A stretch of 64,000 nt of DNA from Octopus vulgaris (Eukaryota): positions 19,530,001 through 19,594,000 of the forward strand of contig OX597824.1 of NCBI GenBank assembly GCA_951406725.2, given 5' to 3'. The notes under the pieces were generated by a model that saw only the letters and a program-made list of their open reading frames with translations, ran no database searches and had not been told where the DNA came from. Made by a program: the position numbers and the translations under genes. Shown piece by piece: positions 1-64,000 of this stretch (positions are counted from its first letter, which is position 1; each line of letters begins with the position of its first letter).

Positions 1-237
1 TTGTTGGTTTTGTTGTCCTTGCTGCTATTGTTGTACTTACTGCTGCTGTTGACACACGCTGTTGCTGCTGCTGCTGTTGCTGCTGTCATTGCTGCTGCGG
101 CTGCCGCTGCTGCTGTTGTCACTTGTTATCATTGTTGATATCGCTGTTGTTATTGTTAATCTCGCTGCTGCTACCGCCACCACTGTTTTTGCTACTGCTG
201 CTCTTGATTTTTTTTTGTTGTTGTTGTTCTTTTTGTT

Positions 238-272
<35 letters not shown>

Positions 273-435
273 CGTTACTCTTATCACGATGGTGTTCTTG
301 TAATCGTTGTTGGTGTAGATGTCGCTACTTGCTGTTTACGTTTTTATTACGAGACCCGTCCACCCCAAATCCTGCGCTTCGCCCCTCTCCTCGCCCCGCA
401 CACACACACACAGTTCGATGATGGTCAACGCATAA

Positions 436-820
436 CTGCTCTCAATCCACAGACTGCGGCCATGCTGGGGCAACACCTTGAAGAATTTTCAGTCGAATGG
501 ATTGACGCCCAGTACTTCCTTCCTTCTTTGAGGATTGATACTTCGTTCTCCATTGCCGAACCGCTAAGTTATGAGAACGTAAACACGCCAACACCGGTTG
601 TCAAGCGGTGGTGGGGGACACAAACGTACGCACACACACACACACACACACACACAGGCGCAGGTTTGGTTGTGTGGTTACAAGCTTGTTTCCCAACCAC
701 ATAGTTCCGGGTTCAGTTCCACTGCATGGCACCTTGGGCAAGTATATTTTGCTGTAGCCTCGGGTCAAACAAAGTTTCGTAACTGGATTTGCTAGATGGA
801 AACTGGAAGAAACCCGTCGT
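436..820. mobile_element. Two head-to-head fragments of SINE family B (3' half on minus strand, 5' half on plus strand)
   Basis: Matches the family-B motifs repeated across the window (gccgaaccgctaagtt; gggttcagttcc...ggcaccttgggcaagt). Confidence 0.75.
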
Positions 821-1078
821 ATATATATATATATAGTTAAAATTTACAGAAAAACAAAAGGCGAAGTCAGGTGTATGAACAATAAGCAGGTGTATTAGAT
901 TGCTTCTTCTTCTTCCCTACCAAGAATTCACAACGACCTCGAACCCACAAGAGTAAACAAGAGAGGCAGAGACAGGCAGAAACAAGGAAAATGCCACTTG
1001 TATTTGAACACTATACAAATATTCTTTTAAAAAACTTTTCTTTTAATTTTTCCAAAATTTAATTGTTTTCCATACTTA

Positions 1079-1114
1079 CAGATGAAAAAGTCTCAATGAC
1101 TGAAACCGGTACTG
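1079..1114 (+). ncRNA. Degenerate minimal hammerhead ribozyme
   Basis: cag-ATGAAAA-agtc tcaat gact-GAAA-ccgg-TA-ctg: stems I and II and palindromic stem III are intact, but the CUGANGA box is mutated. Confidence 0.45.
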
Positions 1115-1201
1115 AAATGTTTTTTTATAAAATTATTTTAGCATTTTCTATCTTTACTTTTTCCCCACATATATCAACTCGTGTGTTCCTTTTCAACTTT
1201 C

Positions 1202-1268
<67 letters not shown>

Positions 1269-1339
1269 CAATTTTTTGCGTAATGAGATAAAAAAAAAAA
1301 CCAAGGCTGTTTAGATATTAGAACATTTATAGATAGAAT

Positions 1340-1391
1340 GTCTTACAGCTGTTTCCAGGATATTTATTAAATATATCTCTTCATCGGAGAC
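1340..1391 (-). ncRNA. Hammerhead ribozyme motif (U4C core) in a Penelope-like relic
   Basis: Minus strand reads gtct-CCGATGA-a-gagatat..atatc-ctg-GAAA-cagctg-TA-agac; stem I gtct/agac; palindromic ACAGCUGU stem III. Confidence 0.6.
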
Positions 1392-1558
1392 GGTGTGAGA
1401 GGCTGGTTAAGTCATAGTTAGTTTAGATAGGATACAAAATAGAAAGTGAGGTGGAGGAAAGAAAATAGATGTAGGATATGTAGGGATATTGAAGTTGTAG
1501 ATCCATTTTTTTAGGTAGAATGGGAAATATGTAAGATTCCAATACCTTATGAGTAAAG

Positions 1559-1699
1559 TCCAACAGAATTTAAAACGGTTCCTTCCAAATATAGAGTTTA
1601 TGCACAATGTAAGATTCCACATATATATATATATATATGGAATCTTACATTATGTATAAACTCTATATTTGGAAGGACCCATTTTAAATTCTGTTGGAT
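1559..1699. repeat. Imperfect inverted repeat with ~60-bp arms around an (AT)n core
   Basis: tccaacagaatttaaaa..gtaagattcc (AT)n ggaatcttac..ttttaaattctgttgga. Confidence 0.8.
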
Positions 1700-1708
1700 T
1701 TCCAGATG

Positions 1709-1748
<40 letters not shown>

Positions 1749-2130
1749 CTATTATCAGTATCACAGCCGACCCACCAACTATCCACGAACGCTCTGCTTT
1801 AAATACCCGCTAAGTTTAGCAGTGTAACACTATTGTATAGACTAATTTACATATTAAACACATTCCTAGCAACTGGTGTGTGAATGTTTATTCCTGGCAA
1901 GGACATGTGTGTTTGGTTGTGCAACTGTAATATACCGCCAAGAATAATTAAAGATTCACAAATCAATACTGTCTTTTACTTTTGTGTGAAATGTGTGATG
2001 TTCTCATTTTAAAGTTTATCTCAAAAGATATTCGACCGAGGTCAGAAATCAGGAAACGTGCAGAGATAAACTTCTATACATACATACATACATACATACA
2101 TACATACATACATACATACATACATACATA

Positions 2131-2336
2131 CAGGGGGTGGTATTGAAAAGTTCATGGCTCCAGGTAAAAGAAAATAGAGGAGGATTAGTTAATTATGATT
2201 TTATGCAACAGATTCACACACTTATTACAGCGGTCCTTCAGTTTTTCCAAGCCCCGTGAAAGAACTCGATAGGTTGGGTCTTCAACCAGGCCTTTTGCGA
2301 TACCCTTAAAGCTATGAACTTTTCAGCATCGCCTCG
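2131..2336. mobile_element. Mariner-type MITE
   Basis: Imperfect TIRs c.ggggtggtattgaaaagttcatggct / agctatgaacttttcagcatcgcctcg, flanked by TA. Confidence 0.7.
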
Positions 2337-2410
2337 TATGTATGTATGTATGTATGGAAAAGGATGCGTGGTGTTCGATCATATAATAATATAAATAATA
2401 TATAAATAAA

Positions 2411-2451
<41 letters not shown>

Positions 2452-2479
2452 ACATATACATGTATATATACATACATAT

Positions 2480-2790
2480 ATGGGTGCAGGACATCAAAAA
2501 AACGTTGAACACAATGAGAAACGAAAACATAAAAACAAAAACATAGAAATGAACTTTTTTTTCGAACAACGAAAAAAAAACAGAAACGAGACATGCAACA
2601 TAAAGAATATTCCCCTTCATCAGTTGTCGCTGTTTCATCTACTCCGCGTTATGAAGGCAAGGGCAAGACGCGACTACATTGAAACAATCCTTCCCGCAAA
2701 GCAAATTAAATAAAATTTGGGATTTTTTTGCGGAGGGTGAAAGTGGTAACAAGAACAGGACAGTGAAAACAAGACAGTGAACACAAACGG
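2480..2790 (-). mobile_element. Dispersed repeat (family P3), second copy at 47965-48350
   Basis: Shared ccccttcatcagYtgtc and tccttccYgc...aattaaataaaatt blocks between the two loci. Confidence 0.6.
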
Positions 2791-3092
2791 CGAGGGCTGT
2801 ATTGTATGTTTATTGTGTTATGCTAAGAAGCGGTGCGTGGTACCAGAATTTTCGACTCGAGTCAAATATAACAAACTAATGCAAATCGTTGTTAGTCTAT
2901 CCATGTAAGTGGAGTCTGAACCGACAGGTTTGTACAACTGGAATCGAGTCGTGTAAGTTGTATTAATGAAGGCAAACTAAAAAGTGATATTTTGAAATAA
3001 TTTAATACGCGCATTTCAGATTATATAATAGGAAACACATCCATTGCGTAAGATCTTCCTCATACAACTTATACACCCACCCACACTCACAC

Positions 3093-3128
<36 letters not shown>

Positions 3129-3213
3129 TTCACGAAAATAAAACAAAAGACGAAGAGAGGTGGTGTACAAAACAAACAGATGTATTAGTATAACGCTCAG
3201 GAATAGAAAAAGT

Positions 3214-3249
3214 CTTTTACGTTTCGAGCCTACGCTCTTCTACAGAAAG
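3214..3249 (-). ncRNA. Minimal HHR-like motif, family P2 (core CUGUAGA)
   Basis: Minus strand reads cttt-CTGTAGA-a-gagc gtag gctc-GAAA-cg-TA-aaag, inside a ~180-bp dispersed element at about 3128-3305. Confidence 0.55.
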
Positions 3250-3417
3250 GGACACAGTAAAATCAAGGAGAGAAACAAGGGGAGAGAAAAAAATGTGTGT
3301 AGTGGCTTTCGTTCTGAGTTCGACTTTGCCTTTCATCCTTTCGGGAAACCCCTCTCTCGAATTTGCTGACCTTGTGCCAAAATTCGAAACCTAGATAGAT
3401 CGATCGATCGATCGATC

Positions 3418-3526
<109 letters not shown>

Positions 3527-4516
3527 GCATACATACTTTTATTTTTATATTTACCGGTTTCAGCCTGGGACTGTGGCCTTGGTGGACACCACCTTTATTC
3601 TTATTAGTTTTTATTTCTCACTCACTTCCCGGCCCTTTCGCTAGAACTGCTTCTGGTGAAATAGAGAATCGAACAGAGTTGCTCCTCTTTGTGTATGCTA
3701 CCGTGGTGTGGCTTCATTTAGTACTTTAAAAAAAGAAATTTGTTCAAATGCTCTTTGAAAGCATCCATATTCACACATTGCAGAAAACAGCAAGCTGGCA
3801 GAATCGTTAGCGCGACTATTTTTTCGTTCTGAGTTCAAATTCCGCCGAGGTCGACTTTGCCTTTCATCCTTTCGGGACACCCCTCTCTCGAATTTGCTGG
3901 CCTTGTGCCAAAATTTGAAATTAATATTTACTCCTCGCAGATCTCTGAGGTTGTATGGCAGAGTGTTGAATGAAAAATTGTGGAACTTTGAGAATCTAAG
4001 CTGTTACAGCGTTGGGTCCTTACTCTAATCCAGTGAGGCTCCACAGGGTTTTACATGCTTCCTGAGGGTTCATGTAAGATTTTTGGAGTTCCATGCGACA
4101 AAACAGTACATTAGACAGCCACAACAGTATTTTAAGGGTCCTTGAAAAATGTTTGTTTTAGATGTGTGTATTAGTAAGTATTGCAAGAAATAGCTAGGTT
4201 TCTTTCTCGAACATTTTACACAGTTCAAACAACACAACTTAATGTGTGAAAAAAAAACAAGGAATTTTGAAAGAAGTTTCTATAAAAATAGTTTTTAAAC
4301 ATCAAACCGATATATGAGTCCATCAGAATAGAACTGTAATCAAAGGAGGGAGTCCATAGATAAAAAAAAATGGTTGAGAACCATTCCTCTACATAGAGCG
4401 GGATCTATTGTAGATACATATATATAACTTATTTGTATGTGCATGTACACACACACACATACACACACACACACACACACACTCACACACACACAAACAC
4501 ACACACACATGTATGC

Positions 4517-4552
<36 letters not shown>

Positions 4553-4556
4553 ATGC

Positions 4557-4648
<92 letters not shown>

Positions 4649-4739
4649 AGTTGAAATTTACAGAAAAACAAAAGACGCAGACGGGTGTATAAACAACAAG
4701 TAGGTGTATTAGTTTGACGCTCGAGAAGGTGAGAAAGAG

Positions 4740-4774
4740 TTTTGCGTTTCGAGCCTACGCTCTTCAACAGAAAA
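4740..4774 (-). ncRNA. Minimal HHR-like motif, family P2 (core CUGUUGA, U16.1 mutated)
   Basis: Minus strand reads tttt-CTGTTGA-a-gagc gtag gctc-GAAA-cgca-aaa. Confidence 0.45.
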
Positions 4775-4888
4775 GAACACGTGGAAATAAACAGAGATAG
4801 AATAATATATATATATGTGCGCGCGTATGTATGCATGATGTATGTATGTTCCTCTGTCTTCCCTTCCTTGGATCTTTCCTTTTTCTAT

Positions 4889-4923
4889 GTTTCTGACGAA
4901 GAGCTCCGCTCGAAACGTTAAAT
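4889..4923 (+). ncRNA. Minimal hammerhead ribozyme, family P1 (canonical CUGACGA)
   Basis: gttt-CTGACGA-a-gagc tcc gctc-GAAA-cg-TT-aaa, inside a dispersed element at about 4850-5015. Confidence 0.65.
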
Positions 4924-5024
4924 CCGTCGTCTTTCTTTCCTTTCCTGAGCGTCCAAAAATACTATACTTGTTCCATATCCTTGCGTTGTTGTGTTTTCAT
5001 GTTTGGATTAACTATGTATATAAG

Positions 5025-5055
<31 letters not shown>

Positions 5056-5103
5056 CTTTATGTATGTATGTAGTATGTATGTATGTAGTATGTATGTATG
5101 CTT

Positions 5104-5600
5104 GTTGGCACCCCACCATCGCTTGACAACCGATGTCGGTGTCTTTACGTCACCGTAACTTAGCGGTTCGGCAAAAGGGAACGACAGAATAAGTACTAGG
5201 CTTACAGAGAATAAAGTCCTGGGGACGATTTAGCTCGACTAAAGGCGGTGCTCCAGCATGACCGCGGTCGAAGTGACTGAAACAAATAAAAGAACCCACA
5301 CAGATACATCGTGCATGTGTGTGTGTGTGTGTGAATGTGTGTGTGTGTGTCTATATATATATGTATGTAGTATGTATGTATGCATGTTGGCACCCCACCA
5401 TCGCTTGACAACCGATGTCGGTGTCTTTACGTCGCCGTAACTTAGCGGTTCGGCAAAAGGGAACGACAGAATAAGTACTAGGCTTACAAAGAATAAAGTC
5501 CTGGGGACGATTTAGCTCGACTAAAGGCGGTGCTCCAGCCTGACCGCGGTCGAAGTGACTGAAACAAATAAAAGAACGACACACAGATACATCGTGCATG
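5104..5600 (+). repeat. Tandem duplication (period ~282 bp) of the SINE B 3' half
   Basis: Near-identical blocks starting gttggcacccc at 5104 and 5386. Confidence 0.85.
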
Positions 5601-5627
5601 TGTGTGTGTGTGTGTGCATGTGTGATG

Positions 5628-5687
<60 letters not shown>

Positions 5688-5928
5688 ACTAAGTATATAG
5701 CCAAAACAGGACTGGTAATGGAACGACTTATATTTTACCAACACCGCAATGCCAAAAAAAAAAAAAGAAAAGAAAATATGAATAACAACGACATTAGTTC
5801 CATTTTGGCCATAGAACCTAGAACTTAATACCTTCTCTTCAAGAACTCCTAATTCGTCCATCGTTCTACATTTTTCTCTCCTTTCACTGTTTCTTCACAA
5901 AGACTTTAAAAAACCATATTTAAGATAT

Positions 5929-5970
<42 letters not shown>

Positions 5971-6229
5971 AAGAGAGAGAGAGAGCCTTTGCCGTAGTGT
6001 AGTGTCTCCAGCTGAGATGAGAAAAAATATGAAACATTTTCTTCATTTTTTTTTATATGTATATATATATATATATTTTTTTTTTCTGTTCTGTCTAAAA
6101 ATGTGTCTAAAGTGTTTTAGGATTTAAGGTTCACTTGAAGACAAACTTCAGACTTTTGCGTCGGTTCCTTTCAATTCTTGACCTAATTCTCAGGCAACCA
6201 TGGATACACACACATACTCAAAGACATTA

Positions 6230-6299
<70 letters not shown>

Positions 6300-6321
6300 T
6301 AAGTGTGTGTGTATATATATG

Positions 6322-6365
<44 letters not shown>

Positions 6366-6396
6366 TACACACACATACATACATACTCAAAGATGT

Positions 6397-6463
<67 letters not shown>

Positions 6464-6575
6464 TTTGCGTTAATCCAATCTGCCAGACCTTCGAATGCTT
6501 AAGGAAACGCATAAACACCTATAAAGGAATAGGATTTCTTCGTGGTCTCTTCTTTTCTGCAATTTATTTCTACAT

Positions 6576-6576
<1 letters not shown>

Positions 6577-6608
<32 letters not shown>

Positions 6609-6699
6609 GTCATCATCATCATCGTCATCATCATCATCATCATCATCATCATCGTCATCATCATCATCGTCATCATCATCATCGTCATCATCATCATCG

Positions 6700-6752
<53 letters not shown>

Positions 6753-6893
6753 GTCATCATCATCATCGTCATCATCATCATCGTCATCATCATCATCGTC
6801 ATCATCGTCATCATCATCATCGTCATCATCATCATCGTCATCATCATCATCGTCATCATCATCATCGTCATCATCATCATCATCATCATCATC
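6577..6893. repeat. (CAT)n/(CGT) trinucleotide array
   Basis: Direct reading; source of the poly-S/H/D/M ORFs. Confidence 0.95.
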
Positions 6894-6902
6894 AATATTA
6901 TT

Positions 6903-7195
6903 AAGGCGGTGAGCTGGCGGAATCGTTAGCACGGTGGACGAAACGTTTTGCGGTATTTCGTTTGTCGTTACACTCCTGAGTTCAAATTCCGCTGATGTCG
7001 GCATTTTATTTTTCTCATCCTTTTGGGATCGATAAATTAAGTACCAATGAAACTACTTTGGTCGATGTATTCGACTAGGCCCCCTCCCCCAAAATTTCAG
7101 GCCTTGTTCCTTTAGTAAAAAAGGATTATTATTATTATTAAGGCGGCGAGCTGGCAGAATCGTTAGTACGGTGGACGAAACGCCTAGCGGCATAG
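6903..7195 (+). mobile_element. SINE family A (alternative tail) plus a second head fragment
   Basis: tRNA-like head with A-box tggcggaatcg and B-box gagttcaaattcc. Confidence 0.75.
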
Positions 7196-7218
7196 TAGAA
7201 TGGATTATTATTTGTTTA

Positions 7219-7515
7219 TTGTGAAGATAGTCCCACTGGATTCCTTTGGCTGAGAAGGAGAGGTTGTTCTTCTTTGCCTGAGAGCCTTAACGAAAGAGGT
7301 TGTGTCGTGGGCCAGACTGGAAGGACTGAAGACAGACACGTTTCTCTTTGTTCACACCCTTATCAACTTTTTCAAATTTCGCTTGAAAAAGAAAGTGAGG
7401 GTGAGGATGGAGGTTCTGCCCCTCCACTCTACCCCAGAAATTTTTGTTGAAAGGTTGGTGAATGTCGCAACCATGGCCCGAGTGAACGGGCACACTCTAA
7501 TCATACGCCTGAAGA
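7219..7515 (+). pseudogene. C-terminal fragment of an L1/Tx1-like LINE ORF2
   Basis: Translation LLCLRALTKEVVSWARLEGLK...LINFFKFRLKKKVR...FVERLV resembles the AK..IW..R C-terminal segment of Tx1/L1 ORF2 (inference). Confidence 0.5.
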
Positions 7516-7627
7516 CAAAACCCGCTCAAAAAGCTTTGGTTGGCCCAGAGCTATAGTGGAAGACACTTGCCCAAGGTGCCGTGTAGTGGGACTGAACCCA
7601 AAACCACATGGTTGTGAATCAGGCTTC

Positions 7628-7860
7628 TTATTTCTTTATTGCCCACAAGGGGCTAAACACAGAGGGGACAAACAAGGACAGACATAGGTATTAAGTCGAT
7701 TACATCGACCCCAGTGCGTAACTGGTACTTAATTTATCGATCCCGAAAGGATGAAAGGCAAAGTCGACCTCGGCGGAATTTGAACTCAGAACGTAACGGC
7801 AGACGAATTACCGCTAAGCATTTCGCCCTGCGTGCTAACGTTTCTGCCAGCTCGCCGCCT
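7628..7860 (-). mobile_element. SINE family A monomer
   Basis: Full head-body-tail, near-identical to other copies. Confidence 0.85.
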
Positions 7861-8177
7861 TCTTGCCACACCGCCACCCCTACTCCTATCTTGACAATCG
7901 ATTCAGAAGACCGTTTGAGTGATCGAATTCCACGTCAGGGTGATAGAATTAACCCCGTTACCTGGTTTGGTGTTGGTGACCAAAACAAGTAAAGCATAAA
8001 AGTAAATCTAGATTAATTCTTCTGTCCTATTTACACAGAACGAATTATTATTTGAATTCTTTATCTCTTTATTCCAGATCTTGGCTGAGAAACTTTCCGA
8101 CGCCATCTTGAAACGAAATCCAATCAGCAGTAGAAAAGACCATCCATTAGATAATAACTGGTTAGAGAACCTTTTCA

Positions 8178-8580
8178 TAGGCGTGGCGGTGTGGTAAGAA
8201 GTTTGCTTCCCAAACTCAACCACATGGTTCGCAGTTCAATCCTACCGCGTGGCAGCTTGATCATGTGTCTTCTACTATAGCCTCGAGCCAAACAAACCCT
8301 GCCTTGTGGATCGATTGGGTAGACGGAAACCGAAAGAAGCCCGTCGTATGTGTGTGTGTGTGTGTGTCTGTCTCTGTCTGTCTGTGCATGTCCACTACCT
8401 CCGCTTAACAACCGGTGCTGGCGTATTTAAGTCCCCATAACTTAGCGGTTCGACCGAAGAACTTGATAGACTAAGTACCAGGCTTTAGAAAAATAAGTAC
8501 TGGGATCGATTCATTCGATTAGAATTCTTGAAGGCGGTGCTCCAGCCTGGCCGCAGTCTAATGTTTGAAACAAGTAAAAA
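8178..8580 (+). mobile_element. SINE family B, full length with internal microsatellite
   Basis: tRNA head, CORE-like block, (TG)n, then conserved 3' half ending gaaacaagtaaaa. Confidence 0.8.
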
Positions 8581-8715
8581 AATTATTGATAATATGTGAA
8601 GCGTTTACCTGTTTGCGTATTTGGCAACGTGCATAACCCCCACAATTTGAAAGGCCCTGATTATTCCGAGACGAAGGAATTAAGATTGAGTGCTAGTCAG
8701 TGGGTGGATCCAGCA

Positions 8716-9190
8716 GTCGGGGCCTCACATCAGAGACGGGTCTGGGTCTGGTGCGTTGTAAAGCCCCGAAACGGTGCGCATTCTCTCCTGGTTGATCCCT
8801 GAAACCTACTGGAATCCAGTTGGGGGCCCTTACACAAGAAAGTTATTTGCAAGGTTCTAAATTTTCGCTCAGGGGTCGGGGCCTCACATTAGTGAAGAGA
8901 GTGGGTCTGGTGCGTTGTAAAGCCCCGAAATGGTGCGCATTCTCCCTTGATTGATCCCTGAAACCTACTGGAATCCAGTTGGGGGCCCTTACACAAGAAA
9001 GTTATTTGCAAGGTTCTAAATTTTCGCTCAGGGGTCGGGGCCTCACATCAATGAAGGGAGTGGGTCTGGTGCGTTGTAAAGCCCCGAAACGGTGCGCATT
9101 CTCTCCTGGTTGATCCCTGAAACCTACTGGAATCCAGTTGGCGGCCCTTACACAAGAAAGTTATTTGCAAGGTTCTAAGTTTTCGCTCAG
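8716..9190. repeat. Tandem repeat, 3 x ~159 bp
   Basis: gtcggggcctcacat starts at 8716, 8875 and 9034. Confidence 0.9.
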
Positions 9191-9255
9191 TATTTAGTAT
9201 TGGACTATGGAGGGAGTCAACCACAAAACTGCTTTCCTAATGGATGTCATATATA

Positions 9256-9604
9256 CTAGTCGTCACCCGTCGCTATGCTGCCGGGTAAGGACTTAGTCAA
9301 AATGAAATATATCCTTCAGCAGAAACCTACAAAAATAATCACATTGGTATGCTCAACAACACACCCACGAGCACGGGCGCTCTTTCTCTCTCTTTCTGTA
9401 TCTCCCTCCGTCTCTCCCCCCTCTCTCTCTCTCTCTCACTGTATTTCTCTCTCAACAAAAAAATTTTTTTCTCTCCTTCTTTGAGATACATGATGCGACA
9501 GGGGTTATTTCCCCATTTTCATTCCTCCCCTTTTTTTCCCTCCCTCTGACAGGTGTCCTGACAGACAGACAGACGGAGATTAGCTTCTCTTTTATAATAC
9601 AAGA
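9256..9604 (-). mobile_element. Non-autonomous Helitron-like element
   Basis: Minus strand ends in a GC hairpin (cccggcagcatagcgacggg) followed by CTAG|T; (GACA)n near the opposite end, as in Lep1-type Helitrons. Confidence 0.55.
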
Positions 9605-9922
9605 CATGGCACCATCCTACCAATATGCAGTGTATCTTGTCTGATGCTGTATCTATTGAGTTTTATAATTATATGTCCATAGCAATTATTGCTGATGAGC
9701 CATTGATGGTTTAATTGATTGATTGATTGATTAATCAATTAGTGTATTTAATCGTTAAAGGCAAAACTTCGAAGTACGAGAATGACTAATCATTTTTGAC
9801 TAATCATCTCTCAACATGCTAAAATAAGTAGTCTTTTCGCAGATTGGGACTTGACTCCTATTTCTAGTGTGTTGGGAAACCACTTAGTGGCTTTTCCGTT
9901 CATGTATAATTTTTATACACAC

Positions 9923-9979
<57 letters not shown>

Positions 9980-10016
9980 GAATGGAGCTGAACGACGAAT
10001 TAACAAAATTCCTTTA

Positions 10017-10099
10017 TTTTCGACATATGTTTCGAAGGCTGCATATTCCTAATTGCGAGGGAATAAGGAGTACATTATGCCGCTTTCTCATCAGGAAAA
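10017..10099 (-). ncRNA. Type I hammerhead ribozyme, fully canonical core, GUC cleavage site
   Basis: Minus strand reads ttttc-CTGATGA-gaaagcggcata..tatgcagccttc-GAAA-catatg-TC-gaaaa; 5-bp stem I, ~12-bp stem II, palindromic ACAUAUGU stem III. Confidence 0.8.
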
Positions 10100-10154
10100 G
10101 CAATGGTATCGGTTAATTCGAATTATCCTTAATAAGATAATTCATTCAACTACT

Positions 10155-10209
<55 letters not shown>

Positions 10210-10242
10210 GGACACACACACACACATATATATATACGCACG

Positions 10243-10304
<62 letters not shown>

Positions 10305-10309
<5 letters not shown>

Positions 10310-10537
10310 CTTTACTACCCACAAGGGGCTAAACACAGAGGGGACAAACAAGGACAGACAAACGGATTAAGTCGATTACATCAACCCCAGTGCGTAACTG
10401 GTACTTAATTTATCGACCCCGAAAGGATGAAAGGCAAAGTCGACCTCGGCGGAATTTGAACCCAGAACGTAACGGCAGACGAAATACGGCTACGCATTTC
10501 GCCCGGCGTGCTAACGTTTCTGCCAGCTCGCCGCCTT
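10305..10537 (-). mobile_element. SINE family A monomer
   Basis: Family identity. Confidence 0.85.
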
Positions 10538-10590
<53 letters not shown>

Positions 10591-10635
10591 ACATACAATG
10601 CACATATAGGTGCACTTGTATATACATGTGCATTG

Positions 10636-10784
<149 letters not shown>

Positions 10785-11231
10785 GAAGTGACAACGTCAT
10801 TTTTATGTATGAGCAAAATTAGCCAATTGACCTTTGGTGTAGCGACGGATTTCAGATAATATCTTCATATTATATTTTATTATCTAAAAGTTTAATTCAT
10901 ATAGACTTATTGTTTATTTTGCTCTTTATGATTGTAACATATTTTCCCTGTCGAGCCAATGCAGAGTCTCGATGTGGTCGTTCGCCAGATTAGAAACAAC
11001 AGCCATATTTTTTTTTCGAACTATGCGCAACTGTTCTAAAACAAAGTAGACTTCGGGTAGAAAGGTGATTGATGAGATTGATGTGAATGATGACGATATG
11101 ACTTTTGCCAAGTCTGAATGACTAATTGATTGATTGATTGATTGATTGATTGACCCAATGATTAATCAAGCAATCGATTAGTTGATTGGATAAATGTAAA
11201 ATAATTGACTAATAATTAAAAAAATGATAAA

Positions 11232-11273
<42 letters not shown>

Positions 11274-11277
<4 letters not shown>

Positions 11278-11755
11278 CATGCCTCCTCATTGATATGACT
11301 GTCCCAATCGGTATAAACGTATCTGTCAAAGCCTACCAAAAACTGAGCAATTATTAAGATCTTGAAATAGAAATTAGCAAAATGTGGAACCTAAAGACTA
11401 AAACAATACCTGTTGTCATAGGTGCCCTGGGAATAATAGCAAAAGGGGTTGATTGCTACCTAGCTCAGATATCAGGAAACCCCCAAATGGTAGAAATTCA
11501 AGAGATAGTGCATGAGAACTGTCCATATCCTACGCAAAATACTTTCTACGTAATCTCAAGTTTTAAAACAAACAATTTTTTTATGGTTTCTTAAACATTC
11601 TCTAGAACAACACTATGTACAAAACCAAATATATGGCACCCTAGGCATAACACCAACAGGAACTTCTAACTTGTTGTCTCTTGAGGTCTCTGGGGGAGAC
11701 TTGGAGCCAACTTGTACAAATGTAAAGCAAAAGTCAAACATAAAATGATAATAAT
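11274..11755 (+). pseudogene. 3' fragment of an RLE-type non-LTR retrotransposon (R4/Dong-like) inserted in (TAA)n
   Basis: KTCLLIDMTVP..KLS.Y.DLEIEISKMWNLKTKTIPVVIGALG, the restriction-like endonuclease C-terminus; TAA repeats on both sides. Confidence 0.75.
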
Positions 11756-11799
11756 AAAAATATTATCCTCGCAACATACTTCCATTCATCCATCCATAT

Positions 11800-12320
11800 T
11801 TTCTGCCTTTCTATTCTTGAGGGAGTCGTGGAACTGGAGTCCTCGGGAACTTCTTCCACCAAGCACTCTTAGAAGCAATTAGACGTTCCGGCAGGATTCA
11901 AAAGCGTGACCAATCGAATCTATGGATATCATCCAACCATTTCGTTCTTTGTCTATTCCTAAGTCTTCACCCGATTGGCTCGGCTAGAAGAATCCATCCT
12001 GCGATTCTTTCCTGTAACTTTCTAATTCCACATCCATCGCCGCAGAGCTGTGACCTTGACCTATCAATTCGGGGATGTAGGGGCTCTTCGTGACTCAGTG
12101 ATCTCCAAACTACGGCCGCTTATAATTGCATCATTCACAGAGCCCGCGATCATCAGCTTTGCATGACAATTTGTTATTGTCTCCGGACATAGCGTTGCAT
12201 GCTTACCTTTCCATGCACGCCGCCATCTCTGAACCAAAACAATGGAATTCCACACTTCAGAGCGTGCTGCTATCTTCGCTCGCTCCTGAACATTCCAGCG
12301 ACCGGCCATCGGGAAAATAA
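11800..12320 (-). pseudogene. Internally deleted Tc1/mariner-superfamily transposase relic
   Basis: ORF 12064-12309 has an N-terminal HTH-like segment ending ..AGSVND...SGR. Confidence 0.55.
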
Positions 12321-12529
12321 GAAATGAGACAATAAGAAAATCCCCATTATGTATGTAGATGTCTTTGTGTTTGTGTTTGGCTCAGCCCCCATCACCAATA
12401 GACGACCGGTGTTGGTTTATTTACGTCTTCGTCATTTAACGGTTTGGTAACAGAACTCCATCAGAATAAGTACCGACCAGATTTTAAAACAGAAAAATAA
12501 GTACTAGAGTTGGTTAAAATAAATAAATA

Positions 12530-13016
12530 CGCCCTTTTAAAGCCTAGCCAGGCTCATGGGCCCGGTTTCCCGGTTTCAATGGCGTATGTGTTTCCCAGTC
12601 CATCGCAGCGTTACTCATTTTTGCCAGCTGAGTGGACTGGAGCAACGTGAAATGAAGTGTTTTGCTCAAGAACACAACTCGTCGCCCAGTCCTGGAATCG
12701 AAACCACAATCTTACGATCATGGTGCTGACACCCTAACCACTAAGCCACGCGCCTCCACGTTATAAATGCACCCTTTTAAAGCCAAGCCAGGCTCATGGG
12801 CCTAGTTTCCAGGTTTCTATGGCGTATGTGTTCCCTAGCTGGACGGGACGCTAGTCCATCGCAGCGTTACTCATTTTTGCCTGCTGAGAAGACTGGAGCA
12901 ACGTGAAATGAAGTATTTTGCTCAAGAACACAACGCGTCGCCCGGTCCAGGAATCGAAACCACAATCTTACGATCATGATGCTAACACCCTAACCACTAA
13001 GCAACGCGCCTCCACA
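12530..13016 (-). mobile_element. Tandem pair of SINEs (family-D head/CORE with the family-C-type tail)
   Basis: Head ggaggcgcgtggcttagtggttaggg, CORE-like tgtgttcttgagcaaaacactt, tail gcccatgagcctggctaggctttaaaaggg; two copies. Confidence 0.8.
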
Positions 13017-13033
13017 CTGGAATTGGTTAATTC

Positions 13034-13452
13034 GGCGGCGAGCTGGCAGAAACGTTAGCACGCCGGGTGAAATGCTAAGCGGTATTTCGTCGGCCGTTAC
13101 GTTGTGAGTTCAAATTTCGCTGAGGTCGACTTTGTCTTTCATCCTTTCGGGGTCGATAAATTAAGAACCAGTTACGCACTGGGGTCGATATAATCGACTT
13201 AATTCGTTTGTCTGTCCTTGTTTGTCACCTTTATGTTTAGCCCCTTGTGGGTAATAAAGAAATAGGTATTTCGTCTGCCGCTACGTTCTGAGTTCAAATT
13301 CCGCCGAGGTCGACTTTGTCTTTCATCCTTTCGAGGTCGATTAAATAAGTACCAGTCACGCACTGAGGTCGATGTAATCGACTTAATCCGCTTGTCTGTC
13401 CTCGTTTGTCCTCTCTGTGTTTTTAGCCCCTTGTGGGTGTAGTAAAGAAATA
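13034..13452 (+). mobile_element. SINE family A dimer with a 10-bp TSD
   Basis: ggttaattcg at 13025 and 13453; internal junction aaagaaata|ggtatttcgtct. Confidence 0.85.
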
Positions 13453-13717
13453 GGTTAATTCGACTAAAATCCTTCAAGACGGTGCAGTGCCGCAGGTTGA
13501 CCGTAGTCCAATGGTTGAAACAATTAAAAGAGAAAAAAACAAAACAGAAAAGATCAAAAGATCTTGGTTTGCGTTCGTTGAAAAAAATCCTCTAAAACTT
13601 TCCCCTCAATGTCATCGCCATGCAACTCGGTTTCAAATCAATATATTATGATTGAAGTAAAGAGTATTATGTAATAAGACACACGAAGGCCAAAGCCGGC
13701 TTTTATTATTATTATTA

Positions 13718-13774
<57 letters not shown>

Positions 13775-14038
13775 GTTGTTGTTGTTGTTGTTGTTGTTGT
13801 ATTTTTCGTGTATTTAGAAGAGGAACTTGACCTGTTGACTGAATACTGCAGCAGCATTAAAAACAGCCAGACTTTTATGATCTACGGTCAATCACAGCAA
13901 CGATTAGAGTAAGATTTGAGACCGTTAATCTGGCAAAAGATAAATACGGCTCACACCTGCAAAGCTTATTCTTAGCACATACATCTGTAAACATGTATAT
14001 GAAGGTGTACGGGCGTCTGTGTGTGCATACACACACAT

Positions 14039-14131
<93 letters not shown>

Positions 14132-14312
14132 CATACATGCAAATATATATATATATATATATAACACATATATATATACATGCATATATATATATATAGA
14201 TATATATGTATGCATGTATATATATATGTATATATATACACATACATACATATATATATAATATACATCTATATATATATATGATATATATATATATATG
14301 TATATATATATG

Positions 14313-14408
<96 letters not shown>

Positions 14409-14874
14409 ACATGTATATACAAGTGCACCTATATGTGCATTGTATGTGGGATGCATTTGTGGTTCGGCATATAGTTGTATTACGTTATTAAATGCACACA
14501 CACACACACACACACACGCACACACACACACACACATATATATATAAGTATATGCATACAGCTCTCCCTTTCTCTCTCTCTCTCCCTTTCTCTCTCTTTC
14601 TCTCTCTCTCCCTTTCTCTCTCTTTCTCACTCTCTCTCTCCTTCTCTCTGCTTTTACATGCATATGCACTTACATATACTCGCTCACAGAAGATATACGT
14701 ATATATAAATAGATGTATATATGTGTGTGTATGTGTGTGTGTATGTGTGTGTGTATGTGTGTGTGTGTGTGTGTGTGTGTAAAATGCACATACACCATGC
14801 AAAGCGTTATGCATCTGTGTGTGAGCATCTGTAGGTATATATGTATATATATATGTGGATATGCATGCGTGTAT

Positions 14875-14932
<58 letters not shown>

Positions 14933-14943
14933 GTATATATGTA

Positions 14944-15036
<93 letters not shown>

Positions 15037-16276
15037 GTACATACACGTAAGATTACATCTTAATAGATAATCCACTTTGATCTGTCTGTCTGTCTGCCAT
15101 ATAAACGCCATAATCTCCCCCCACCCACACTCCCCGCCGGCCCCCCCGCCCCAACTGAAGAACAAAGACCAAAAAAAAAAAATTACAAAATTATAAACAA
15201 AAACAAAAGCAACTTCTCTAATCGGAGTTTAGCGGTTGTTTTGTTGTTTTTATGTTTGTGGGTTTTTTCTTTGTTTTTCTTTTTGTTTTCTCTCTCTCTC
15301 TCTCTCTCTTTGTTAATTAAGGTTTGTTTGTTGTTGTTTTTGGATGAGGCTTTACCAGCTTTTATTTTGCATTGTGGCGTGGTGTGACCACTGCGGTGTT
15401 GTTGTATTGTGACCGCTCTCTGGTGGTGGTGGTGGTATGGCTGGTGGTAGTGGTGGTGGTGTTAAGTGATGGTACTCTTACTATTGATGATGATGATGAT
15501 GATGGTAGTGGTGGTAGTGGTAGTGATAGTACTGTTGCTACTGATGATGATGATGGTGGTGGTGGCGGTGGCGGTGGTGGTGGTGGTGTTCGTTCGCTTC
15601 AGTGGTAGTGTTGTTGATAATGGGTGCCGATAACGGTGGCAATGAGGATGTTGATGAGGAGGCTGAGGAGGAGGCTGAGGAGGAGGAGAGGATGAAGAAG
15701 GGGAAGAAGAAGAAGAAGATCGTGAGGATCGTAGTGATGTTGACTGCGATGCGATCGCTATTATAATGAGGACAGCGATTACCACGAGGATGACGATGAC
15801 ATTTGACCTCGACAGTGAGTCAGCCATATTGAATGTGTGTAGGATACACACACACAAACACACATATGAAGAGAGAGTTGACAATGGAGAGAAACGAAAG
15901 GTTACGTAATGCATTTCATAAGCTTACGGCTGTTTCTGCTATTAGAAGCAATGGATCCTTATTTTGAGTACCCGGATATCATCCTGTATCTTCACTGGAT
16001 CCTTGAACATGACGTGCCCTTTATTTGGGAAAATAACATTTTCGGAACATACAGGTGTTACGAGTGAGGAATTCTATTGAGACCTATGGTCATATATAAG
16101 GTTATATGTATATAACTTTACATATGTAAGGTTATATATATATAATTCCGCCGAGGTCGACTATACCTTTCATTCTTTCGGGATCAATAAATTAAGTACG
16201 CATTGCTTACTGGGGTCGATCTAATCGACTGGCTTCCTCCCCCAAAATTTCAGGCCTTGTGCCTAGAGTAGAAAAG

Positions 16277-16334
<58 letters not shown>

Positions 16335-16570
16335 CCTTATTCTGTCGTCATTTATCGCTTCGTTATATTTTCGTCACCATCCTTTACATTGCTCACTTAT
16401 TCCAGCAGTGGTTTGCTGTTGGCCCCACCAAAATGAACAATCATATCGATAATGGCGCGAAATTGTGATGATGTTTCACTGATAACTGATGAGAGAAAAG
16501 CACGTCAACTTTTTGTACGTGATTCTTTTTCATGTGTTTCTATGTCGTCCTTCTGTCCCTTTTTTTTACC

Positions 16571-16644
<74 letters not shown>

Positions 16645-16978
16645 TGGGCTCTAATACTTCACTCAAATGCTGTTTCCCTGCTTAAAAACCCACCACCACC
16701 GCCATCGTATGAGTATAACCGACAAATCTGACCAGAGTGGATCTTGAACTCGCAACGTAAGGAACTCAGAACGTAACCATTATATTTACTGGTGTAAATG
16801 CAGTAGAGTCTCGCACCAAATTTATTTTTAAATCTTGGTACGTAATTGTCCCCTTTCATATTTTCAGCTTTGCTCCACATATATGTCACACCCCAGCTTT
16901 TTTTTCTTTTTTTTTTTTTTTACAATCACAATCAAATATTTGATCGATCGACGTATACACAGTATATGCTACAGATGT

Positions 16979-17413
16979 GGAGGCGCAATGGCCCAGTGGT
17001 TAGGGCAGCGCACTCGCGGTCGGAGGATCGCGGTTTCGATTTCCAGACCGGGCGTTGTGTGTGTTTATTAAGCGAAAACACCTAAACCTCCACGTGGCTC
17101 CGGCAGGGGGGGGGGTGGCGACCCCTGTTTTACTCTTTCGCTCCAACTTACTTTCTCTCACTCTTTCTTCCTGTTTCTTGTCCTCCCCGACTTCCTACGC
17201 AACCGCTGAGCCTGGATGCGCATTCATTCATCCATCCGTCGATGCTCTCGGTGTCGGCGGTTGACCTGCTTTCTCTCTTCTGCGGGCCGCCTTACGAATA
17301 GCAAAAGGAGCACGTTTCGGACTTACAGACCACTACAGACAATCCTGAGGCGCGAACTTACGAGCTCTGGGACGAAGACCGCTTCGCTCATCAAACAAAC
17401 AAACAAACAAACA
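16979..17413 (+). mobile_element. SINE family C with a distinct 3' tail ending in (AAAC)n
   Basis: tRNA head ggcccagtggttaggg..ggtttcgatt; tail differs from the copies at 27359 and 59096. Confidence 0.75.
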
Positions 17414-17424
17414 AGCAGCTGTAG

Positions 17425-17467
<43 letters not shown>

Positions 17468-17471
17468 CAGC

Positions 17472-17509
<38 letters not shown>

Positions 17510-17510
17510 C

Positions 17511-17592
<82 letters not shown>

Positions 17593-18145
17593 TGAATAAC
17601 AAACCAAATAATTTAGACACAAAAATAAACGGCTTGTGGCGGATTGAGACGTGAGAGTAAAAAAAAAAAATAAAAATAAACACAGAAAAATAAAACAACA
17701 TTGCAGAAAAAGGTTGAGCTGACCTGATCACGGATTAACGATGGGATTATCTAACAATTATAACAGATTATGTTGTCTAAGATGTGTAGATGATCATGGC
17801 GGCGGCAGCGGCGGCGGTGATTGTAGTTGTAGTAATAGACTATACATAGGTGTATGCATATATTATGCATATATTATGCACGCGAGCGCGCGCACATGTA
17901 TACATACATGCATATATATATATATATATATGTCTGTGTGTGTGTGTGTCTATGTCTGTGTGTGTCTGTGTGTGTAGCTATGTGTGTGTGTGTATGAACG
18001 CATTATGCATCTATGTATCTACGTATATATATATATATATATATATTTACATATAAATATTTATATATATATGTACATATATATACATACATATATGTAT
18101 ATATGTATACATACATATCTATAAATATATCTATAAATGTATATA

Positions 18146-18205
<60 letters not shown>

Positions 18206-18317
18206 TATGTATATATAGTTAATCCAAACAACAAAACACAAAAAAAAACACAACAACGCGAGGACGTGGAACAAATATAGTATTATTGGACGCTCAGGAA
18301 AGAAGGGAAGAAGGAGG

Positions 18318-18352
18318 GTTTAACGTTTCGAGCGGAGCTTTTCGTCGGAAAC
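18318..18352 (-). ncRNA. Minimal HHR-like motif, family P1 (CCGACGA)
   Basis: Minus strand reads gttt-CCGACGA-aaagc tcc gctc-GAAA-cgTT-aaac, in an element at about 18218-18430 inserted in (TA)n. Confidence 0.55.
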
Positions 18353-18434
18353 ATAGGAGAAGGAAAGATCCAGAGAAGGGAAGACAGAGGAAAAAAAATC
18401 GCCAACGGTACACACGAGGTCACATTTTGAAATG

Positions 18435-18467
<33 letters not shown>

Positions 18468-18496
18468 GTATATATATTTGTATCTATCTATCTATC

Positions 18497-18586
<90 letters not shown>

Positions 18587-18917
18587 ATGTATATATATAT
18601 ATATCTGTGTGTGTATATACATGCGTATATAATACTTGTGTGTATATAAATACAAGCGGGATCACGTACCTGTAAGAGAATATAAAAAGCAAGAGACACG
18701 GATGTAGTTGCCTATCTAAGTAGATAGACAGACATATGGACGGAAACACACACACACACACACAAACACACATACACACACAAACACACACACACACACA
18801 CAAACACACGCATGACATTAGATAAATGTCAAAGGGCCTGGAAATCATGCAATGAACCTCATTAGCTTAGAGCTGTTTCTACCATAAGACGCACATGCAT
18901 TCAGAGTAGAGGCCATG

Positions 18918-19008
18918 TTCATCACCTGAGGAAGCTATAAGGCGATGCTGAAGCACTGAGCTCTGCACGCATTGTTTCTTGTAGCAGAAACAGCTGTAAG
19001 CGAATGAA
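18918..19008 (+). ncRNA. Hammerhead ribozyme motif with long stem II
   Basis: CTGAGGA-a-gctataag...cttgtagc-a-GAAA-cagctg-TA; distal stem I ttcat/atgaa; inverted partial copy at about 18858-18890. Confidence 0.6.
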
Positions 19009-19145
19009 GTTATATCATTTCCTGTTCCCTTCTCATTTATTTCATATTTCGCCCTGTGCTCGACAAACGTTTCATTCTAAAACATATATATACTGAGTCA
19101 CAAAAGCAGGTAGTTATTACCGCTATATATATACATATATATATA

Positions 19146-20327
19146 CGAGGGGCGTTCAATAAGTAATGCCTCTGACCCACTTGCCGTTGTTTGATCTAGC
19201 TGAAATTTTGCATGTGCAATTATTTATATTTCTATAAATTACGTGGCAAATTACAGCTCCAAACTAATTGTGGTTTATGATTTACAGGTGTTTGAATTGA
19301 GTCAAGTGGGAAATGGAGCCTGTTGAGTGTCGAGCAGTGATCCGGTTTTTGTGTTTGAAATGACGCACACCACAGGAGACTTTTGATGAAATGAAAGTAA
19401 CTTATAGTGATGATGCCCCATCATATGACCTTGTAAAACGCTGGCATCGTGAATTCAAACATGGTCGGAACTCTGTGGAAACAGCTCCCAGATCTGGTCG
19501 CACCCCTTCTGCCATTGATGAGGCATCTGTCCGTCAAGTTGAGGCTGCCATTTTGAAAGATCGACTCATAACTATTCGCCAAATAGCCCATGAGGTCAAG
19601 ATTAGTACTGGGTCTGTGGAAACTATCATTCATGACCATTTGCATATGCAAAAGGTGTCTGCCAGATGGATTCCCAAGTTGCTCACACTTTTCCAGAAGC
19701 AAGAACGCGTCGAGTGCTCGAGGATGAATTTAGGGATGAGTCAAAATTTTTAAAAGTCTGATTACACAGGATGAGACCTGGGTCCATCACTATGATCCAG
19801 AGACCAAAGCCCAGTCAATGCAGTGGAAGCACCATGACTCACCTCCTCCAAAGAAGGCAAGGGTGCAGCCCTCCGCTGGCAAAGTCATGCTCACAGTCTT
19901 CTGGGACCAGGACGGAGTAGTGATGACAGATTTCCTGGCAAAGGGTACCACAATTACAGGAGCCTATCATGCTTCAGTTTTGAGGAAATTAAGAGAAGCT
20001 ATCAAAACCAAGAGGCGGGGCAAGATCAGCAAAGGCATCCTCCTCTTGCAGGACAACGCTCCGGTCCACAACTCGCATGTCGCCAGATCAGAAGCACAGG
20101 CGTGCGGCTATGAACTCTTCGCCCATCCCCCTACTCTCCTGACCTTGCACCCTCTGATTTTCACCTCTTCCCAGCCATGAAGTTGTTTTTGAAAGGAAAG
20201 CGTTTCCCAGATGATGCAGCCTTGATTTCTGAAGTCACGTCGTGGTTGGAGGACCAAGCTGGGGTCTTCTACGAAAACGGTCTCCAGAGCTGCATCAAAC
20301 GATGGGAGAAATGCGTAACTCTGGGTT
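19146..20327 (+). pseudogene. Mariner (DD34D) transposon with inactivated transposase
   Basis: TA+CGAGGG 5' TIR; ATG at 19313; motifs SGR, WIPKLL, DETWVHHYDPETK, LQDNAP, YSPDLAPSDF, RWEKCV; stop at 19361 and two frameshifts; 3' end replaced by (GATA)n. Confidence 0.93.
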
Positions 20328-20341
20328 AGATAGATAGATAT

Positions 20342-20430
<89 letters not shown>

Positions 20431-20514
20431 CAGATATAGAGAGATAGACGAACGGACGGACAGATAGACAGACAGACGGACGGATGGATGGATGGATGGA
20501 TGGATGGATGGATG

Positions 20515-20545
<31 letters not shown>

Positions 20546-20546
<1 letters not shown>

Positions 20547-20860
20547 TGTTTCTTTATTAGCCTCATAGGGCTGCACACAGACGGGACAAATTACAAGGCA
20601 GGGCTTTTCTTTTGGGGATAAAAAAAGAGGGCTGGTTTTCGATCAAAAGGGATCGTAAAAGGAAAGAAAGAGGAAAGCAAAAACAAAAAGGAGTGGGGTA
20701 GAAATAAAAGGAAAAAGAAAAAAATCGATCAATAGGGATCGTTATCACAGAAATGTCAATATAAAGTGTAAAGGGGAAGACAGGTGAGGTTTACCCGTGG
20801 AAAGAAAAGCCTACGGAAAAGACCACGGTAACCTCGGTCAATGATGTCACATGCTACATT
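20546..20860 (-). mobile_element. LINE-like 3' UTR fragment inserted in (GATA)n; other copies at 30060-30270 (+) and 31358-31515 (-)
   Basis: Shared 3' end ttgtcccRtctgtgtgcagccct.tg.ggYYaataaagaaac abutting (TATC)n; 5' ends variably truncated. Confidence 0.6.
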
Positions 20861-21020
20861 TTTTATTTTTACAAATAAGTAACTGAGCGAGAGAGATAGG
20901 GAGAGATAGATAGACAGACAGACAGACAGAAAAAACGGACGGGCGGACGGAACGACAGACAGACAGATAGACAGACAGGCAGATAGATAGATAAATAGAC
21001 AGACAGACAGACAGATAGAG

Positions 21021-21066
<46 letters not shown>

Positions 21067-21086
21067 GAAGAAACAGACATAAAGGT

Positions 21087-21120
<34 letters not shown>

Positions 21121-21480
21121 CAAGATGGCAGACTTTCTTACTAAGTCCATCCACCTACCCAAACAAGCTATATTGCCGGCAGGAGGCGTTGTAAAACTTT
21201 CCGTGTGACAGCAGTGTCAGAACAGTCACCAACCGATCTTACCAACCACCCTAACAAACCAGCCAAACATACTAATTTCACACAGGTAACCTTTTCTTTT
21301 GACACTCCTATGTAGGCCATCGATTTCATAGAAAATAAATGTTTTGCTTCTTTTTTTTTTTTCTCGTCCTTCATTTTTTTTTTTGTCCATTTGCCGCTCT
21401 ATTTCTTTTCTATTCCAGCTGTTACTCCTTCCCCTGTTCCACTATAAAGACGAGCCTTTAGGACACATTCACACATATAC

Positions 21481-21545
<65 letters not shown>

Positions 21546-21564
21546 TATGTAGATGCATGCATGC

Positions 21565-21648
<84 letters not shown>

Positions 21649-21649
21649 C

Positions 21650-21687
<38 letters not shown>

Positions 21688-21703
21688 AATAATAATAATA
21701 ATA

Positions 21704-22248
21704 ACGTACCAGGCAGTGGCTCTCATGGCTTCTGATCTTAACTGATTGGAAGTGTTATCATGTACATTGTTTTGTCTTGGTATAAAAGATGGGCTACAGC
21801 AAATATTCTGCTCAATACCACAGATTTGCTTGTCAGTTGTTTGACCTTAACCAGTTGAGCATGTCCCTTAGTGGCTGACGATATGTGCATCTCTGATCAC
21901 GAGCAGAAGTAGTGGGGGAGCATCATAGCCATGTGTTGAGAGGGATTCTTTGGGGTTTGAATAATTCACCTCTGGGAACATGGGTGTTTCGTTCAACATC
22001 CTTAAACAACCCTTATTCAGGGACCTTTTGAGCGGGATGGGCTACTCAACCTGAAGAAAATTCTAACTGGGCCCCACCTGTAAGGTCATGTGCTGTTTAT
22101 CTTGATATGAGATCACCATGTCGCGCACATATGGTTGTGATGCATGTGCCTGGTGTACCCTTATCAGACGGGTAGTCATGATGGGTATATTGGGCTTCGT
22201 ATATTTTACCCCAGTGTCACTTTGATGGCATGAACTGCTCTCTCACTC

Positions 22249-22302
<54 letters not shown>

Positions 22303-22337
22303 TATAATAATAATAGTAATGATAACAATAATAAAAC

Positions 22338-22418
<81 letters not shown>

Positions 22419-22986
22419 AATAAGAAGAAGAAAAAGAAGAAGTAGTGGGGGAGCATCATAGCCATGTGTTGAGAGGGATTCTCTGGGGTTTTAATAATTC
22501 ACATTGTTTTGTCTTGGTATAACAGTTGGGCTACAGCAAATATTCTGCTCAATACCACAGATTTGCTTGTCAGTTGTTTCACCTTATCCAGTTGAGCATG
22601 TCCCTTAGTGGCTGACGATATGTGCATCTCTGATCACGAGCAGAAGTAGTGGGGGAGCATCATAGCCATGTGTTGAGAGGGATTCTTTGGAGTTTGAATA
22701 GTTCACCTCTGGAAACATGGGTGGTTCTTTCAACATCCTTAAACAACCCTTATTCAGGGACCTTTTGAGCGGGATGGGCTACTCAACCTGAAGAAAATTC
22801 TAACTGGGTCTCCACCTACAAGGTCATGCGCCGTTTATCTTGATATGAGATCACCATGTCGCGCACATATGGTTGTGATGCATGTGCCTGGTGTACCCTT
22901 ATCAGACAGGTAGTCATGATGGGTATATTGGGCTTCGTATATTTTACCTCAGTGTCACTTTGATGGCATGAACTGCTCTCTCACTC

Positions 22987-22987
<1 letters not shown>
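21704..22987 (+). mobile_element. Two tandem copies of a ~540-bp (TAA)n-embedded retroelement 3' region
   Basis: Copies 21704-22248 and about 22440-22986 share the 3' end ctgctctctcactc followed by (AAT)n. Confidence 0.7.
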
Positions 22988-23610
<623 letters not shown>

Positions 23611-24352
23611 ATACATACATACATACATGTATGTACGTACGTACGGACCTATAGACAAGACAGACGGACAGACACATATTTGTGATGGTACGTTTGGGAT
23701 CGGTTGAATTTACTGCTGACGTAGAGAGGGAGAGGGAACGGGAGAGAGGAGGAGGAGAGAAGAGAGAGAGAGACAAATCACAGATGGGTAAAGCAAGAAA
23801 GAAAACTGCCTGAAGAAGAAGAAGAAGAAGAAGAAGAAGAAGAAGAAGAAGAAGAAGAAGAAGAAGAAGAAGAAGAAGAAGAAGAAGAAGAAGAAGAAGA
23901 AGAACCATATCAACAACAACAAGAGGAAGATGAAGAACAAGAACAAGAAGAAGAACTATTGCTCTGAGTAAGAATACTTACTTTATTTACCAAACACTGG
24001 AAAGCATAATGAAAAACTAAGCCGGCTAGAGCAAAGAAGTCCCGTGGTCGATTTGCTCGACTAAAGGCGGTGCTCCAGCATGGCCGCAGTCAAATGACTG
24101 AAACAAGTAAAAGAGCAAAAGAGTAATCCCAGCCACATCTTATGCCACCTTGCCTTTACTCCCATGATATAAGACATTCTTTACTCACATGATATGAGAC
24201 ATTCTGGCACCGCTGCTTTGGCGCCGCCTATATGCAGTCGCTGATTCGGCGCTGTATTATTTGATATGAAACGTTTAAATGTTCCTTTCACTTCAATGTT
24301 TCCTTCCGTATTTGCCCTGTCTCCTCCTCTCTCACTTCACTCCCCACTCCCT

Positions 24353-24408
<56 letters not shown>

Positions 24409-24648
24409 CCTCTCTGTCCATCTCTCTCTCTGAGCAGATTTCTGTTTGCTTGTAAGTTGAAAATGAAAGTGTTTTTGTCAATCATGTTCAATTATTACTT
24501 TTTGTTTTTCTTTCCTGTTGGTTTTTTTTTCTCTTTTTGTCTTTTTGATTTGTAATTACGAATCACATTTTATTGACATATTTTTACAGGAAGAAAAGAA
24601 AGAAAACACACATTAAAAGCTTAAAAGATCGAACTCCCATAACTCCCA

Positions 24649-25209
24649 GGCGTAGGAGTGGCCGTGTGGTAAGTAGCTTGCTTACGAATCACATAGTTCC
24701 GGGTTCAGTATCACTACGTGGCACTTTGGTCAAGTGTCTTCAACTATAGCCTCGGGCCGACCAAAGCCTTGTGGGTGGATTTGGTAGACGGAAACTGAAA
24801 AGAAGCCCGTCGTATATATGCTATAGCCTCGGGCCGACCAAAGACTTGTGAGTGGGTTTGGTAGACGGAAACTGAAAAGAAGCCCGTCGTATATATGCTA
24901 TAGCATCGGGCCGACCAAAGCCTTGTGGGTGGATTTGGTAGACGGAAACTGAAAAGAAGCCCGTGGTATATATGCTATAGCCTCGGGCCGACCAAAGCCT
25001 TGTGAGTGGGTTTGGTAGACGGAAACTGAAAAGAAGCCCGTCGTATATATGCTATAGCCTCGGGCCGACCAAAGCCTTGTGAGTGGATTTGGTAGACGGA
25101 AACTGAAAAGAAGCCCGTCGTATATATGCTATAGCCTCGGGCCGACCAAAGCCTTGTGAGTGGATTTGGTAGACGGAAACTGAAAAGAAGCCCGTCGTAT
25201 ATATGTATA

Positions 25210-25304
<95 letters not shown>

Positions 25305-25555
25305 ATGTATGTATGTGTGTGTGTGTGTGTGTTTGTGTGTGTGTCTGCGTTTGTTCCCCAACATCACTTGACAGCTGATGCTGGTGTGTTTACGTCCCCG
25401 TAACTTAGCGGTTCGGCAAAAAGAACCCCCGATAGAATAAGTACTACACTTACAACGAATAAGTCCTGGGGTCGATTTGCTCGACAAAAAAGGCGGTGCT
25501 CCAGCATGGCCACAGTCAAATGACCGAAACAAGTAAAATAGAGTAAAAGAGTAAG
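24649..25555 (+). mobile_element. SINE family B containing a 6 x 77-bp internal tandem expansion (24744-25205)
   Basis: ctatagcMtcgggccgacc unit starts at 24744, 24821, 24898, 24975, 25052 and 25129. Confidence 0.9.
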
Positions 25556-25734
25556 TAACTCACCAAGTAAATTAAGAAACAGGATAAAAATAATAAAGGG
25601 AGGAGAGAGAATAAAGCAGCGGAGGATGGCAAGGATGGCGGGGTTTGCGGAGTAACAGGTTGTACACCCGAGAACAAATGACCAATTTCAGCCGCGCTTC
25701 GTGGACATGATTGCAAAAGCGGTGTCGTGGAGTT

Positions 25735-26005
25735 GGTCAACAGAACAGCTTGCTCGTGAAATTAACGTTCCGGTGGCTGAGTACTCCACAGACACGTGTA
25801 TCCTTAATGCAGTTCTCAGGGAGATTCAGCATGAGACAGTGTGTGACAAGGCTGGCCCTTTTGAAATACAGGTGCTACTCATTTTTGCCAACTGAGTGGA
25901 CTGGAGCAACGTGGAATAAAGTGTCTTGCTCAAGGACACAACGCATCGCCGGGAATTGAACTCACCACTAAGCCACGCCCTAACCACTAAGCCACGCGCC
26001 TTCAC
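25735..26005 (-). mobile_element. SINE family D (CORE-like)
   Basis: Reverse complement of 27843-28125. Confidence 0.8.
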
Positions 26006-26539
26006 TATACATTCACACTTATGTGTAAGTGGGTGTGTGTATGTGTGTGTGAATGCATCTGTGTGCTTGTATGTGTGTGTGTGTGTGTATGTGTGTGTAT
26101 GTGTGTGTGTGGGGGGGTTCATTTCTCAGCCGGGCCGTAGTTATCCCGATTTTGATTACAGTCTCTCTCTCTCTCTCTCTCTCTCTCCATCTCTCTCTTT
26201 CTCTCTACCTGCGAACACAATCGTTTCATTCCATACTTACACGCCTTTGCTTGTTTCTTTCCATATCCAAGGGCCGTACCTAACTAAATTCCTGTCCCAA
26301 TTTCAGTCCCTTCTTCGTCCACATCGTTTCCCTTAACTTCCCACACTGTAGTTCTTGCTTGTCTAACAACCTCTCCTTACCAAACGAGTCCCTCAGTTTC
26401 AGGAAGTCCTGTGGCTGTTCCCATTATTTCCTTTGTCCCAGACAAATGGTCATAGTAATGAAACAAGGTCTTTGAATGTCGATTTTCCTAACAACACTTT
26501 ATCGTTTACCTCCCTTTTAATTCTTTGATACCATATTTT

Positions 26540-26990
26540 CCGACCTCGGCGGAATTTGAACTCAGAACGTAACGGCAGACGAAATACCTATTTCTTTACT
26601 ACCCACAAGGGGCTAAACACAGAGAGGACAAACAAGCACAGACAAACGGATTAAGTCGATTATATCGACCCCAGTGCGTAACTGGTACTTATTTAATCGA
26701 CCCCGAAAGGATGAAAGGCAAAGTCGACCTCGGCGGAATTTGAAATCCGAACGTAACGGCAGACGAAATACCTATTTCTTTACCACCCACAAGGGGCTAA
26801 ACACAGAGAGGACAAACGGATTAAGTCGATTATATCGACTCCAGTGCGTAACTGGTACTTATTTAATCGACCCCGAAAGTATGAAAGCAAAGTCGACCTC
26901 GGCGGAATTTGAACTCAGAACGTAACGGCAGACGAAATACTGCTAAGCATTTCGCCCGGCGTGCTAACGATTCTGCCAGCTCGCCGCCTT
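26540..26990 (-). mobile_element. SINE family A concatemer (head plus ~2.3 units)
   Basis: Repeated gaaatacc|tatttcttt junctions at about 26588 and 26772. Confidence 0.85.
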
Positions 26991-27358
26991 TATATGCAGA
27001 TCTGGTAAAAACGGTTTTGAGTTTGCGACGTAAGGACGCTATTTTCGTCAATGCGACAGATAACAGATGGGTGTAAATTAGTGCCACCTAAAAGGGAGCG
27101 AGTATATACATTATATACACATACATACATACAATGATCCATAGAGATAGTAGGCTTAGTATTGTAGTCAGCTTCAATTGATCTACTCCAGCTCGTGTTA
27201 ATTTGCAGCTCCCCATAAATCGCTAAATAGATAAAGATCAACAAATACGTTTAATTAAAAGCTGTTGCTTTTTTTTTTTATACCACAAGGACAATCGCTC
27301 CACATCTGTTTGACTCAACTCCGTTTTAGTTTAATATATGACAACTACGTATTACTGC

Positions 27359-27672
27359 GTGGAGGCACATGGCCTAGCGGTCAGAGCAGTAAGCGGACTC
27401 GCGATCGAGGGATCGCGGGTTCGAATCTCAGACCGGGCGATTTGTGTGTGTTTATGAGCGAAACACCTCAACTCCACGCGACTCCGACAGAAGGTTAATG
27501 GCGAACTTCTGCTGATTCTTTCGCCACAACTTTCTCTCACTCTTTCCTCCTGCATCTTGCGACAGTTCACCTGCGACGGACCGGCGTCCCGTCCAGGTGG
27601 GGAACCTATACGCCAAGGAAACCGGGAAACCGGCCCTTATGAACCAGGCGTGGCTCGAGAAGGAACAAACAA
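27359..27672 (+). mobile_element. SINE family C; a near-identical minus-strand copy lies at 34290-34591
   Basis: tRNA head with B-box gggttcgaatctc; tail cctgcgacggaccggcgtcccgtccagg. Confidence 0.8.
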
Positions 27673-27735
27673 TATATTACTGCAAGTATTGATTAACGTG
27701 AAGGTGCGTGGCTTAGTGGTTAGGGGCAATGCATG

Positions 27736-27766
<31 letters not shown>

Positions 27767-27842
27767 ACACACACACATACAAGCACACAAAGGCATTCAC
27801 ACACACATACACACACGCACTTACACATAAGTGTGAATGTAT

Positions 27843-28170
27843 AGTGAAGGCGCGTGGCTTAGTGGTTAGGGCATTCGGCTCACGATCGTACGGTCGTGAG
27901 TTCAATTCCCGGCGATGCGTTGTGTCCTTGAGCAAGACACTTTATTCCACGTTGCTTTCAGTCCACTCATCTGGCAAAAATGAGTAGTACCTGTATTTCA
28001 AAAGGGCCAGCCTTGTCACACACTGTCTCATGCTGAATCTCCCTGAGAACTGCATTAAGGATACACGTGTCTGTGGAGTACTCAGCCACCGGAACGTTAA
28101 TTTCACGAGCAAGCTGTTCTGTTGACCGTATCAGCTGGGACCCTCGTCGTCGTAACCGACGGAGTGCTCC
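27843..28170 (+). mobile_element. SINE family D (tRNA head plus CORE-like block)
   Basis: tggcttagtggttaggg A-box, gagttcaattccc B-box, gtgtccttgagcaagacactt CORE-like block. Confidence 0.8.
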
Positions 28171-28359
28171 ATGAATGCATGAATGCTTGCATGTATGAAC
28201 GTATACATGTATTTCTGCTATGGCAATATGTATGCGTGTATACTTAAATGTATATAGAGCTCTATGTACGTATGAGTATATTGTATGTATCTACGCATGC
28301 ATGTATGTGTGTGGGTCTTTATTCATCTATGTATAAATATATAAATGTACTTACATATA

Positions 28360-29204
28360 CGTGGTTTGATTAATAAGTATCCGGATTGTTGCCATAGTAA
28401 CGAAGCTAAAGCACGGTGAGTAAAGCCGCTCTGCATAGATTGACCTTGAACTTTGATGCCCCTGTGCATTAAGTTTTAGCGTTCTAGCTCATTTACTCTG
28501 TTTACAGCAGTGCATTGAAGGAACGTGTGTAGCGTGCGATCGTCGCATTGACCATGATACAGAAAGTTGAGCAGAGCATCTGCATCAAATTTTGCCAAAA
28601 GCTTGGCGATACCTGCTCAAAGGCCTAAGCAAAGTTTTCAAAAAATTTCCATCGTTCACGACACAGTCAAAGAGATCTTGTGCAACTGAAACCGGATTAT
28701 CTTTTTGGTCAGCTGAAAGCAGTTTTGGCACAAAACCAGCAGACACGCGTCTCGTACCTAAATCTTCGGTGATAATAGACAGAACTGAACCGTAGCTAAT
28801 CTGCACATTCTCTGATAACTCACGGCTGGTGATTCGACGATTTGCCGTCACAGCTTCACGCACATCAGCGATTTCTCCTCTATTCTGTTAGGTACGAGTT
28901 TCCCAAAACGTTCGTCAATATCGACATTTTCTTGGCAATCTTTGAAACGTCTGAAACACTCGTATACTTGTGTGCGGCTTATACACTCCTCTCCATACTC
29001 TTTCTGCAACTTCGCGTAGGCCTCTGAGCAGGTATCGCCATGATAACTTCCTATGTCATGGTCAATGCGACAATCACATGCTGCACACCTTCCTTCCAAG
29101 CAGTGCTGTAAGCAACGGAAGTAAACTAGAACGTTAAAACTTCACTTTGCGTGCTTTAGCTTCATTACTATGGCAACAGTCCGGATACTTATTGATCAGC
29201 CGGG
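28360..29204 (-). mobile_element. Mariner-derived element built from two inverted 5' ends, with a transposase N-terminal relic
   Basis: TIRs ..taagtatccgga.tgttgccatagtaa.gaagctaaagcacg at both ends with TA flanks; minus-strand ORFs SRTQVYECFRRFK and RRIT..FVPKLLS. Confidence 0.85.
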
Positions 29205-29836
29205 TATATGGTTGTATGTATATATATATATATGATTTTATGCGCGTATGACTGCATGCAGGTACGTATGTATGCGCGTATGTATGAAAGAACACATTTG
29301 TATGTGTGTAAATATGTATGTATATGTAGGTCTATGTGTGCGTGTGTGTTTTCAAACTGTACGCGGAGCTTCGACGAGAACTTTTGCTCTTCTCCGCCAG
29401 AGAAATTCACAGAACGCTTTCTTGTATTTTCTGGGACCCTTTCTTTGGTTCTCCGTGCCGTGAACCAATAACGCCCTAACTAAACTTCCCTCTCATAGGC
29501 CCTGGTTGTAGGCCACAGTTTTCAAACCTACCTACATGTATTTTTGCATTGATCAACATCCTCTCAACGTGAAGGCCGTACTCTATGTGACCGTTTTTCA
29601 ATTTTTTTCTTCTAAAACATGTTTTGCTTAATTCCAGAAAATAAAAAGAAACCTTTTTGTTAGAAGAACACTCCGTGGATGTGTGGACGTAAGCATAAAT
29701 TGCTAAGAAACTCGCTTTGCAGCCACGTCAATTATTTTTCGGGTTCGGCCTCACTGCGCGGTAACTGCTGCTGTGGAACGGGCTGTCCAGTGACTTGGGA
29801 GTGAATTTGGTAATCGGGAACTGTGTTAAAGCCAGA

Positions 29837-29908
<72 letters not shown>

Positions 29909-29927
29909 ATCTATCTATCTATCTATA

Positions 29928-29958
<31 letters not shown>

Positions 29959-29973
29959 ATATCTATCTTTCTT

Positions 29974-30034
<61 letters not shown>

Positions 30035-30342
30035 TTATACATACATACATACATACATACATTGATCACATTTTTTTTCCTCTCCCCTTTTCTTTTTTTT
30101 CCTCTCCCCCCCCCCTTTTTTAAAATCCTCCCCTTTTTTGTCCTCTTTCTTTCCTTTTACGATCCCTTTTGATCGAAAACCAGCCCCCCTTTTTTTACCC
30201 CCAAAAGAAAAGCTCTACCTTGTAATTTGTTCTGTCTGTGTGCAGCCCTGTGTGGTTAATAAAGAAACATATCTATACATACATACACACATACATACAT
30301 ACATATATATATGTATGTATGTGTATATATATATATATATAT

Positions 30343-30373
<31 letters not shown>

Positions 30374-30381
30374 AGTATATG

Positions 30382-30419
<38 letters not shown>

Positions 30420-31019
30420 GGTGTGCACTGCCAGTTTCAATAACGTAGAGAGATCCGTAGTATTTATATGTAATACAGTATAGTGATAGGGGATATTAAA
30501 TAATAGGGGCTGAGGTTTTTGGATAATGTCCAATGAAAAGTGATAGAAATAACAATTCAACAGATGTAAAAACCAAACTCTTGAATATGAGACCATAATC
30601 AATCAAAGGAATATAAATATACTACCGACAGGAATTTGTGTCAGTTCTCGCCTGAAGATTGTGATGACATGAAACTCAAGATGTAAGATAAATTATCTGT
30701 TTCAATAAAGTATATACTGAACAACATGCATTCTGTAGCCTTTCGTCATTCCTTTAACAAACTTGACCGCTTGTGTGCGTGTATGTGTGTGAATATATAT
30801 GTGTGTGTGTGTGTGTGTGTGTAGATGTGTGCGTGTGTGTGTGTGTCTGTGCAGCTAGGCTGCATATACATGTGTTGTAATTTTGAGTTAGGTAACACAT
30901 GTAGGGATTAGCTTGGAAACATATGTAGTACAGGATTACCATCTGCATTCCTTACGCCCTTTAATTATGTATATATGTGCATATATACATACATACACAC
31001 ACAACTACACATTTATATA

Positions 31020-31093
<74 letters not shown>

Positions 31094-31303
31094 CGTATAT
31101 ACGTATGCATATAGGTATCTATGTGGGCGTATGTGTGTGGGCGTATGTGTGTGGGCGTTTGTGTATGTAAGACAGGGAAGGGGGCGTTATACTCTGGTAG
31201 ACAGATATAATACACAAAGAGACGAGGAGAGGGTGAGAGAGAAAGAGAGACTGACAGACAAAGAAATAGACAGATAGACAGACAGGTAGTTAGATTGATT
31301 GAT

Positions 31304-31358
<55 letters not shown>

Positions 31359-31516
31359 GTTTCTTTATTGGCCACACAGGGCTGCACACAGATGGGACAA
31401 GTTACAAGGTAGAGCTTTTCTTTTGGGGGATGAAAAAAACAAAAAACAAAAGAAACAAAAAAAAGGGGTGGCGTAGGTTTTCGATCAAGAGGGATCGTAA
31501 AAGGGAAGAAAAGAAC

Positions 31517-31721
<205 letters not shown>

Positions 31722-32191
31722 CTATATGGCGGACGGAGATATGGCGTTATAGACAGAAATGCCGTGTAGTAGGGAGAAAGAGGACGACAGATAAAGACCA
31801 TAAAGAGAGAGAGGCACAGAGTGAGAGAGAAAGACTAGGAGAATAAGAGGGAGGTAGTCATGCGTTAGTGTTAGTATTATTAAGCGTTTATATCTCAACT
31901 CTGCCCACCACTAATGTTACTAACACTATCATCACCTCCTCCTCCCAGGTCGTTTGGGCGCCAAGGGACCAAGACCGGGATAATTATTGTATAGCAAACC
32001 CATTGAATAATGGACATGAAGTGTATATAACAATACCAAATAAACGATGTGTATGTGTAAGCGTGTAAGCGTGTGTGTGTGTGTTTGTGTGCGTGTGTGT
32101 GTGTGTAGTTATATATTTAGTGTGGGTGTATACGCGTGTATGTAAGAGGATTTGTAAGCTGTAAATGGGTAAAGTTGTGCATGAATGTGCA

Positions 32192-32249
<58 letters not shown>

Positions 32250-32450
32250 CATACATGCGTATATAATTGAACATACACATGCAAATAAATACATATATAC
32301 GTAAATATACATATGGACATATCTTTATACACACATATATGCAAGCGTATGTATATGAATATATATATATATATATAAATGTGACCTCCTGTGTACCGTT
32401 GGCGATCTCTTTCCTCTGTCTTCCCTTCTCTGGATCTTTCCTTCTCCTAT

Positions 32451-32485
32451 GTTTCCGACGAAGAGCTCCGCTCGAAACGTTAAAC
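32451..32485 (+). ncRNA. Minimal HHR-like motif, family P1 (CCGACGA)
   Basis: gttt-CCGACGA-a-gagc tcc gctc-GAAA-cgTT-aaac, in an element at about 32380-32585. Confidence 0.55.
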
Positions 32486-32580
32486 CCTCCTTCTTTCCTT
32501 CTTTCCTGAGCGTCCAATAATACTATATTTGTTCCACGTCCTCGCGTTGTTGTGTTTTTTGTGTTTTCTTGTTTGGATCA

Positions 32581-32647
<67 letters not shown>

Positions 32648-32686
32648 CAGGTTTGTGTATGTATAAATACATATACGTACACACAT

Positions 32687-32721
<35 letters not shown>

Positions 32722-33046
32722 CACGCCATGATTGCTGTTAATCAAATTTTTAGTAATGCCATCCATCACTTGATTGATCTCATAAAGGTGCCCGGATGTG
32801 GTTTTTTAGTCCTGAGAAGGACCTACACTCTTTTCCACAGACTTGAAAATGAAGGACGCCTCTTACAGCAGGTGTTCACCTGGATCCTTATTTAATCTGC
32901 CCCGAAAAGAGAAAAAACAAAACTGACATCGGCGGAATTTGAACTAAGAATATAAAGACCCGGAAAAAATGTTACTAAATAATTTTGTCCGGCACGCTAA
33001 TGGTTCTACGATCTCGCCTCCTTTTTACCACTCTGTAAGGAATACC

Positions 33047-33278
33047 TATTTCTTTATTACCCACAAGGGGCTAAACATAGAGGGGACAAACAAGGACAGA
33101 CATAGGTATTAAGTCGATTACATCGACCCTAGTGCGTAACTGGTACTTAATTTATCGACCCCGAAAGGATGAAAAGCAAAGTCGACCTCGGCGGAATTTG
33201 AACTCACAACGTAACGACAGACGAAATACGGCTACGCATTTCGCCCGGCGTGCTAACGTTTCTGCCAGCTCGCCGCCC
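33047..33278 (-). mobile_element. SINE family A monomer with TSD aaggaatacc
   Basis: 10-bp direct repeat on both sides. Confidence 0.85.
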
Positions 33279-33940
33279 AAGGAATACCATCTATAAGGAA
33301 TCCCTCAGGTGGTCTTCTGAAGATTCCGTCTTCCAAATTCTACTTACGAAATCTATGCTAAATGATCAACTGGTCAAGGTGCCGCGCAATGAAACCGAAC
33401 TCGAAACCACCCGGATACGCCTGTAGGCTGTAAATATGCTTCAAGTACATGTTACCTGTAGGTCACAATACTATATGTGCGGTTACTATTAAGATCAATG
33501 ATCGATGCTTGTGACATAAATACTTAAACTAGAATAATTTCAGAAAGCTACAGATGGTGGCGACAGCAGCAGCAGCGGTGGTGGTCATGGTGGTAATGTC
33601 ACTGCTGCTGTTGGCAGTGGTGGTGGCTGTGGTGGCGATGGTGGCGGCGGAAGGGCGAAGAGGAAATTACTGTAGCTTTACGAAAGCTGGTTCCATCGTT
33701 AATTGTTTATAAATAAACATCTATAAATATGCAAATTAAATAGAAGCAAATTGTATGACTAAACCTTAATAAACACACGAGACGCCGCTTGGCAGCGTGA
33801 ATTAGCTGAATAAATAAATTACTAAATAAATAGATAAATAAATAAATTTCATCTGTTGTCTAAAATTTCTTTTCTACGATAGAAATAAAGCGTGAAATTT
33901 TGTGGTGAAGAAGTTATTCGGTTATTTAGACCAATACATG

Positions 33941-34225
33941 GAGAAGTTCTTAAGCATATCAGGCCGAATATGTCGCTAGAAGCTAGGATCACCAAGCATA
34001 GATTGGCATATTTCGGTCATATTATGCGGAGAAAATCCCTGGAGAAGGACGTCATGCAAGAGAGGAAGAGGCCGACCAAGAACCCGCTGGCTTGACACCA
34101 TCAAAAGGGATACCGGAATGGACATAGCCAATCTGAAAGAAACGGCCCAGGATAGAACTGACTGGAGGACACTGATCCAACGAGTGACCGAGAGTCGACT
34201 TCGACTGAGCGGATAGATAGATAGC
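33941..34225 (+). pseudogene. 3' end of an RTE/BovB-like LINE
   Basis: SLEARITKHRLAYFGHIMRR.SLEKDVM then RGRPRTRWLDTIK..LKETAQDRTDWR..VTESR, followed by a short (GATA) tail. Confidence 0.88.
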
Positions 34226-34843
34226 TCAACAGGTATTTATTTTATGAACTCCGAAAGGATGAAAGGCAGGCTCATCTTGTTCAATCGCATTGTTGTTCCT
34301 TCTCGAGCCATGCTTGGCTCATAAGGGCCGGTTTCCCAGTTTCCTTGGCGTATAGATTCCCCACCTGGACGGGACGCCGGTCCGTCGCAGGTGAGCTGCA
34401 AGATGCAGGAGGACAGAGTGAGGGCAAGTTGTGGCGAAAGAGTCAGCAGAAGTTCGCCATTACCTTCTGCCGGAGCCGCGTGGACCTTAGCTGTTTCACT
34501 CATAAACACACACATCACCCGGTCTAAGATTCGAACCTGCGATCCCTCGACCGCGAATCCGCTGCTCTAACCACTAGGCCATGTGCCTCCACGTTCAATC
34601 GCATAGAATGAGCAAATTCCATCAAAACTATCTTCAAAAAACAACTAACATTGAACATTACTAAAAATATAGTCGCAGGAGTGACTTTCTGGTAAGTAGC
34701 TTGCTTACCAACCAGATGGTTCCGGGTTCAATCCAACTGAGTGGCACATTGGGCATGTGTCTCCTACTATAAACTCGGGCCGACCAAAGCCTTATGAGTG
34801 GATTTGGTAGACGGAAACTGAAAGAAGTCCGTTGTATGCGCGT

Positions 34844-34913
<70 letters not shown>

Positions 34914-35041
34914 GTGCGTGTGTGTGTGTATGTGTATATATGCTCAATCCAAACATGAACAAGCAATGAAAAAGCAACAACGCGAGGACGTGGAATAAGT
35001 ACAGTTATTGGACGCCCAGGAAAGGAAAGAAAAGAAAGAGG

Positions 35042-35076
35042 ATTTCACATTTCGAGCGGAGCTCTTCATCAGAAAT
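35042..35076 (-). ncRNA. Minimal HHR motif, family P1 (canonical CUGAUGA, cleavage triplet mutated)
   Basis: Minus strand reads attt-CTGATGA-a-gagc tcc gctc-GAAA-tgtg-aaat. Confidence 0.5.
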
Positions 35077-35279
35077 ATAGTAAAATCGTAATAGAAATAT
35101 AGTAAAATCGCCAACGATACACACGCGATATATATATATGTATATATAATTAATTAATAAGGGTGATAGAATTAGATACTAATTTAATAGTAACGCTATT
35201 CAACACCGAGTGGCTCAGTGCACAGAGAAACCTGGATTATTATAATATTTTATAATATATTATAATATTTTATACATAA

Positions 35280-35479
35280 ATACATATAAGAGAGTGGTCA
35301 CTATGTGGCTCACTCTAGCACTAGAAATAGATTCAATAGGTTTCAACCACAAAATAAATGTTTCCCATGAAAGTCAGCACGATTGAATCGTGCTGACTTT
35401 CATGGGAAACATTTATTTTGTGGTTGAAACCTATTGAATCTATTTCTAGTGCTAGAGTGAGCCACATAGTGACCACTCT

Positions 35480-35490
<11 letters not shown>
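35280..35490. repeat. Perfect palindrome, 105-bp arms with a 1-nt spacer at 35385
   Basis: ..aagtcagcacgatt g aatcgtgctgactt.. pairs out to atacatataagagag / ctctcttatatgtat. Confidence 0.92.
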
Positions 35491-35559
<69 letters not shown>

Positions 35560-35560
<1 letters not shown>

Positions 35561-35592
35561 TAGCAGAGATACCCGGCGTTGCCCGGTTACAT
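35560..35592 (-). mobile_element. Helitron-like 3' terminus
   Basis: Minus strand reads ccgggcaacgccggg..tgCTAG|T, the same end as the element at 56070. Confidence 0.55.
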
Positions 35593-36079
35593 TCAATTGA
35601 AGAATTAGACTTTTCTGTTATATTTTCTGTTATGAGCTGGAATTTCTATGTTTCGAATTTCATCAATATTGCAGATGAGGGCTTTGTCCCTCTTTACACA
35701 CCCTAAAAAAATTGTAATCGTGCCACATGTATCCCATACTACTGATTTTTATTCGCATATTCCATAATTCCAGTGTTATTGAACCTGTTAAAAAGATTTT
35801 GCTCCTAAAAAATGAAGGTCATGGAGCTCTAAAATGTGAGAGTTAAGGCCCTTGTTGTGGGTGGGCATCTTAATGTCAACCAGAGAAGTTAAATTGTTAA
35901 AAATCTTTTTAACTTGGGTCTTATATCTATGGTTTGAATTTCTTTGAAATAGGAAATATATGTTCACTGGGTTTGTAAAAGAGAGCAAAGCTACAGGAAA
36001 CCAAAAGACGAATGATCACAATAAGCAGTCAGTTACCCTACCCTAGTCGTTACTTGAAGTACCGGTTCAAGAACTATGT

Positions 36080-36167
<88 letters not shown>

Positions 36168-36435
36168 CATATATGTATATAAATATATGTATACACAAAC
36201 ATACACACACACACACGCACACACACACACACACACACGCACACAAAGATAAATTGATAGATACAAGTGTGGGGGCAAACAAAAATATGAGACACTGCAT
36301 AGTGCTTTTTTATTTTTTGATAAGCCTGGTACTTATTCTATCAGTTTCTTCTTGTGAAACCAGTAAGTTATGGGGATGTAAATAAACGAACCAGTTGTGA
36401 AGACGAACGAGAACCATGGTTCGAAATTTCCTCAA

Positions 36436-36481
36436 GACACCTGATGAAGGCTGGAGGGTATATCAGCCGAAACGTTGTGTT
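36436..36481 (+). ncRNA. Minimal type I hammerhead ribozyme, canonical core
   Basis: gacac-CTGATGA-a-ggctg gagggtatat cagcc-GAAA-cg-TT-gtgtt; 5-bp stems I and II. Confidence 0.75.
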
Positions 36482-36536
36482 AACAACAAACAAGATGAGG
36501 TCAAATATCCATCAAATGTAAATAATGTAAATAATT

Positions 36537-36795
36537 ATAAAGAGTTGTCTGGCTGGCCAAAACATATTTTTAATCGTTGATGAAAATGAGGTCGATGACA
36601 AACAAAATTGTTATGTACTTATAGGTTCGGTTAAGAATCCTCTAAAAACGTTCTTAATGGAATGTTTGCCACTGCTGCAATCATCGCTCCGATTATCGAT
36701 GATTTGCTAAGGAATATGGTTATTCCAAGAGAAAGCTGTCTCCTACAATTGTCTGATACTGCTGGGTATAAGGTAGCTGCTGGAGAAGGTAACCG
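36537..36795 (+). pseudogene. hAT-like (DUF659/CGGBP1-related) transposase relic
   Basis: IKSCLAGQNIFLIVDE..YVLIG..FLMEC, frameshift, then IDDLLRNMVIPRESCLLQLSDTAGYKVAAG, resembling the VDE and LSDAA.YM..AG motifs. Confidence 0.55.
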
Positions 36796-36862
36796 AAGGT
36801 CTTCCATGTAACCTGCCTCTCCCACCTACTGTACAACTGTGCTATAAAAATGAAGAATTTCT

Positions 36863-37440
36863 TATTTCTTTACTGCTCACAAGTGGCTAAACATAGAGGG
36901 GACAAACAGGGACAGACAAACGGATTAAGTCGATTACATCGACCCCAGTGCGTAACTGGTACTTAATTTATCGACCCCGAAAGGATGAAAGGCAAAGTCG
37001 ACCTCGACGGAATTTGAACTCAGAACGTAACGGCAGACGAAATACTTATTTCTTTAGTACCCACAAGGGGCTAAACACAGAGAGGACAAACAAGGACAGA
37101 CAAACGGGTTAAGTTGATTATATTGACCCCAGTGCGTAGCTGGTACTCAATTTATTAAGGCGGTGAGCTGGCAGAAACGTTAGCGCGCCGGGCGAAATGC
37201 GTAGCCGTATTTCGTCTGCCGTTACGTTGTGAGTTCAAATTCCGCCGAGGTCGACTTTGCCTTTCATCCTTTCGGGGTCGATTAAATAAGTACCAGTTAC
37301 ATCCTGGGATCGGTGTAATCGACTTAATCCGTGTGTCTATCCTTGTTTGTCCCCTCTATGTTTAGCCCCTTGTGGGTAGTAAAGAAATAGGTACTTAATT
37401 TATCGACCCCGAAAGATGAAAGGCAAATTCGACCTTGGCT
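36863..37440. mobile_element. Nested SINE A: plus-strand copy (37157-37389) inserted into a minus-strand concatemer
   Basis: TSD ggtactYaatttat flanks the inner copy. Confidence 0.8.
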
Positions 37441-37510
37441 TCAAATGACTGAAAAAACTAAAAGAATAAAAGAAATACAATTACTTATAATTAAATTTTA
37501 ACCTCTTTTT

Positions 37511-37573
<63 letters not shown>

Positions 37574-37855
37574 CAACAATTGAGGGTAAAATTAATTAAT
37601 TATTAATCAATTTCACCAAGTGTTCAGTATGCAAAGGGACCATTTAAGGCGAATTCAAATTATTACATTATATAAAAGGGCTTAGTAAAATAAATTACTT
37701 TGCCGCATACTGAACTCATTAGAAATAGCAGCTAAAAAACTTTTTTAAAGCTATTTCTAATACTTAAAGAAAATCTCACTCATATAGTGTTTGCTTAATT
37801 CAACTCACAAAAGTTTAGGGGTAAGGACATCAAAAAATCAAATGCAAAGGTTATT

Positions 37856-37907
37856 TGAGAACGTACGTTTCAAGATTAGTCAAAACGACACTTCTATCAT
37901 CAGCTCA
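37856..37907 (-). ncRNA. Hammerhead ribozyme (inverted copy)
   Basis: Reverse complement of 38389-38440. Confidence 0.72.
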
Positions 37908-38388
37908 GAAACTCCTTGGTTTGGATTTGGAAACACTGAAAGTAAGAACATACCCTTTCGGCTTCTCATCGCTTTCGAAGATCTGCTCCTAACTAACAGT
38001 GCCAACAAACTCAAATAAGCAAGCGAAGAATTTCTGTTCTCCCCTTTCCACCAGCGTGGGTTAAAATCATTAATAATTTGAATTCGCCTTAAATGGTCCC
38101 TTTGCATACTGAACACTTGGTGAAATTGATTAATAATTAATTAATTTTACCCTCAATTGTCGAAATTATAATTAATCTCCCTCTAATTAATGCTTCGGAT
38201 TTTACCGAAATAAGCATAGTGTTTGATGATTTTAACCCACGCTGGTGGAAAGGGGAGAACAGAAATTCTTCGCTTGCTTATTTGAGTTTGTTGGCACTGT
38301 TAGTTAGGAGCAGATCTTCGAAAGCGATGAGAAGCCGAAAGGGTATGTTCTTACTTTCAGTGTTTCCAAATCCAAACCAAGGAGTTTC

Positions 38389-38440
38389 TGAGCTGATGAT
38401 AGAAGTGTCGTTTTGACTAATCTTGAAACGTACGTTCTCA
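38389..38440 (+). ncRNA. Type I hammerhead ribozyme, unit 1
   Basis: tgag-CTGATGA-taga..gtc gtttt gac..tctt-GAAA-cgtacg-TT-ctca; stem I tgag/ctca; palindromic ACGUACGU stem III; stem II imperfect. Confidence 0.72.
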
Positions 38441-38948
38441 AATAACCTTTGCATTTGATTTTTTGATGTCCTTACCCCTAAACTTTTGTGAGTTGAATTA
38501 AGCAAACACTATATGAGTGAGATTTTCTTTAAGTATTAGAAATAGCTTTAAAAAAGTTTTTTAGCTGCTATTTCTAATGAGTTCAGTATGCGGCAAAGTA
38601 ATTTATTTTACTAAGCCCTTTTATATAATGTAATAATTTGAATTCGCCTTAAATGGTCCCTTTGCATACTGAACACTTGGTGAAATTGATTAATAATTAA
38701 TTAATTTTACCCTCAATTGTTGAAATTATAATTAATCTCCCTCTAATTAATGCTTCGGATTTTACCGAAATAAGCATAGTGTTTGATGATTTTAACCCAC
38801 GCTGGTGGAAAGGGGAGAACAGAAATTCTTCGCTTGCTTATTTGAGTTTGTTGGCACTGTTAGTTAGGAGCAGATCTTCGAAAGCGATGAGAAGCCGAAA
38901 GGGTATGTTCTTACTTTCAGTGTTTCCAAATCCAAACCAAGGAGTTTC

Positions 38949-39000
38949 TGAGCTGATGATAGAAGTGTCGTTTTGACTAATCTTGAAACGTACGTTCTCA
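38949..39000 (+). ncRNA. Type I hammerhead ribozyme, unit 2
   Basis: Identical to 38389-38440, 560 bp downstream. Confidence 0.72.
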
Positions 39001-39177
39001 AATAACCTTTGCATTTGATTTTTTGATGTCCTTACCCCTAAACTTTTGTGAGTTGAATTAAGCAAACACTATATGAGTGAGATTTTCTTTAAGTATTAGA
39101 AATACCTTTAAAAAAGTTTTTTAGCTGCTATTTCTAATGAGTTCAGTATGCGGCAAAGTAATTTATTTTACTAAGCC

Positions 39178-39246
<69 letters not shown>

Positions 39247-39311
39247 GCTATATATATAATGTACATATGTAGGTATATATCTGTGTTCGTATGTGTGTAT
39301 GTATGTGTGTC

Positions 39312-39350
<39 letters not shown>

Positions 39351-39567
39351 ACCTAGGACGATGACGTCAGCACATTTCATGTTCCTCACACAGCAGGGTG
39401 CAGCATTTCGTCTGTCTTTACTTTCTGAGTTCAAATTCCACCGAGGTCGACTTTGCTTTTATCCTTTCGGTGTCGATAAATTAAGTACCAGTTGCGTGCT
39501 GGGGTCAAGCTAATCGAATGGCTCCCCCTTCCAAAAATTTCAAGCCTTGTGCCTAGAGCAGAAATGG

Positions 39568-39639
39568 TACATACATACATACATACATACATACATACAT
39601 ACATACATACATACATACATACATACATACATACATACA

Positions 39640-39672
<33 letters not shown>

Positions 39673-39693
39673 GCATACATACATACATACATT

Positions 39694-39724
<31 letters not shown>

Positions 39725-39859
39725 GCATACATACAAAATACATTCATACATACATACATACATACATACATAATACGTACATACATACATGCATACATAC
39801 ATACATATATGCATACATACATAATACATTCATACATACATACATACATACATAATACG

Positions 39860-39892
<33 letters not shown>

Positions 39893-40066
39893 GCATACAT
39901 ACATAATACATACATACATACATACATACATACATAATACATACATACATACATACATACATACATAAAACATACATACATACATACATACATACATTCA
40001 TACATACATACATATATGCATACATACAAAATACATACATACATACATGCATACATACATACATAA

Positions 40067-40097
<31 letters not shown>

Positions 40098-40125
40098 CAT
40101 ACATACATACATGCATACATACATA
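39568..40125. repeat. (TACA)n array with recurring variant motifs
   Basis: Direct reading. Confidence 0.9.
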
Positions 40126-40459
40126 CTCTATTATGAAGCTAGTCTCTTAATTAGCCAAGTGAACCGGTTACTGGTCAGTGGTTTTCGACTAAACTGCATT
40201 GATCTGATAGCTATCACTGATATACGTCTTGTACTAAATTGATCTTGTATCCATTTCAGACACCACGCTTGATTAATTGGTCGACTGTGATCTGAGACTA
40301 AACCATATTGATCTGGTACCTATATCGGTCAATTATCTGAACTGATTGACAGATTGTACTTTGGGGTCAAGTCATGTTAGTGACAGTTCGCTACAATGAT
40401 TGGTCAATGTTGTCCTGAGTGTAACAATCAACATTGACGTTCTACCTATTACTAACATT

Positions 40460-40876
40460 AAGGCGGCGAGCTGGTAGAATCGTTAGCATTTCGGGCGAAA
40501 TGCGTAGCCGTATTTCGTCTGCCGTTACATTCTGAGTTCAAATTCCGCCGAGGTCGACTTTGCCTTTCATCCTTTCGGGGTCGATTAAATAAGTACCAGT
40601 TACGCACTGGGGTCGATATAATCGATTTAATCCGTTTGTCTGTGCTTGTTTGTCCTCTCTGTGTTTAGCCCCTTGTGGGTAGTAAAGAAATAGGTATTTT
40701 GTCTGCCTTTACGTTCTGAGTTCAAATTCCGCCGAGGTCGACTTTGCCTTTCATCCTTTCGGGGTCAATAAATAAAGTACCAGTTTCGCACTGGGGTCGA
40801 TGTAATCGACTTAATCCCTTTGTCTGTCCTTGTTTGTCCCCTCTATGTTTAGCCCCTTGTGGGCAATAAAGAAATA
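40460..40876 (+). mobile_element. SINE family A dimer with a 13-bp TSD
   Basis: tattactaacatt at 40447 and 40877. Confidence 0.9.
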
Positions 40877-41059
40877 TATTACTAACATTGGGGTATGTTG
40901 ATTGATGACCTGTGTTTGATCTGGAATCGAACATTCCAATATTGTTATGATACTATTACTGAGAACTCGGTGAAATGATTGGTTGATTTTGTTGGGCCTA
41001 AAAACTGAAGAGATTCAACTGGTATCGATTCTAGTCCCTCCAACTATTTAAGTGAATTT

Positions 41060-41322
41060 GGATCTTTTCACTTTGACCGACAGATTTAAAAAATAATTTC
41101 TTTGTAACTAAGCACTTTTAAACTTCGTATACTGGTAGAATGTGTTACATAAAACATCTTTTTCTGTTAGCTTTTTTGAGAAAATTATGTAGTTTGTAAG
41201 CTATTTCTTGTATAATTTCTTGCATTTCGGCAATTTCAATCATTCTATGACGTCTATTGAGGTGAATACAATTTCTGCTGTAGTTTGTCAACAACAATCT
41301 ACCGGTCAAAGTGAAAAGATCC
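41060..41322. mobile_element. MITE with 20-bp TIRs and an 8-bp TSD (Merlin-type)
   Basis: ggatcttttcactttgaccg / cggtcaaagtgaaaagatcc; TSD gtgaattt at 41052 and 41323; GG..CC termini. Confidence 0.8.
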
Positions 41323-41542
41323 GTGAATTTATCACCAGGCTATGGTAGGAGACACGCACAAGCTCTAAAAACCAGGCGACCAAAGCCGGGGATATTATAG
41401 TTGAGGGTGGGTGATACCAAGATGGTTTCGTTTCTAATATTGACACAAAGGAAATTACCGAAATTATAGAAAAATTTTGTCAGAATTAGCAAATTGAGTT
41501 CACGCACATTGAGTTGTCTGCAGTACCAGTAATATGCTGTGG

Positions 41543-41595
<53 letters not shown>

Positions 41596-41743
41596 CTGAC
41601 TCTGAAAACCGTCCGTTTCAACAGCTGGCAATGAGCCTAAGAAAATTCCTCGCTGTCTGTCTCATAGCAAATCTAGCTTGGCGTCCTGTCGTGTGAGGAA
41701 CATGAAATGTGCTGACGTCATCGTCCTAGGTACACACGCACGT

Positions 41744-41797
<54 letters not shown>

Positions 41798-41869
41798 ACA
41801 CAATACACATATACATACGCACATACGCACACAGATCACAGATATATACCTACATATGTACATTGTATA

Positions 41870-41909
<40 letters not shown>

Positions 41910-41932
41910 TATACATATATATATATAGACAA

Positions 41933-41980
<48 letters not shown>

Positions 41981-42122
41981 ATACATATATATATATATAC
42001 GTATATATATATACGTATATATATACATATATACATATATATATATATACACATATATATACAAAAATATATATATACTTATATATACACACATATCTAT
42101 ATATACATAAAATATATGTATA

Positions 42123-42169
<47 letters not shown>

Positions 42170-42332
42170 TCACACGTGCACATTCAATGCTTGCATGTGT
42201 GTGTGTGCATGTGCGCGTGCGTGTGCGAGTTTGTGTGTGCGCGCGTGCGCGCGAGCTAAGGGTGATGTTGGATAGGATCTCACCGAATTCCAGCGCTGCC
42301 AGATGTTGATGAGTACTGAGAACTGACTGACG

Positions 42333-42380
<48 letters not shown>

Positions 42381-42668
42381 GAGAGAGAGAGAGTCGTGGT
42401 GGGAGAAAGGACACGTAGAAAGTGGTGGATAGGAAACAAAGAGAAATGTAAATGAGGGCGAGATGATGGACACAAGTGTTTAGGGGGTGAGGTAAAATGG
42501 GCGGGGTGGGGGTGGGGAGATAAGATGGGGGAAAGAGCAGGGGGCAGAAACAAGTGTGGGGGAAAGGAAACAGAGGCCCCGTGGGTTGAGAGAAAGATGT
42601 AGTTCCGTTCGCCCTTTATTTCTCTCTCTCTCTCTCTCTCTTTCGCTTTTACTCCCTCATACACACAC

Positions 42669-42699
<31 letters not shown>

Positions 42700-42738
42700 A
42701 ACAGACAGACAGACAGATAGGGAGACAGAGAGAAAGAC

Positions 42739-42776
<38 letters not shown>

Positions 42777-42849
42777 GAAGGAGAAAGAAGTAGAGCAATA
42801 AGCAAACTTGGATGAATGGTAACATAAATATAAGGACCTCCAGGAGTTA

Positions 42850-46592
<3,743 letters not shown>

Positions 46593-47140
46593 ATTATGTA
46601 TGTATGTATGTATATATGACAACTGGTGTTGCTTTGTTTATGACCCTGTAAGATAGCGGTTTCGCAAACGCATTCGGTAGAAGTACTAGACTTCAAAAAA
46701 GAACGTAAGTACTCGGGTCGATTTATTCAAGTAAAATCCTTCAGGGTGGTGCTCCTGCATGGCCGCAGTCCAATGCTAGAAAACAAGGAAGAAATGACGA
46801 GAAAAAAAAGTCGATCACAGCAGAATTTGAACTCAAAACCTTAAAGGGAGGTAACTGAATAAAGTAAAAAAAAAGAAAAAAAAAACCAGGCCAACGCCGA
46901 TAAATAAGGTTAGACGAAGGTTCAGAGGCAATAGAGGTCAGCTGGTCAGAGTTTCACCTTCCCCTGCCCTTCATCCACATCCATAACAGCCCGCCTTTCA
47001 GTTTTTTGACATGTGAACACAAGCAGAGATGGGAAGATACAAGTGATGTCTATGTGTGTAGGTATGTGCGTGCGTGTGTGTTTGCGTGTGTTTGCGTGTG
47101 TGTGTGTGTGTGTGTGTATGTGTGTGCATGTGTGTGTGTT

Positions 47141-47178
<38 letters not shown>

Positions 47179-47586
47179 CGTTTCATGCATAACGTTCGTT
47201 GACCGAGAAACCATTTTGGAGTGCAGTCTCTGTCTCTCTCTCTCTCTCTCTATCTCCCTATATCCCCCCCTCTATCTCCCTATATCCCCCTCTCTCTCTC
47301 TCCCTATATCCCCCTCTCTCTCTCTCCCTCGCTCACTACATCTATTTCATCTCGCAATTTCTCTCTATCTCCTTATCATTCCATCTCTCTCATTCTCCCT
47401 CCCCCTCTTTCATTCACACTCTCTCTCTTTCAGTCTTCTCCTTCGCTTCTATTTCTTACTCCTACTGAACCCCACATTCGCCAACCACTTTTTCTAACTC
47501 CCTCTCTTTCTCTCTCTCTCACTATGTCTATTCTATCCCTCTATATCTTTTATTTCAATGCTTGTCCGGTTTCTCTCTCCCTCCTT

Positions 47587-47651
<65 letters not shown>

Positions 47652-47693
47652 CATCTATCTGTCTACCTGTCTGTCTGTCCGTCAGTCCGTCCG

Positions 47694-47726
<33 letters not shown>

Positions 47727-48741
47727 ATATATATAACTTGTTGCAAAACCCTTATTATATATATATATATATATATATAAACCGGCTTAGAGAAGAAGAA
47801 GAAACGAAACGAAACGAAACGAATCGAATCGAATCGAATAGAATCGACGCGAAGACGCTCAGTCATACAATAGTGTAATAAATAAAATATATGCATACAT
47901 ACAAACATATATGTACGTACCTACATCTACATGTATATATACATGCATATATAAATATATATACGTTTGTACAGGATACCACAAATAGACGTAGAACTCA
48001 ACGAGAAACGAAAAAGTAAAAACAGCATGGAACGGACCATTTTTTTAAACAACGAAAAAACAGAGTACAAGACAACTACACAAGGAAAATCCCCTTCATC
48101 AGCTGTCCCTAGTTCAACTCCAGCGTGTTTCGAAGGTGAGGACAGAACACGACTCGTCGAACTAGTCCTTCCTGCGAAAGAATTAAATAAAATTCCTTTG
48201 CAGAGGGGTAAAAACAAGGAAAAAAAAATATGACAAAAACAGGACGTAAAAACAATACAATTAAAAACAAATACAAAATAAATATACAATTACAAAAAAT
48301 ACAGTACAAGAAGGAATAAAAACAGGACAGGAAAACAAACATGAGGGCCTATAAGCCTAGACGAGGAAAAAAAAAATTTTCACGAGCGCAGGAAGAAACA
48401 TGTTTACTTGAAGGAGACCGCCAGCGAAAGGAAGTTCGTCGACATGGCTGTGAGAGTGATGAGAAGGAGTGAGAGAGAGAGAGAGAGAGATAGAGAGAGG
48501 AAGGAAGCCAAAGAGGGTGAAAGAAAGAGAGAAGGAGTTATAGAATTTCGCGTCATAATTATATATAAAAACCGGCCTAGAGAAGAAGAAGAAGAAACGA
48601 AACGAAACGAAACGAAACGAATCGAATCGACGCGAGGGCGCTCACTCATACATATATGTATATAAATAGTGATCTCTTGAGCACCACCAGCAAAAATATT
48701 TTTTCCTCTGTCTTCCCTTCTTGGGATCTTTCCTTCTCCTT

Positions 48742-48776
48742 GTTTCCGACGAAGAGCTTTGCTCGAAAAGTTAAAC
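48742..48776 (+). ncRNA. Degenerate HHR-like motif, family P1
   Basis: gttt-CCGACGA-a-gagc ttt gctc-GAAA-agTT-aaac. Confidence 0.45.
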
Positions 48777-48865
48777 CCTCCTTCCCTTCTTTCCTGAGCG
48801 TCAAATAATACTTTAATTGTTCCACGTCCTTGCGTTGCTGTGTTTTTTTCTGTGTTTTCTTGTTT

Positions 48866-48915
<50 letters not shown>

Positions 48916-49049
48916 CAATAAGGGTTTTGCAACAAGTTCCTTGACCACATACCGAAAATTTTAGAAATAGCACCCAAAGGACTACTATTTCCTTTTTCTA
49001 CCAAAATATGTCTCCACAGACAACAATATTTGTAACTCACCCATGGCAA

Positions 49050-49085
<36 letters not shown>

Positions 49086-49394
49086 ACCTTTGTCGTCTTA
49101 CTCCCACTCTACGTTTCATCCTCCAGCCATTTTATTATCCACTCTTCCCTCTCTCTCCTCCCCTTCCCCCCTCTCTATGTATCAACCCCCCACCACCACC
49201 TTTTACTTCAACCTCTGTCCATTTCCTACTTCAGCTTCTCTCTTTCCAGCACTCTTTTTATTTTCCCAGGTAGAGTATCATTCTCTCTCTCTCTCTCCTC
49301 TTCCTTCTTTCTTTCGTTCTCTCTCTCTCTCTCTCCTATTCTTTCTTTCGTTCTTCTCCTCTCTCTTTCTCCATTTCCTTCATTCTTTCGTTCT

Positions 49395-49430
<36 letters not shown>

Positions 49431-49550
49431 CCCTCCTTATTCTTTCTCTTATTCCTGTCCTTCAATCGGAACATCCTGTCCAATGTGTCCCCACCATATT
49501 CAAACAAGCGTAGTGTATGCGAGAGAGAGAGACAGACAGACAGACAGACG

Positions 49551-49618
<68 letters not shown>

Positions 49619-50154
49619 GCTCTGCATGATGATGCGAAACCCGAAATACCAGTCAAAGAAGAAACGTTATATTTGAAGTCCTGATAACGTAGTACTGGAT
49701 ACATTAGACCTGAAGCAAAGGTGGGATGGCCACAACTGGAGCTCTTCTGAAAACATGTCTGCCTGGATTAAATATAAGACCACCGAAAACAACTCGTTAT
49801 TTGGATATGAGCCAATAAGGGACCTGTTAATGGTCACATGATCGACTAGAATTCAATTAAATCTCTTTCGGATCATGTCCAGCTTTCTTTAACCAGAAAG
49901 AACTAATGGGATAATGGAGGTGGTCCTGCATACATTCTGACAGGACAAATAGACGGGACGGGTAGGGTTAGAAAAGCATTAAGACTGACCTGGGGCTAAA
50001 GACAAACAACAAAAACAACGGTGGTAGCGGCTGCGGTGGTGGTGGAAGCGGTTCAGTCATAAATCCGGTCGATCAGGACTGACCTGGAGTTAGACAACAA
50101 CGACATCATCATCATCACCTTCGATCGTAAGTCAAGTTGATCATGCTATGTTCG

Positions 50155-50333
50155 TGAGGGAGTGGATGTGTGGTAAGTTGCTTGTTTACCCACCACACGG
50201 TTCTGGGTTCAGTCCCACTGCGTGCCACCTTGGGCAAGTGTCTTCTACTATAGCCTCAGGCCGAACAAAGCCTTGTGAGTGGATTTGGTAGACGGAAACT
50301 GAAAAAGCCCGTTGTGTGTATGTATATATATAA

Positions 50334-50397
<64 letters not shown>

Positions 50398-50626
50398 GTG
50401 TGTGTGTGTGCTTGTGTGTCTGTGTTTGTCACCCCGCCCAACATCGCTTCACAACCGATGCTGATGTGTTTACGTCCCCGTAATGTAGCGGTTTGGCAAA
50501 AGAGACCGATAGAATAAGTACTAGGCTTACAAAGAATAAGTCCTGAGTTCGATTTGCTCGACTAAAGGCGGTGCTCCAGCATGGCCGCAGTCAAATGACT
50601 GAAACAACTAAAAGAGTAAAAGAGTA
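50155..50626 (+). mobile_element. SINE family B, full length
   Basis: Head, CORE-like ccttgggcaagtgtctt, (TA)(TG) slot, 3' half, (GTAAAAGA)n tail. Confidence 0.85.
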
Positions 50627-50984
50627 AGTTCAAGGTTCAAACGATTCTTCAGAAGGGGTTTCCTTTGTTTTTTGCAGATAAGAATTGAACCCACTTTGTC
50701 CGTCTTTACATTTTGCGTTCAAGTTCCGCCGAGGTTGATTTTGCCTTTTACTTTTTCGGGGTCGGTAAAATATCTACTAGTTGAGCACTGGCGTCGATGT
50801 AATCGACTAGACCCCCACCCGACAAAATTCAAGCCATGTACCTATAGTAGAAAGGATCATTGTGTCAGAACGCTTCCATTTTTTTTATTTGTTGTTGTTT
50901 TTACAGTTGAACCATTCCAGCCAGTGATTTCTCAATTCTATCTGAACTTTACGAACAAAATACCTTTCAATATCTAGTAAAACT

Positions 50985-51385
50985 AAGGTGGCGAGCAGGC
51001 AGAAACGTTAGCACGCCGGGCGAAATGCTCAGCGGTATTTCGTCTCCCGTACGTTCTGAGTTCAAATTCCACCGAGGTCGACTTTGCCTTTCATCCTTTC
51101 GGGGTCGATAAATTAAGTACCAGTTACGCCCTGGCGTTGATATAATCGACTTAATCCGTTTGTCTGTCCTTGTTTGTCCCCTCTGTGTTTAGCCCCTTGT
51201 GGGTAGTAAAGAAATAGGTATTTCGTCTGTCTTTACGTTCTCAGTTCAAATTCCGCCGAGGTCGACTTTGCCATTCGTCCTTTCGGGGGTCGATAAATTA
51301 AGTACCAGTTGAAAAGTGGAGTCGATCAAATCGATTAGCACCTTCCTCCAAAAATTCCTAACCTTGTATCAAAATTTGAAACCAA
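50985..51385 (+). mobile_element. SINE family A dimer, second unit with the alternative tail
   Basis: Junction aaagaaata|ggtatttcgtct at about 51216. Confidence 0.8.
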
Positions 51386-52020
51386 TATTTAGCGAAGTTG
51401 GCTGTGTTCGTATATGCTATCAACAACTGCGAGTCATTTCATTTCTTGTGATAGTATTTTATCTGTCGTGGGAAGTGGGGCTTGAAAGATATAAATCAAA
51501 TCCTTTCAATTGATCTGAAGAGAGTAATATACTGATAGCGAAAGGTCCTCAAATACACATCAAACCCTGTAGAGAACTGAATGGTTTCATGGATCTCGGT
51601 TTGAATCTCCAGCCATGAGTATTCCTCGTGTTCAAGAAACAAGCTCATGGAATTAACGTGTCAGCTAGTCGGAACCTTCTAAAAAGTATAAAATGGAAGG
51701 CATCAGTCATTTTTACTAGAGTTGTCAAGAACTTAACTTTCAGTTAAATACATTTTGAAATCTGATGATCACTATGAACGTATGAAAGCGTTAAATATTT
51801 TTTTCAATGTTTAACACACTTCAACATTGTAAAAAAATGTTTTTAAGCACAATTATAAAAAACGTGAAAACCAGACTATGTTGTAACTGGATCCAACTGA
51901 TATATCATTTTATACACATTTACATAAGCTCTAAGAAAAAAATATATACACATATATATAAGATATATATATATCAGATATATACATATACATACACATA
52001 TATATGTGTGTATGTATACG

Positions 52021-52060
<40 letters not shown>

Positions 52061-52654
52061 GTATGTATATGTATGTATATATATATATGTATATATATTC
52101 GTCACCGCTTCTCAATTTTTCACTGAAAAACGCATATGTTTGTTTAAAATAGAATGCTATGAAATTATAGTTCTTAAGTCTACCGGGAAGTAGTGAGTGG
52201 GTATGTTTGTGTAATTGCTAGCACCCTTATAGTGAATATAACAGGTCTGTGTTCGATTCCTATGCGTACGGAGAACCCACTTTTTCGTCGGGGTCTTATA
52301 TGCCCTAATATTAGACTTCTTACTTCAGTCAATATACGGTGATCTTTTATAAGCGTTTAGCTTATAAATATTAATATTTAAAGAATTGTCACTCGGCACC
52401 GCTCCTCAGTTTGTCGCAGATGCATATATATGTGTGTCTGTGTGTATGTTTTTGGTGCTTGTTCCAGCACTACCGTTTGACACTCAGTAATGAACTGTTT
52501 ACGTTTCTGTTACTTAGCGATTAGGCAAAAAAAATCGATAAAATATGTGCCAGACTTTACAATTAAGTACGGGTTAAACCTTTGAAGCCGTGTCTCCCGC
52601 GTGGCTGCAGGACAACTAAACAAAAATTATTGCTTATCAACTTTCAGATATTTA

Positions 52655-53448
52655 TTTATTTCTTTATTGCCCACAGGGGTCTAAACACAGAGGGGACAAA
52701 CAAGGACAGACAAACGGATTAAGTCTATTACATGCGTAACTGGTACTTATTTAATCGACCCCGAAAGGATGAAAGGCAAAGTAGATCTCGGTGGAATTTG
52801 AACTCAGAACGTAAAGACAGACGAAATACCTATTTCTTTACTACCCACAAGGGGCTAAACACAGCGAAGACAAACAAGGATAGACAAACGGATTAAGTCG
52901 ATTATATCGACCCCAGTGCGTAACTGGTACTTATTTAATCGACACCGAAAGGATGAAAGGCAAAGTCGACCTCGGCGGAATTTGAACTCAGAACGTAACC
53001 TCAGACGAAATACGACTACGCATTTCGCCTGGCATGCTAATGTTTCTTATTTCTTTATTGCTCACAAGAGGCTAAACATAGAGGGGACAAACAAGGACAG
53101 ACAAAGAGATTAAGTCGATTACATCGACCCAGTTTGTAACTGGTACATAATTTATCGACCCCTAAAGGATGACAGGCGGAATATGAACTCAGAACGTAGT
53201 GAGAGACGAAATACCTATTTCTTTACTACCCACAAGGGGCTAAACACAGAGCGGACAAACAAGAACAGACAAACCGGATTAAGTCGTTTATATCGACCCC
53301 AGTGCGTAACTGGTACTTAATTTATCGACACCGAAAGGATGAAAGGCAAAGTCGACCTCGGCGGAATTTGAACTCAGAACGTAACGGCAGACGAAATACT
53401 GCTAAGCATTTCGCCCGGCGTGCTAACGATTCTGCCAACTCACCGCCC
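52655..53448 (-). mobile_element. SINE family A concatemer (~4 units)
   Basis: Repeated units; imperfect flanking direct repeat tatcaaYttt..agatatt. Confidence 0.85.
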
Positions 53449-53589
53449 TGTATCAATTTTTTAGATATTGATTTCTAACCCAGTAGCTAATCAGATATTT
53501 CGAGGGCACGAGAACAGTCGTCTATATCGCACACATACCCCGCCCGGTACTTACCTGATACCTTATGGCACCATATTTTCCTGACACCT

Positions 53590-54110
53590 CTTTACTCTTT
53601 ACTCTTTTACTTGTTTCAATCATTTGACTGCGGCCATGCTGGAGCACCGCCTTTAGTCGAGCAAATCGACCCCGGAACTTATTCTTTGTAAGCCCAGTAC
53701 TTATTTTATCGGTCTCTTTGCCGAACCGCTAAGTGACGGGGATGTAAACACCAACATCGGTTATCAAGTAATGCTAGGGGGACAAACACAGACACACAAA
53801 CTTCTTCTTCGTCGTCGTCGTCATCGTCTTCTTCTTCTTCGTCGTCTTCTTCTTCTTCTTCTTCTTCTTCTTCTTCTTCTTCTTCTTCTTCTTCTTCTTC
53901 TTCTTCTTCTTCTTCTTCTTCTTCATACACACACATATATATACATATATACGACGGGCTTCTTTCAGTTTCCGTCTACCAAATCCACTCACAAGACTTT
54001 GGTCGGCCCGAGGCTATAGTAGAAGACACTTGCCCAAGATGCCACGCAGTGGGACTGAACCCAGAACCATGTGGTTGGTAAGCAAGCCACTTACCACACA
54101 GCCACTCCTA
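53590..54110 (-). mobile_element. SINE family B with (GAA)n in the internal slot
   Basis: Both conserved halves flank (TTC)n at 53801-53924. Confidence 0.85.
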
Positions 54111-54697
54111 CACCGGTAAAAAACCAAAAAATCTGGTGTGATTTGAACTTGGTTCTAAAAAAAGGATAAATTGTCCGATATTTTAACCACTCCACCAGCA
54201 AATATTGCTGCTGTGTCAGATTGAAGCTTTAAGTGGTTAAGATGAAAATGTTTAGAAGTCTGATGCAATAAACATTGATTACACGTGTGTGTGTGTGTGT
54301 GTCTCTGTGTGTGTGTCTCTGTGTGTGTGTCTGTGTCTGTGTGTCACGCTCCCCCACATATAATATTTACCTTGTATTTGAGAAGTGCAGATATTTGCCA
54401 TCAACAACGCAGTTTCAATTACATGTGACGTAACCTTATTTTTAGTAGATATTTTAATTTCCTGCACACACACACACATACACACACGCACACATGTATA
54501 TACATATATATATATGTGTGTATCTTTATATAATCTTATTTATTTTACTGTACCCACACACGCATATATATATATACATATATATATAGATAGATATATA
54601 CATGTATATCCATATATATATATAAATATGTATATATGTATATATATGCATATATAATTTTTTTTTATTTTGCTGTATACACACACGCACACACATA

Positions 54698-54747
<50 letters not shown>

Positions 54748-54936
54748 TTTGTATATTTAAGTAATTTAGGAAATAGCGTTGTCAATCTTAATGTTTCACT
54801 TAATGTTTGTCTAAGAGTACGTGCCTCTCTACGTCTCTCCCCCCTCTCTCCCCCGTCACTCACTCTATATATACATATATATACACACACATATATATAC
54901 ACGGGTATATTATATACATATGTATATATGTGTATA

Positions 54937-54984
<48 letters not shown>

Positions 54985-55127
54985 CATACATACACGCACA
55001 CACATATATACATGCATATGCATACATATGTATATATATGTATATATATATTTACGCATATATATATATGTATATATATATACAAACATATATATATATA
55101 TACATACATATATATGTATATATATAC

Positions 55128-55218
<91 letters not shown>

Positions 55219-55252
55219 TATAGATACATACTCATATATCTATGCATGTGTG

Positions 55253-55316
<64 letters not shown>

Positions 55317-55703
55317 TATATATATGTATATATATAGATAGATAGATGCTGATATATGTGTGCATGCATGTGTAACCCCTTACGTAAGGTGTGAGTATGC
55401 GCAAGTACGCATGTACTACGTAGCGACGGAAGAGGCAAAGCCGTACATAAGAGCATCGTAGACTCTTCTCCCTCCTTGGAATTTCAGAGATGCGAAAGTT
55501 GTTAGCAACACAACTGGGCTTCATTCAGTTACGCGTCTCAGAGTAATGCCGCTTTTATTATTTTTTGTTATTTTATTTTATTAGGGGGGAGGGGGCTTCA
55601 TTTTTTTTTTTTGATACTTTAATGTTTCAATTCGTCACCCTTCGCACTCTATTCATTCTTCTGACTACTCCACTTTTATATCACCTTTATATTTCTTCTT
55701 CTT

Positions 55704-55734
<31 letters not shown>

Positions 55735-55760
55735 TTCTTCTTCTTCTTCTTCTTCTTCTT

Positions 55761-55791
<31 letters not shown>

Positions 55792-55986
55792 TTCTTCTTC
55801 TTCTTCTTCTTATTCTTCTTCTTATTCTTATTCTTCTTCTTCTTCTTCTTCTTCTTCTTCTTCGTCTTCCAACTCCTCCTACTACTACAGCTACACACAC
55901 CGACAGACACAAACATACGCAAATATATATATATATATACATGTGTGTGTGTGTATGACTATATATATATAAATATATATATAAGT

Positions 55987-56029
<43 letters not shown>

Positions 56030-56069
56030 CATACACAAACATACATACATACATACATATATAAATACA

Positions 56070-56449
56070 CTAGCAGTATCGCCCGGCGTTGCTCAGGTTT
56101 GTAAGGGAAATAACTATAAAGCATTTTTAGAGAGTTATAGCCAAAAAATAGCAAAAAAATGGAAAAAAATGATGGTAAATTTTTTTGAGAGTTAAAAAAG
56201 GTGGAGTTGCGTCCCTAGACAGTTTGTGGTTTGTGTTTCGATTCTCGACCCCATGTCGAATTTATCGATTTTTTCAGAACTGGGGGAACTTTTCAAAATT
56301 TTCGCTGCGTTAGTTTTGAATTATGACATTTGGCTATGTGTGTGTCAAGTTTCATCAGAATCGGTTGAAAGCCGTGGTCAGGGTGAGGGTACGAGAAAAC
56401 AGACACACAGAAACACGCACAGACAAACTGCCGTTTATATAGAGAGAGA
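56070..56449 (-). mobile_element. Non-autonomous Helitron
   Basis: Minus strand starts A|TC and ends with a GC hairpin (cctgagcaacgccggg) plus CTAG|T; no TSD. Confidence 0.72.
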
Positions 56450-56559
56450 TATATACATACATATATAGTACAAATTCATAGAAAAACAAAAAAAAACGAA
56501 GACAGGTGGTGTAGACAACAAACAGATGTATTGGTTTAACGCTCGGGAAGTGAATAAGT

Positions 56560-56595
56560 TTTTAACGTTTCGAGTCTACGCTCTTCCACAGAGAG
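56560..56595 (-). ncRNA. Minimal HHR-like motif, family P2 (CUGUGGA)
   Basis: Minus strand reads ctct-CTGTGGA-a-gagcgtagactc-GAAA-cgTT-aaaa. Confidence 0.45.
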
Positions 56596-56857
56596 GAACA
56601 CAGAAAGAAACAAGGAGAGAAGATATAGGATGTGTAGTAGTTACCGATCTATCATGGCATATATATATATATATATATATACATAGAGAGAGAGAGGGAG
56701 AGAGAGAGAGTGGTTGTATAATGTCAACATAACGTGACAATCCCGTAAAGGGGATTACACCACCGCTATACAGCCGTAGGAAGCATCGACGCTTCCTGTC
56801 GGCTTTGACACATTTCCTGTGTCCTAATATTTGGAAAGGGGAGGCAAGCACTCCCAC

Positions 56858-56940
56858 CAGCTAGGACTAGCAACTTGAAGACATGCATGTTTCTGGGTCT
56901 TGTCCGTCATCAGTCCAGGGTACCGAGTCCCCGCTAGCTG
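56858..56940 (-). ncRNA. Type I hammerhead ribozyme with extended stem I, GUC site
   Basis: Minus strand reads cagctag..gact..tgga-CTGATGA-cggacaagaccca-GAAA-catgcatg-TC-ttca..agtc.ctagctg. Confidence 0.72.
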
Positions 56941-57201
56941 CGATGCCTGCCTTTACTTCGCACGTCTTTTATTTTATCACATCACCACTCTAATTCTCCC
57001 TCTCTACTATATATAACCATCTTTATGCCAGCATTGTCTTTCTATCTATTTATCTATCTATTATGTATTGTTTATCTATCTATCTATCTGTCTGCCTGTC
57101 TGTCTGCCCGTCTCTCTGTCTCTTTGTCTGTCTGTTTATCTATCTCTCTATATACCTATCTGTCTGTCTGTCTATGTATATGTTCTACAGTCTGTCTAAC
57201 A

Positions 57202-57330
<129 letters not shown>

Positions 57331-57420
57331 CATTATATATATATATATATATATATCTACCTATCTACCTATCTAACTATCTGTATTGTATCAATATATG
57401 AATGTTTAGCTGAATTTATC

Positions 57421-57457
<37 letters not shown>

Positions 57458-57609
57458 ACACGCGTGTATATATGTGTACACTTGCACACAACAACAAATT
57501 TTGCAAGGCTATGAAACTTTCAGAAGTAGCGAGTTATTTGTCGTGGAAGCCCTAAGAAAGATTTGTTACGTGAGAATTATAGGCACACGAAACGACGCAG
57601 CAACTCATC

Positions 57610-58210
57610 CATCACAATCATCATCACCACCATCACCACCATCACCACCACCACCACCATTTTCACCATCATCACCATCATCACCATCACTACCGCCGTC
57701 ATCACCACCACCACCACAGCCATCACCACCACCACCACCACCACCACCACCACCACCACCACCACCACCATATCACCACCGTGACCATCACTATCGGCAT
57801 CCTTGCCATCACCAATACTACTAAGAACTACCACCACCACCACAACCACCACCATCACCACCACCACCACCGTCATCACTACCACCAGCCTCACCACCAC
57901 CACCACTACCATATCACCACCATGACCATCACTATCAGCATCCTTGCCATCACCAATACTACTAAGAACTACCACCACCACAACCACCACCACAACTACC
58001 ACCACCACCACCACCATCGTCATCGTCATCATCATCACTACCGCCGTCATCAACATCACCACCATCACCACCGTCATCACTACCACCAGCCTCACCCCCC
58101 GCCACCACCATGACCATCACTATCAGCATCCTTACCATCACCAACACCACTAAGAACTACTACCAGCACCAGCACCACCACCACCATCACCATTATCATA
58201 ATCATCATCA
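57610..58210. repeat. (CAC/CAT)-rich region containing ~3 imperfect ~140-190-bp tandem units
   Basis: tgaccatcactatcRgcatcctt recurs at about 57782, 57923 and 58111. Confidence 0.85.
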
Positions 58211-58473
58211 TAATTGTCTCAACTATTCGTCAGTCTGGAGTAGCTTGGCTTGCCAGCCTAGCTGTCGATGCTTATTCGCATTATAGAATTTCAAGTGAAA
58301 TAAATTCACTGATCTACAAAATTAGAAATATTGCATTTCCAAATATCTCAGAGAGACTTATACAGTAGCTGCATGATAAAGTGATGGTTTGTTGCCATTT
58401 TAATGTAGCAGTCCCATGACTGACCGCTGACACCAAAAGTTTTTTTATTCTCTCTGTTTATTTGCTCGTGTTC

Positions 58474-58509
58474 CCTTCTGTTGAAGAGCGTAGGCTCGAA
58501 ACGTAAAAG
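58474..58509 (+). ncRNA. Minimal HHR-like motif, family P2 (CUGUUGA)
   Basis: cctt-CTGTTGA-a-gagc gtag gctc-GAAA-cg-TA-aaag. Confidence 0.55.
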
Positions 58510-58757
58510 ACTTTCTAATCTTCCCGTACGTTAAACTAATACACTTGTTTGTTGTTTACACACCTGTCTTCGTTTGCTTTTCTGGAAATTTCAAATACAT
58601 ATGTATGTGTATGGGTGCGTCTGTGCGTGTCGAATCGCTAAGTTACGGGGACGTAAACACTCCAACATCGGTTGTCAAGCGATGGTGGGGGAACAAGCAC
58701 AGACACACGCACACACACACACACACATATATACATCAGCGGGACTGAACCCGGAAC

Positions 58758-58798
<41 letters not shown>

Positions 58799-58799
58799 C

Positions 58800-58830
<31 letters not shown>

Positions 58831-59095
58831 TTGTGTGCTAATATTTGTCCCCCACCATCGCTTAGCAACCGATGTTGCTGTGTTTACGTCCCCGTAAATC
58901 AGCGGTTCGGCAAAAGACACCGATAGAATAAGTACGAGACTTACAAAGAATAAGTCCTGGGGTCGATTTGTTCGACTAAAGGCAGTGCTCCAGCATGGCC
59001 GCAGTGAAATAACTGAAGCAAATAAAAGAATAAAAGAATATGGTGTGTGTGCGTGTGTGTGTGTGTGTATGCCTATACATATCTTTCTTTCTTTT

Positions 59096-59404
59096 CTCCC
59101 TTTTCAAGCCTAGCCAGGCTCATGGGTCCGGTTTCCCGGTTTCTGTCGCGTATGTGTTCCCCCCAGCTGGACGGGACGCCAGTCCATCACAGCGTTACTC
59201 AAGAAACAGGAAGAGAGAGAGAGAGAGTGAGAGGAAGTTGTGTGGCGAAAGAGTACAACAGGGGTTGCCACCCCTGCCCGAGCCTCGTGGAGCTTTTAGG
59301 TGTTTTCGCTCAATAAACACACACAACGCCCAGTCTGTGAATCGAAACCGCGATCCTCCGACCACGAGTCTACTGCCTTAACCACTGTACCATTGCGCCT
59401 CCAC
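59096..59404 (-). mobile_element. SINE family C with the tail shared with the 12530 elements
   Basis: Head ggaggcgcaatgg..; tail catgagcctggctaggcttgaaaagggg. Confidence 0.8.
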
Positions 59405-59457
59405 CCTATGCTTATCTATATCCTTTTAATGTCGCTCTCCCGTGGCTACGATATGTG

Positions 59458-60279
59458 AGGCGGCGAGCTGGCAGAAACGTTAGCATGCCGGGCGAAATGC
59501 TTAGCCGTATTTCGTCTACCGTTGCGTTCTGAGTTCAAATTCCGCCGCGGTCGACTTTGCCTTTCATCCTTTCGGGGTCGATTAAATAAGTACCAGTTAC
59601 GCACTGGGGTCGATATAATCGACTTAATCCGTTTGTCTGTCCTTGTTTGCCCCCCTCTGTGTTTATCCCCTTGTGGGTAGTAAAGAAATAGAAATAGGTA
59701 ATTCGTCTGCCGCTACGTTCTGAGTTCAAATTCCGCCGAGGTCGACTTTGCCTTTCATCCTTTCGGGGGTCGATGAAATAAGTACCAGTTTTACGCACTG
59801 GGGTCGATATATAATCGACTTAATCCGTTTGTCTGTCCTTGTTTGTCCCCTTCTGTGTTTAGCCCCTTGCGGGTAGTAAAGAAATAGAAATAGGTATTTC
59901 GTCTGCCGCTACGTTCTGAGTTCAAATTCCGCCGAGGTCGACTTTGCCTTTCATCTTTTCGGGGGTCGATTAAATAAGTACCAGTTACGCACTGGGGGTC
60001 GATATATAATCGACTTAATCCGTTTGTCTGTGCTTGTTTGTCCCCCTCTGTGTTTAGCCCCTTGTGGGTAGTAAGGAAATAGAAATAGGTATTTCGTCTG
60101 CCGCTACGTTCTGAGTTCAAATTCCGCCGAGGTCGACTTTGCCTTTCATCCTTTCGGGGTCGATTAAATAAGTACCAGTTACGCACTGGGGTCGATATAT
60201 AATCGACTTAATCCGTTTGTCTGTGCTTGTTTGTCCCCTCTCTGTGTTTAGCCCCCTTGTGGTGGGCAGTAAAGAAATA
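59458..60279 (+). mobile_element. SINE family A tetramer
   Basis: One head plus four body-tail units of ~195 bp; flanking direct repeat gatatgtRagg. Confidence 0.88.
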
Positions 60280-60756
60280 GATATGTAAGGTGGTGTAATT
60301 TGGCTGCTATTTTTAGCATATGTATCAACCACAAGCGATCTCCCTCTGCGTGGACGGGTTACGGTGGCGGTGGCGGTGTTGGTGTTGGTGGTGTTGCTGC
60401 TGCTGCTGCTGTTTATACTGCTGTTGAAAATGTATATAACAGCAAAAAAAGAAAAATTGGGGATCGCCTTAATTGATGCAAGACGTCGTAGTCTCCCTCT
60501 GTATTTTTTTTATGCATTTAGTTTTATGTGTGTCTTTTTTTTTTTTTTATTTTTCTCCTTTTTCATCTTTTATCTGAGATATTTTAAATCATAGCTGTCA
60601 TTACTATACACGCTGTTAGCGACAGTGTCATCACTATATACACGCCGTTGGCAGTGTGCTCGCCGTCATGAAATCGCTCTCTTCCTTACGTTAGGCGTGC
60701 GAATATATTGTATTACTAACGGTGGAGACCGCGCACACACACACGCACACACTCAA

Positions 60757-60832
<76 letters not shown>

Positions 60833-60978
60833 ACACGCATATACACGCATACACACACGGACATACACTATATGCTTATATACATATACATGCGCTCATA
60901 CATACAGATACAGTTATACACACACATTAGCAGATTTATCTCCCCATCGACTTACCTGCCTACCTACCTACCTATCTA

Positions 60979-61121
<143 letters not shown>

Positions 61122-61169
61122 CATCTATCTATCTAGCTAGCTAGCTAGCTAGCTATCTAACTGTCTGTT

Positions 61170-61200
<31 letters not shown>

Positions 61201-61206
61201 AACTTT

Positions 61207-61297
<91 letters not shown>

Positions 61298-61655
61298 ACC
61301 TTCTCTTTGTCTGCTTGCTTGTCGGTCTATGAATGTCTGATATTGTTTAGTTTTATTTCAAGATTTCTTGCCAATAGAGAAAGAACCGGTTTCTAACCTA
61401 GATCAAGGCTCCTTCAATGCGATTTCAACATCAACAACAAGGTATTTTTCTATGTATGTATGTATGTATATATTATTGTATGTATGTATGTTTGCATGTA
61501 TGTATGTATGTATGTATGTATGTATGTATGTATGTATGTATGTATGTATGTATGTATGTATGTATGTATGTATGTACACGTGCAGATTTGTATGTTTTAT
61601 TTTATGTATGTATTCTCATGCATATAGTTCCTTATCTAGACATTCTCATATATAT

Positions 61656-62215
61656 TTAGATGATAAACTTCTGGAAAGTTTTACAGATTTTTACAGTTCC
61701 AGTGATCGATTGGATCTGTAGTCTTCCAATTAACTTTCTCCTTTCTGGTTTTGAAAAGCCTAATTTCTCAAGATTGGTAGTTAGGCAGCGTGTTACATAT
61801 CCCAGGGCCCCAATAATTACAGGTATAAACCTAAGCTTGTAATCTGGATAGAGTAACTGCAGATTTCTCAATAGTTCAGCATAGGTGTCCTATTTTTCAC
61901 TGATCTTCAGCTTTATGTTAAGATCCACAGGGCAGTTAGTTTCCACAAATGTGCACTGCTGCTCTTCTTTATCCCAAATCATCATATCAGGCCTGTTGTG
62001 CTTACATTTTATTGAAGCATTCAACTGAGACTTTCTACTCGTTTTTATTATGAGTGGCTATGGCTTCTACCATACTGTCGGTTCTTATCTCTTTGTCCAA
62101 GGGGTTATCCTTCCGACTGATTTCATTATAAAGTGTCCTAGCTACAAGATCATATCTCATCGGTAGATTATATAGTGATGCCATTTTCGGACAACTGCTT
62201 ATGATGTTGGTGATA
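61656..62215 (-). pseudogene. 3' fragment of an RLE-type non-LTR retrotransposon (R4/Dong-like)
   Basis: Minus strand IISSCPK..MRYDLVA..KHNRPDMMIWDK..CP.D.NI..YAELLRNLQ..IPVIIGALG; flanked by (TATG)n. Confidence 0.8.
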
Positions 62216-62256
62216 TGTATTTATGTATGAATGTATGTATGTATATATGTATGTTA

Positions 62257-62852
62257 GGTCACTCTTGAGTGCTACTGGTAACATGTAACCCAGTACAACC
62301 TGATGCATGGTCGGGTTTTTGGCGACTAAACCGGCAACTCCACCAAGCTTGCTTGGTGAGGTGGGTGTTTATTGGACACCCTGCGGGATGAAAGACAAAA
62401 CCCGTCAAAGGGCGGAGGAACTCTTGAAAGTCAACGGCCATCCAATAAATGTCTTAAGGCTGTATCATGCGCGGGGATATAGAAATAATAATCGGACTGA
62501 ATACACGATCGCGCGGTTAAACCATTGGGAGTGAAGGACTCCTAGCCTTTGTTAGGGCATCCTTTTAGGAGAAGGTAACTCAGGTAACTGGGATAACTCC
62601 GACATAAAACCTGCGGCTCAGTGGTTACCGATGATGTTGACTTGTTCTTCTTTTCGGATTATGGCTGCTGTTGCTTAGTGAGTGGGATTGACTCAGTGCA
62701 CAGCCTTTCTTCACTTTAAAAATAATCTTCTTGCACAGGCGTTGCACGATAACAACATTGATTAAGCTTCGTGCAATGGCCATACTCGATAACGAGGGGG
62801 CAGCCACCATGTATGTATGTATGTATGTATGTATGTATGTATGTATGTATGT
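62257..62852 (+). mobile_element. Probable non-autonomous RTE-derived retroelement with a (TATG)n tail
   Basis: GC-richer non-coding block with features resembling RTE 5' UTRs (ggagaaggtaactc..taaaacctgc) and a 3' hairpin ctcgataacgag before the repeat tail; family assignment is inference. Confidence 0.4.
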
Positions 62853-63387
62853 ACCAATCTAATTATTGTCTGTCTATTTATTTCTATATAAGTGAAGGCA
62901 CGTGGCTTAGTGGTTAGGGATTTGTTCAAGCCTTGTGTGTGAAGCTGGATAGACGGAAACTATGCGGAAGCCTTTCGGATGTAATGTACCCGTAATTTAA
63001 ATGTACAGCCTTGTCACACTTATTCAACTTAAGAGTTATGACAACAGTACACGCTTCTGTGGAGTACTCAGCCACTAACACGTTAATCCAGCAAGTATTC
63101 AAATTGATTAAACTACTGAATATTAATCGTCAAATGGACATAGAAGGTATCTCACGTTCCTTACATGTATATAAAGCGGCGAGCTGAGAGGATCGTCAGC
63201 ACGCCGGACAAAACGCGTAGCGGCATTTCGTCCGTCTTCATGTTCTGAGCTCAAATTCAGCCGAGGTGGACTTTACCTTTCATCTGTTGTTGTTATTGTT
63301 ATTATTATCATTTTTATTGTTATTATTATTGTTATTATTATCATTATTATTAATAATATTATATGTATATATATATTCATACATACC

Positions 63388-63620
63388 TATTTCTTTACTA
63401 CCCACAAGGCGCGAAATGCAGAGAAGACAAACAAGGACAGACAAACGGATTAAGTCGATTATATCGACCCCTGTGTGTGACAGGTACATTATTTATCGAA
63501 CCCGAAAGGATGAAAGGCAAAGTCGACCCCAGCGGAATTTGAGCTCAGAACGCAACGGCGGACGAAATACCACAAAGCATTTCGCCCGGCGTGCTAACGA
63601 TTCTGCCAGCTCGCCGCCTT
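63388..63620 (-). mobile_element. SINE family A monomer (diverged)
   Basis: Family identity. Confidence 0.8.
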
Positions 63621-63800
63621 TCATACATACCATACACGCATACATACACACATATACATATATGCATTTGTGTGTATGTATGCATATATGTATGTATAGT
63701 ACGTATGTGTGTGAGTGTGTATGTATATATATGTAGAAAGACACACAAACAATCAGACAGATAGATAGGTAGCTAGTTAGCTATATAGACAGTCAGATAA

Positions 63801-63852
<52 letters not shown>

Positions 63853-63896
63853 GTAGGTAGGTAGGTAGGTAGGTAGATAGATAAATAGATAGATAT

Positions 63897-64000
<104 letters not shown>

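Follow-up and report, generated by a model that had tools for sequence, protein, structure and literature searches.

The stretch of Octopus vulgaris DNA analysed here (contig OX597824.1, positions 19,530,001 to 19,594,000, i.e. 64,000 nt; hereafter the window) contains a short array of nearly identical repeats in both orientations, and this raises the question of what kind of element the array represents, by which enzyme it is copied and from which template. The whole insertion spans 37566 to about 39187 and is bordered on both sides by (TA)n tracts, of which the left one (37510–37569) is the target microsatellite and the right one extends over 39182–39332; TA-rich flanks were also found at most of the 78 loci described below. 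A minus-strand arm (37566–38070) is joined head to head, at the junction 38070/38071, with a plus-strand arm of two 560-bp units (38071–38630 and 38631–39187). The outer 3' end of the inverted arm, at 37566, is a "long" fixed end (unit position 294, with position 1 at 38437, the first base past the predicted ribozyme cut), and that of the plus-strand arm, at ~39187, is a "short" one (unit position ~191). Comparison at an offset of 560 revealed exactly two mismatches (38161 and 38545) between 38071–38627 and 38631–39187. The segment 38226–38730 is an exact reverse complement of 37566–38070, and extension of this match to 38073 costs one mismatch.

The longest stop-free frame at the locus comprises ~90 codons and there is no conserved ORF; the unit length varies among relatives (545–563 bp), so that no frame is conserved. 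The initial annotation, which had described two direct 560-bp units with about two differences, an inverted copy upstream, (TA)n at both flanks and no credible ORF, was therefore accurate in each of these respects. As the element carries no RT plus GIY-YIG ORF, it is not an autonomous Penelope-like element (PLE). It has no coding capacity, a low GC content (33%) and no LTR, and neither a PBS nor a PPT was noticed. The predicted cut-to-cut monomer (38437–38996, 560 nt) is strongly self-paired, with a circular minimum free energy (MFE) of -149 kcal/mol (z = -7.1 against 30 shuffles).

Several other repeats are present in the window. SINE-like repeats of 184 bp, presumably an octopus-type SINE, surround the element in both orientations (36852–37435, 39400–39526, 40457–40876, 13081–13455). 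A near-perfect palindrome with 114-nt arms (98%) adjoins (TA)n at 35271–35499 and is possibly another head-to-head insertion of PLE type. Additional hammerhead-like motifs at 4893 (+), 35072 (-), 36441 (+), 51762 (+) and 56913 (-) come probably from unrelated PLE-type repeats.

Each copy of the unit contains the motif TGAG-CTGATGA-stem II-GAAA-CGTACG-TT-CTCA, as had been indicated by the initial annotation. Two hammerhead ribozyme (HHR) copies lie on the plus strand (38389–38440 and 38949–39000, with C3 at 38393 and 38953) and one in the inverted arm (37856–37907, minus strand, C3 at 37903). The predicted cuts after 38436 and after 38996 are spaced by 560 nt, and that of the inverted arm falls between 37860 and 37859. 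The motif has the core CUGANGA/GAAA/UH and the three helices of a type I hammerhead: stem I is TGAG/CTCA, the core reads CUGAUGA and GAAA, a 2-bp stem III lies inside the palindrome ACGUACGU, stem II consists of U-U at its base followed by 3 bp, a 3x3 internal loop and 3 bp, and the predicted cleavage site is GUU. The G10.1-C11.1 pair is absent from the HHR copies, which show U-U, A-U, G-U or A-A at this position. An Rfam scan of 36000–41000 yielded no hammerhead at E<=1 among its 52 hits, only microsatellite-driven miRNA matches, and according to folding prediction the MFE structure of the monomer (-9.1 kcal/mol) differs from its active fold (-2.1 kcal/mol). The same features, i.e. a 2-bp helix III with a tetraloop and U-U at the base of helix II, are described for the axolotl ribozyme HHR_Amex2, which nevertheless cleaves, weakly as a monomer and efficiently as a dimer (PMC7229834). 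The likeness is one of features and not of compared sequences; HHR_Amex2 resides in a 350-bp unit and its activity has been demonstrated, whereas activity of the octopus ribozyme is predicted. In a recent preprint (bioRxiv 10.64898/2026.07.22.740005), cleavage in vitro is reported for one of nine predicted Xenopus retrozyme dimers.

The core proved invariant in 246 HHR copies from 76 loci, and variation was confined to N7 (U/A/C), H17 (U/A), loop II and wobble or compensatory positions. This invariance is partly circular for the 38 loci on contig C1, which were selected by a pattern that fixes the core; the remaining 40 loci were selected by full-unit similarity. As half of the loci were core-selected, the independent evidence for selection on the HHR comes from sister families. 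In two of these, B and C, the ribozyme occupies the same place and displays compensatory changes. Among 15 variants, hand-picked from 60 and drawn from three related families, 92.8% of the cells were paired compared with 21–41% in slid controls (a figure that is not a probability), and both sides had changed in 7 of 13 HHR pairs. Stem III is self-complementary in all three families, as ACGUACGU, ACGCGCGU and ACAG(G)CUGU; the energies of the corresponding duplexes are -9.8, -13.3 and -10.0 kcal/mol, respectively. Conservation of the core and stems among genomic copies, proposed by the initial annotation as a test of the ribozyme, was thus observed: the core does not vary, the stems covary and the palindrome is kept. 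Judged from the sequences, the hammerhead looks to be under selection. The retention of a palindromic stem III across families, together with the conservation and covariation, supports the earlier suggestion that the ribozyme is built to act as a dimer, two HHRs likely pairing via ACGUACGU.

To place the locus in its genomic context we scanned 2.8 Gb of sequence (227 contigs). The best 40 of 1,379 candidates gave 220 matches to the 560-bp unit on many chromosomes, and the full-length units among them were 96–100% identical. The pattern CTGANGA-N18-32-GAAACGTACGT had 2,260 matches, compared with two for a reversed-pattern control; its first 100 matches correspond to 38 loci, which by rough extrapolation gives ~860 loci in the genome. 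A 31-mer spanning the long end into the following unit was matched 1,224 times (control, 0). For closer analysis we used 78 loci: 40 were picked because they resemble the unit, and the other 38 are those that come first on contig C1. Every locus has its own junction, the loci are distributed over many chromosomes, and the unit is present in independent public sequencing runs, which shows that it is not an assembly artefact. The genome-wide search recommended by the initial annotation has therefore revealed a dispersed family, and the locus is a young copy of this protein-free 560-bp repeat.

These observations bear directly on the notion that the array is a DNA-level repeat (a Helitron-derived satellite or foldback element) or an assembly artefact, and that its hammerhead is a chance look-alike. 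Rolling-circle DNA transposition can yield tandem arrays, and the lack of an Rfam match is in line with a fortuitous motif. However, copies with individual junctions on many chromosomes, an insertion polarity that tracks the HHR strand, target duplications, structure-preserving variation of the HHR and the occurrence of the unit in independent runs largely refute this explanation, to which we give hardly any credence.

None of the public runs listed as carrying the unit is recorded as RNA; fourteen, taken to be RNA by guess only, contain 45–62% of the sampled words of the unit. Contigs of four presumed-RNA runs fill 27–28 of 29 bins and cannot show ends, strand, level or circles. A 560-nt step-back joint in these contigs is explained equally well by genomic tandems, and the single contig that begins at 38437 probably does so at a graph branch point.

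With the anatomy of the insertions the analysis goes beyond the initial annotation, in revealing two fixed internal ends distinct from the HHR cut, as well as membership of a larger superfamily. The outer 3' ends are fixed at unit position ~294 (long) or 191–203 (short), ~100 nt apart; both are TATA sites and neither is the HHR cut. The inner 5' ends occur at varied positions around the unit. Among 54 simple inversions, 47 combine a long with a short end, none has two long ends, one has two short ends and six are of other types; in the sole short-short case (L139) the long end is probably interrupted, as the tail is present but broken. Direct copies terminate at the long (14/20) or the short end (6/20), and the rest of the 78 loci comprise one complex and three gap-cut insertions. 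The TATAT at unit position 74 never serves as a 3' end at the 78 loci, which indicates that microhomology alone is not what selects the end sites. Overlaps at the head-to-head junctions are mostly 0–6 nt. The arms overlap in sequence and each can exceed one unit, insertion polarity follows the HHR strand, and a poly(A) tail is absent.

Target duplications were scored at 12 of 75 loci (control mean 3.2, maximum 9). Such duplications can be recognised only in interrupted TA tracts. Lengths of ~14 bp, with interruptions inside the duplicated stretch, were found at four loci (L035, L043, L146, L164) and, by eye, at L039, while the other 8 of the 12 scored loci and, likewise, the window's own locus are uninformative. 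At the level of the family, therefore, these are dispersed retroposed copies with target duplications.

LINEs too give 5' truncation, target duplications and head-to-head inversions, so the family might be regarded as a SINE-like element moved by a LINE endonuclease and RT, its inversions arising from L1-type twin priming. Under twin priming as in L1, one of the outer ends should be fixed and the other variable, and the arms should be adjacent without overlapping. In the octopus family both outer ends are fixed, the overlapping arms may each be longer than a unit and a poly(A) tail is absent. The failure to find a PLE partner in 109 PLE-sampled loci (Naiad not included) speaks for a LINE, whereas the combination of a type I HHR and a tail is, as far as the consulted parts of the sources go, specific for PLEs (PMC11167929, PMC8557442). 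We consider movement by a LINE very unlikely.

The features of the insertions (tandem and inverted copies, two fixed 3' ends delimiting a tail, a microsatellite target) are those of a PLE derivative. The anole PLE protein is described as nicking both strands of AT-rich DNA and is predicted to form a dimer; its RT starts at two internal sites, the interval between which becomes the genomic tail (PMC11167929). PLE insertions are reported to be partially tandem, to include a 5' copy in inverted orientation and to bear a 30–40-bp tail at one end, and Naiads to prefer (TA)n targets (PMC8557442, PMC3846280). Endonuclease-bearing PLEs (Poseidon PAc, PMC11167929; Neptune and Naiad, PMC8557442; Adineta Penelope, PMC3846280) thus share with the octopus family the partial tandems, the inverted 5'-truncated copy, the tail at one end, an AT-rich or (TA)n target, an HHR upstream of the priming sites and, when visible, target duplications. 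They differ in possessing an ORF and a tail of 30–40, compared with no ORF and ~98–103 nt here, and their tail is optional as described, whereas it is near-obligate in the octopus family (47/54). Naiads, in the part of PMC8557442 consulted, lack canonical HHRs, unlike this family. By analogy with these elements, the ends represent the "tail" signature that two start sites leave in PLEs, except that the tail is longer. In our opinion a PLE-type mobilisation of the 560-bp family is highly probable, and the link to PLEs drawn by the initial annotation, which had proposed a retrozyme, gains support from the family-wide conservation, the covariation and this insertion anatomy.

Two diverged matches to unit positions ~95–285, i.e. 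to one structured module alone, led to families C and B. The ~190-nt module, delimited at the locus as 38526–38730 by alignment with sister families and by the insertion ends, was aligned in nine sequences (the window's family and families B–G) and consists of two hairpins and a long-range stem, here at ~38535–38578, ~38679–38711 and 38584–38590/38665–38671, respectively. The short start site (~38627–38639) lies in the large loop of the module and the long one (~38730) follows the last hairpin; each has a CCCT-like motif ahead and TATA at its end. The module pairs are mostly just conserved, with double changes in 2 of 30. The module is a putative binding and priming site of the reverse transcriptase. 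A SECIS-like reading was rejected, as the loop is, by eye, far too long.

Among 109 loci (727 kb) that had been retrieved for different purposes, 6 contained the module, and a second copy occurs within the window at 48917–48991, from which we estimate, roughly, ten thousand copies or more. This second copy belongs to a 5'-truncated, short-ended superfamily fragment between TA tracts (48911–49056, minus strand). Family C (L220:400-1950, minus strand; L216-L239) forms tandem or inverted arrays of 561–562 bp, shares ~76% identity with the unit within the module, and has an HHR with a GUC/GUU site and a near-palindromic, 9-nt stem III. Family B (L199, L205, L212, L213) has a ~578-bp period (L212), a long stem II and the palindrome ACGCGCGU, and includes many short head-to-head copies that show two fixed ends. 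Three ~198-bp module-only copies with TA tracts between them were found at L206. A ~586-bp tandem (L182:7644-8793) is accompanied by inverted pieces at other places in the locus and by a nearby HHR-like motif, and may represent one more family of retrozyme type. Ahead of the short start site, families B, D, E and F carry AACCCT(AA) (alignment A1, columns ~101–115), where the window's family has AGCCCT; the former is similar to the telomeric repeat TTAGGG in its complementary form, and a link to telomerase-like priming would be speculative.

Potential sources of the enzyme exist in the Octopus vulgaris genome, in which we found intact PLEs with RT and GIY-YIG domains (several Neptune-like families) and an older PLE family with a C-terminal endonuclease. 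The search consisted of PF01541 and PF20815 scans and one protein search, with 150 of 6,136 GIY-YIG candidates scored; Naiad was not among the families sampled. In the 109 loci sampled in this way the module was not attached to any PLE ORF or pLTR, and module matches near PLE ORFs look like separate insertions into TA tracts. One young Neptune-like family (L170-L186) has many open 781-aa RT + GIY-YIG ORFs, preceded by ~1.3 kb of sequence that looks coding, pLTRs of ~500 bp that are 99–100% identical, and its own minimal HHR with a U3-A8 core swap. Another (L074:2377, L187) has an HHR with U-U at the base of stem II and lacks the module. Single inverted copies of two Neptune-like families have equal ends.

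The remaining question concerns the template. Opposite arms of one insertion differ by 0.38%, compared with 6.4% between loci, in the C1 set, and by 0.29% compared with 1.8% in the young set; at the window's locus, three private variants each occur in all three passes. Arrays reach at least 12 units, and all 11 units of L167 and 8 of the 9 of L149 are identical. Private variants are fixed in both arms in 23 cases (16 of 56 inverted loci) and unfixed in 67 (31 of 56), and three loci (L034, L041, L069) display variant patterns of period 2 or 3, which indicates change after insertion and later block duplication. Array length alone, therefore, does not prove a rolling circle. The variants that recur every 2–3 units at these loci and at L052 are incipient higher-order repeats. 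Alignments reading through the predicted cut site number 259, and none of 128 5' ends falls exactly on the cut (5 of 128 within 3 nt; in an unbiased set 2 of 61, with ~0.8 expected). The template must thus have been continuous at this site, as a religated circle or as uncut RNA, and a linear cleaved monomer as the main template was rejected.

Uncut RNA would be an uncut multimeric read-through transcript of the same PLE-dependent element, which the HHR cuts late, rarely or only together with protein; a circle would not be needed and long arrays would result mainly from unequal crossing-over after insertion. The periodic variant patterns and the weak HHR features (no Rfam match, active fold not the MFE) fit such a template, local tandem amplification is favoured in bioRxiv 10.64898/2026.07.22.740005, and for the anole PLE uncut RNA is described as the main template, HHR mutants inserting normally (PMC11167929). 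It leaves unexplained, however, why a covarying, dimer-type HHR has been kept in three ORF-less families, given the absence of a 5'-end pile-up at the cut; private variants fixed over 6–12 units and both arms require a single-unit bottleneck, and the identical units of L167 and L149 also count against it. We regard this template as rather unlikely, and a circle, given PLE-type mobilisation, as probable.

Since an ORF-less element retains a dimer-type HHR and its copies read through the cut, excision and circularisation followed by two-site priming is the simplest scheme. The element would then be a non-LTR retrozyme, likely copied in trans by a PLE RT/GIY-YIG enzyme, probably from circular RNA, and this reading as a whole seems to us reasonably likely. 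A read-through transcript would cross two same-strand HHRs, which, likely paired via ACGUACGU, would excise the 560-nt monomer, to be closed by a host ligase as in known retrozymes. The ~190-nt module would be recognised by a PLE protein, probably dimeric, which would nick both (TA)n strands ~14 bp apart, as suggested by the TA targets and some ~14-bp duplications observed. From these two nicks reverse transcription would be primed at internal positions ~100 nt apart, matching the two fixed ends, and each cDNA may exceed one round of the template, passing the cut site, as seen at the DNA level. Head-to-head joining of two 5'-truncated cDNAs, with microhomology slight or absent, would produce the observed layout (TA)n-long arm<- ->short arm-(TA)n, and a single successful priming would leave a direct copy. 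Some arrays may grow later by unequal exchange, as the periodic variants suggest.

A broader possibility, which we advance tentatively and hold to be somewhat less likely than not to be correct, is that a superfamily of ~550–580-nt circular ribozyme RNAs (at least three HHR families, perhaps 10^4 or more module copies) parasitises a PLE enzyme via the ~190-nt structure with two CCCT...TATA starts. A protein dimer would start on one circle at both sites simultaneously, in a double rolling-circle reverse transcription that uses one site per target strand.

Non-LTR retrozymes have been described as a class (PMC7229834; PMC4209133) and interpreted as non-autonomous PLE derivatives in bioRxiv 10.64898/2026.07.22.740005, whose available text covers neither molluscs nor the end signature and does not contain the words "tail" or "head-to-head". 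Like metazoan members of this class as far as described (PMC7229834), the octopus family has a non-coding tandem unit with one type I HHR motif, a GC content below 45%, a self-paired monomer and coexisting autonomous PLEs. Its 560 bp exceed the 170–400 nt given in PMC7229834 and lie within the 51–972 bp of the preprint. In the parts of these two sources consulted, retrozymes are not described as having two fixed ends, long-short pairing, head-to-head arms, (TA)n targeting or a shared module. Retrozyme circular RNA is known elsewhere, whereas the circle of the octopus family is predicted. Chlamys elements such as MRC1 are also ORF-less and PLE-dependent and form multicopy head-to-tail insertions; as presented in the consulted part of PMC8557442, they lack canonical HHRs and have 3' ends in common with known autonomous families, while no such partner was found here. 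The initial annotation had not recognised the 560-bp repeat as a described family, and our literature searches found no description of it either. The main text of an octopus repeat-annotation paper, as available, has no hits for hammerhead, ribozyme or retrozyme (PMC13282606); an unlabelled consensus may exist in its repeat library, in Repbase/Dfam or in preprint supplements. The class is thus already known, and the family was not found in print.

According to one review, no conserved motif of animal retrozymes indicates their partner (PMC7761336), and the arguments for their mobilisation by PLEs have until now been co-occurrence, shared HHRs and pLTR phylogeny. The ORF-less octopus family, a likely retrozyme, itself bears the PLE insertion signature, in hundreds of young copies. 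The findings bear on two questions, the origin of the tandem and inverted structures and tails of PLEs, and the use of circular RNA as a template for transposition. If the circular-superfamily reading is true, it would provide direct evidence, from a genome, on the movement of animal retrozymes, and would also explain PLE head-to-head repeats with a one-sided tail. The main value of the family is as a clean test system: a defined RNA module with two mapped start sites supplies the available in vitro assay for PLEs with a substrate that is both small and specific, by which the proposed route for animal retrozymes, circular RNA plus PLE enzyme, becomes testable.
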